NCBI RefSeq assembly: GCF_964213995.1
Contig: NC_135823.1
Coordinates: 3,224,001 to 3,288,000, forward strand
Length of the DNA: 64,000 nucleotides
Origin: Mustelus asterias
Lineage: Eukaryota
Direction of reading: 5' to 3'
Of this stretch, positions 1 to 64,000 are shown piece by piece. The position numbers and the translations under genes were made by a program. The notes under the pieces are model-generated. The model did no database searches and was not told the origin of the DNA. It saw nothing but the letters and a program-made list of their open reading frames with translations. Numbering within the stretch: the stretch's first letter is position 1; the number at the start of each line of letters is the position of its first letter.

Positions 1-990
1 GGGACTTTCAGAGGTCTTTCGACAAAATCCCACATAACACATTAGCGTGTAAAACAAAAGCGCATTAGATTGGGGAAAGTATATTGAGGTGCATAGAAAA
101 CCGGTTGGCAGACAGGGAACTAAATTTAGGATCTCTAACTTTGATGACTATTCAAAGCTGAGTGGGAGGGTGAGTTTTAAGGACGGTGCATAGATGCATC
201 AGTGTGATGTAGATAATTTCAGTGAGTGTGCAACTGCATGGCAAATACAATATAATGCGGATAAATGAGAGGTTATTCCCTTTGTTCGCAAAAACGACGG
301 GTGGATTACATTTTGGATGGCTATAAATTGAGAGTGGAACGCGCATCATCACTGAAGATAAGCATGTATGTACAACAAGCGATAAAGAAGACAAATGCTT
401 TATTGGCATTCATAGTGAGAGATTTTGAGTGGTGGAACAAGGATACGATTTTGAAATTATATATTATCTTGTTGAGGCCACAATAGTGTGTGCAGTTTTG
501 TTTTCCTTATCTAAGGAAGTATTTTCTTGCTCTGGAGGGAGTCCATACATTGTTTACATTGTTCACTAAACTGATTCTTAGGTTTGCAGGACTGACATAT
601 GAGGAGAGGTTGAGTCGGTTAGGATGTGTTCGCCGGAGTTCAAAAAAATGAGGGGGAAATCACATAGAAAACTGTAAATCTCTGACAAGGCCAGACAGGG
701 TAGATGTATGAAAGATGTTCCCGATTGTGTGGGTGTTCAGGACAAGGGATCATAGTTCGAGCGTACAGGGTAAACCATTTAGGAAAGAATGACGTGAAAT
801 TTCTCCACCCAAAGAGTTGTGTGTGGAACTTGCTAAGTAGATGAGATCAAAACATTGAATGTCTTCAAGACGCAGTTAGATTCAGCCATTGAGGTCAAGC
901 GGTTCAATGAATATGCCGGGATGTCCGGATTTGGTTATTGAGTTGGATGATCAGCAATGATAACAATGAATGGCAGTGCTAATATGAAAG
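1..990 (+). mobile_element. Old degraded CR1-type LINE (RT to 3' end)
   Basis: Remnants of the DFQKAFDKVPH and AFIARGFEY...LYxxLxRP motifs with many stops and frameshifts. Confidence 0.75.
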
Positions 991-3570
991 ACAAAGGAAC
1001 GAAGAATAATGCAGCACAGGAACATGACTTTCGGCTCTTCAGGACTGCGCTGATCATGATGCCTGCCTAAACTAAAACTGTATGCACTTACAGAGGCTGT
1101 GTCCTTCCTTTCCCATCCTATTCATGTATTGGTCTAGATGCCCCTGAAGTGACACTGTCGTACCTCCTCCCACGACCGCCCCAGGCAGTGTGTTCCAGAC
1201 ATTCACCAACCTCTGTGTAAAACATTTGTCTCGCACATCTCCTCTAAAGGTTTTCCTCACGCACCTTAAACCTATGCCCCTAATACTTTACTTTTCGACA
1301 CGAGGAAGGAACATCTGATTATCCACTCTGTCCATGTCGCTCATAATCTTGTAAACGTCTTCACGTCGCCCCTCAACATCCGTCGAACAAGCCGAATGTA
1401 TCCAAACTCTTCATAGCTAATACCCTCCAGACCACGCAACATCGTAGTTAATCCCTTCCGCACTGATTCCAAAGCATCCACATCGTTTTCGTAGTGTTGC
1501 GATCAGAATTGTGCACAATACTTCAAATGAGGTCGAGCTAATGTTCTGTACAGCTGCAGCATGATATGACATTTTTTTATGCTCAATGCTCCGACCGATG
1601 AATGCAAGCATGCTGTTTTCCTTCTTGACTACATTATCCACCTGAGATGCCACGTTGAGTGGTTGGTGGACACATACGCCCAAATTGCTCTACCTTTCAA
1701 TTCTCCTCAGGGTGCTATCATTTAGTGTGTTATTTCCACTTGCATTGGACGTTCCAAAATGCATTACCTCACAAACTCGATCTGCCATTTCTCTGCCCAA
1801 GTCTCTAACCGGCCTATATCTTGCTGTGTCATCAGACAATCCTCTTCACTATCCGCCACTCCATCAATTTTTGTGCCATTTGCGAAACTGTTAATCACAC
1901 CAGCTATATCTACCCCCATATCATTTAGTTTGATACCGGAGATGAGGGGTGTAGATTATGAGGAGAGATTGAGCAGATTATAGAAAATAGAACATAGAAC
2001 ATTTCAGCGCAGTACAGGCCCTTCGGCCCTCGATGTTGCGCCGACCGGTGGTACCAAACTAAAGCCCTTCTAATCTACACTATTCCAATATCATCCATAT
2101 GTTTATCCAATAACCACTTGAACGCTCTCAACGTTGATGAGTCCACCACTGCTGCAGGCAGGGCATTCCACGCCCTTACTACTCTCTGAGTAAAGAACCT
2201 ACCTTTAACATCTGTCCTATATCTCTCACCCCTCAATTTAAAGCTATGTCCCCTCGTGCTCGATTAGTTTTGTACTCGTTGGAGTTCAGAAGGCTGAGGG
2301 GTGATCTTATAGAGGCATATAAGATAATGAAGGGGCTGGATAGGGTAGAAGTGGAGAGATTCTTTCCAGTTAGAAAGGAAACTAGAACTAGAGGGCACAG
2401 CCTCAAAATAAAGGAGGGTCAGTTTAGGACAGGGTTGAGGAGGAACTTCTTCTCTCAGAGGGTGGTGAATCTCTGGAATCCTCTGCTCACTGAAGTGGTG
2501 GAGGCTACGTCGTTGAATATGTTTAAGTCACGGATAGATGGATTTCTGATCGGTAGGGGAATTAAGGTTATGGGGAGCAGTCGGGCAAGTGGAACTGATT
2601 CACTGATCAGCCATGATCTATTAAATGGCGGGGCAGGCTCGACGGGCTAGATGGCCTACTCCTGCTCCTATTTATTATGTTCTTATGTATACACTATGAA
2701 CATCAAAGACCCCAGAAAGGATCTCTTTGGAACACCGTCAACCACAGCGTTCCATTCGGAAAGTGATCACTTTACTGCTACGCTCTGTCTTCTATGCCCA
2801 AGGCAGTTCTGTATCCATCTTGTGATCTCCCCTCTGATCCCAGGTGACTTCACCTTTTGTCCCAGTCTACCATGAGGTACATTGTGAAAGGCTGAACTGA
2901 AGCCCATGTATAAAGCATCTAAAGACTATGCCTACTCTCTCATCTTTCTCAGTTTCTCGAAAAAGTGGATCCAGTTAATGGCCCCACGTCCTCTTCACAA
3001 AACCATGCTGTATATCACTAATAAGTCCATTTGTTTCCAAATGTGAGCAAATCCTGTCCCTGAGAATCATTTCCAATAATTTCTCCACTGCTGACCTAAG
3101 GCTCAACGGCCTGTATGTTCCTGCATTTTCCCTGCCTACCTTTTTAAACAGTGGAACAGCATTGGCTATTCTGCACTTCTCTGGAACTTCACCTGAAGGC
3201 AATGAGGATGCAAAGATTTCAGTCAAGGCCCCAGCAATTTCCTTCCTTGCCCCCCTCAGTATTCTGGGGTAGATTCGATCAGGCCCTGGGGACATATCTA
3301 CTGTAATGCATTTGACGACGCCCAACACCTCCTCCGTTTTATATCGAAATGAAATAAAGTGCCTCGGATCATCATGCACCAAGTCCTTCTATTTGTTGAA
3401 TTCTGAGGCAAAGTATTCATTTTGCATCTCGCACATTTTTCTCTGCCTCTATGCAAATATTCCCTCCACTATCCTTGAGTGGATCAATCATTTTCTTGGC
3501 TAACCTCTTGCTCTTTATATATGTTTAAAAGGCCTTGGGAATTTCTTTGACCGTGTTTGCCAATCCCTTT
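991..3570 (-). mobile_element. CR1-type LINE interrupted by nested younger CR1 3' ends (plus 1921-2690, which contains minus 1981-2261)
   Basis: ORF fragments SPGPDRIYPRIL, ANAVPLFKK, QHGFVK, FFSQRVVNLWN. The inner insert is flanked by GATTA at 1976-1980 and 2262-2266. Confidence 0.8.
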
Positions 3571-3730
3571 TCATTAATAGCATACTCCTGCTTGTACTTG
3601 ATATGTTTATATGTTTGTCTTCAGTAGACACGGGGATATGGGTAAAATCTTTGCGACCTTTCTCAGAATCCAATTCCATTTGAAACCCATAATGCTTAAT
3701 TTGAACGACATTCTGTCATTATATCTACTT

Positions 3731-4076
3731 TAGAATCATAGAAACCCTACAGTACAGAAAGAGGCCATTCGGCCCATCGAGTCAGCACCGACCATAATCC
3801 CACCCAGGCCCCACCCCTATATCCCTACATATTTTACCCATTAATCCCTCTAACGTACACATCTCAGGACACGAAGGGGCAATTTTTAGCATAGCCAATC
3901 AACCTAACCCGCACATCTTTGGACTGTGGGAGGAAACCGGAGCACCCGGAGGAAACCCACGCAGACACGAGGAGAATGAGCAAACTCCACACAGACAGTC
4001 ACCCAAGCCGGGAATCAAACCCAGGTCCCTGGAGCTGTGAAGCAGCAGTGCTAACCAGTGTGCTACCGTGCCGCCC
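3731..4076 (-). mobile_element. HE1-type tRNA-derived SINE, full length
   Basis: Reverse complement begins GGGCGGCACGGTAGCAC...GGTTAGCACTGCTGCTTCACAGCTCCAGGGACCTGGGTT (pol III A/B boxes), has the central GGGTTTCCTCCGGGTGCTCCGGTTTCCTCCCAC and a LINE-like (TTCTATGA) tail. Confidence 0.85.
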
Positions 4077-4251
4077 TGAGATTAATCCTCCATACCTATA
4101 TTTTACAGCTACTTTCATTTGCAGCAAAATGGTAAATAACACAATGAAACTTTTAATAGATTTTGTAACCATCATGATCCATATTAAGCATTGTTTTCAA
4201 AAGTCAGAGCAATTAAACAACGTATATTAAGAAAGACAATCTTGCATTTAC

Positions 4252-4310
4252 CTCTTCATTTTGTTCACAATACCACGAACCCGTTTGTGCATTGCGTGAT
4301 GTCTTGGTGC
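4252..4310 (-). CDS. Gene A exon 5, cytoplasmic mini-exon (GTKTSRNAQTGSWYCEQNEE)
   Basis: Acceptor ttttttatatacactag|GC, donor GAG|GTAAAT. Phase-compatible with the TM exon. Confidence 0.6.
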
Positions 4311-6853
4311 CTAGTGTATATAAAAAAGGCATTACAACTTGCACGGGGAACAGGTTAATTATTGTGTAGAGGAACAAACACATGTCAGCAAAGATATAGG
4401 GATGCTGAGCCGCACAGAACAGCAGAGTAGGCAGACACTTCCTACCTGAGCGCCGATTCCTGCAGTTCCAACCTGCCATAACAGCAAATATCATGAGAAG
4501 GACAATCATTACCAAGGAGCCTCCATAAAGCAGCCAATTGCAGGAGGATTCTAGTGGATCTGATGAAGAGGGGTAAAAATAACTTTGAAGAATTGTTTTA
4601 CTCAGGCCAGCGTGCACATGCCGAAATTTCAAGGACACCCACGAACCGTCAACTCAAAATTGAATGTCTCAAAGCCACGTTTTCAACTTTCACCAATGCA
4701 ACAGTTAGGAAGACAGGGAGGCTCATGAGCGATACTTAAGAGACAACAATGCAATCAGAGAATAATATTATTGGCAAAGTATCCAATTGCACAGAAGGAG
4801 GCAATAAAGGTTTCAATTCTTTGCTAGATCCGAGCTCTATCCCATTGCTTGGATGTCTCTGTGTAAACTTGCATCTATCTGAATAATCTGCCTTTAGCTT
4901 TTGCGAAAAAAAATGAATAATCTCTCATTTATCCGCATTATATTGCATTTGCCATGCAGTTGCACACTCACTGAACTTGTCTAAATCACACTGATGCATA
5001 TCTCCACCGTGCTTAAAACTCATCCTCCCACTCAGCTTTGAATCATCATTAAAATTAGAGATACAAAATTTAGTTCCCTCATCTCAATGGGCAATATATA
5101 TATATGTTTATATATTTATATATATTCATATATATATATATGTATATGGTAACTCAGTTTGCAGCTGGCGCAGACACGATGTGCCGAATGGTCCCTTCCT
5201 GTGACAGAGTCCTTTTACAGTTATGTGATCGCATGATGCCTGCATCCACACGTCAAAAAATTGAACAACCTTTAACATTAAATACACTATTGCTTACAAC
5301 GGATCTCACAGTAGCAATACATAAAGTGAATTTGCAAATAGTTACCTTGCTGACATGAGAACCCCTCGCTTATGAGGTTTTCAACTGTGGTGGTTTGAAC
5401 AGAACAAATAAAAACAGCCCCCTTGCTGCAGCTTTCTCGGGGGACTGTGAGCTGACTTCTGATACTGTACACCCCGGTGGAGTCTATTACTCCAGAATCC
5501 GTCCTCCCCTCTGTCTCCCTTGTGGAAACATTCCAGTGGACAGGAAGAGTAAGCGAGGTTGCGCCGCTCACCAAACACATCAATGGGACAGTTTCCATGG
5601 ACAGAATCTCAGCCGGCGGTGGACCCAAGAGGAATATTGTCGGAGGACCTAGTTCGGGAAGATGAAATTACTTTTCAGTATCAATTCCTACTTTTTAATG
5701 AGGAAATTAACTTATTTTTATTTGTTTCTACCTATCGTGAGCAACTTCGAGCCGTTTCCGAATATAAAGGACATCCCGTTAGATTTCCTTGCTGCGCAGT
5801 AATAAATGCCCGAATCATTTCTCTCAACATCTTCAATGATCAGAGTATAAACGGTCGAATCGCTGTTAACAGCACCCGAAAATCGCCCGTCTCCAGGGAT
5901 GTGTTTTCTGACGATATGAACAAACTGCAGATGTTCATGGTGCCGCTGTTTATACCAGTAAACCACTGCACTTGCGAACCAGCCTGTGTGGCAATGCACC
6001 TCAAAGCGACTTCCAGCCGAGACGGTCAGGACCGCTGGCGTTTGCGGGAACACCACCTGGGAGAAAATAACTGAGAAAAGAGGGCACATCAGCAGAAATT
6101 CCCCTTTTGTGAGCAAAATCCAAATTTTGACACAGAGAAATACAGAATTCCTCCTATAGCCGGGAGGTTAGTGATCCCAATCCGAAAATTAATCCTAACT
6201 TCCCGTTGGGTAAAGGACTGAGTTAATGTTTCGGTTAATATCTGATAAGACAGCTGGAGAGGCAGGAGAGGAGAGACATAAAAAGAGAGCAAGAGCATTG
6301 GAGCTAAGAGAGCACACATAAAGTAAGACAAAGGACTTGAAAGAAATCAAAGGATAGATAAAAGAGCAGAGAGAGAGAGCAACAGAGAGAAGGGACCGAG
6401 AGACATAAAAGAAAAGAAAGAATGGAAGGAGAAGAAAAGGAGCGAGGTAGGGGGAAAGTTATTTTCAGAGGCAATACTTTTGCAAGTTCAGTTCCTCTTG
6501 TATTGCAAGAAATGCAGCGAAGAATTTTTCACCAGCAAAATTCCACAAAAATAATGTGAGAACATCAGAAATTGAAGTTCTTTTGATGGGAGAGGTGAAC
6601 TCAGGATGAAGAAAACAACTCCATGATTTGTGTATAATCGTGATGAGGAGATGCGAATGTTTGTTCTATTTTATTTGAGCTTTTCATTATTGATTCCTTA
6701 AACATAGCACTATTACTACAGAATGCAGCAGTGTGATCTGCCACATACCTACGTTTCTCGGTAATCTGAGCCGGTTTGTCTCCCATGCATTAAAAAAAAA
6801 CTATTCTCACCTGGAAGGAGATGGAAGAGGGCACCGAGAGCCAGGAGGCCCAT
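4252..6853 (-). CDS. Gene A: non-rearranging antigen-receptor-like type I membrane protein (leader-VJ-C1-TM-cytoplasmic), 3' end incomplete
   Basis: Five exons join with GT-AG introns (phase 1,1,1,1, then a phase 0 donor) into a stop-free protein: MGLLALGALFHLLPVIFS|QVVFPQTP...DSGIYYCAARKSNGMSFIFGNGSKLLTI-GPPTIFLLGPP...CLVSG...WNVS...YSIRSQLTVP...FICSVQ...-DPLESSCNWLLYGGSLVMIVLLMIFAVMAGWNCRNRRS-GTKTSRNAQTGSWYCEQNEE. Confidence 0.88.
4446..4559 (-). CDS. Gene A exon 4, connecting peptide plus transmembrane segment
   Basis: Acceptor cttcatcag|AT, donor TCA G|GTAGGA. Encodes DPLESSCNWLLYGGSLVMIVLLMIFAVMAGWNCRNRRS, a hydrophobic stretch followed by basic stop-transfer residues. Confidence 0.88.
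5094..5146. repeat. (TA)n microsatellite in gene A intron 3
   Basis: Imperfect TA run visible directly. Confidence 0.85.
5346..5648 (-). CDS. Gene A exon 3, Ig C1-set domain
   Basis: Acceptor cccgaactag|GT, donor CAA G|GTAACT. Motifs PTIFLLGPP, LMCLVSG, VHWNVS, GVYSIRSQLTVP, GAVFICSVQ. Overlaps ORF 5287..5628. Confidence 0.92.
5732..6070 (-). CDS. Gene A exon 2, Ig V-set domain with germline-joined J motif
   Basis: Acceptor cttttctcag|TT, donor ATA G|GTAGAA. Contains B-strand Cys (FEVHC), WYKQ, RFSG, L-x-I-x-x-V, DSGIYYC and the J motif FGNGSKL. Overlaps ORF 5718..6116. Confidence 0.93.
6811..6853 (-). CDS. Gene A exon 1, signal peptide (MGLLALGALFHLLP)
   Basis: ATG at 6853, 43-bp hydrophobic exon ending CCA G|GTGAGA (phase 1), the typical split Ig/TCR leader. 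Confidence 0.85.
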
Positions 6854-7694
6854 AGTCTGCAGCCCGGGTCCCAGGCGTGAGCTTCAAACCTGACTCTTGT
6901 CTGTATGGATCCAAATCCAGAGGCGTGATGATGTGAAGTTTTGAAATGCCCAAATGCAGAAACTCGAAGCTGCACTGAAAAGAACGTAGCTGGTTGGAAA
7001 ATTCAGCACAATGTAAATGGTCTCGGTGAGCTTCCTGTTTCCATGTGCAGCGCCCACGCACATATCTGTCTGCAAACAGCAACAGCGTGGCAACTCTTTC
7101 TCAGCACGCCTGAAACGTGGGCTGCAATCTAATCTAAAAGATAAGTTGTGCAGCACTCAGTTTAACAGCTTTTATCACTTGTGTTCTCAGTGTAGGCGGA
7201 TCTTTCAAAGACCAAAAGGCGGTCATGTATCAGCACATACAAGTGCCAACAACAATCTGCCTGATTGCATACTTTTTACTTCTTAATTCAAAAACTATTT
7301 TCCACCCAATGTCCATTCCCCGTCATTATCCTCCCGTTTTTGGATTTGCTCCTGTTTCACATTCTGTCCTCGCCAGATAGGCAACCCTGTTTCCTCGAAG
7401 ATTTTGGGATCATGTTTTTCTCTGGAGATTTGAGTACAAAGCTTCAGAGACATCGCTTGGTCTCTGTTGTGTGGAAAGGTTGCACACCTTCCAGGTGGAT
7501 CTGTTTTGGGAGTGACTGTTTTGTAAAAGGCATACTTCCTGCTTTCCACAGTCACATGGGCACACCATGCAGGTGAGTTCTCCCGAAAAATCTCAACACA
7601 ATCTTTCCCGATCACATCATGACTAGAGCAATTCTGATAATGGTGAGAGCTGGCCTTATTCACTGCGTTAGTGACGGTCCTTCGTAATTTTGTT

Positions 7695-8095
7695 TTCTTT
7701 ATTCATCCTCCGGCATGGGGGACTCTGGCAGGCCAGAATTAATTTCCCATTACTAGTTGCCCTCGGAATGCAGTCGTGACAACTAACAGTCTTGCTGCGC
7801 CATTCCAGAGGGTCATTGAGAATTAGACATATTGTTGTGGATCTGAAGTCACAGGCAGGCCAGATGACGTAAGGACGGGAGATCACCTTCCCAAAGGGAC
7901 ATCAGCGAACCAAATTAGTTTCTCAAACATCGACAATGATTTCAATGTCATCAATGGGTTCTTAATTCCAGATTTTGTTGTTTGTATTCAAATTCCACCA
8001 TCTGCTGTGGCGGCATTTGGAAATGGGTCCCCAGAATATTAGCTGAGTTTCTGTATTATTAGAAAATTGTACGAGACCACTAGGCCATTGCCCCC
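7695..8095 (-). mobile_element. Second SINE family (degraded copy)
   Basis: Reverse-complement similarity to 15875-16216 and 37130-37310 within the window. Confidence 0.65.
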
Positions 8096-8237
8096 AAAAG
8101 GCGTTAAAAAAGTATTCTCTATATAACTAGAATATTTTCTTTAGTTCTCCTCCCTTGTTTATTCCGAACTGTTATTAACCAATGATTACTGATGTGATCG
8201 TCAGGTGATCATCCCTTATAAAAACTCCGATTTATGG

Positions 8238-8755
8238 TTAAGAACGTAAGAACTTAAGAACATGAGCATTAGGAGAAGGAAAAGGCCATCTCTCCCCACG
8301 AGTCTGCTCCATCATTTAATAAGACCATGGCTGATGTTTTCCTGGACTCAGCTCCATATACCCTCCCGCTCACCATACCGTTAATTCATTTACTGTTCAA
8401 AATGTATCTATCATTGCCTTTAACACAATCAATGAGGCAGCCTCAACTGCTTCACGATGCAGGGAATTCCACAGATTCACAACCCATGGGTGAAGAGTTC
8501 CATCCTTAAACTCAGTCCTACATTTGCTCCCACTTGTACTGAATTCATGCCCCCTCGTTGCAGTTTCACCTGCCAGTGGAAACAGCCTCCCTGTGTCTAC
8601 CTTATCTGTACCATTCAGAATTTTATGTGTTTCAGTGAGATCTTGCCTCATTCTTCTGAATTCTACTGATTATTGGAATGAATCTGCTCAGTCTCTCCTC
8701 ATAGGCCGACCCTCTCAAATCCAGCATCAACCTTGTGAGTCTCCTCTCCTCTCCT
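8238..8755 (-). mobile_element. CR1-type LINE 3' end
   Basis: ORF 8397..8651 (RLFPLAGETATRGH...VVNLWNSL) and a (TTCTTA)-type tail. Confidence 0.75.
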
Positions 8756-10021
8756 GACTTAATTGCACCACCATGTTCATTGCTCTATGTTGCTGCAATG
8801 ACAGAATAAATCCACAGGCTGTTGTACAGATAGTTTGCAACACAGCCTTGTCGTGAAAACTGCAATCTTCAGTGACAGCAGCTCTGGACAACTGAACTGG
8901 TGTAATGTCGACTGAATTAATTTAAAATAAAGAATCAGACAATAATGAGGTTTGATCGAGCTTTCCTTTCTTGCTTAATCTGTACTTGGTAAGTATATTC
9001 CCCCCTTGAAACAGAAGAATGTGGAAATGTTGAGTGCATTGGAGTTAAATGCAATATGAATTAGCATTTTTTTCAATTGTTACCAAAGGCAACAAAGTGG
9101 CTCAGAAGGTTTTCACCACTGTGTCAGGGGAGTGATATAGGAGAGCAGAGGATGCGTTATTCCCCATTTTGAATATGTAGATGGAAAATGAGCATGATGG
9201 AGGTTTGAGCGCGTTGGTTCCATCTCAGAAGATAATAGGATATTATTAATGCAAATTAGAGATGTTTTATTCTATTTAGATATAACCATAGAAAAGCTGC
9301 ACTCCAGACGGAGATCATTCGGCTCATCTTGTCAATGTGAGCACGATGACTTCCAGATGTCTTTTCGAATCCCAAATTGCGTATGATTTTGTGTTGTTGA
9401 ATTTAGTTTGCATGCTTATTATCTGAATTTCGCAAACACTACTTACTGACAGCCCACTATAAGAACTTACCTGGAGGTCCATTCGTAGAGATGATAGTTA
9501 CATTGCAGGATGTAATCGAAGCTCTTGGAGAGAGATGCTCTAACAATTTTAATGAAATTACTGAACGGTCGCAATCGAGTGAAATACATCACCGTAACAC
9601 TTTAAGATCCAGGGATACAATTGATTGTGTCTGAATGGACGCACCATTGGTGGGAGAATGCAGACTCTAATTTTACGGGTTAAATAATGCGATCAGATTT
9701 GCTATCATTCAGCTCAATCCCTGAAATAAATATTTTCTACCACGATCTCTATGTCAGAATCTGTTCAATGTCAGAAAATCGACGTTGAACGATACTGCAA
9801 CACGATTGTCCCAGAGGTGATCCCAGAGAGTATGAATGAACGTGTTTGGGAATGTTTTACAACAGAGTTTAAAAGAGAGAGATTGCCGAAAGCACGAAGA
9901 GACTTTTCACATCAAACTGAAAAAATTTAGAATCATTTGAACTGATCACTAAAATATTCTACTTGATTCTTGCCATAACTCGTGTTCCTGGTAAGTGACT
10001 ACAAACATTGATGCTGTGCAA

Positions 10022-10870
10022 ATTTGATTTTTGACTTGATGTGTTATTCTCAAATGTATTGTTATACAGTGGATAGTATTTTTTCTTGTGCACTCCACAG
10101 ACAAAATATATCACTCACTATATACATAAGAAAGCAGGAAAGGAGAGGGTGCAGAATCCATAGAAATCCAACATTGGAGAAGGCCATTCGGCGCATCGGG
10201 TCTGCCCCAACTACAATCCCACCCAGGCCATATCCAGGAACCTCATGCATTTAACCTAACTAGACCTCCTGACACTCAAGTGCAATTTAGCATGGCCACT
10301 CTATCCAACCCTCACATCTTTGCACTGTGGAAGGAAACCGGAGTACCCAGGGGAAGCCCACGCAGACACGGGGTGAATGTACAAACTCGGCACAGTGACC
10401 CAAGCTGGGAATCGAACCCACGTCCCTGGAGCTGTGAGGTAACAGTGCGAACAACTATGCCACTGTGCCAACTATGACGAAAATTGTGTTACATTCATAG
10501 CTAGTATGTAGATAAAGATCATCTTAACATATGGTAGGTCTATTCAAAGTTTGATGGCAGCATGAACAAAGCTATTCTTGAGTCAGTCGGACTGTGATCT
10601 CAGATTTTATTATCCTTTCCTGACAGAAGAAGGCGGGAGACTGTATGTCCAGTGTGCGTGGGTCCTTGATTGTGTGTCTGCTTTTCCAAAGCAGTGGGAA
10701 TTGTCGCCAGCGCCAATCTATTGGAGGCTGGCTTGCATGATAGATTGGGCTCTGTTCACAACAGTTTGCAACTTCTTGCCGTCTTGGTCAGAGCAGCCGA
10801 ACAAGCTCTGATAAATCGGGGCAGAATTCTTTCCGTGGTACATCTTAAAAAATGGAGTGTGAGCTGGTCT
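10022..10870 (-). mobile_element. Non-CR1 LINE 3' end (Rex1/Babar-like, tentative) interrupted by an HE1-type SINE at 10152-10470
   Basis: Similar to 50150-50390 (TTGAT-repeat end, CAAAAGTCTGATGGCAGC...TTCTTGAGTC). The family name is from recall only. Confidence 0.5.
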
Positions 10871-11669
10871 CCGTGACTGAAATATTTATGTGTTGATGTA
10901 ATGGTTAATAAGGCAGAAACACCAAAACTGTGATAATGTGTTCAGAAATCAGGTGTCGTAGATTATCTGTTCAGCGACATCCGATTTCCTCAGATCGTAA
11001 GAAACCTGTTTGTTGCTCACATACTGTCGGAATTTTCCACTTATTGTGTTTTTTGGAACATTGTCCAATCACAGAATCAAATAATTGTTCGAGCCAGAAG
11101 CAGGACATTCGTTCAATTTTGTTTGGTCCAGCTCTCCGAGTAATCATTTCACATGATACCATTCTCCTGCCTCCACCTCTTAACCCTTCACATTGGTTTT
11201 ATTTCATATCATCATTTAATTAACATTTAACTGCCTCGATTAAATCACCTTGTACTAGTCAGGAGACCAACCACTGGATAATTTGATCCCGACGTCCATT
11301 GATTCAAGTTTTGCTCAGGTGCCTTAATGACACACTTGTCCCTGACGTCAAGCGCAGTAACTATTTGTCGGGGTAGGGGTATTAGCAGTGTAAAATATGT
11401 GGAGTTACGGGACAGTGCCAGGGATTGTGGTCGGTGTGCAAACTGAATTGTCTGAATTGCCATCTTCTGCACTGTAGGGATTCTATGATTATTTTCTATG
11501 AACTGTCATCTCACCAACGGGTTTTGGCCCTTTTGTTCATGTTTGAACCAAGGCTGTAATGAGGCCAGCAGCTGAGTGACGCTGGCGAAACTAAAACTGG
11601 GGGTCACTGAGCATGCTAGTACTGAGCATGTGCTGCTTGGAGGCACTCTCAATGACCACTTCCATCACT

Positions 11670-11980
11670 TAGAAACATAGAAACATAGAAAAACTACAGT
11701 ACAGAACAGGCCCTTCGGCCCCACAAGTTGTGCCGAACATATCCCGACCTTTTCGGCCTCCCTATAACCCTCCATCCTATTAAGTCCCAGGAGTCTCTTA
11801 AAATACCCTATTGAGTTTGCCTCCAACGCCACTGACGGCAGCCGATTCCACTCGCCCAGCACCCTCTGTGTGAAATACTTCCCCCTAACATTTCCCCTGT
11901 ACCGACCCCCCAGCACCTTAAACCTGTGTCTTCTCGTAGCAGCCATTTCCACGCTGGAAAAAAGCCTCTGAGAGTCCCCC
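11670..11980 (-). mobile_element. Young CR1 subfamily 1, 3' end
   Basis: MAATRRHRFKVLGGRYRGNVRG and a (TTTCTATG)n tail. Near-identical to copies at 14900, 20524, 29020 and 38870. Confidence 0.85.
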
Positions 11981-11981
11981 T

Positions 11982-13368
11982 GATGGTAATTATAGTCCGG
12001 TTATTCTTACATCGGTGGTTGGTAAATTGATGGAAATGGTCCTTAGGGATGGGATTTACGACCATTTAGAAAGATGCGGATTAATCCGGGATAGTCAGCA
12101 CGGATTCGTGAAGGGCAAGTCGTGCCTCACAAATTTGATTGAATTTTTTGAGGAGGTAACTAAGTGTGTTGATGAAGGTAAGGCAGTTGATGTCATATAC
12201 ATGGATTTTAGTAAGGCGTTTGATAAGGTCCCCCATGGTCGGCTTATGATGAAAGTAAGGAGGTGTGGGATAGAGGGAAAGTTGGCCGATTGGATCGGTA
12301 ACTGGCTATCTGATCGAAGACAGAGGGTGGTGGTGGATGGAAATTTTTCTGACTGGAGGCAGTTTGCTAGCGGAGTGACACAGGGATCAGTGCTTGGTCC
12401 TCTCCTCTTTGGGATTTTTATTAATGACTTAGAGGAGGGGGCTGAAGGGTGGATCAGTAAATTTGCTGATGACACCAAGATTGGTGGAGTAGTAGATGAG
12501 GTGGAGGGCTGTTGTAGGCTGCAAAGAGACATAGATAGGATGCAAAGCTGGGCTGAGAAATGGCAAATGGAGTTTAACCCTGATAAATGTGAGGTGATTC
12601 ATTTTGGTAGGACTAATTTAAATGAGGATTACAGGGTCAAATGTAAGGTTCTGAAGGCTGTGGAGGAACAGAGAGATCTTGGGGTCCATATCCACAGATC
12701 TCTAAAGGTTGCCACTCAAGTGGATAGAGCTGTGAAGAAGGCCTATAGTGTGTTAGCTTTTATTAACAGGGGGTTGGAGTTTAAGAGCCGTGGGGTTATG
12801 CTGCAACTGTACAGGACCTTGGTGAGACCACATTTGGAATATTGTGTGCAGTTCTGGTCACCTCACTATAAGAAGGATGTGGAAGCGCTGGAAAGAGTGC
12901 AGAGGAGATTGACCAGGATGCTGCCTGGTTTGGAGGGTAGGTCTTATGAGGAAAGGTTGAGGGAGCTAGGGCTGTTCTCTCTGGAGCGGAGGAAGCTGAG
13001 GGGAGACTTAATAGAGGTTTATAAAATGATGAAGGGGATAGATAGAGTGAACGTTCAAAGACTATTTCCTCGGGTGGATGGAGCTATTACAAGGGGGCAT
13101 AACTATAGGGTTCATGGTGGGAGATACAGGAAGGATATCAGAGGTAGATTCTTTACGCAGAGAGTGGTTGGGGTGTGGAATGGACTGCCTGCAGTGATAG
13201 TGGAGTCAGACACTTTAGGAACATTTAAGCGGTTATTGGATAGGCACATGGAGCACACCAGGATGATAGGGAGTGGGATAGCTTGATCTTGGTTTCAGAT
13301 AAAGCTCGGCACAACATCGTGGGCCGAAGGGCCTGTTCTGTGCTGTACTGTTCTATGTTCTATGTTCT
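11982..13368 (+). mobile_element. 5'-truncated young CR1 LINE with an uninterrupted 423-codon RT/C-terminal ORF
   Basis: ORF 12015..13286 with [57 protein letters not shown], and a (TTCTATG)n tail. Confidence 0.93.
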
Positions 13369-14384
13369 AGATTCCATATTGTTCCAGTGGCATTTGCCAA
13401 TTAAACATGACCATTCAGCAATTAGATGCCAGATGTTAAGTTGACCCTCCGCAGTTCTACTGATCTGTGTGTGTTAATTTCCTCTTTAACTGTGGTGAAT
13501 CCGCGATAGATGAAGTGGTTTAGGGGTGACTATTCATTGTGAAATTCAAAACAAATCCCTGGAACTACATAAAATCCCCAAAAAGTGATTACACGATGAC
13601 TGTCCAATTGATGCAATGCAGTACATGGATGGATGAAAACACATTGAAACAGTAAGACAGCTAACAAAAGTTAGAGCTTATAACAGACATAAACAGATCA
13701 ACTACTACATCAAACGGATACAAACTCTGACAAATGAATGAACACGTTTTGAAAGTGAAAGTTCAGATTGATTTGCTTATCAAAATCTATATGGAGTGGG
13801 TGGAATTTGCTACCACAGGGCATTGCGTTTTTGTTATTTCAGAGACTACTCTCTGATAATACTGCTGTTCAATATTAGAGGGGAAAGTAATGGTGAATAA
13901 TAACATAAATACATTTGTATTTTGCGGCTCACGATGCAGATAATAGACCCGGCGGGAACTGATTAGGGTGGAAATTTTCTGATAAGGGACAAGATGCTGC
14001 TTTGTCCATCAGACCTCACTGTTAAAGGTTCTACCTACTCCGGCCCTGTCGTTGTTCTAAACATGATAACTTAATCATTGTATATGCGTATGAATGTCGA
14101 CTGGGCAAGTGCCTTCAGGAAGCAAAGCATTATTTTTGCTGTTGGCATGAGCTAATAATTGTACTAGTCGAAAAGCTATCACAATATTGAACTGTAACTG
14201 ATCAGAAAGGCTGTCCAACAGTTTGTCTGAGCTCCTCTCTCCCTGGAATGATCTTGAAGAAACAGCTGGAGAGAAGTTCATTCTTGTCTGGTCTGTGGAG
14301 TCCTGGAAGAAGAATGTTCTCCGATTCAAACTTGTGCTCTGTGGGGAACAGGACTGAGATTCATCTCCAAGTTCGCCTTTCCAT

Positions 14385-14780
14385 GCTCCAACTGATACAA
14401 ACCCTGTATCTGGTACAGACAATCCAACTGATACAGACCATCCAACTGATACAGCGCACTCAACTGAATAAACCATCCAAATGACGCTGATCGTCCAACT
14501 GATACACACCCTCGAATTGATACCAAACTGACAACAAACATCCGACTGACACAGTCCATAGAAATTATGCAGAAAATCCAACTGATACACACAATCCAAC
14601 TGATACAGCCCATCCAACTCATGGAGTTCATAGAGATGATACAGATCATCAAACTGATACTGACTATTCAAATGATACAGGCCACGAAACTAATGTGGAC
14701 AATTGAACTGCGGCAGACAACCCATCTCTTAGAGACCATCCAAATGATACAGACCACCCAACTGATACAGCACATCCAAT
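14385..14780 (+). repeat. Degenerate 18-bp minisatellite (consensus ~CATCCAACTGATACAGAC)
   Basis: Repeated CCAACTGATACA cores at ~18-bp spacing. Explains the repetitive IQLIQT/YQLD ORFs. Confidence 0.75.
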
Positions 14781-14899
14781 TTTGTTTGTAATTTATCCAT
14801 ATCAACCTGATAAAACTCTGATTATATTCCCACTTGAATTTAACCTGCAACTCGAGCGTTTTAGTTTACTTATAAATGTCAATTAGTCATTCGTCAAAA

Positions 14900-15567
14900 A
14901 TCTCTCGAAAATCGGCCCCGCAGGTGCAGGAGGTGGTTAAGAAGGGGTATAGTGTGCTGGCCTTTATCAATCGATGGATTGAGTTTAGGAGTCCGGGGAT
15001 AATGACGCAGCTATATAAGACCCTCGTCAGACCCCAATTGGAGTACTGTGCTCAGTTCTGGTTGCCTCATTACAGGAAGGATGTGGAAAAGATTGAAAGG
15101 GTGCAGAGGAGATTTACAAGGATGTTGCCTGGATTGGGTGGCATGCCTTATGAGGATAGACTGAGGGAGCTCGGTCTTTTCTCCTTGGAGAGACGTAGGA
15201 TGAAATGAGACCTAATAGAGGTATATAAGATGTTGAGAGGCATAGAGCGAGTGGACTCTCAGAGCCTTTTCCCCAGGGTGGAAATGGCTGCTACGAGGGG
15301 ACACAGGTTTAAGGTGCTGGGGGGTAGGTACAGGGGAAATGTGAGGGGAAAGTTTTTCACACAGAGTGTGGTGGACGAGTGGAATCGGTTGCCGTCAGTG
15401 ATGGTGGAGGCAAACTCAATACGGTCTTTTAAGAGACTCCTGGATGAGTACATGGGACTTAATAGGATGGAGGGTTATAGGTAGGCCTAGAGGGTACGGA
15501 TATGTTCGGCACAACATGTGGGGCCGAAGGGCCTGTTTTGTGCTGTAGTGTTTCTATGTTTCTATGT
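14900..15567 (+). mobile_element. Young CR1 subfamily 1, 3' end
   Basis: ORFs 14876..15208 and 15230..15484, and a TTTCTATG tail. Confidence 0.85.
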
Positions 15568-15874
15568 CATAACTCGTTCTCCCAGGATCCTATTTAGAAA
15601 ATTCAAAAGGCATTTTGCAGTTCAGCCACTTAAGTACCCCGCTGTACAAACTGCTGAGTGCAGTCTACTCGTTTTGGTTGCCTTTGGATTTACAAACACT
15701 AACCTAATAAGGGATGTTTTTTTTTAATATTCCCACACGACCCCCAAACTTTCTGATTAATCAGATATTAATTGCTGACAAAACGAAATGCTGACGGGGA
15801 AAAATGTATTTGTATTTTTGCATTGCGATAAGGTGCAAAACGTGCACTGGATTCAGAAGTCACGAATTCAAGCC

Positions 15875-16216
15875 TGCGATGGCCGAGTGATTATCGCTGG
15901 ACTATTATTCCAGAAACTCAGCTATTAGTCTGAAGACACGATGGCAGGTGGCGGAATTTGAATTCATCAAAAAAAAAATCTGGAACTATAGATCTGCTGA
16001 TGATCATGAAACCATTGTCAATTGTCAGGGGGGAAAGCATCTGGTTCACAAATGTCCTTTAAAGAATGATGGCTGCCGTCCTCAACCAATCTGCCCTATA
16101 TGTAACTCCAGAGCCACAGGAATGTGGTTGGCTCTCAACTCCCTCCGGGCAACTTGGGTTGGGAAATAAATGCTGGCCACCCAGCGTCGCCCATGTCCCA
16201 CGGTTAAATGAATAAA
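15875..16216 (+). mobile_element. Second SINE family copy
   Basis: GGTGGCGGAATTTGAATTC head region and an AATAAATGCTGGCC...GCCCATGTCCCA tail. Matches 7695-8095. Confidence 0.65.
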
Positions 16217-16314
16217 TTCAATGAACATTTCCAGGACATTAAACAGTTAATGGAAATTTAATAACAAAATAAATTACAGCTTAAACTCAGATAGAGTCAT
16301 AGAGTCGTAAAGAT

Positions 16315-17025
16315 TTACAGCACGACGCAACACTGCCATGACAACTTCTGCAAGACATGCCGGATCATCTCCATGGATACCACAATCACACGTAAGAACA
16401 CAACCCACCACTTACACGGTAGATACTCAAGCGACTTGGCGACCTCATCTTCTGCAGGAAAGCATGTCCTGAGGCGTGGTACATCAGCGAGATTATGCAG
16501 ACGCCAGGATAATGGACGAACAGACACTGCACGGCAATTGCCAGGCAAGTGTGTGCCCTTCCAGTCGGGAAACACTTCACCAGTCAAGGGTAGTCAGCAT
16601 CCGATCTTCCGGTAAGTGTTCTCCAAGGCACACGACAATGCAGAATCGCCACGCAGAAACTGACAGCCAAGTTGCGCACGCCTGAGGACGGCCTCAACTG
16701 GGTTCTTGGGATCATGTTAAACTACATGTAACCCCCAACATTTTGCCTGGGCTTGCATAATCCTACTAACTGTCCTGGCTTCAGACAATTCACACCTCTT
16801 TATCCTGTGGTCATCCCTCTTTCCACTGACACTGCCTGTACCTCTAAAGACTCGATTATCTGACAATACTCACATTTCAAACATTGTCGTGGAATTATGT
16901 CTTTGTCCACATATGCAGTATTTGTGAAACATACCTCTCCACACACCTGGCGAATGAGCAGCGTTCCGAATGCTCATGAATACAAATAAACCTGTTGGAA
17001 TTTGACCTGGTGTGAGACTTGTTAC
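16315..17025 (+). mobile_element. Penelope-like element 3' fragment (GIY-YIG endonuclease remnant plus terminal repeat)
   Basis: Broken translation CKTCRIISMDTTITR...HGRYSSD...CRKACPEAWYISE...LPVGKHF...QKLTAKLRTPEDGLN, followed by an AAATAAACCTGTTGGA...ACCTGGTG end. Confidence 0.75.
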
Positions 17026-17034
17026 TCAAGGAAC

Positions 17035-17480
17035 TGAGTTAAAGGCAGAGATTGGACAGGCTAGAACTTATTTCTTTGGAGCGTAGAATACTGAAGGGTG
17101 GTCTTATAGCGGTGTATAATCTCATGAGAGGCATGGATAGTGTGAATGCACTGAGTCTGTTTCCCAGGGTTGGGAAATCTATAACTAGAGAGCATTGGTT
17201 GAAGTTAAAAGGGGGAACAATTAACGGGAACCTGCGGAATAACCTTTTTACACAGAGGGTGTTAGCATGTGAAATGAACAGCCTGAGGATGTGGTTGAGG
17301 CATGGATATTGAGAACATTTCAAAGGCACTTGCAGAGACTCATAGATAGGAAAGGTTTAGAGGGATGCGGGCCAAATGCAGGCAAATGCAATCAGCTTAG
17401 ATGGGTTCTTTGTTCGGCATGGATTAGTTGGGACTGAAAGTCCTGTCTCTGTGACATATATTCTGCGATTCTATGATTCT
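17035..17480 (+). mobile_element. Degraded CR1 3' end
   Basis: ORF 17052..17312 (SLERRILKGGLIAVY...FTQRV). Confidence 0.75.
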
Positions 17481-17774
17481 AATAAGCAGCCCAGATTGGC
17501 CGATGGCCTCTTCCAATTTTTACTTTCTATATTCATCAGTTTCTATCCCACAAACAACGGATTATATATAAGTTTGGTTGTCCTGCCATATCCAGACGTG
17601 AATGGAGGTGGACAATCACGCAGCTCACTGGAGCAGGACACTCAATAAATGTCCCCATCCTCAGCGATGGAGGAGCACCACAGTGAAAAAAAAACATAAG
17701 GCTGATGCATTCGCTAAAACTTTCAAACAGAATTTGATTTCATGATCTGCCTTGCCCTCTTCAAATAAGTTGAA

Positions 17775-17984
17775 GTGGGCACCCAGACTTCCAGTCGCTT
17801 ATTGCACAACCGTCTGGTCACTTGCCCTTTTCAGTTGGTACCTTGCCCACATGCACACATGTCCTTCCTTTGCCTTCTGCAATGTTACAGTGAAGTTCGC
17901 TGCAAGCTGAAGGAAATTCTGTCAATCTTCCAGATAAGCTCTTTGCAGCTCTTGGCACTGAAATATGACATTGACAGCTTTTGA
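17775..17984 (+). mobile_element. Second Penelope-like GIY-YIG C-terminal remnant
   Basis: PCPHAHMSFLCLLQCYSEVRCKLKEILSIFQISSLQLLALKYDIDSF resembles the RKLEEQHLIFRLGTLQPxGLNIEF end of PLE endonucleases. Confidence 0.6.
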
Positions 17985-19321
17985 TTGTCATCTTTCTCGT
18001 CATTTTTCCAAATATTCCATGCATGTATTCGCACAAGGCAAGCGATATCCCCTCCCCCAGGAGGCCATCTGCCTTTTGTTCTTTATGATTAATCATGTTG
18101 TTGCATTCTCTCTTCTTTCAGGCACAACACATTCCCCCTCTCTTTGGTGCCAACGAGGAGTCGAAAGGACTCGGAGCTCCAGCCTTCCTCTGTTCCCTTG
18201 CCAGAATTGCTGCATCTTTATAGCATTTTTTGTCTTTGTTGAAGATTCCAGCTTCCACAATATTCTGCTCATGGAATTGAACTTGTGTTGTACTATGTAT
18301 TTCAGGGTGCGGTTCAGGAGGCTAAGTGTCCAGTCTTCAGGCATGGTAGTGGACATTTGCCAACATCGTGTACAGTGCATGGTCAGAGCTGAGAAACGTT
18401 TTGATTCCCGTACATCCGCCGCCACCCTCAGCCCGCCCTCTCCCCGCCCATGCAAGGAAGGCAGAGACAATTTGAGTGATAGCACAGAATTTAAATGCGC
18501 CGGGAACACAGTCTAAATAATTGGGATTGGCTACAAAGCAATTACAATTGAAACAATTGTAATAGGATAAAGACACGATAAAGCTTGTATTTAATTTATT
18601 ATAAAAGGAAAGAAGAGAGAAGCAAAGGGAAGACAGAGAAACAATGACATAACAAAATGAAAGAGAGAGAGGCAAAGGGGTGTGTGAGAGAGAGCAGCAA
18701 TGACAAAAGAAAGGTAAAAGAGGGCGAGAGGCCATGATGGATCAAAAGCAAAGAGGTAATTGGAAAGGAAAGAGAGGAAACAGCAATGGGAAAAAAGAGC
18801 CTTTTGAATTTCAGGAACTGGACTGCAAAGCGAATGTAGAAAAAATCTGAGAATTCGTAAGAGTGCATAAGAAAATCATTCGGACCAATGGGTCTTCACC
18901 GACCCAGGCCCTTTCTCCCAATCTATAACCGTAACACCACACATTTCACATGGTTAATTCATCTCTTTTACAGATCTTGGGACACTCAGAGGTAATTTAA
19001 CATGGCTATTCCAACCAGCCTGCACAGCTTTGATTCATCAGAAAATGGTGGTGGCAAGGGCAAACATGAGAAAATTGCCTGACTGATAGCAGAAAAGGCA
19101 GATGTTTCTGAATTAAGTCATAAATCAAGATTTATTATTCGCCATCAAGTTCAATTGCTGAATATTGGAAACTGGGTCACAAAAAAATCTGCAGGCAGTC
19201 AAGACAAACGAGGTCTCCTTGAGGATAGCAAAGGAAATTTGCCCCTGGTTAAAAAGGAAACATATGAGGGTCGAAGAGAGAGGGCAAATATTAAGGGCTT
19301 CATACTTTGTCAGCGGAATCA

Positions 19322-21225
19322 TTCAAAGAACAAAGAACATTACAGCACAGAAACAGGCCCTTCGGCCCCCCAAACCTGCACCGACCATATTTGCTGACTT
19401 AAATAAGACCCCCGACCCCTCCAGGGACCATATCCCACTATTCCCATCCTATTCATGTTGCTGTCAAGATGCGCCTCAAAAGTCACTACTGTATCCGCTT
19501 TCATGACCTCCACCGGCAACGAGTTCCAGGCACCAACCAAACTCTGTGTAAAAAATCTGCCCAAAGCATTTCCTTTAAAACTTGCCCCTCGCACCCTAAA
19601 GCTGTGCCCCCTAGTAATTGAATCTTCCACCCTGGAAAAACGTTTCTGACTGTCCTTTCTATCCATGATTCTCATAATGTTGTAGAATTCTATCAGGTCG
19701 CCCCGCAACCTCCGTCATCCCAGTGAGATCAAACTAAGTTTCTCCAACCTCTCCTCATAGCTAATGCCCTCCATACCAGGCAACATCCTTCTAAATCTTG
19801 TCTGTACCCTCTCTAAAACCTCCACATCCTTCTGGTAGTGTGGCGACCAGAATTGAATACAATATTCCAAGTGCATTCCAACTAAGGTTCTATAAAGCTA
19901 CCTTTGTACTACGGGGCATAGAGTATAAAAGTTGGGGTCTGCAGTTGCAGTTGTATAGAACGTTGGTTCGGCCGCATTTGGAATACTGCGCCAGTTCTGG
20001 TCGCCACACTACCGGAAGGACGTGGAGGCTTTAGATAGAGTGCAGAGGAAGTTTACCAGGATGTTGCCTGGTATGGAAGGGCTTAGTTATGAGGAGAGAT
20101 TGGGTAAACTGGGCTTGTTCTCACTGGAAAGACGGAGGATGAGGGGTGACCTACTAGAGGTGTATAAAAATATGAAAGGCATAGATAGTGTGAACGGTGG
20201 GAAGCTTTTTCCCAGGTCGGTGGTGACATTCACGAGGGGTCATAGGTTCAAGGTGAGGGGCGGGGGGAGGTTTAACACGGATATCAGAAGGACGTATTTT
20301 GCACAGAGGATGGTGGGGGGCTGGAATGCACTGCTGGGCAAGGCGGTGGAGGCGGACACACTGGGAATGTTTAAGACTTATCCAGATAGCCACATAAATG
20401 GAGTGGGAATGGAGGGATACAAAAGAATGGTCCAGTTTGGACCAGGGCGTGGCGCGGGCTTGGAGGGCCGAAGGGACTGTTCCTGTCCTGTATTGTTCTT
20501 TGTTCATTGTTCTTTGTTCTTTTTGCCTGGATTGAGTGGCATGCCTTATGAGGATAGGCTGAGGGAGCTCGGTCTTTTCTCATTGGAGAGACGTAGGATG
20601 AGAGGAGACCTAATAGAGGTATATAAGATGTTGAGAGGCATAGATCGGGTGGACTCTCAGCGGCGTTTTCCCAGGGTGGAAATGGCTGCTCCGAGAGGAC
20701 ACAGGTTTAAGGTGACGGGGGGTAGGTACAGGGGAAATGTTAGGGGGAAGGTTTTCACACAGAGGGTGGTGGGCGAGTGGAATCAGCTGCCGTCAGTGGT
20801 GGTGGAGGCAAACTCAATAGGGTATTTTAAGAGACTCCTGGATGAGTACATGGGACTTAATAGGATGGAGGGTTATAGGTAGGCCTAAAAGGTAGGGATA
20901 TGTTCGGCACAACTTGTGGGGCCGAAGGGCCTGTTTTGTGCTGTAGTTTTACTATGTTTCTATGTTAACATGACTTGCCAATTTTTAAACTCAAAGCCAC
21001 GGCCGATGAAGGCAAGCATGCCATATGCCTTCTACACTACCTTCTCCACCTGCATTGCCACTTTCAATGACCTGTGCATCTGACACCCAGATCCATTTGC
21101 CGATCAATCCTCTTAAGGGTTCTGCCATTTACTGTGTATTTCCTATCTGCGTTAGGCCTTCCAAAATGCATTACCTCGCATTGGTCCGGATTAAACTTCA
21201 TCTGCCATCTCTCTGCCCAAGTCTC
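19322..21225 (-). mobile_element. CR1 (minus) interrupted by two tandem young plus-strand CR1 3' ends (19900-20520 subfamily 2; 20524-20965 subfamily 1)
   Basis: The minus element breaks at GTTCTATAAAGCT (~19898) and resumes at AACATGACTTGCC (~20967). The inserts have TTCTTTG and TTTCTATG tails. Confidence 0.8.
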
Positions 21226-21706
21226 AGTGAGGTCGTTATATTCACTCTTGTTGAAGATGCTCATTGACTGGAAGTTGTGTAGATGTTACTTGCCACTTAT
21301 CAGCCCAATCCTGTGTATTCTGTTGGTATTACTGGCTTTATGTTGTTTCTGCCTCAGGATATGCCCATTTCGATGCAATCGATTGGTTTGCTGAAGAATA
21401 CATAAATAGACTTGATGGCAATATGTTATACTCAATCTGGTCAATGCATGTTGTTCAGCTCCACTCATGTTTCCTTCCATCCCTCTTTGCTTCGGATGTT
21501 ACAGTTGCAAAACATAATTGTGGCGTCATTTAGCTTTTGCAATTGACGGTGGTCCAAAAGTTTCAACAGATTCAACTCTGATTTATCACAGTTATTTTCT
21601 CTGATGGTTTCCAACAGCTTTTATTGAGGTACTGGTGTGGTAAATGGAGGGAAAGGAAGGGGGCACTGCTTTTGGAGCAAAAGAAAGTCTCTCTCTTTAG
21701 CACAGT

Positions 21707-22035
21707 TGGTCGGCACTGTGGCACAGCGGTTAACACCGCTGTCTCACAGTACGAGGATGCCAGGTCCAATTCTGACCTTGCATCACTGTCTGTGTGGGGT
21801 TTCCGCATTTTCCACGTGCCTGCGTGGGTTTCCACTGGGTGCTCTGGTTTCCACCACAGTCCAAAACGTGTGGGTTAGGTTGATTGGCCAGGCTAAATTG
21901 ATCTTAGTGTCAGGGGGATCAGTAGTGTAAATATGTGAGATTATGTGAATAGGGCCTGGGCGCGTTTGTGGCCTTTGCAGACTCGATGGGCCGAATGGCC
22001 TTCTTCTGCACTGTAGGGTTTCTTAAATTCTATGA
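21707..22035 (+). mobile_element. HE1-type SINE
   Basis: GGCACTGTGGCACAGCGGTT head, GGGTTTCCACTGGGTGCTCTGGTTTCC core, GACTCGATGGGCCGAATGGCC tail. Confidence 0.8.
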
Positions 22036-23898
22036 TAAATGTTGCAGACAAAAATGCAAAATGAGAACAGTTTTCAAAGTTCTTCTTTCCTGGGTCAGAA
22101 CAGTCAAACAGGAAATAAAAGCTGTAAAGATTTTAAAAATAAATCTGTGCCATGAAATGTTTAACTGAGTTTTTAAAACTGAGAAAATTGGCTTGGAAAC
22201 ACTAAAACAAGTCCTCAAAATTCATTGTGTATGGTTACGTTTTATGCACTCCCCTTTGTAAAGGGGTTACCGCCGATCACCTGCAACAAATTAACATATT
22301 TCTGTCTGGCAGACACACCAACTGGAAAGAGCAGCTACAAATCTCCAGTAGGGAATGAGTAGCAGAGTTCATGTAGTGTTTGGTGATAAAAAGCGAATGC
22401 AACGTTGCAGAGAAGGTCGCTCAATCCTTTGTACAATATTGTGCAATATTTACCTTAAACGATTCGGTACCCTGGTGCCTTGAAACCGGCACAGAACAGC
22501 GCCTGCAGTAGTTGTGAGCTGCCAGACGGTGGTGGCATTTCATCATTTTAATCATAAGATGGTCAAACAAGTTTGAGGATACGAGGCCTTGAATCTGTTT
22601 AATTCATTGATACAGAGACAAGAGAGAAGAAAAACCTTTAATAAAGCCACACACACACACAAAACTTTATCAATCTGTTTTCTCTTGGACATTGTCACAA
22701 TTGCACTCGGTGACATAGTGAGTACAAAAACATACATGAAATGATGTGACTGGAAAATGGTAGTTAGGCCACAGATGGAATTGTGCGTATATTTCTGGCG
22801 ATTGCCTTGCAGGGAGCACAAAACTGCTCTTAAGACAATGCAGTGGATGTTTACAAGATTGCCGCGATGGCATGAAGAATTATGAGGGGAGATTGATGAG
22901 GCTCGAGCCATGTTCCTTAGAACTGAAAAGCCTCAGCTGTGACCAGTCGAGATGTACACAGTGATCAGGGATGGAATTCGGATAGTCAGCGAAATTGTGT
23001 TTACCCTCGCTGAGGGGTATGTGACCAGAGTGCATAGTTTCATAGTGATTGGTAGAAGCATGAGAGGGCGCGTGATGATAGCATTTTCACCCAACGGGTG
23101 TTGGGTATTTGAAATCCTTTGCCTAAGTTGCTGATTAAAGTTGAAACGTTCAACTCATTTAAAAGTCTGCATCTGAAGTTCTGGAATTTGGAAGGCTACG
23201 GAGTATGCTGAATGGTGAGAATTGAAGTAGCAGCTCCTTTATTTCCTGTCTTTCTGATCTGGTGAAGATACGATAGACTGAATGGCTTCTTTCTACACCG
23301 TAACGTTTCTACGTTTTTATGGTTCTCGTGTAACATTTAAATAAATAAACGCTGCACTGTCAATATACATTTCTTAAAGAGAACCACGAGGCACTGAGGG
23401 AGGACATTCATTCCATATTGCTTGGACTAGTTATTTTGAAGATCTGTCCAATCAGTTCGCAATCTGATCTTCTCCCCTTCAGCTGTTTACCAGATTCCAC
23501 CTTGAAATACATGACTGAATCTGCTTTCATTTTCCTTTCAGGTAACAAGACCCAGGCACCACATTCTGACGACAACAACTGATTATATAAAAATAAAACT
23601 TTTCTCACCTCTCTGGTTCATTTACTGATTACACTCAACCGAAGTCCCTCTTGTCACCTACGCTCCTGCCAGTGGTGGTATTTGATCTGGCCAACCCCTT
23701 CTCCACTCTATCTGGATATCAGAAGAGATGGAAAAATGCAGAGTCACTGAAATAGCTCATTGACAGTGACCAAGATTGGGCCCATCCAAATTTCCCTGAG
23801 AACCCACAGTTATTCTGTTACTCACTCTGAGCATTTGAGCTGTCAGGTATGCAGATTGAATGCCGGCCTTTTTTTATTAATAAATACAAGATTAAATA

Positions 23899-24105
23899 CA
23901 GTCCAAAGATGTGCGGGTTAGGTTGATTGGCCATGCTAAAATTGCCCATTCCTGTCCTGAGATGCATAGGTTAGAGGGATTAGTGGGTAAATATGTAGGA
24001 ACATGGGGGTAGGGCCTAGGTGGGATTGTAGCCGGTGCAGACTCGATGGGCCGAATGGCCTCTTTCTGTATTGTAGGGTTTCTGTGATTCTATGATTCTA
24101 TGATT
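23899..24105 (+). mobile_element. 5'-truncated HE1-type SINE
   Basis: CAGTCCAAAGATGTGCGGGTTAGGTTGATTGG through a (TTCTATGA)n tail. Confidence 0.8.
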
Positions 24106-24869
24106 AGCGATAGGGCACTTTACTTTTTAGTCAGCCCTCCGTGGTATTCCTGTTTATTGCAGGTCACACATTGGGTATCCGTAAACTCGTCATGAGCTCG
24201 CTTTAATTGTGCAACACTTGGAATACCGAACACAGTTCTCCGTATTCGAACATGCACAGAGAGACATTGCAAAATGTGCGGTCGAGGTTTCACAAGAATT
24301 ATACCAGAACTGAGAGATGATAGCTATCAAGAAAGAATAAATAGGTTGGACATCTTTCCTGTGAAAGAAGAGGATTGAGGACGACAAAATCATGAAATGG
24401 GTTAAGAAGGCATGCGTTTGGAAGATAATTCTAACTGATTTAGAGTTTTAAGGAAGAGGTCACCAATATGATATATTCATTGCTAAATCCAATGTGGAAT
24501 TCAGAAGAAATGTTTCACTGAGAGAATCAGGGGAAGGTGGAACTCGTGACTGCACGAAGTGGTTGAGGTGAAGAACAGACATGTACAGCAGAGGGAAGTT
24601 GGGTAAAGTCAAAGGGAACACAAAGGTAGAAACACTGTTAAAGAGAGAGCTGAAAATTGAGTGGGAGATATCTCGTTCGGGAGGAAAAGTAGAATCAGGG
24701 AGCAAAACCGCTGATTTGTTGGTTTCTGTGCTGTACAGGTGATGCAATTATATTGTCAGAAATAAATTGAAATTTGTGCAGAGCCAACGCTGTAAAGAGA
24801 TGTATCATATTGCAGTTAGTACTGCCTCTTTTTATTCTCCAGCGTACTTATGTATCTGTCCCTGAATAT

Positions 24870-25555
24870 ACAGTAAATGACAGAACGTTTAAGGTATTGA
24901 TAGGCAGAGGGGTTTGGGCATAAAGGTACACAGGTCACTGGAAGTGGCAACAAAAATGGAGAAGGTAGTCAAGAAGGCACGGGGTGGCACGGTGGCACAC
25001 TGGTTTGCACTGCTGCCTCACAAAGCCAGGGGCCCGAGTTCATTTCCGGCCTCGGGTCCCTTTCTGTCTGGAGTTTGCTCATTCTGCCCGTGTTTCCTCT
25101 AGGTGCTCCAATTTCCTCCCACAGTCCAAAGATGTGTGGGTTAGGTTGATTGGCCATGCTAAATTGACTCTAGTGTCAGGGGGATTAGCAGGGTAAATGT
25201 GTGGGGTTACGGGAATAGGGCCTGGATGGGATTGTGGTCGGTGCAGACTCGATGGGCCGAATCTCCTCTTTCTGCACGGGAGGGATTCTATTCTATTCTA
25301 AGGCACGTGGTATGCGTGCCTTCATCGGTCGGGGCTCTGAGTTTAAAATTTGGCAAGTCATGTTACAGCTTTACAGAACCTTAGTTCCGCCACATTTGGC
25401 ATATAATATTCAATTCTGGTCGCCACACTACCAGAGAGGCTAGAGAAAAGATTTACCAGGATGTTGCCTTGTATGGAGGGCATTAGCTTAGAGGAGAGGT
25501 TGGAGAAACTTGGTTTGTTCTCACTGGAAAGACGGAGGTTGAATGGCGACCTGAT
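24870..25555 (+). mobile_element. CR1 fragment with an HE1-type SINE inserted (24982-25299) between 8-bp target-site duplications
   Basis: AAGGCACG at 24974-24981 and 25300-25307. Confidence 0.8.
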
Positions 25556-26099
25556 TTATTTCTGATTTATTTGTTTGAATATGAGACGTTCACACGTTAT
25601 AAAATGCAATTAGAGTTGGTTATTGGAAGATTCAAAATTCCAAAACTCTTTGCGCTTATTAAATTCATCCGAATCAGAAATATGAATTGTTGCTTTTAAA
25701 GCTGTGGATTCGCTGAAGAATATCGCCCTGAATCATTGAATAGTGTCTCACAGTGAGAAAATGATGAAATTGAAAGGATCGCAGCATTCTATGGCTGGTA
25801 CATACACGCAATTGTTGACGGGGTAATGGAATGTTCCCACCTTTCGTGTCCTTCCAAAACTATCCAGAGGATATATTCATCCGATTTTTGATGTAATCAG
25901 GTAAAATGCAATTGATGTAAAATACAGACACTCCTGCAGCAGTGAAGCTTCCAGCTGCAGCCGACATGAGAAAATGTTGTGTTATTAATCTTGATGTTGC
26001 AGTTCTCTTAGCCTCTGGTTATGTTCATGCCAAACATATACTAGGAGAGAGCAGGATGTGGGTGGGTGTGACAGCTTCTTAACAACCCTAGTGAAAATG

Positions 26100-26423
26100 T
26101 GACGTGGCACAGTGACATGGTGGTTAGCACTGCTGCCTCATGGAAGCAGTGACCTGGTTTCAGTTCTGGCTTCGACTGCTTATCTATTTGCACGTTCTCA
26201 GTGTCTGTGTAGTTTTCCTCTGGATGCTCCGGTTTCCTCCCATAGTCCAAAGATGTATGGGTTAGGTTGATTGGCAACGGTAAATTGTCCCTCAATGTCA
26301 GAATGATTAGTAGGGTAGCTACTTGTGGTTAAGGGGTAGGACCTGGGAGTTTGTTGTCGATGTCGGCTCAATGGGCCAAATGGCCCCATTCTGCACTGTT
26401 GGGTTCTATGATTCTAGGATTCT
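26100..26423 (+). mobile_element. HE1-type SINE (diverged)
   Basis: GTGGTTAGCACTGCTGCCTCA head and GCTCCGGTTTCCTCCCA core. Confidence 0.75.
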
Positions 26424-26509
26424 GACGAAAGAAAGTAACTTGAAGAAAGTCGGCAACCAATTTGCACACATCAGGATGCTATGGATAGCAACTTCAGGCT
26501 CTGTGCCTT

Positions 26510-29500
26510 AATGCATGAAGCATTTGCTGCAAAGTGGATGAACTAATTGCGCAGATAGAGGTAAATGGGTACGATAAAATTGGGAATATAGAGATGTGGC
26601 TGCAGGGTTACCAGGGATGGGAACTGAATTCCCCAGGGGATACAGTATTTAGATAGGGTAGGCATTAAGAAAACGGTGGTGGAGTGGCATAGCTGGTTAA
26701 AGAGTAAATTAACACACTACTGAGAATGGCTATTAGCTCTGACAATGTGGATTCTGTATGGGCAGAGTTGAGAATTAACAAGGGGCAGAATATATTTGTG
26801 TGTGTCGTATATAGGACCCCAAACTGCAGGGGTGATGTTGGGAATGGCATTAAACACGAAATTAGGGATGCATGTGATAAGTGAATATCGCTGATCATGG
26901 GTTATTTTAATCTGCACATAGTTTGGGGAAATCGAATTCGCAACAATGCCATGGAGGAGGAATTCCTGGAGTGCATACAGGATTTTTTCGTGAACAATAT
27001 GTGGAGGTACCAACTAGAGAACAGGCCATCTTAGACTGGGTACTCTGTAATGAGCAGGCAAACATTGCCAATATAGCTGTATGAGATCCCTTGGGGATGG
27101 GCGATCATAACATGATAGAATTTCTCATCAAGATGGAGGGTGAAGTAGTTGATTCGGAGACGAGATGCTGAATTTAAATAAAGGAAAATATGAAGATTTG
27201 AGGCAAGAGTTGGCTTTAATAAATTGGGGAGAGTTACTTAAAGGGATGACAGTGAATACGCAATGGCAAATATTTAAACAACGCGGGGTGGGGGGAGTTT
27301 CAGCACCTGTTTATTCCTGCCTGGCAGAAAAGCAAAATGGTAAGTGGATGACTTCATGGCTGACAAAGGTAATTATAGATGCATGGAAGAAGAATACAGG
27401 TTGGCCAAGAAAAATAGTAGGCCTGAGGAATACCAGCAGTGTGGCTTTCAACAGAGAAGGGGAAGGGATTGATCAAGAAGGGGAAAATACAGCACAAAAT
27501 AAAGTTGGCAGGGGCTGTGAAGACTGACACTAAGAGTTTCTATAGATATGTAAGGAGAAGGAGGTTGGTGAAGACAAATGTACGTCCGCCACAGACAGAA
27601 TGGGGGGATGTGTAATAAGGAACAAATAAATTGCTGAGTAATTGAATATATACTTTTATTTGTCTTCAGAGAAGAGGACATAAATCAGATACCAGTAATG
27701 TTGGAGAAGGCAAGTTTAAGTGAGGGGGAATAACTGAGGGATATCAACATTAATAGAGAAATGGTGCTGGGAAAATGATGGGATTGAAGGCGGATCAATC
27801 CCCAGGGGTTGATAATCTATATCTGAGAGTAGTTAAGGAAGTGGTCTTCGAAATAATTGATACATTGGCGGTCATCATTCATGATGTTGTAGACTCCAGA
27901 CCAGTCCCTGCAGATTGGAGTGCAGCGAATGTCACTGCAAGATTCAAACAGGGAGGTAGAGAGAAAACAAGGAATTATAAACCAGTAAGCCTAACATTGG
28001 TGGTGGAGAAAGTTCTCGAATTCATGAGCGAGCACTTTATAGCGGAGCATTTAGAAAGCACTGACAGGAGCAGATAAGTGTCAGCATGGATTTATAAAGG
28101 GGAAACCATGCTTGACAACTCTATTGGAATTCTTTGACGATGTAACTAGCAGAGGTAGCAAGGGGGAGCCAGTGTATTTCGTATATTTGAACTTTCAGAA
28201 AGTGTTTGACAAAGTCCCGCACAAGAGATTAGCATGCAAGATTACAGCGCATGGGATTCGAGGATGTGTAAATGAAATGGATAGAATATTGGTTGGCAGA
28301 GAGGAAACAAAGAGTAGGAATGAATGGGTCCTTTCCATATTGGCATGCAATATATAGTGCGGTGCCACAAGGATCGGTCCTGGGTCCCTAGCTATTCACA
28401 ATATATATTATTGATTTGGATGAAGGAACAAAATGTAACATCTCAAAGTTTGCAGATGACACCAAGTTGGGTGGGATGGTGAACTGCGACGAGGATTCAG
28501 AGATCTCTACAGGTTGGGTAAGTGGGCAAATCAATGGCAGATGCAGTATAATTTGGATAAATGTGAGGTTATTCACTTTGGAAGCAAAAACAAGAAGGCT
28601 GTAAATTGGGAGAGGGGAGTGTGCAGCAGAACCTGGTGCCTTTGTGTTCCAGTCGATGAAGGTAAGCATTCAGGTACAGCAGACGGTAAAGAAGGCAAAT
28701 TGTCAGGCCTTCATTGCAAGAGGTTTCGAGTACAGGAGCAGTGATGAGTTGTTGCAATTGTACAGGGTCTTGCTGAGGCCCCACCTCGAATATTGTGTGC
28801 AGCTTTGGTCTCCTTCTGTCAGGAAGGATGTTCTTGCTCTCGTGGGAGTGCACCGAAGGTTTACCAGGCTGATTCCGGGGATGGTGGGACTAATGTATGA
28901 GGAGAGATTTACTGGATTAGGATTGTTTTCGCTGGATTCAAGCGATTTAGGGGGCAACCTCATGGAAAATTACAAAATTGTAACAGGACTAGACAGGGAA
29001 GGTGCAAGGAGGATAGACACATAGAAACATAGAAAAACCTCGGCACAAAATAGGCCCTTCGGCCCCATAAGTTGTGCCGAACATATCCCGACCTCTTAGG
29101 CCTACCTATAACCCTCCATCATAGTAAGTCCCATGTACTTATCCAGGAGTCTCTTAAAAGACCCTATTGAGTTTGCCTCCACCATCACTGACGGCAGCCG
29201 ATTCCACTCGCCCACCACCCTTTGTGTGAAAAACTTCCGCCGAACATTTCCCTTGTACCTACCCCCCAGCACCTTAAACCTGTGTCCTCTTGTAGCAGCC
29301 ATTTCCACGCTGGGAAAAAGCCTCTGAGAGTCCACCCGATCTATGCCTCTCAACATCTTATATACCTCTATTAGGTCTCCTCTCATCCTACGTCTCTCCA
29401 AGAAGGAAAGACCGAGCTCCCTCAGCCTATTCGCATAAGGCATGCCACTCAATCCAGGCAAAATCCTTATAAATCTCATCTGCACCCTTTCAATCTTTTC

Positions 29501-30597
29501 CATATCCTTCCTGTAATGAGGCGACCACAACTGAGCACCATACTCCAAGTGGGGTCTGACGAGGGTCTTATATAGCTGCATCATTATCCCCAGACTCCTC
29601 AACTCAATCCCTCGATTGATAAAAGCCAGCACACCATACACCTTCTGAGCCACCTCCTCCACCTGTGGGGCCGATTGTAGAGTCCTATGGATCCGGACCC
29701 CAAGGTCTTTCTGATCCTCTGCTGTACCAAGAGTCTTTCCCTTTATAGTATACTCCTTCATCCCATTTGACCTGCAAAAACGGACCACTACGCATTTATC
29801 TGGGTTGAAGTCCATCTGCCACTTCTCCGCCCAGTCTTGCATCTATCTATGTCCCTCTGTAACTTCTGACATCCCTCCAGACTATTCACAACCCCACCAA
29901 CCTTCGTGTCTTCGGCAAACTCTACCAACCCATCCCTCCACTTCCTCATCCATTTATGAAAATGACAAACAGCAAGGGTCCCAGAACAGATCCCTGGGGC
30001 ACACCACTGGTGACTGACCTCCATTTAGAAAAAGACCTATCTATACCCACTCATTGCCTCCTTTGGGCAAGCCAGTTCTGGATCCACAGGGTTAGCAGCC
30101 CTTTGGATCACATGCCCTCTCACTTATTCTAGAAGCCTTGCATGGGGGACCTTATCGAACGCCTTGCTAAAATCCATATAAACCACATCTACCGCTTTCC
30201 CTTCGTCAATGTGTTGAGTCACATTTTCGAGGAACTCCACCAGGCTCGTGAGGCAAGATCTGCCTTTGACAATGGTTCCTGATGGTGGGGGATTCCAGAA
30301 CTGGGGGCCTGTCTGAGGATTCGGACAGTTCATTAAGAACAAAGGTGAGGAAACATTTCTTCACCCAAAGAGTGCTGAGCCTGTGGAATTCATTGCCACA
30401 GGAAGCAGTTGATGCCAAAACGTTGAACGCATTCAAGAGGTGGCTTGATATAGCACTTTCGGTGAATCGGATCATATGTTATGGGGAGAAAGCAGGATTA
30501 TGCTACTGAGTTGGATGATAAGCCGTGATCGTGATGGATGTCGAAGCAGGCTGGAAGGGCGAAAGAGCCTCCTCCTGCTCCTATATTCTATGTTTCT
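26510..30597 (+). mobile_element. Long degraded CR1 ORF2 (APE endonuclease plus RT), split by a young minus-strand CR1 at ~29020-30271
   Basis: Endonuclease-like start (KVDELIAQIEVNGYD...GGGVA, VVYRTP), then SPGVDNLYLRVVKE, FQKVFDKVPH, KFADDTK. Resumes at 30272 with HFFTQRVLSLWNSLP. Confidence 0.8.
29020..30271 (-). mobile_element. Young CR1 subfamily 1, 5'-truncated
   Basis: ORFs 29102..29842 and 30124..30342 (YMDFSKAFDKVPH). Confidence 0.88.
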
Positions 30598-32116
30598 AAT
30601 TAGGAACTGGCACATTTCTTTTCGGATCATTACGAGGCACGAGCAGCTCATGGTGAACTGTGTGGATTCTCCTCGGCATCTGAGAAGACAGTTCAAAATT
30701 CCATTCAAGAGATGACGCTTCTCACCTGCGTTAAGCCATTAGTCACGATGAGAACACCACCCTGGACTATGTTATCAATCGACAAGATACACTGGGTCTT
30801 GGAAATTACGGAGACAGAGTCTTAGATGGTGCAAGTTGCCTCAAATTCCACAAGAGAGGAGAAAAAGAGTCTGGCAATTGACAATCAGCTTGTTGGGTGT
30901 TGCAGAGATTCCGACATATAAACAGTGAGTATATTTTAAAACTGTCTCGAAACCTTTTTGGAACATCCTGAGATCTGAACTGGAGCTGAAACCCACATTT
31001 ATTCTCACAAGGAATTACGTATGACATTAGGATGTTCAATATTTTGAATCATACTGAAATCAAACTATTCCCAATATTCTGGGCAAGATCCCCACCACCG
31101 CCCACCAGCTTTAATATTGGAAATATAACTGATGTCAGCATAATTTCTGAAGAAGTAAGTCGATTTAATAATTCATTCTTCAATCAATTCCATTGAATTT
31201 TAGTCAAATATTAATTGATTTTCCAGCCTCCATCATTCTTGAGAGATTTCTTGACGGGATTGGCAATAATTCTAAGGTTCTTCCACTTGTAACTTTCAAC
31301 CGCCTCCCTCACCAGAGTAAGTAGTTGAACTCTTCAGATCCTGTTGACTTTAATTATCCTAAACATAATTGATTATGACTATTTGGATCTTTGTTGAGTG
31401 TATCAGGTGTGTTACATGCAAAGTATTATTTTATTCTCCGATTGCAGTGGATCCGTTTGAAATGCTTTTAGAATTATTTTGACTATTCATTCTCTCCCGT
31501 CTTCTTATTGGTGATGTTTTTACTGCAGCAAATGCATCCCTGGGTAAAGAGTCAGCTGGTGCACCCGGCCCGAAAACAGAAAATATGAATAATCAGTGAA
31601 AGATGTCGCCAATTCAATAGGTTTTATACCAGTTTATTCGTTCTCCAAAAGCCACAAATCAGGTTTTCAGTTTACAGTCAAGAGGAGATGAATACTAATC
31701 ATTAAAAGTTAATAAAATAACCCAATACGAGTTGCTTGCGAATCAAAACATACTTTCATAGAACTGGGCTGTTTGACTGGTGGTGAGGATCAACCAATCG
31801 AAGTAAACCGTTCTTTTGCATCACCTGTCAGAACTAGTATTCCTACTTATCAAGGGAGCTGTTCCGAATTAGTCAGTCAGTTCCTTCCTTCAAAAGTGTG
31901 GAAACCAGCTTTATGGTTCCCCAGAAGTATGACAACAATTCGTTCTGCATGGGTCTCAATTGAAAAACATCATTTGGGCAAAGGTGGTCAACTGCTCTTC
32001 CTAGTGTGTGCATGCTCACACACACAAACACACACACACTAACGCACACAAACACACCCCACGCATACACATATAAAACACTTGTACTCGTGCACATGTG
32101 ACCTCACTTGTACTCG

Positions 32117-32652
32117 TGCACTGCGCCCAGTTCTGGTCGCCACACTACCGGAAGGACGTGGAGGCTTTGGTGAGAGTACAGAGGAGGTTTACCAGGAAGT
32201 TGCCTGGTATCGAAGGGCTTAGTTATCAGGAGAGATTGGGTAAACTGGGGTTGTTCTCACTGGAAAGACGGAGGATGAGGGGTTACCTAATAGAGGTGTA
32301 TAAAATTATGAAAGGCATAGATAAGGTGAACGGTGGGAAGCTTTTTCCCAGATCGGTGGTGACGTTCACGAGGGGTCATAGGTTCAAGGTGAAGGGGGGG
32401 GGGGGCGGTTTAACACGGATATCAGAAGGACGTATTTTACACAGAGGGTGGTGGGGGCCTGGAATGCGCTGCCGGGCAAGGTGGTGGAGGCGGACACACT
32501 GGGAACGTTTAAGACTTATCAAGATAGCCACATGAACGGAGTGGGAATGGAGGGATGCAAAAGAATGGTCTAGTTTGGACCAGGGAGCGGCGTGGGCTTG
32601 GAGGGCCGAAGGGCCTGTTCCTGTGCTGTATTGTTCTTTGTTCTTTGTTCTT
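32117..32652 (+). mobile_element. Young CR1 subfamily 2, 3' end
   Basis: GGKLFPRSVVTFTRGH, internal poly-G and a (TTCTTTG)n tail. Matches copies at 19900 and 35715. Confidence 0.85.
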
Positions 32653-32719
32653 GACACATTAACGTTTACAATGGCTGCAGATACATGGGGAAATCACCAC
32701 TGAAATGTTTCAAAAGTTC

Positions 32720-34905
32720 ATAAGATCTCAGAGCAGAATTAGGCCATTCAGCCCATTTAGTCCTCTCCGCCATTCGATCATGTCTGCTATGACCCTCATC
32801 CCCATGGTTGTATAACCTTGCAACCAATTGCCAATTAAAACTCTGTCTAACTCCTCCTTAACGTTACTTAGTTTCCAAGCATCCGCCTCACTTTTTGGAG
32901 CGATTTCCACAGATTCACAACTCTTTGCGAGAAGTAGTTTCTCCTCAACCCTGTTTTAAATTTCCTATCCCTTATCCAAAGGCTCTGACCTCTATTCCGA
33001 CATTGCCCCACCAGTGGAAGCATCCGCTCCACGTCTACTTCATCCATACCTTTTATCATCTTGAATACCTCCATTTGATCTCCCCTTATGCTTCTCAATT
33101 CCATAGAGTATAGGCCTAAACTCTCCAATCTCTCTTTGTACGAAAAACACGTCATCTCGGGAATGAATCTAGGGAACCTCCTCTGAACTACCTCGAAGGC
33201 TATTACATCTTTCCTCAAATACAGGGACCACAACTGTGCACAATACTGCCGATGTGGCCTCATCAATGCCTTGTATTATGGCAATAATACTTCCTCACAT
33301 TTACATTCTATTCCTTTATCTATAAATGCCAATATTCCATTTACTTTCTTTATTTTTTGCTGTACCTGCATACTAGTTTTCTGTGACTCATGAACGAGGA
33401 CAACCAGATCCCTCTGCACCAGAGCACCCCGAAGTCTCTTCCCATCTTTGCGACCAAAATGTATCACCTCACACTTAACCACGATAAGCTCCATCTGCCA
33501 CATTTTGGCCCACTCTCCAAACTTATCTATATCCATTTGCACAGGTCTTGCTTCCTCATTGCAACTCACTGTTTTTGTGTCATCTGCAAATTGGGCAATC
33601 GAGCTTTATATCCCTGTATCCAAGTCATTAATGCAGATTGTAAATAGCTGGGGCCCAAGGATCAGCCCTGTGGCACCCCACTAGTTACTTCTTGCCATCC
33701 AGAGAAAAAAACATTTCTCCCGACTGCCCATCAGCCAGTCACCTAACCAAGCCAATAAATTACCCCTAATCCCATTTGAACTAACCTTGTGAATTAACCT
33801 TTTGTGTGACACCTGATCAAACGCCTTCCAGAAATCCAGATACAATACATCTACAGAATCTCCATTATCCAATTTGCCTGTTGCATCCTCAAAGAACTCT
33901 AGCAAATTAGGCAAACGTGATTTGCCTTTCATAAAACCACACTGAGTCTGATGGATAGTGTTTTGACTTTCTAAATGTCCTGATATTTCATCCTTGATAA
34001 TTGATTCTAAGACTTGACCAACAACAGATGTTAAACTATCTGGTCTGTAATTTGCCACATTTTGCCTCCCTCCATATTTAAATCAGGGCTTTCAGTACCA
34101 TTTTTCCAATCCATTGGAGCCTTTCCTGTGTCCAGGGGATTTTGGAATATTATAAACAATGGATCCACTATCTCCGCCGCCACTTATTTTAATACACTAG
34201 TATGGAGGCCATAAGACCCGGGCGTCTTATCTGCCCTCATTCCCAATAGTTTGCTGAGTACCTATTTCCTGTCGATGTTGACTGTTCTAAGTTCTACCCT
34301 TTCTATCATGTCTGACTTGCCTGTTCCTGTAGGATTGGTACTAGTGTCCTCCATTGTAAAAATTGAGGCAAAGAATTGTTTTAGCATCTCTGCCATTTAA
34401 GGGTTCCCCACTATTCGCTCTCCGGCTTCATCTTCCAAGGGACCAACGATCACCCGAGCGACTCTCTTCGCTTTTATATATCTACAGAAACTTTTGCCAT
34501 CCTTCATGATATTTTGAGATTGATTTCTTTTCTAATTTTTCTTCGATCTTTTTATTACTTTTTGTTTATGTTTTTATTACTATTTGTTTATGTTTGAAAA
34601 TTTCCCAAATTTCCAGCCTGCAACTGGCCTGTGCAGATATGGTATATGTTAGTTTTTGTCTTCATATTGTCCTCGACATCCTTGGTTAGCCACGGATTTT
34701 GTTTTACTCCCCTCACCATCATTCCTCCTCACTGGGATATATTGTAGTTGTGAGGGCTTGAGAATATCCTTAAGCAACTGCCACTGTTCATCCGCTGACC
34801 AACCTTTTAGCCTTCCTTCCCACTGTACTTGGGCCAAATCTGTCCTCATGGCTATGTAATATCCTTTGTTTAATTCCAGAACGCTCGTGTGGAACTCCAA
34901 GTCAC
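32720..34905 (-). mobile_element. Degraded CR1 ORF2
   Basis: ORFs 32868..33266, 33276..33569, 33681..34058 (NYRPDSLTSVVG, YLDFWKAFDQVSH) and 34649..34909. Confidence 0.82.
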
Positions 34906-35714
34906 ACAAGATCCTACTTGAAACTATATCAGTTTACTCAGTATCAGCGAGTAAACATCCAGGCAGTCTCCTTCTAAGAACACTTTGTGTTTACTTACAC
35001 AGCAGACACTGCAGCAACACATGAAGGAAGCTCATTACCACCTAAATCACAGGCTAGGCTTTTATCCACTGTAGTTTAGAAGATTCAAGAGGCGGCTTGA
35101 TACAAATATGTTGGATCCTGGAAAGTCTTGAATAGCTGGATGTGGAGAGGATGTTTCATCTTCATGGAGGATCTGGGGTTACAGTTTAAACAGAAACACA
35201 AACAGGATACAATTCAAACAGAGTGAGGCAATTTGTTTTCTCCCTGACACGGTCCTGATTCGTGGGAACTCTCAACCCAACAAGTAGACAGAGGTAGATA
35301 GATTCTGTGTTACCAAAGGGGTCAATTTTTATTCGAGGCGGGCCCCGTGCAGATTTGAGATTACAATGAGATCAGTGTGATCTTCTTGAGTGGAGGAACA
35401 GGCTATGTAATATGAATGGCCTCGTCGTGCTCCTGATTCCACTGTTCGTGTGAATTTTCCCAGGGGCAATTATTGATGTGTAATTTATGCTGTCAGCATG
35501 CGTGATACACGCACACCCTAAATTAATAAAACACACATGCAAACGCAGAGACATTACATAAGTACACGCACGGATAGCCATGCAAACTTGTGGGCACGGA
35601 CATATGAACAGGCATTACAGTTCTGCAAAAAACATAAATAGATTAAGTGAGTGCATGTATCTGGCAAATGGAACAGAATGTGGGAAAATGTGAAATTGCC
35701 CGTTGTGGAAATTT

Positions 35715-36525
35715 GGGCAAAGAAATGGCAGATGAATGCGAAGTGATGCATTTTGGTAGAACTAACGTAGGGGGGAGCTATACGATAAATGGCACAACCA
35801 TAAAGGGTGTAGATACGCAGAAGGACCTGGGTGTGCAAGTCCATAGATCCTTCAAGGTGACGGCACAGGTGGAGAAGGTAGTGAAGAGGGCACATGGCAA
35901 GCTTGCGTTTATAGGACGGGGCATAGAGTATAAAAGTTGGGGTCTGATGTTGCGGTTGTATAGAACACTGGTTCGGCCGCATTTGGAATACTGCGCCCAG
36001 TTCTGGTCACCACACTGCCAGAAGGACGTGGAGGCTTTGGAGGGAGTGCAGAGGAGGTTTACCAGGATGCTGCCTGGTATGGAAGGGCTTAGTTATGAGG
36101 AGAGATTTGGTAAACTGGGGTTGTTCTCACTGGAAAGACGGAGGATGAGCGGTGACCTAATAGAGGTGTATAAAATTATGAGAGGCATAGATAGGGTGAA
36201 CGGTGGGAAGCTTTTTCCCAGGTCGGTGGTGACGTTCACGAGGGGCCATAGGTTCAAGGTGAGGGGTGGGGGGGGGGGGAGGTTTAACACAGATATCAGA
36301 AGGACGTATTTTACACAGAGGGTGGTGGGGGCCTGGAATGCCCTGCCGGGCAAGGTGGTGGAGGCGGACACACTGGGAACGTTTAAGACTTATCTACATA
36401 GCCACATGAACGGAGTGGGAATGGAGGGATACAAAAGAATGGTCTAGTTTGGACCAGGGAGCGGCGCGGGCTCGGAGGTCCGAAGGGCCTGTTCCTGTGC
36501 TGTACTGTTCTTTTTTCTTTGTCTT
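35715..36525 (+). mobile_element. Young CR1 subfamily 2, 3' portion
   Basis: Most of ORF 35647..36447. Confidence 0.85.
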
Positions 36526-37599
36526 TGTGGTCGGATGCACTGATAAAAAGCACATAACCTAAATCCTCTACGACACAGCACTCGATGACTTCCTATAATA
36601 GAAAGCAAACTCCTTGAATTATACTTTGGTTCAGTGTTCAAGATATGACTCTTTAAAGCATAGCTTGTCCTTTCATTATTAGATTCAATTGTGCTTCCAG
36701 TCAGAGTGATAATGGACATTAAGCGAACAACTACCGAACAAAGACAGGATGCTAATCTGCTCTATTCCTGGCAGGAGATATTTCGTACAATTACCACACA
36801 GAAAAAAAAATCAAGCAAGTGTTGCTGGCTTTAAATCTCACAGTGAGCGTTGAACATTTTTTGCAACCTCCTTAATACGGTTGAAAGTTACTTTTAGAAA
36901 TTTGCGAGGAATGGTTCTGGATTTTCAACTTAAAGAAAGGAGCTAGTAGGATAAATATGTGGGGCTCTGGGGATAGGGACTGGGACCGATTGTGGTCGAT
37001 GCAGGCTCGATAGGTCAAAAAGCCTCCTTCTGCACTTTCTGCACTTATGAAAACATGGGGACTGAGCTGGCGAAAGTGCGTGGGCAAATTGGGCAAGGGA
37101 TCGCTCAATTGTGATGCAATGCAAAGCTTTTTTTTATTCTTTCAAAGGACATGAGTGTCGCTGGTTGGTCAGCATTTATCACCTTAGTTGGCGAAAGACA
37201 ATTGAGAGTCAAACACACTGCTGTGGTTCTGGCGTCTCAGGAAGGCTGGAACAAGGAAGGACAGCATATTTCCTTCCCTAAAGGGCATTAGTGAGCCAGA
37301 TGGGTATTAAACATTGAAGTGGATCGCTTAAAATACAGTGAAAATACTTACTAAGAAGCCTTCCAAGGGACTGAACAACAGTTCATTATCAACTGGAACG
37401 GTTAAGTGTAGTATCAAACTTCAGAAAAAGAAATATAACTGCAAAGACAGATGCCGGGGTTGGTGGTGGCGTTGGTGATGGTGGGGGGTGGGCGTGGCGG
37501 GTCGGAGGGTGGGGAGCGGGTAGGTGGATGACGGAGGGGGGGGGGGGGTATGAGATGGTGGCTGGAATATTGGACAGAATATGAGTAACATCATGGGAT

Positions 37600-40500
37600 G
37601 ATTAAAAGATTAAAATAGATACAAATTAGAGAAGAATGTAAAGCTAGCTATAAACATTAAAAAGAGTAAGGTTTGAAAAAAATCATCACAAAAATAGTTA
37701 ACACATTGAGTGTTCGTCTTATAGAAAGTGAGTCTTGTGAATTAGTAATGGCGATCAAGGATCTAACAGATGAATTGAACAAGTATTTTTCATCACTCTT
37801 CATAATCGAAGGTTCAAGGTCTGTGCTAGGTCATAGAAACCCAGAAATATAAAAAAGGAGGGATGAACTCAGCTCAAAGGCAGATCGTGCTTGCGAGCCT
37901 GGTAGAGTTCTTCGAAAATGTGACGAAACACATTGACGAAGGGAAAGTGGTAGATGTGGTTTATATGGATTTTAGCAAGGCGTTCGATAAGGTCCCCCAT
38001 GCGAGGCTTCGAGAAAAAGTGAGAGGGCATGGGATTCAAGGGGCTGCTGGGTTGCCCAAAGGAGGCAGAGAGTGGGTATAGATGCGAAGTTAATGCGGAA
38101 AAGTGCGAAGTGATTCACTTTGGAATGAGCAACAGGAATACAGAGTGCTGGGCTAATGGCAAGATACTTGGTAGTGTGGATGAACAGAGGGATCTGGGTG
38201 TCCATGTGCATAGATCCCTGAAAGTTGGCACCCAGGTTGATAGGGTTGTTAAGAAGGCTTTTAGCTTTTATTGGTAGAGGGATTGAGTTGCCAAGCCAGG
38301 AGGTCATGTTGCAACTGTACAAAACTCTGGTGCGGCTGCACTTGGAGTATTGCATACAGTTCTGGTCGCCGCATTATCGGAAGGATGTGGAAGTGTTGGA
38401 AAGGGTGCAGAGGAGATTTACCAGGATGTTGCCTGGTATGGTGGGAAAATCGTATGAGGAAAGGCTGAGGGGCTTGAGGTTGTTTTCGTTAGAGAGAAGA
38501 AAGTTAAGAGGTGACTTAATAGAGGCATACAAGATGATCAGAGGATTAGATAGGGTGGATAGTGAGAGCCCTTTTCCTCGGATGGTGATGGCTAACACGA
38601 GGGGACATAGCTTTAAATTGAGGGGTGATAGATAGGACAGATGTTAGAGGTGGGTTCTTTACTCAGAGAGTAGTAAGGGCGTGGAATGCCCTGCCTCCAG
38701 CAGTAGTGGACTCGTCAACATTAAGAGCATTCAAATGGTTATTGGATAAACATATGGATGATATTGGAATAGTGTAGGTTAGATGGGCTTTAGATTGGTT
38801 TCACTGCTCGGCGCAACATCGAGGGCCGAAGGGCCTGTACTGCGCTGTAATGTTCTATGTTCTATGTTCTAGGTGGGTATTTTTCTAAATGGAGGTCAGT
38901 CACCAGTGGTATGCCCCGGGGATCTGTTCTGGGACCCTTGCTGTTTGTCATTTTCATAAATGACCTGGATGAGGAAGTGCAGGGATGGGTTGGTCAGTTT
39001 GCCGACGACAAGAAGGTTGGTGGGGTTGTGCAGAGTCTGGAGGGATGTCAGAAGTTACAGAGGGACATAGATAGGATGGAAGGCTGGGCGGAGAAGTGGC
39101 AGATGGACTTCAACCCAGATAAATGCGTAGTGGTCCATTTTGGCAGGTCGAATGGGATGAAGGAGTACAATATAAAGGGAAAGACTTTTAGTACTGTAGA
39201 GGATCAGAAGGACCTTGGGGTCCGGGTCCATAGGACTCTACAATCGGCCCCGCAGGTGGAGGAGGTGGTTAAGAAGGCATATGGTGTGCTGGCCTTCATC
39301 AATCGAGGGATTGAGTTTAGGAGTCTGGGGATAATGATGCAGCTATATAAGACCCTCGTCTGACCCCACTTGGAGTACTGTGCTCAGTTGTGGTCGCCTC
39401 ATTACAAGTAGGATGTGGAAAAGATTAAAAGGGTGCAGAGGAGATTTACAAGGACGTTGCCTGGATTGAGTGGCATTTCTTATGAGGATAGGCTGAGGGA
39501 GCTCGGTCTTTTCTCCTTGGAGAGACGTAGGATGAGAGGAGACCTAATAGAGGTATACAAGGTGTTGAGAGGCATAGATCAGGTGGACTCTCAGAGGCTT
39601 TTTCCCAGGGTGGAAATGGCTGCTCCGAGAGGACACAGGTTTAAGGTGCTGGGGGGTAGGTGCAGGGGAAATGTTGGGGGGAAGTTTTTCCACAGAGGGT
39701 GGTGGGCGAGTGGAATCGGCTGCCGTCAGTGGTGGTGGAGGCACACTCAATAGGGTATTTTAAGAGACTCCTGGATGAGTACATGGGACTTAATAGGATG
39801 GAGGGTTATAGGTAGGCCTAAAAGGTAGGGATATGTTCGGCACAACTTGTGGGGACGAAGGGCCTGTTTTGTGCTGTAGTTTTTCTATGTTTCTATGTAA
39901 CTCATGAAAATTACATTCCGCAGAATATTGGTACTGAGTAAATTGTTGGAGTTCAGGTTGAGAAGTGCTCAAGACCTGATGGATTTCATTCTCACGTCTT
40001 AAAATTAGTTGCAAGTGATGCACTGATTTTAATTTTTCCAAATCTCCACAGATTCTGGAGGAGCCCTATTACATGGAATATAGCATATGTAACTCCTATA
40101 TTAAAAAATGGAGGGAGACCAAAACAAGAAAAATGCGAGTTAACTTACCATCTGTTATACAGAAAATGGTAGAAGATATTCGTAAATAAGTTATAGCATG
40201 TTGCTTTGATAAGTTGAACGAAATCAGACAGGAGCAACATGGTTTGTTGCAAGGGAAATCATATTCACCCACTTATTGTAGTTAAGTGAGGAATTAACGT
40301 GCTCTGGATGAAGGGGGACCAGCTGATGTACTGTACTTCGATTTCCAGAAGACTATTGAACCGTTTATTGCAGAAATTAAAAACTAAAGTTCTAACGGGA
40401 AGATATTGGCATGGATAGAACATTGGCCGGCTAACCGAAAGCAGAAACCAGGGATAACTCGGTCTTTTTCAGTTTGGAAATGTGCAAGTTTTGGTGTGCC

Positions 40501-41420
40501 ACAGGAATCAGTGATGAGATTTCATATGTGAATAATTTGGATGAAGGCATGAAGGATATTTGTCACATTTTACGATGATGCAGAGATGTGTTGGAAATTG
40601 TGAACAGATTATATGGAAGCTAAAAATATAGGCAGTTAAAGCACGGATCTGGCAACTGGAACATAATGTGGTGGAAATGTGTAATGTGAAATTGTTCATT
40701 CTGGAAGGATGAGTTAAAATGAAGCACGTTACCTAAACGGTCGGATATTGCAGACCACTGAAGTGCAGAGAATATCTGACTGCACTAGGGCATGGATCAA
40801 ACCAATGCTAATATGCTTTAACAGCAAGTAATTAGGGAAGCAAAAATAATGTTATCATGTATTGAGAGGAGAATTGTTTACAAAAGTATGCAGGTTATGC
40901 TTCAGCTAGCTAGGTTCCAGACAGACCACCATTGAAGTTTCGTGCACATTATTTATTGGCGATTGAAAATGCATTGAAAACGGTTCAAGGGTTCACTGGC
41001 CTAATGCCCACTTTATCTTATGAGTAAATGTTGGACTGGTTGGGCTCGAATCCACAAGAGTTTAGAAGGGTAAGAGCCTACTGCAGTGAAACTAATAATA
41101 TCCTTAAGGTTCTTGAGTGAGTATGTGTCGAAAGGATGATCCTTTCCTTCTGGCAATCTAGGTATAAGGATCGAAATTTAACATTAATGTGACGTTCCTT
41201 TAAAATTGAAATGAGGATTTTTTTTATTGTATCACATCATTGTGAGTATTTTGAACTCGCTTCCTGAAAATGGTTTGAAAGCCGAATCTTTTAAAATGTT
41301 AAATGCAGAGATAGATGTATTAATTTTAAGCAAGTTGGTAAGTTAGCTTTGTTAAGTGGGATGCAGAATTGAGGTTATTATCAGTTCAATCATGATCCTA
41401 TTCATGATGGAGCTGAGTCG
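37600..41420 (+). mobile_element. Three-level CR1 nest: old copy (37600-37870, 39899-41420) containing subfamily 1 (37874-38082, 38870-39898), which contains another 3' end (38083-38870)
   Basis: RT motifs in ORFs 37863..38081, 38225..38635, 38857..39363 and 39415..39753, with internal TTCTATG tails at ~38850 and ~39885. Confidence 0.78.
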
Positions 41421-43225
41421 AGAGTATACAAATCGATGTCATACCGGGTAAGAATGCAAACTGCCATGCCCAGAACTTGAATAAAAGTGAACCCACCATT
41501 ATTCACAATAGCACAATCCTTTTATCAGCAGCCCACTGGAATCGCACAATGTAATGTCCACTTGTGCAAAACACGGCAACAACACAGAAAATCTGTCACA
41601 TTCTGGAAGAAGGCAGCAATAGCATAAGGCATATGAGTGCACTAGATCCTCCAATTGCACTCCTCGCCGTGCAGCAACGTGATTTGCCAATTCATCCTGT
41701 TTCCTTGTTGTCGCTACCCCCCCCCCCCCCCGCCCCTCCTTTTGGGGAGCTGCCCCTTTTGCTTTGTCCTGACTTAATCTGGGTTTGTTTATTTGGTTTG
41801 ACCTAAAAAGAGGCCTTGTTGTCGCTAGGTCAAAATCCCGGAACTGTCACTCGAAAAACATTGTTGGATTATCCACACGCTGTGGACAAGAGTGGTCAAG
41901 AATGCAGCTCCTGATCGCCTTCCTCAGGGGAAATTAGGAATGGACAAGCGATAGTCACATCCGATAAATGAATCGATATTAATTAGTTGTCTTTTGCTTT
42001 TATAAAACGATAAAAAGTCAACGGGTACATGCTTTTTCTACCCTCTACTGCCCGGTTTATATCCTGTGATGTGCTTTGTCATTACAACATCAAGGAGATT
42101 TTCTCTTCCCATCATGTATTCAATCACCTCTGAGAAATATTTTAATGGAATCCTGACCGGCTCATTTGGGAAAAGTTGTCTATTTCACTGGAAATTTCGA
42201 CCACCAGAAAACGTCATTGCCGTTCAAACTAACAGATGACAGGCAAGGGATAATTCCCCCAATGTATTCCATGTTTACAATCGAGGTTTTATTGTGGTTT
42301 CGTTTTGAAAATCATGTCCACTGTTATTCTCCAGTGGAAAAACATTTTAATAGGTTACTTACGGGGAATGCAAGACGATCCTACCTCTGTTATTTGAAAT
42401 GCAGAAACTCACTCTCCAACAGTCAGTGGGTGCACGATCACCTTTCAGAATAAAAAAAACAGATCAAAGAGAGGCCGCGGGTTCTGGACTGTCTAAAAAG
42501 CTGATCAAATGATTGGTTTATAGGCTGTGTCGATACTTTCAAAAGTTAGACCACATTTGTTGAACGTGTTCATGATATTGACGAGAAACATACAAATTAA
42601 GCAGTAAAGGAATGGTATTCTAACGCTCATCAGTTTATATGTTTTTACCTTATTTGGCACAGATTTGAATCCTTAGAGGAACTGTGCACATATCCGGCCC
42701 TGATTGTGCAAACAATTGAAACACTGACAAAGTGCATACACAATAATTCAACATTGATCGCAGGGCTGAGATATACACACAAAAAAAAACAGGGACGAAC
42801 AGATTGGATCTCTACTAACTAAACAAGAGAATGCTGAGGGGCGACCTGATAAATGTATTAAAATGGATTAGCAGTGACAATTTGGGATAGCGACCCTTGA
42901 ATTAAAGTGTATTCAGCATACATCAATTCAGTTTTTATTCTGTCGCGTACTCTGAAATGCACCCATTCAACTTTATTTAGACATTCTGCTTCTGGCACAC
43001 TGTGACGTACAGAGGTTGACCACACTGTGCAAAATTCATGTTGCAATCACCGGGACAGGGCACACAGAAAGGTGTCACACTTTCCACAGCACAGCTCATC
43101 ATAGTTTCCATTGAATCTGAAAGGGCAGCAAGTCAATTGAACTGAGCTCAGGTCAGTCTGCGGCCACTCCAACTGCAGTAACAACTCAGTGAGAGCAACA
43201 ACAGGGGACACTCACCCGCGTGACT

Positions 43226-43274
43226 ATGGCCAAGCCATCGTTAACACTGATAATGATTTTCCAAGGGGTTTATG
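43226..43274 (+). CDS. Gene B exon 1, signal peptide (MAKPSLTLIMIFQGVY)
   Basis: actATGG start context, 49 bp, donor TAT G|GTAAGA (phase 1). Confidence 0.82.
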
Positions 43275-46200
43275 GTAAGACCTGGGCGACAATTTTCATT
43301 GAAAACATTTTAAATGGTAATCAGCCACGTTGAGATTTTGCCGAGCTGAAAAGCTGACTCAGTCATCAGGTGAAGTCGTTTGACCTGGTCATCTGACTTT
43401 ATTTTCTTTTCACGCCTGAAAAGCGAAATTGAAGAATAAACCTAACCAAAAATTATCATGGACAATAATGAGATTGTTATTATATTGAAGACGGAGATTT
43501 TTTTTTCTTAAAGCAGCTCCGTGATCATCCCCAGCATCCGTGTTTAGATAACAATAATCTCTCTATTTGCAGAATTATGTTCCTCTCTGTCTCAGAGTCC
43601 CTTCGCAATGACAGCTGAAGTCGGCCAGAAGGTAGAGTTATTCTGCCATTTAATTTACAAAGTGGAATTGGTGTCCAGCTTCGCTTGGTTCAAACAACAT
43701 GTGGGCGAAGGGCCGATGCCAATAGATACTACTTCCTGCACTGGGGATGATTGTAAGTTTATTTCTAAAAAAGGGAATCGGGAAAATGTATTGATTCTGG
43801 AAATGCGCAATATCCAAGTGAATGATTCGGGATCCTACTACTGTGCTCATGTAGCTAGCTATGCACCGCTCCAGAAGGCAGTGACACTGCTGGTTGGAGG
43901 TAAGAGAGCAAAGAAAATTAATTCGGATTGTGCACAGTATTATCATTGTGTGTAAATTATATCATTAACTCATTGTCCAAATCATTGTCCAGATAGTTCC
44001 ACCAACAAGTCGGCTGTGCTGGTATTTGTCCCTCCGGGTGAAGTGGATTTGAATGATGCCGTGCTCTTAGTGTGTATGGTCAGTGAAATCTCTTCCAACC
44101 AGATAGTTATTTTCTGGAATATTTCGGGCCTTGTCATTCATGGATGGAGCGATCCCGGGACAATGGAGGATGACGGGACATACAGCATCAGAAGTCACAT
44201 CATAGTGCCGAGCGAAACCTGGAGAAGTGGTGGTGTCTGTACTTGTATTGCTCAACTGGGGACTCCAGGGAAATATTGGACAAAAAGTGTGTCGTCCCCC
44301 AAAACAGCAGCGACTGGCACAGGTGAGTTTCAGGGATCGATTCTGGGACTTTTGTTGTTTGAAGTGCATATAAATGATTTGGAGGAACATGTAGCTGGTC
44401 TGAATAGTAGGTTCCCAGACGACACAAAAATGGTGGAGTTGCAGATAGTGAAGAGGATTATCAGAGGAGAGAGCGAGACATTGACCGGTTGGAGACTTGG
44501 GCAGAGAAATGGCAGATGGAGTTTAATCTGGACAAATGTGAGGTTATCATTTTGGAAGGTCCGATCCATGTAAGTATTATAGAGTATATAGTAGAACCCT
44601 TGGGATTATTGACATGCAGAGATATCTGACCGCACATGTCCAGTGATCACTGAAAGTGGCAGCGCAGATTGATAAGATAGTTAGGAAGGCATACATCATG
44701 CTTGACTTCATCAGTCGGGGCATTGAGTATAAGAATGGGCAGGTCATGCGGCAGCTGTACAGAAAGTTAGTTCGGCCTCATCTGGAACATCGTGTAGAAT
44801 TCTGGTCGCCATTCTACCAGAAGGATGTCGATGCTTTGGGGAGGGTGCAGAAGAAGTTTACCAGGATAGTGCCTGGCCTGGAAGGTATTAGCTTTGAGGA
44901 GAGGTTGGATGAACTCGGTTTGTTCTCACGATAAAGATGGAGGTTGAGTGGAGAACTGATAGTGGTTTGCAAGCTCATGAGCGGCATGGACATTGTGGAT
45001 AGTCAGATGCTCTATCCCATGATCGAAAAGTCAGGTCCGAGGTTTAAGGTTAATGGGGAAAAGGTTAGCGGAGAAGTGCGAGGCAAGTATTGTGCACAGA
45101 GGGTGCTAAGTGTCTGGAACGTGCTGCCTAGGAGGCAGTGGGAGGAGGTACGAAAGCGCTATTTAAGTGGCATCATGATGAATAAATGAATGGGATGGCG
45201 ATGGAAGCAGACACACTCCGTAAGTGCATACGGGTTTACTTTATGCTGGCATCATGATTGGCGTAGGCTTGCAGGGCCGAAGCGCCTGCTCCTGTGCTGT
45301 ACTCCTCTCTGTTCTTTGTCTTGTTCCACAAAGATGGTTGAAATTCAAGTTATTATCAGTTGGAGTAATGCAATAGAATATAAACACCTGAAGTCCTTTA
45401 ATTAAGCACAAGAGCTAGCCAACTAATATTTCTCCAGCGCCCTGTCATATATTCCTTCACTCAGAATATTTTTATGTTATTGGAAGTTGCTTTTGAATCA
45501 GCCTGCACACCTTCTTTCGGACAGTGGATTTTGGAACTGGGTTCTGCACATTCTACACTGGATGCGCTTTACACGCAGGCAATAAAGAAGAATAGAAGCT
45601 GTTTGTAACAACAGGCTTGTTTCCGAACACTGTCATTCATTTTTATTTTTAATTTCCAGAATCTAATTTCTCACGCTTAAAATTCTGCCTAAAATATGTT
45701 TGAAGTTCCGTTTTACTTTCTGGTATGTGCATTATTTTGGAACATTCCAATCAGGTTCTCACCTTCAAAGAAATTCGATACTGAGAGGTCCCAAGCTTAC
45801 TATTCGGAAAAACAATATTGAGGGGACTGGCTCTTTTTGTGCACAAATCATTGAATGGAGCAGGATGGTTACTAAAGAATACAGCATACCAAGCATTAGA
45901 AAAAGGAGCAGTGAGTTCAACAAGAAAGTAATGATCAACACTTACAGTACTTTGGGTTGTCTCAAATCAGGGCACAGCATGTTCTGAATAATATGAGGTC
46001 CTTGGAAACAGTGCAGATAAGAGTCACGAGAATGGCACGAAGAATGAGGAAATTACATTGTGTGCATTAGTTGGCGTACTGCAATGTTCGCTTTGGAGTT
46101 TGCAATGTTGTGAGAGTTTCGGAAGTGGGGCTTCCAGATGATGAGTGGTGCGGACATGGTAGACAGAGAGACACTATTTTTCACGATCGAAAGTTATGGA

Positions 46201-49200
46201 ACCAGAGGGCAGAAATCTTTTGGAATTAGCAGAGAAATAAACAGCAATATGATGAAGAAGCCTTCTGTAGTGATAATGTTCTTCATTTCGAATGCACTGC
46301 CTGAGGGTGAGGCAGTACAACGGCAGCTTTCAAAAGAGAATTGGCCAGTGATCTGAAAAGGAAGGACTTGCTCGTTGACGAGAAAAGGCAGGAGAGTGGG
46401 ACTAAGCGGGATATTCTTACAGAGAGAACAACACAATGGGCTGAATGGCCTGCTTTGTGCTGTAATCATTCCATGTTTCATTTTGTTGTTCGAGATGGGA
46501 AGGTAAAATGAAAGTGTTGCATAAAGATAAATGGACCCTGGATGTATGCTGAGTAATCGAGTCCAGAAATAAGGGGAGTTATTTTATGTTAAACAGTCAT
46601 GGACAAGTTTGCAGTGTGGTCAACAGTTCCGTGCACCGCTTTTTGGGGAAGAATGTGAAAGATGGAGAGAAGGTGCAGAGAGGAATTAACGCTATTGGAC
46701 AACTTCAGCCAATGTGGGGAGACTGGAGAAAATGGGATTGTAGTCCTTACAACAGTGAAGATTATGTGCTTAATATAATCGCGATATGGATTAAGCAAGA
46801 GAAAGAAGCGATGCCCAGTGGCAGGAGGTCAGTAACAAAAGAGACACAGATTGAAGAAAATTGGCAAACAAAAACAGGGATGATGAGGAGATTATTTGTT
46901 ACACGGTGAGTTTTGTGACCTGGAGCATGTCTGAAAGGGCGATGGGAGCATTTTTGATGATAAACTTCACAAGGGGACTTGCATAAATCCTCAAAGGGGA
47001 AAAGTGTACGAGACCATCCGGGAAATGCCACAAAGTGATGGAGGCTGGTTGGACGGATTTTTCAAGAAGCCGAGACCCGAAAAGTCAGTCTGTTTCAATC
47101 TGTGACTGTCTTTTCTAATAAGACATTCACACAATGCTTTCATCATTCAAACTGATGCAATCTGAACGAGAAACCATCCTGACAGAGCTGTCTGATATTT
47201 GATCTGAACTAGCAAACATTATGTCATTTATTCCAATCGTTGCTGTCTCATTTCATTATCATTTGAAATTTATTTCCGGTTTCACACCCGAGTTTCAGAC
47301 ACCAAAATTTAAATTGGAAAAGTTCACCAATTGTGATTCCAAGAAAATTGTTATCTGACTGTTGTGAGGTTCAATAGATTAAATTTAAATTAAGGATTCG
47401 AATGTTAGAATTTGGTGTTTGTAAAATTATTTTAAAAGAATGTAAAACGCTAAGGGGAAAGCATTGCATTAATCTGTTAATAGAAGGTGGCGATTTATTC
47501 TGTGCTTAGAAATTTAAAAAAACATGCAGGATCATATGGGGTCCCTGAATGAAACATTTTTATCGAAGGGCCAGGCACCAATGTTGCCAAAACAACAAAG
47601 AGGCTTTTGATTTTTTTTTAAATTCTGCCAAACACCCTTAATCATGCACTTGAAAACCAGCAACGCATTAGATTTAAATTTGATTGTTTTGGCAACGTGG
47701 CACTAATGCTATTGTAGGGGATGCCGCCATGTCATTGCAGGTATAAAAGAAGAGTCAATGGGACAAAAAGTGGAGAAAGCAACTCACATTTGCCTCATCC
47801 GTGTCTCAAGGGGAATCCTCATCTCGATAGAAAAGGCACCAAAGAGGACAAAGGTTTCAGACAGAAGAATCAATAGAGAAATCGGAGAATATTCTGGAAG
47901 ACGCCAAACCTGGGTGTAATCGAGAGAGTGATTAAATTCTATTTTTTTGTTAATAAGTGGGAATTGTATTCATATAAACAAAATTCCATTAGAATTGAGT
48001 TTTATTCGGTTCATTAATCGTTTAGTTAACCCGTTCACTGTTTGTTAGATTTTTAAAAATCGTTACTTGTTGACTTTCGAGAGTGTTAGGTATTTTGATT
48101 TATCCACTCAAAGTTGCTCAAGAGCAAATCGCAAAACTTCACACACACTTACAAAGATAATGAGGTAAGCTACTCCTCTTTGAGTGGTTTAGTATTAGTT
48201 CTCTGAGGGGGGGGGGGGGGGGCGGGGATCCACCTCCGTTTTATAACGTTGACCCAGGACAGTTTCTCAGTGTTTTCTCTCTGCAGGGTGGTGCAGTATG
48301 AAACATCCCATTGTCATAACTGTCCTCGTGATTCTGATTCTCCTCTTGGTCCTTCTGTCCATCTGGGTTTGCAAAAGCGACAGATCAGGTGAGAGTTAAT
48401 GTTTAGAACGACATTGGCGTTTTTGTTTGTTCTAATGTGATTCTCATCATGTTGTTTAATATTGCTAACTGCAGTTTATTCTTGCAGGAGGACGCAGCAA
48501 GGAAATACAGAATGAAAAGTGAGTAACATAACCATTTGCAAAGTGCGTCAAGAACACCCTTTCTGTATTTAACACTGTGAAATCCCGTTCAGCTTCAACA
48601 CTGATTCTAATGGTATGGTTTTGCATTCTCCCTGATATTTATGGACCAACACTAAAGCCATTGGAAAATACTGTTCTAAACCAATTCTGACATCTGGGTC
48701 AGGATGAGCAAGAGATCTTTATACATTTTGTCCTTATCCAGTATTAGGTTGGCAGAAACAACATCACGACGGGTGCGGAAAGAGCGGCAAACAGGTGAGT
48801 TGCTTTGAAATGTTGGCATAGATTAAACATCAAATGCGGGGAATTCAAAAATTGAAAAAGGCATTACCTGCCAGAAAAATACATTCTTCATTCAATCTCT
48901 TCGCTATTGGTCCCATTATGCCAACAATGTATCAGTGGGTCAGTGGAAGACATACATGGTGGGAAGGTTACTCCAGTGGAAATTGGTCTCCTTTCAGTAT
49001 TGCTTGACAAGTGGTGTATTGAGCTTATGAGCCTTCTTTGGATGTTTTTCCCATTGAAATGTGGGTACAATTGATGCAATGTGCCATTGGCACATTAAGT
49101 GATAGTTGGCTCCCGATGTCCATAATCATAGAATCCGTACAGTACAGAAGGAGGCCATTCGGCCCATCGGGTCTGCTGCGACAGCAATCCCACCCAGGCC

Positions 49201-49574
49201 CTGTCGCCGCCACACAGCATATTTATGCCACTAATCCCCTAACCTATGCATCCTGGGACACTAAAGGGCAATTTAGCATAGCCAATCAGCTTATCCTGAA
49301 AATCTTTGAAATGTGGGAGGAAACCAGAGCATCTGGAGGAAACCCACGCAGACACGAGGAGAATGTGCAAATTTAGGCAGTCAGCCAAGCCGGGAATCGA
49401 ACCAGGTCCCGGGAGCTGTGAGGAAGCAGTGCTAACCTATGTGTCACTGTGTCGCCCCTAATTAATGACTAAATAGTCAGATTAGGAAAATATTCAAATT
49501 TAAATCTCAAACTTCAATCCACAGGTTATCATGGTCAAACACAGACACTGGGAAGGCAAGACGGTACATCACGG
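43226..49574 (+). CDS. Gene B: non-rearranging antigen-receptor-like type I membrane protein (leader-V-C1-TM-cytoplasmic), 3' end incomplete
   Basis: Seven phase-compatible GT-AG exons give MAKPSLTLIMIFQGVYELCSSLSQSPFAMTAEVGQKVELFC...WFKQ...DSGSYYCAHVASYAPLQKAVTLLVG-DSSTNKSAVLVFVPP...CMVS...WNIS...YSIRSHIIVP...CTCIAQ...-GWCSMKHPIVITVLVILILLLVLLSIWVCKSDRS plus a cytoplasmic tail. Confidence 0.88.
43573..43899 (+). CDS. Gene B exon 2, Ig V-set domain (compact, extra Cys pair, degenerate J-like G strand)
   Basis: Acceptor ctctatttgcag|AA, donor GGA G|GTAAGA. Motifs LSQSP, VELFC, WFKQ, LEMRNIQVNDSGSYYCA, VTLLVG. Overlaps ORF 43608..43955. Confidence 0.92.
43993..44322 (+). CDS. Gene B exon 3, Ig C1-set domain
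   Basis: Acceptor cattgtccag|AT, donor ACA G|GTGAGT. Motifs AVLVFVPP, LVCMVS, IFWNIS, DGTYSIRSHIIVPSETWRSG, CTCIAQ. Confidence 0.92.
44330..45315 (+). mobile_element. CR1 RT/3' fragment in gene B intron 3, starting right after the C1 donor
   Basis: QGSILGLLLFEVHINDL...FPDDTK, RPHLEHRVEFWSP, and a TTCTTTG tail. Confidence 0.82.
45850..47060 (+). mobile_element. Very old CR1 3' remnants (two)
   Basis: Weak VQRxxTRM, TRGH and GGGCTGAATGGCCT signatures. Confidence 0.55.
48287..48388 (+). CDS. Gene B exon 4, stalk Cys plus transmembrane segment
   Basis: Acceptor ttttctctctgcag|GG, donor TCA G|GTGAGA. Encodes GWCSMKHPIVITVLVILILLLVLLSIWVCKSDRS. Confidence 0.88.
48488..48518 (+). CDS. Gene B exon 5, cytoplasmic mini-exon (GGRSKEIQNE)
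   Basis: Acceptor tttattcttgcag|GA, donor AA|GTGAGT (phase 1 to 2). Confidence 0.7.
48742..48794 (+). CDS. Gene B exon 6, cytoplasmic mini-exon (IRLAETTSRRVRKERQT); alternative in-frame acceptor would start at 48748
   Basis: Acceptor tccttatccag|T (or tattag|G), donor ACA G|GTGAGT. Phase 2 to 1 matches both neighbours. Confidence 0.68.
49124..49458 (-). mobile_element. HE1-type SINE in gene B intron 6
   Basis: Similar to 3731-4076. Confidence 0.8.
49525..49574 (+). CDS. Gene B exon 7, cytoplasmic mini-exon (GYHGQTQTLGRQDGTSR)
   Basis: Acceptor cttcaatccacag|GT, donor CGG|GTAAGT (phase 1 to 0). Confidence 0.65.
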
Positions 49575-50519
49575 GTAAGTGTAATATGTTGTAATATTGA
49601 ATGGAATATTGCTGATTTTATCCGAATAAAGTGAAGGACATCCCATGTTTTATATATCATACGGTAAACAGAACGCAGGTCAGCACAAAACTTTAAAATT
49701 TGTTTTAAATCACAATCGTCCTTCTAAACTGGAATCAATATATCTCCCTTTGCCTCCCTTTCATCTGATCATACATTAATGTTCTGCTTAGACTATCTCC
49801 GTCAGACATTACAGAGGATTCCCAGCAATTCCAAAAATGCATGGCCTACCTTTTACTATTTTTCACTTTACTTCTCTCTTGAGTGCGTCTGGTCTCCATT
49901 CCCTCACCTCCCAGATTCCTCCCATCCACACGCACACGCTGCCCTGTAAATCCATAACCACTACCATTGGAATGAAGATAAGACCAAACATATAAACAAT
50001 TGAAACATGTTTTGGTTAATTCGACAAAAGAGAGATAGCTAGAGAGAAAGGGAGATATTGAGTCAGAGAGAAGGGCAAGAGAGAGAGAGAGAGAAAAGGT
50101 AATACATGTATGCATGCGGCTGCGTGTGAACATTCTTTGTATCCATATTTTGATTTTGATTTGATTTGATTGATTTGTTATTGCCACATGTATTAGTATA
50201 CAGTGAAACTTATTGTTTCTTGCGCACCATATGGACAAAGCATGCCGTCCACAGATAAGGAAAGGAAAGAGTGCAGAAGATGATGTTACAGTCATAGCTG
50301 GGGTGTAGCGAAATATGAACTTAATGTGAGGTAGGCCATTCAAAAGTCTGATGGCAGCAGCGGAAACGTTGTTCTTGAGTCGGACTCAAGTGAGTGCGTG
50401 AGACTCTATATGTGTGTGTTTGTGTGTGTGTGCGCGCGCGCACGTGTATGTGTGTGTGAGAGAGAAAAAAAGAGATAGTGAGAAGGGCGGAGACAGATCC
50501 ATGTTTTGTGTGTGAGACT

Positions 50520-50810
50520 TAAGACCATAAGACCATAAGACATAGGAGCGGAAGTAAGGCCATTCGGCCCATCGAGTCCACTCCACCATTCAATCATGGT
50601 TGATTTCAACTCCATTTACCCGCTCTCTCCCCATAGCCCTTAATTCCTCGAGAAATCAAGAATTTATCAATTTCTGTCTTGAAGACGCTCAACGTCTCGG
50701 CCTCCACAGCCCTCTGTGGCAATGAATTCCACAGACCCACCACTCTCTGGCTGAAGAAATTTCTCCTCATCTCTGTTCTAAAGTGACTCCCTTTTATTCT
50801 AAGGCTGTGA
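50520..50810 (-). mobile_element. CR1 3' end
   Basis: RRNFFSQRVVGLWNSLPQ and a (TCTTATGG)n tail. Confidence 0.8.
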
Positions 50811-51330
50811 AATTCAACGTGGGCAAGTGCGAGGTCGTACACTTTGGAAAAAAGAATAATTTCAAATACTTGTATACTCCATTCCCTTTTAAACATAGGC
50901 CAACATTCTATTTGCCAGGACCTGATGAACTTGCATGCTGGATTTCTGTGATTCATGCATGAAGCTCGAAGCTTCACAGTGCTGAAGGTTTCTGTTGTCT
51001 TTGTCCGCTTAAGTAATATTCAGATCCTGTATTCTTCCCATCACAGTGCACAAATTTACATTGCCCTCCGTTAAATATAATCTGTTTGTGTGTGGAAGCA
51101 TAAATGGTGGTGTCGATGCATCGGTATGAATGAGTGAGACTGCGTGAGGGGGGAATCTGTGTTTGAGTACGTATGTGTTAGCGTCTATATGGGTGTGAGG
51201 TGTGTAAGACTGCGTGTATGCTTTTGTGTGTGCATCTGTATTTAGGTGCATTTCTGAATTTATTTTGGTATGCGAGTGCACTCGTGTGTGTGTGTGTGCG
51301 TGTGTGCCTGTGTGTGTGGGTGTGAACGAG

Positions 51331-51465
51331 NNNNNNNNNNNNNNNNNNNNNNNNNNNNNNNNNNNNNNNNNNNNNNNNNNNNNNNNNNNNNNNNNNNNNN
51401 NNNNNNNNNNNNNNNNNNNNNNNNNNNNNNNNNNNNNNNNNNNNNNNNNNNNNNNNNNNNNNNNN
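51331..51465. other. Assembly gap (135 N) next to a (TG)n-rich stretch
   Basis: Run of N. Confidence 0.99.
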
Positions 51466-51639
51466 TACTGGGCAGCTCCCGGCTCTCTCCCCATCACCAA
51501 CCCTCTCATGCATCTGTGCTGCAAGATCAAATGTGTGAGTCACAAATACAGCGACTTGATAAGAATTTCTGGTCTGAATGCCACGACCAGTCTTAGTGTT
51601 AGCATAAGGTGTGAGGCGAGGGTGTGGTGTGGGGATAAA

Positions 51640-52510
51640 AAGGAGAGTAGAGACAAGACGAATTTTCAGGACCGCTATCTGGAACTAATGGATTGTCACA
51701 TGGATCACTGCTCGGGCTACATTTATTTGCAATATACATTCATGAGCAGGGCGAGAAAAGTGAATTGACTATAGTCAGGTTTGTGGATGACTCCAAAATG
51801 AATGCATTGCAAAAGATAATGATGACGGAAATACTGTACAGGGGATATATAGAAGGTAAGTAGAAACGCGGTAAATGATATTTAACGTAGGGCAATGCAA
51901 AGGTGTGATCTGTGATGGAAAGAATACAAGAGATGAGTATTATTTCAATGGATAAAGAAAACAGGAAGCTGCAGCACTGAGAGACTTCGGAGCTCATGCA
52001 CGAATCACAAAACTCTAACATGCACGTTCATCAGTTAATCGCAAATAGAATATTGGCCTCTGTTTCAAAGGGAATGGAGCATAAAAATGTGCAAAATTTC
52101 TTAAAATGTGCAAGGCTCTAGTTAGACCATAGCTGGAGTAATGAACACTTCTGATCCCCATAACGAAGAAACAAATACACTGACACTGGATGCAGCGTAG
52201 AGAAGATACACTTGATTGATCGCAGGTATGGACGTATTTCCGTATGAGGAGAGGTTGATCCATTGGGTCGGTACTCAATGGCGTTTAGGAGAGTGAGAAG
52301 ATCTCATCGGAAGAAGTCGCCCAATTAATGCAGAGATAAAGGAGTTGAAGGAGATTTTTTCTCTCAGAGGGTTGTGAATCTGTGAAATTATGTAGTGCAC
52401 AGAGCAGTAAAGTTTGGATGGACACGTATATTGAGAGCTGAGGGAGACAGATTGTTCGTCAGTAAGGGGATGATGAGAAATCGGATAAGGTTGGAAAACA
52501 GATTTGAGGA
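51640..52510 (+). mobile_element. Old degraded CR1
   Basis: FVDDSK, LVRP and FFSQRVVNL remnants. Confidence 0.6.
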
Positions 52511-52678
52511 TTTTCACGTGAAATTTCAACAAACGGATCAAACCTACACTCTGCAGCCCTTCTGCATCCAGTCGCAAATTGTGATGGATAATTAAGGAAC
52601 TCGCTGGAGGAGGAGGCTCCACAAATACCGAAGTATTCAATCAAGGGGAAGGGAGGAACCCAACCTTGGAAAAGATAC

Positions 52679-52752
52679 GGCGGCACGGTAGCACAGTGGT
52701 TAGCACTGCTGCTTCAGAGCTCCAGGGGCCTGGGTTTGATTCTCGGATTGGC
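52679..52752 (+). mobile_element. HE1-type SINE 5' head (tRNA-related part only)
   Basis: GGCGGCACGGTAGCACAGTGGTTAGCACTGCTGCTTCAGAGCTCCAGGGGCCTGGGTTTGATTCTCGG, cut off by the satellite. Confidence 0.8.
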
Positions 52753-52755
52753 GGA

Positions 52756-53444
52756 GTGGAGTCTCACACTCTCTCTCAGTACACAGACTGGAGTCTCACA
52801 CTCTCTCTCAGTACACTGACAGGAGTCTCACACTCGCTCTCAGTTCACTGACGAGAGTCTCACACTCTCTCTCAGTACACCGACTGGAGTCTCACACTCT
52901 CTCTCAGTACACTGGAGTCTCACACTCTCTCTCAGTACACTGGAGTCTCACACTCTCTCTCAGTATACTGGAGTCTCACACTCTCTCTCAGTACACTGAC
53001 TGGAGTCTCACACTCTAGCTCAGTACACAAACTGGAGTCTCACACTCTAGCTCAGTACACTGACTGGAGTCTCACATTCTCTCTCAGTACACAGGAGTCT
53101 CACTCTCTCAGTACACTGACTGGAGTCTCACACTCTAGCTCAGTACACTAACTGGAGTCTCACACTCTCAGTACACTGACTGGAGTCTCACACTCTCTCT
53201 CAGTACACTGACTGGCATCTCACACTTTCTCTCAGTGCACTGACCGGTGTCTCAGGCTATCCCTGAATACACTGACTGGAGTCTCTCTCCCTTCCTCACA
53301 GTCCTGCTCTTGCACTCTCTCTCTCTCTCTCTCAGCACACTGACTGCAGTCTCATACTTGCACTCAGTACACTGACCGGAGTCTCAGACTATCCCTGAGT
53401 GCACTGACTGGAGTATCTCTCCCTTCCTCACTGTTCTGCTCTTG

Positions 53445-53480
<36 letters not shown>

Positions 53481-56400
53481 ACACTGACTGCAGTCTCATA
53501 CTTGCTCTCAGTACAGTGACTGGAGTCTCATATTCTCGCTCTGTACACTGACTGGAGTCTCACACTCGCTCTCAGTACACTGACAGGAGTCTCACTCTAT
53601 CAGTACACGGACTGGAGTCTCACACTCTCAGTACACTAACTGTAGTCTCACACTCTCTCTGAGTACACTGACTGGAGTCTCACACTCTCTCTCAGTACAC
53701 TGACTGGAGTCTCACTCTCTCAGTACACTGACTGGAGTCTCACACTCTCTCTCAGTACAGTGACTGGAGTCTCACACTCTCTCTCTGTACACTGACAGGA
53801 GTCCCATACTCTCGCTCTGTACACTGACTGGAGTGTCAGACTCGCTCTTAGCACACTGACTGGAGTCTCACACTCTCGCTCTGTACACTGACTGGAGTCT
53901 CAGACTCGCTCTCAGTACACTGACAGGAGTCTCACACTCTCAGTACACTGACTGGAGTCTCACACTCTCAGTAGACTGACTGGAGTCTCACACTCTCTCT
54001 CAGTACACTGACAGGAGTCTCACTCTCTCAGTGCACTGACAGGAGTCTCACTCACTCTCTCAGTACACTGACAGGAGTCTCACTCTCTCAGTACACTGAC
54101 TGGAGTCTCACACTCCCTCTCCGTACTCTGACTGGAGTTTAACACTCTCTCTCAGTATACTGACTGGAGTCTCACTCTCTCTCTCTCTCAGTACAGTGAC
54201 TGGAGTCTCACACTCTCTCTCAGTACAGTGACTGGAGTCTCTCACTCTCTCTCAGTATACCGACAGGAGTCTCACACACCCTCTCAGTACACTGACTGGA
54301 GTCTCACACTCTCTCTCAGTACACTGACAGGAGTCTCACTCTCTCAATACACTGACTGGAGTCTCACACTCCCTCTCCGTACACTGACTGGAGTTTAACA
54401 CTCTCTCTCAGTATACTGACTGGAGTCTCACTCTCTCTCTCTCAGTACAGTGATTGGAGTCTCTCACTCTCTCTCAGTATACTGACAGGAGTCTCACACA
54501 ACCTCTCAGTACACTGACTGGAGTCTCACACTCTCTCTCAGTACACTGACAGGAGTCTCACTCTCTCAGTACACTGACTGGAGTCTCACACTCCCTCTCC
54601 ATACACTGACGAGTTTAACACACTCTTTCAGTATACTGACTCGAGTCTCACTCTCTCTCTCTCTCTCTCTCTCAGTACAGTGACTGGAGTCTCAGACTCT
54701 CTCTCAGTACAGTGACTGGAGTCTCTCACACTCTCTCAGTATACTGACAGGAGTCTCACACACCCTCTCAGTACAATGACTGGAGTCTCACACACTCAGT
54801 ACACTGACTGGAGTCTCACACTCTCTCTCAGTACAACGACTGGAGTCTCACACTCTCTCCCAGTACACTGGAGTCTCAAACTCTCTCTCATTACACTGAC
54901 TGGCGCCTCACACTTTCTCTCAGCACACTGACCGGTGTCTCAGACGATCCCTGAATACACTGACTGGAGTCTCTCTCCCTTCCTCACTGTTCTGCTCTTG
55001 CACTGTCTCTCTCTCTCTCTCAGTACACTGACAGGAGTCTCACACTCTCTCTCAGTACACTGATTGGAGACTCACACTCTCTCTCAGTACACTGAACGGA
55101 GTCTCAGACTCTCTCTCAGTACACTGACAGGAGACTCAAACTCTCTCTCATTACACGGACTGGCGTCTCACACTTTCTCACAGTACACTGACCGGTGTCT
55201 CAGGCTATCCCTGAATAAACTGATTGGAGTCTCTCTCCCTTCCTCACTGTTCCGCTCTTGCACTGTCTCTCTCTCTCTCTCACTCTCTCTCTCAGTACAC
55301 TGACAGGAGTCTCACACTCTCTCTCAGTACACTGACTGGAGTCTCACACACGCTCTCAGTACACTGACAGGAGTCTCACACTCTCAGTACACTGACTGGA
55401 GTCTCACACTCTCTCTCAGTACACTGATTGGAGTCTCCCACTCTCTCTCGCAGTCCACTGACTGGAGTCGCACACTCTCTCTCAGTACACTGATTGGAGT
55501 CTCACACTCTCTCTCAGTACACTGACTGGAGTCACACACTCTCTCTCAGTACACTGATTGGTGTCTCACACTCTCTCTCAGTACACTGATTTGAGTCTCA
55601 CACTTTCAGTACACTGACTGGAGTCTCACACTCTCTCCCAGTGCACTGCCTGAAGGCTCACACACTCCCTCATTACACTGACTGGCGTCTCACACTTTCT
55701 CTCAGTACCCTGACCGGCGTCTCAGGCTATCCCTGAATAGACTGATTGGAATCTCTCTCCCTTCCTCACTGTTCCGCTCTTGCACTGTCTCTCTCTCTCT
55801 CTCTCTCAGTACACTGACTGCAGTCTCATACTTGCTCTCAGTACACTGACAGGAGTCTCACACTCTCAGTACACTGACAGGAGTCTCACACTCTCAGTGC
55901 ACTGACAGGAGTCTCAAACTCTCTCTCAGTGCACTGACAGGAGTCTCACACTCGCTATCAGTACACTGACAGGAGTCTCAAACTCTCTCTCAGTACACTG
56001 ACTGGAGTCTCACACTCGCTATCAGTACACTGACAGGAGTCTCACACTCTCAGCACACTGACTGGAGTCTCACAATCTCTCTCAGTACACTGACTGGAGT
56101 CTCACACTCTCTCTCAGTACACTGACTGGAGTCTCACAATCTCTCTCAGGACACTGACTGGAGTCTCACACTCTCTCTCAGTACACTGACTGGAGTCTCA
56201 CACGCGCTCTCAGTACACTGACTGGAGTCTCACACTCTCTCTCAGTACACTGCTTGGAGTTTACACTTTCTCTCAGTACACTGACTGGTTTCTCAGGCTA
56301 TCCCTGAGTACACTGACTGGAGTCTCTCTCCCTTCCTCACTGTTACGCTCTTGCATTGTGTCCCTCTCTCTCTCTCTCTCTCTCTCAGTACACTGACTGC

Positions 56401-56842
56401 AGTCTCATATTTGCACTCAGTACACTGACAGGAGTCTCACATCTCTCTCAGTACACTGACCGGAGTCTCAGACTATCCCTGACTGCACTGACTGGAGTAT
56501 CTCTCCCTTCCTCACTATTCTGCTCTTGCTCTCTCTCTCTCTCTCTCTCTCTCCCTCTCTCTCTCTCAGGACACTGACTGGGGTCTCGTAATTGCTCTCA
56601 GTACATTGACAGGAGTCTCACACTCTCTCTCAGTACACTGACTGGAGTCTCACACTCTCTCTCAATACACTGACTGGAGTCTCACACTTTCTCTCAGCAC
56701 ACTGACTGCAGTCTCATACTTGCTCTCAGTACACTGACTGGAGTCTCACACTCTCTCTCAGTACACTGACCGGGGTGTCTCAGGCTATCCCTGAATACAC
56801 TGACTGGAGTCTCTCTCCCTTCCTCACTGTTCTGCTCTTGCA

Positions 56843-56877
<35 letters not shown>

Positions 56878-57769
56878 CACTGACTGCAGTCTCATACTTG
56901 CTCTCAGTACACTGATTGGAGACTCACACTCTCTCTCAGTACACTGACTGGAGTCTCACACTCTCAGTACACTGACTGGAGTCTCAAACTCTCTCTCAGT
57001 ACACTGACTGGAGTCTCACACTCGCTCTCAGTACACTGACTGGAGTCTCAAACTCTATCTCAGTACACTGACTGGAGTATCTCTCCCTTCCTCACTATTC
57101 TGCTCTTGCACTGTCTCTCTCTCTCAGTACACTGACTGGAGTCTCACACTCGCTCTCAGTGCACTGACAGGAGTCTCACACTCTCTCTCAGTGCACTGAC
57201 TAGAGTCTCACACTCTCTCTCAGTACACTGACAGGAGTCTCACACTCTCTCTCAGTACACTGACTGGAGTCTCACACTCTCTCTCAGTACACTGACTGGA
57301 GTCTCACACTCTCTCTCAGTACACTGACTGGAGTCTCACACTCTCTCTCAGTACACTGACTGGAGTCTCACACTCTCTCTCAGTACACTGACTGGAGTCT
57401 CACACGCGCTCTCAGTACACCGACTGGAGTCTCACACTCTCTCTCAGTACACTGACTGGAGTCTCACACTCTCTCTCAGTACACTGCTTGGAGTCTTACA
57501 CTTTCTCTCAGTACACTGACTGGTTTCTCAGGCTATCCCTGAGTACACTGACTGGAGTCTCTCTCCCTTCCTCACTGTTACGCTCTTGCATTGTGTCCCT
57601 CTCTCTCTCTGTCTCTCTCTCTCTCAATACACTGACTGCAGTCTCATATTTGCACTCAGTACACTGACAGGAGTCTCACATTTCTCTCAGTACACTGACC
57701 GGAGTCTCAGACTATCCCTGAGTGCACTGACTGGAGTATCTCTCCCTTCCTCACTATTCTGCTCATGCA

Positions 57770-57808
<39 letters not shown>

Positions 57809-60698
57809 CACTGACTGCAGTCTCATACTTGCTCTCAGTACACTGACAGGAGTCTCACTCTCTCAGTACACTGACTGGAGTCTCACGCTCTCTCTCAGTA
57901 CACTGACTGGAGTTTCACTCTCTCTCAGTACACTGACTGGAGTCTCACACTCTCTCTCAGTACAGTGACTGGAGTCTCACACTCTCTCTCTGTACACTGA
58001 CAGGAGTCTCATACTCTCGCTCTGTACACTGACTGGAGTCTCAGACTCTCTCTCAGTACACTGATTGGTGTCTCACACTCTCTCTCAGTACACTGATTGA
58101 AGTCTCACACTTTCAGTACACTGACTGGAGTCTCACAGTCTCCCTCATTACATTGACTGGTGTCTCACACTTTCTCTCAGTACAGTGACTGGAGTCTCAC
58201 GCTCTCTCTCTGTGCACTGACAGGAGTCTCATACTCTCGCTCTGTACACTGACTGGAGTCTCAGACTCTTTCTCAGTACACTGACCGGCGTCTCAGGCTA
58301 TCCCTGAATAGACTGACTGGAGTCTCTCTCCCTTCCTCACTGTTCCGCTCTTGCACTGTCTCTCTCTCTCTCTCTCTCTCAGTACACTGACTGCAGTCTC
58401 ATACTTGCTCTCAGTAAACTGACAGGAGTCTCAAACTCTCTCTCAGTGCACTGACTGGAGTCTCACACTCGCTATCAGTACACTGACTGGAGTCTCACAC
58501 TCTCTCTCAGTACACTGACTGGAGTCTCACACTCGCTCTCAGTACACTGACTAGAGTCTCACACTCTCTCAGTACACTGCTTGGAGTCTTACACTTTCTC
58601 TCAGTACACTGACTGGTTTCTCAGGCTATCCCTGAGTACACTGACTGGAGTCTCTCTCCCTTCCTCACTGTTACGCTCTTGCATTGTGTCCCTCTCTCTC
58701 TCTCTCTCTCTCAGTACACTGACTGCAGTCTCATATTTGCACTCAGTACACTGACAGGAGTCTCACTTCTCTCTCAGTACACTGAACGGAGTCTCAGACT
58801 ATCCCTGAGTGCACTGACTGGAGTCTCTCTCCCTTCCTCACTATTCTGCTCTTGCTCTCTCTCTCTCTCTCCCTATCTCTCTCTCAGGACACTGACTGGG
58901 GTCTCGTAATTGCTCTCAGTACATTGACAGGAGTCTCACACTCTCTCTCAGTACACTGACTGGAGTCTCACACTCTCTCTCAATACACTGACTGGAGTCT
59001 CACACTTTCTCTCAGTACACTGACTGGAGTCTCACACGTTCTCTCAGTACACTGACCGGGGTGTCTCAGGCTATACCTGAGTGTACTAACTGGAGTATCT
59101 CTCCCTTCCTCACTATTCTGCTCTTGCACTGTCTCTCTCTCTCAGGACACTGACTGGGGTCTCATACTTGCTGTCAGTGCATTGACAGGAGTCTCACACT
59201 CGCTCTCAGTGCATTGACAGGAGTCTCACACTCGCTCTCAGTGCATTGACAGGAGTCTCACTCTCTCAGTACACTGACTGAGGTCTCACACTCTCTCTCA
59301 GTTCAGTGACTGGAGTCTCACACTCTCTCTCAGTACACTGACTGGAGTTTCATACCCTCGCTCTATACACTGACTGGAGTCTCATACTCTCAGTACACTG
59401 ACTGGAGTCTCACACTCTCAGTACACTGACTGGAGTCTCACACTCTCTCTCAGTACACTGACTGGAGTCTCACACTCTCAGTACACTGACTGGAGTCTCA
59501 TACTCGCTCTCAGTACACTGATTGGAGTCTCACACTCTCTCTCAGTACACTGACAGGAGTCCCACTCTATCAGTACACGGACTGGAGTCTCACACTCTCA
59601 GTACACTAACTGTAGTCTCACACTCTCTCTGAGTACACTGACTGGAGTCTCACGCTCTCTCTCAGTACAGTGACTGGAGTCTCACACTCTCTCTCTGTAC
59701 ACTGACAGGAGTCTCACACTCTCTCTCAGTACAGTGACTGGAGTCTCACGCTCTCTCTCAGTACACTGACTGGAGTCTCACACTCTCTCTCAGTACAGTG
59801 ACTGGAGTCTCACACTCTCTCTCTGTACACTGACAGGAGTCTCATACTCTCGCTCTGTACACTGACTGGAGTCTCAGACTCGCTCTTAGCACACTGACTG
59901 GAGTCTCACACTCTCGCTCTGTACACTGACTGGAGTCTCAGACTCGCTCTCAGTACACTGACAGGAGTCTCACACTCGCAGCACACTGACTGGAGTCTCA
60001 CACTCTCTCTCAGTGCACTGACAGGTGTCTCACTCTCAGTACACTGACTGGAGTCTCACACTCTCTCTCAGTACACTGACTGGAGTCTCACACTCTCTCT
60101 CAGTACACTGCTTGGAGTTTACACTTTCTCTCAGTACACTGACTGGTTTCTCAGGCTATCCCTGAGTACACTGACTGGAGTCTCTCTCCCTTCCTCACTG
60201 TTACGCTCTTGCATTGTGTCCCTCTCTCTCTCTCTCTCTCTCAGTACACTGACTGCAGTCTCATATTTGCACTCAGTACACTGACAGGAGTCTCACATCT
60301 CTCTCAGTACACTGACCGGAGTCTCAGACTATCCCTGACTGCACTGACTGGAGTATCTCTCCCTTCCTCACTATTCTGCTCTTGCTCTCTCTCTCTCTCT
60401 CTCTCTCTCCCTCTCTCTCTCTCAGGACACTGACTGGGGTCTCGTAATTGCTCTCAGTACATTGACAGGAGTCTCACACTCTCTCTCAGTACACTGACTG
60501 GAGTCTCACACTCTCTCTCAATACACTGACTGGAGTCTCACACTTTCTCTCAGCACACTGACTGCAGTCTCATACTTGCTCTCAGTACACTGACTGGAGT
60601 CTCACACTCTCTCTCAGTACACTGACCGGGGTGTCTCAGGCTATCCCTGAATACACTGACTGGAGTCTCTCTCCCTTCCTCACTGTTCTGCTCTTGCA

Positions 60699-60741
<43 letters not shown>

Positions 60742-61535
60742 CACTGACTGCAGTCTCATACTTGCTCTCAGTACACTGACTGGAGTCTCACACTCTCTCT
60801 CAGTACACTGACTGGAGTCTCACACTCTCAGTACACTGACTGGAGTCTCAAACTCTCTCTCAGTACACTGACTGGAGTCTCACACTCGCTCTCAGTACAC
60901 TGACTGGAGTCTCAAACTCTATCTCAGTACACTGACTGGAGTATCTCTCCCTTCCTCACTATTCTGCTCTTGCACTGTCTCTCTCTCTCAGTACACTGAC
61001 TGGAGTCTCACACTCGCTCTCAGTGCACTGACAGGAGTCTCACACTCTCTCTCAGTACACTGACTGGAGTCTCACACTCTCTCTCAGTACACTGACTGGA
61101 GTCTCACACTCTCTCTCAGTACACTGACTGGAGTCTCACACTCTCTCTCAGTACACTGACTGGAGTCTCACACGCGCTCTCAGTACACCGACTGGAGTCT
61201 CACACTCTCTCTCAGTACACTGACTGGAGTCTCACACTCTCTGTCAGTACACTGCTTGGAGTCTTACACTTTCTCTCAGTACACTGACTGGTTTCTCAGG
61301 CTATCCCTGAGTACACTGACTGGAGTCTCTCTCCCTTCCTCACTGTTACGCTCTTGCATTGTGTCCCTCTCTCTCTGTCTCTCTCTCTCTCAATACACTG
61401 ACTGCAGTCTCATATTTGCACTCAGTACACTGACAGGAGTCTCACATTTCTCTGAGTACACTGACCGGAGTCTCAGACTATCCCTGAGTGCACTGACTGG
61501 AGTATCTCTCCCTTCCTCACTATTCTGCTCATGCA

Positions 61536-61576
<41 letters not shown>

Positions 61577-64000
61577 CACTGACTGCAGTCTCATACTTGC
61601 TCTCAGTACACTGACAGGAGTCTCACTCTCTCAGTACACTGACTGGAGTTTCACTCTCTCTCTCTCAGTACACTGACTGGAGTCTCACACTCTCTCTCAG
61701 TACAGTGACTGGAGTCTCACACTCTCTCTCTGTACACTGACAGGAGTCTCATACTCTCGCTCTGTACACTGACTGGAGTCTCAGACTCTCTCTCAGTACA
61801 CTGATTGGTGTCTCACACTCTCTCTCAGTACACTGATTGAAGTCTCACACTTTCAGTACACTGACTGGAGTCTCACAGTCTCCCTCATTACATTGACTGG
61901 TGTCTCACACTTTCTCTCAGTACAGTGACTGGAGTCTCATGCTCTCTCTCTGTACACTGACAGGAGTCTCATACTCTCGCTCTGTACACTGACTGGAGTC
62001 TCAGACTCTTTCTCAGTACACTGACCGGCGTCTCAGGCTATCCCTGAATAGACTGACTGGAGTCTCTCTCCCTTCCTCACTGTTCCGCTCTTGCACTGTC
62101 TCTCTCTCTCTCTCTCTCAGTACACTGACTGCAGTCTCATACTTGCTCTCAGTAAACTGACAGGAGTCTCAAACTCTCTCTCAGTGCACTGACTGGAGTC
62201 TCACACTCGCTATCAGTACACTGACTGGAGTCTCACACTCTCTCTCAGTACACTGACTGGAGTCTCACACTCGCTCTCAGTACACTGACTAGAGTCTCAC
62301 ACTCTCTCAGTACACTGCTTGGAGTCTTACACTTTCTCTCAGTACACTGACTGGTTTCTCAGGCTATCCCTGAGTACACTGACTGGAGTCTCTCTCCCTT
62401 CCTCACTGTTACGCTCTTGCATTGTGTCCCTCTCTCTCTCTCTCTCTCTCTCTCAGTACACTGACTGCAGTCTCATATTTGCACTCAGTACACTGACAGG
62501 AGTCTCACTTCTCTCTCAGTACACTGAACGGAGTCTCAGACTATCCCTGAGTGCACTGACTGGAGTCTCTCTCCCTTCCTCACTATTCTGCTCTTGCTCT
62601 CTCTCTCTCCCTATCTCTCTCTCAGGACACTGACTGGGGTCTCGTAATTGCTCTCAGTACATTGACAGGAGTCTCACACTCTCTCTCAGTACACTGACTG
62701 GAGTCTCACACTCTCTCTCAATACACTGACTGGAGTCTCACACTTTCTCTCAGTACACTGACTGGAGTCTCACACGTTCTCTCAGTACACTGACCGGGGT
62801 GTCTCAGGCTATGCCTGAGTGTACTAACTGGAGTATCTCTCCCGTCCTCACTATTCTGCTCTTGCACTGTCTCTCTCTCTCTCAGGACACTGACTGGGGA
62901 CTCATACTTGCTGTCAGTGCATTGACAGGAGTCTCACACTCGCTCTCAGTGCATTGACAGGAGTCTCACACTCGCTCTCAGTGCATTGACAGGAGTCTCA
63001 CTCTCTCAGTACACTGACTGAAGTCTCACACTCTCTCTCAGTTCAGTGACTGGAGTCTCACACTCTCTCTCAGTACACTGACTGGAGTTTCATACCCTCG
63101 CTCCATACACTGACTGGAGTCTCATACTCTCAGTACACTGACTGGAGTCTCACACTCTCAGTACACTGACTGGAGTCTCACACTCTCTCTCAGTACACTG
63201 ACTGGAGTCTCACACTCTCAGTACACTGACTGGAGTCTCATACTCGCTCTCAGTACACTGATTGGAGTCTCACACTCTCTCTCAGTACACTGACAGGAGT
63301 CTCACTCTATCAGTACACGGACTGGAGTCTCACACTCTCAGTACACTAACTGTAGTCTCACACTCTCTCTGAGTACACTGACTGGAGTCTCACGCTCTCT
63401 CTCAGTACAGTGACTGGAGTCTCACACTCTCTCTCTGTACACTGACAGGAGTCTCACACTCTCTCTCAGTACAGTGACTGGAGTCTCACGCTCTCTCTCA
63501 GTACACTGACTGGAGTCTCACACTCTCTCTCAGTACAGTGACTGGAGTCTCACACTCTCTCTCTGTACACTGACAGGAGTCTCATACTCTCGCTCTGTAC
63601 ACTGACTGGAGTCTCAGACTCGCTCTTAGCACACTGACTGGAGTCTCACACTCTCGCTCTGTACACTGACTGGAGTCTCAGACTCGCTCTCAGTACACTG
63701 ACAGGAGTCTCACACTCGCAGCACACTGACTGGAGTCTCACACTCTCTCTCAGTGCACTGACAGGTGTCTCACTCTCAGTACACTGACTGGAGTCTCACA
63801 CTCTCTCTCAGTACACTGACTGGAGTCTCACACTCTCTCTCAGTACACTGCTTGGAGTTTACACTTTCTCTCAGTACACTGACTGGTTTCTCAGGCTATC
63901 CCTGAGTACACTGACTGGAGTCTCTCTCCCTTCCTCACTGTTACGCTCTTGCATTGTGTCCCTCTCTCTCTCTCTCTCTCTCAGTACACTGACTGCAGTC
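52756..64000. repeat. Satellite array, 32-bp monomer CAGTACACTGACTGGAGTCTCACACTCTCTCT with variant monomers and a higher-order repeat; runs off the window end
   Basis: Clean 32-bp period at e.g. 57253/57285. CT tract length varies, and variant monomers (CAGGCTATCCCTGA, CCCTTCCTCACTGTT) recur. Confidence 0.97.

Follow-up and report, generated by a model that had tools for sequence, protein, structure and literature searches.

A non-rearranging VJ-C1 receptor gene with a germline-fixed CDR3 in the shark Mustelus asterias, probably of the PRARP kind

The window, by which we mean the whole 64-kb stretch of Mustelus asterias DNA that was analyzed, holds two related genes, gene A and gene B, which lie head-to-head some 36 kb apart and share the same exon plan (Table 1). 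For gene A, an earlier note made from the sequence alone had claimed that a complete V domain, CDR3 and J motif are encoded in one germline exon ending in a phase-1 donor, with the C1 exon following after only 83 bp, and both statements are borne out by the open reading frame, by Pfam and by a spliced contig. The VJ exon (6070-5732 on the reverse strand) is a single open exon reading ...DSGIYYCAARKSNGMSFIFGNGSKLLTI, which comprises the V domain, the CDR3 and an FGNG J-like strand. Its translation runs through YYC-AARKSNGMSFI-FGNGSKLLTI up to the phase-1 donor, G/GTAGAA at 5732/5731, and at its other border a polypyrimidine tract with a CAG acceptor extends to 6071. Pfam assigns a V-set domain to the VJ exon (E 2.7e-15) and a C1-set domain to the C1 exon (E 2.7e-08).

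Table 1. Exons and other features of genes A and B, numbered by position in the window
Feature	Position	Strand	Evidence
Gene A leader exon (split leader, phase 1)	6811..6853	-	P0001 residues 1-14 = 6853-6812, then G/GTGAG; X3 loose end
Gene A VJ exon (V-set domain and CDR3, J-like G strand with FGNG, phase-1 donor)	5732..6070	-	ORF, Pfam, X3 contig, P0001
Gene A GT-AG intron, 83 nt, without RSS	5649..5731	-	Skipped in X3 contig
Gene A C1-set exon	5346..5648	-	Pfam, X3 contig, P0001
Gene A connecting peptide (conserved Cys) and uncharged TM helix exon	4446..4559	-	P0001 mapping; X3 loose end
Gene A cytoplasmic exon	4252..4310	-	P0001 mapping
Gene A last exon (TLYAHL and stop)	L066 4188-4144, about 5.8 kb left of the window	-	P0001 mapping
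Gene B leader exon	43226..43274	+	tblastn of P0200, 87.5% identity
Gene B VJ exon (additional Cys pair; no FGxG in J-like strand)	43573..43899	+	ORF, Pfam
Gene B C1 exon, after 93-nt intron	43993..44322	+	ORF, Pfam
Gene B TM exon (Cys, then uncharged helix; end approximate)	48287..48388	+	ORF, tblastn
Gene B tail exons	~48490, ~48740, ~49521	+	Low-stringency tblastn, scans

Public run X3 yielded a 1000-nt contig that matches 6073-5730 and 5646-5346 without a differing letter and skips the 83 nt in between. The VJ exon is therefore transcribed, and it is spliced in unaltered form. The CDR3 in the contig equals that of the germline, an invariance to be read in the light of the fact that assembled contigs hide rare variants. 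The transcript evidence for gene A is this one assembled contig, from a set of four runs of one study and from a run without a recorded kind or tissue. Splicing of the leader, TM and tail exons rests on the loose ends of the contig, which match the leader and TM exons of gene A, and on the RefSeq model P0001 (Mustelus asterias, labelled 'immunoglobulin gamma-1 heavy chain-like'), which is 100% identical over the VJ exon.

The absence of a recombination signal sequence (RSS) at the V/J junction, likewise claimed from the sequence alone, is confirmed by direct scanning. Between the second Cys of gene A and the start of C1, no RSS was found, the closest words to a heptamer and to a nonamer each differing at 3 positions, and a scan of the whole window returned 8 degenerate RSS-like words, all beyond position 13,000. 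As a control, a similar scan detected RSSs in 8 of 12 split Ig/TCR-type V loci and in 0 of 2 joined lambda-type loci. Here and below, the locus labels kappa, sigma, lambda, TCR, UrIg-like and CD8-beta-like are our own, presumed from characteristic motifs and from RSS spacing. One kappa-type locus (L046) carries two 12-spacer RSS copies about 630 nt apart, at 1278 and 1906; the near-identical L047 has one. Gene A is a real, transcribed, non-rearranging VJ-C1 receptor gene.

The product of gene A is a V-C1-TM protein of 300 aa, with a TM segment that contains no charged residue and is preceded by a Cys, and with a tail that ends in TLYAHL, a motif that we take to fit the ITIM/ITSM pattern. Across 24 A-type proteins, C235, the cysteine of the connecting peptide, is invariant and Y289 nearly so. 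The AlphaFold model consists of two Ig domains and a TM helix (234-264), with a mean pLDDT of 76. Among the matches listed, a fold search with gene A gave mostly antibody Fab chains, and a sequence search of the PDB gave only antibodies and TCRs.

Gene B differs from gene A in its V domain, which has an additional pair of cysteines in the C'-C'' region, and in its J-like strand; instead of FGxG, most B-type paralogues have NG in this strand, which is absent in the window copy. The last exon of gene B was not found by low-stringency tblastn or by scans reaching 30 kb past the window; it may be concealed in a tandem repeat array, long and of low complexity, that lies downstream of the gene at about 52700-64000. 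A duplicate of the A/B pair lies on another contig (C73; L002/L062 and L022/L063), with its members 2.2 Mb apart. In its A copy the V donor is gone and the C1 exon runs for only some 20 codons before an interruption, whereas RefSeq model P0200 shows the B copy to be intact, with a V domain 91% identical to that of gene B in the window.

The two genes belong to a large family: gene A is one of about 48 family copies with relatives across jawed vertebrates, a fact that the first reading of the sequence had overlooked. Counting distinct places, there are at least 24 A-type V exons (23 on C23, the contig of the window, and 1 on C73) and at least 24 B-type V exons (22 on C23, 1 on C73 and 1 on C3499), both being lower bounds obtained by scoring the best 150 of 972 and the best 150 of 355 candidates, respectively. 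The two types are intermingled on C23, where the main cluster lies mostly at 0.08-1.71 Mb and the pair in the window stands 1.5 Mb off, at 3.23-3.27 Mb. The GT donor falls exactly 67 nt past the second Cys in 14 of the 20 A loci examined (the other six comprise three in register with a mutated donor, one with a deletion and two without an anchor) and 58 nt past it in 17 of the 21 B loci examined. Loci of either type that are off register have a mutated donor, a deletion, a frameshift or no anchor, and none of them terminates in an RSS; every intact family copy examined is a joined VJ. An RSS-like word with 3 or fewer mismatches occurs in 6 of 45 family loci, never at the V end, and in the L003 pseudogene one such word overlaps the J-like strand.

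The earlier note had named in advance the finding that would speak against its reading, namely close split V/J relatives flanked by RSSs elsewhere in the genome. We found no such homologue: the nearest non-family V among the matches listed is a split light-chain V of 39% identity (E 7.5e-8), and a DNA search of the genome with the gene A CDR3/J matched gene A itself and the joined C73 copy only.

With respect to its genomic surroundings, the C23 cluster was considered for a position like human 1q23 or 19q13, which the marker searches leave unsupported: UFC1 lies on C17, SNRNP70 on C21, nicastrin is unplaced, and ERCC1 was not found in the marker searches of the genome. All 140 of 140 MHC class I matches fall on C8, none on C23. 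In 40 sampled stretches of 10 kb on C23 (400 kb), no host neighbour genes were detected, the 145 candidate ORFs yielding only mobile-element domains. Between the main cluster and the window, at about 2.26 Mb, lies an endogenous-retrovirus-like element (L132 2720-6570) with RNase H and envelope HR1-HR2 Pfam domains.

By sequence search, relatives were found in numerous sharks and rays. A profile search returned further ones, and the 30 of its matches with names looked up include those of chimaera, sturgeons, paddlefish, bichirs, lungfish, coelacanth, caecilian, newt, Xenopus, turtles and lizards; no bird or mammal proteins were among these 30. The relatives outside sharks are known here from proteins, the joined VJ exon having been read on DNA in the Mustelus asterias genome only. 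Several variants were observed among the relatives. In one batoid A-type lineage (P0022-P0026 and P0038) the CDR3 is shorter by four residues (Cys-to-Phe 8 versus 12), and the ray A-type proteins P0030 and P0032 keep the distance of 12. P0046 consists of V, TM and tail without C1, and the lungfish protein P0086 is V-V-C1. The B-type proteins P0056, P0209 and P0218 from other sharks have an Arg at the TM start and no tail Tyr; in this they resemble activating forms, such as one would expect among paired receptors.

For the phylogenetic position of the family, we built trees of the C1 and V domains, each of about 100 columns. In the C1 tree (58 rows), the 36 family rows, which were picked by a profile of A itself, lie on one side of a branch (100/99), apart from all sampled outgroups. 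These outgroups are IgL, IgH, one TCR-beta-like sequence, UrIg-like sequences and MHC class II, a sample that does not extend to the alpha, gamma and delta chains of the TCR, to SIRP or to tapasin; one chimaera row has no C domain. In the V tree (63 rows, with CDR3/J removed), the family falls on one side with weak values (67/83), A-type rows from sharks to lizards group together at 90/92, and the V rows that we presume to be UrIg-like form a separate group (100/99). Forcing shark A together with lambda V was rejected by the AU test (p-AU 0.005), as was forcing it together with IgL C (p-AU 0.004).

These results bear on the possibility that gene A is a shark-specific, germline-joined Ig light chain that acquired a membrane anchor. 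Such joined chains do exist in sharks, including on C13 of the Mustelus asterias genome, and many relatives of gene A are labelled Ig light or heavy chain-like in databases. However, in addition to its rejection by both AU tests, this explanation is at odds with the occurrence of the family in bony vertebrates, and with a V-to-C distance below 0.2 kb in the family compared to 1.9-4.8 kb for the 7 lambda loci that allowed it to be measured. Moreover, of 11 lambda loci 10 have a promoter octamer at a constant position, whereas among 11 A loci 1 does and gene A has none, a comparison to be read with the three kappa-type control loci, 3/3 of which are also without an octamer in the range scanned. 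We therefore regard an anchored light chain as highly improbable. Assignment of gene A to IgL was rejected, considering that its C exon does not end the protein, a TM following instead, and that its V and C are not nested in an IgL isotype; assignment to the TCR chains was rejected for want of RSS-flanked split V/J segments and of a basic TM residue with a short tail. The initial judgment that gene A is none of IgL, IgH or TCR thus stands, the VJ exon being fixed in the germline and without a close split homologue in our searches.

A more difficult matter is whether the exon was never split or was joined long ago. The earlier note had favoured a never-split exon on account of the short intron and the paralogue B; the part of this argument that stands is descent from one joined ancestor, and these two features do not tell whether that ancestor was once split. 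Nor does the geometry of the junction. The Cys-to-Phe distance of 12 and the Cys-to-donor distance of 67 nt are the same in gene A and in 8 of the 10 distinct germline-joined lambda-type exons that have a readable J motif (a V was found in 11 of 22 lambda loci). Because these exons share the spacing of gene A, junction geometry is not diagnostic, and after this control we rejected fixed CDR3 length as proof of a never-split origin; the fixed junction length therefore speaks for common descent only. What can be said with more confidence is that the exon is not a recent shark germline join, given the AU tests, the trees and the relatives in bony vertebrates. Any joining event must predate both the shark/bony-vertebrate split and the duplication into A and B.

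An event of that age could have been a domesticated rearrangement, in which RAG joined V and J in the germline of a jawed-vertebrate ancestor, after which the chain gained a TM and an inhibitory tail and was duplicated into A and B. Such an origin would agree with the spacing shared with the joined lambda-type exons, with the split leader and phase-1 exons typical of Ig and TCR, and with the predominance of antibody Fab chains among the fold matches listed; RAG-like joining in shark germ cells is, moreover, on record (PMC2193156). The same paper describes how germline joining was inferred from joined genes nested among near-identical split genes, and reports that joined genes retain the octamer. 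Gene A, in contrast, has neither a split sister nor an octamer, its family is not nested in any sampled Ig or TCR group, and the event would have to be placed before the shark/bony-vertebrate split. We consider an ancient join unlikely, and a never-split origin of the gene A exon is favoured but unproven.

In 12 intact paralogues from the cluster, dN/dS is 0.96 in the CDRs (bootstrap 0.71-1.27) versus 0.38 in the frameworks, which fits relaxed or diversifying selection on the CDRs. A comparison of the CDR3 across shark species, proposed in the earlier note, shows that the CDR3 of gene A is identical in two catsharks (11/11 residues in two Scyliorhinus orthologues), whereas that of the cluster paralogues varies. 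Over all CDRs, 29 of 32 residues are identical to these orthologues, compared to 58/77 and 55/77 in the frameworks and 58/100 and 61/100 in C1. The excess of CDR over framework conservation is borderline (Fisher p 0.11 and 0.044), and reaches 0.003 for one orthologue when frameworks and C1 are combined. CDRs kept across species in this manner hint that gene A likely sees a conserved ligand.

Prediction of an A+B ectodomain complex, in which the C73 B copy (P0200, V 91% identical to that of window gene B) was used, lends weak support to pairing. The score was 0.48, with 0.02 for the best control, a contact agreement of at least 78% and a partner pLDDT of at least 73. Of 78 solved pairs, 51 attained the mark, as did 2 of 108 mismatched ones, and scores of 0.60 or below comprise only 5 of the 78 solved pairs and all 4 mismatches that passed. 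Resemblance to Fab/TCR structures may account for the pass.

We read the gene A exon as the germline-fixed binding domain of a spliced V-C1-TM gene, likely coding for an inhibitory immune receptor, whose product is predicted to form a TCR-shaped dimer with a B-type chain and which probably belongs to the PRARP family. We put the probability of this reading at roughly 75%. On such a reading, the chain would reach the cell surface, would be linked via its membrane-proximal Cys to a partner (a B-type chain or a second copy of itself), and would bind its ligand with fixed CDR loops. Judging from the anatomy of the tail, its Tyr could then recruit SHP-type phosphatases and bring about inhibition, and the diversity of the family would come from gene duplication rather than from RAG. 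A bolder extension, which we hold to be doubtful, is that the A/B family is the surviving never-split sister of the rearranging receptors, a two-chain membrane VJ-C1 system nearer in build to the TCR/BCR ancestor than UrIg. In sharks, dozens of chains whose CDRs diversify would then make up a germline repertoire, in which gene A might serve as a conserved framework chain for a self ligand (MHC-like or B7-like).

The interest of such genes lies in the origin of rearrangement: single-exon VJ genes are candidates for the gene that was split by the RAG transposon, and looking for them is described as a long-standing interest (PMC12227049). A membrane-bound VJ-C1 pair in sharks enlarges this set of candidates. 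In addition, databases mislabel members of the family as Ig chains. The family has probably already been named. Being transcribed and intact, with CDRs kept across species, gene A is a good experimental handle, for which a ligand could be sought directly.

Among known systems, the closest in build is PRARP. PRARP proteins are V-C1-TM molecules with an ITIM/ITSM-like tail that form disulfide-linked dimers, are expressed in lymphocytes, and occur in fish, amphibians and reptiles. PRARP1 and PRARP2 were reportedly described in chicken by Fu et al. in 2019, and VJC1 genes in Xenopus by Ohta et al. in 2019. According to PMC10751288 and PMC11599192, PRARP is a joined-VJ, non-rearranging IgSF gene pair. 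The PRARP/VJC1 genes and gene A have in common a V and J-like strand in one germline exon without RSS, an arrangement of two related, linked, non-rearranging genes (here A and B, head-to-head), a V-C1-TM protein with an ITIM/ITSM-like tail, and relatives in bony fish, amphibians and reptiles. They differ in that the family described here has about 48 copies with diversified CDRs, and B forms with a TM Arg and short tail in other sharks. On the basis of architecture and distribution, the gene A family is probably of the PRARP kind and a new shark member of it.

Two departures from this assignment are conceivable, namely that the same gene anatomy belongs to a separate, undescribed family other than PRARP, or that the chains act as SIRP-like monomers or homodimers instead of A/B heterodimers. 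No sequence named PRARP was returned by any database search, the supplements of PMC10751288 and PMC12227049 contain no PRARP or matching LOC ids, and neither a database name nor a paper was found that links gene A proteins to PRARP; a literature search that reached few subscription papers found no description of the shark cluster. The lack of a bird protein among the 30 profile-search matches with names looked up also fits a separate family, and the weak support for an A+B complex would suit monomers or homodimers. On the other hand, the two-gene layout of VJ, C1, TM and tyrosine motif, with its range of amphibians, reptiles and fish, matches PRARP, and A and B types occur on contigs of equal size in several species. 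We therefore judge these departures somewhat unlikely, and retain membership of the PRARP family as the preferred reading.

UrIg and UrIg2 resemble gene A in being non-rearranging elasmobranch genes with a split leader and a single-exon VJ followed by C1-type domains. UrIg has three C domains and is secreted, and UrIg2 has nine C domains in nurse shark, G-strand cysteines and linkage to an Ig/TCR complex (PMC12227049). Instead of three or more C1 domains, gene A has one, spliced straight to a TM exon and followed by a tail with a tyrosine motif; UrIg-type V domains stand apart from that of gene A in the trees, and the gene A contig C23 differs from those of the UrIg2-like locus (C16) and the MHC (C8). 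The UrIg2-like locus (L059, about 64.42 Mb on C16) is likely to be UrIg2, since its V exon is joined, carries a CxC motif in the G strand and is followed by several C1 exons; its contig is not the IgH/TCR-alpha-delta-like contig C71.

The germline-joined shark light chains (lambda/type II and joined NS4) share with gene A a joined VJ without RSS, an equal CDR3 length and the donor position. They have no TM or tail, a V-C intron of kilobases and a promoter octamer, in each of which gene A is the opposite. Furthermore, joined NS4 genes have split sisters (PMC2193156), whereas none was found for gene A. TCR chains share with gene A the layout of V, C1, connecting-peptide Cys and TM as well as the existence of two chain types, but gene A has no RSS and no charged TM residue, and, where TCR chains couple to CD3, has a tyrosine motif in a tail some 37 residues long.

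Lastly, several other receptors have a V domain of the joined VJ type. CD8, NKp30 and CD79 have no C1 domain, SIRP-alpha has two, and the second domain of NITR is I-type; both SIRP and NITR occur in inhibitory and activating forms. In the Mustelus asterias genome, L055, at about 175.91 Mb on C1, is a further joined VJ exon, containing FGxG and having a donor, which we presume to be CD8-beta-like. PMC11599192 lists CD8, NKp30, CD79, SIRP and NITR together as joined-VJ receptors, and gene A shares this type of V domain with all of them, joined in its case to a single C1 domain.
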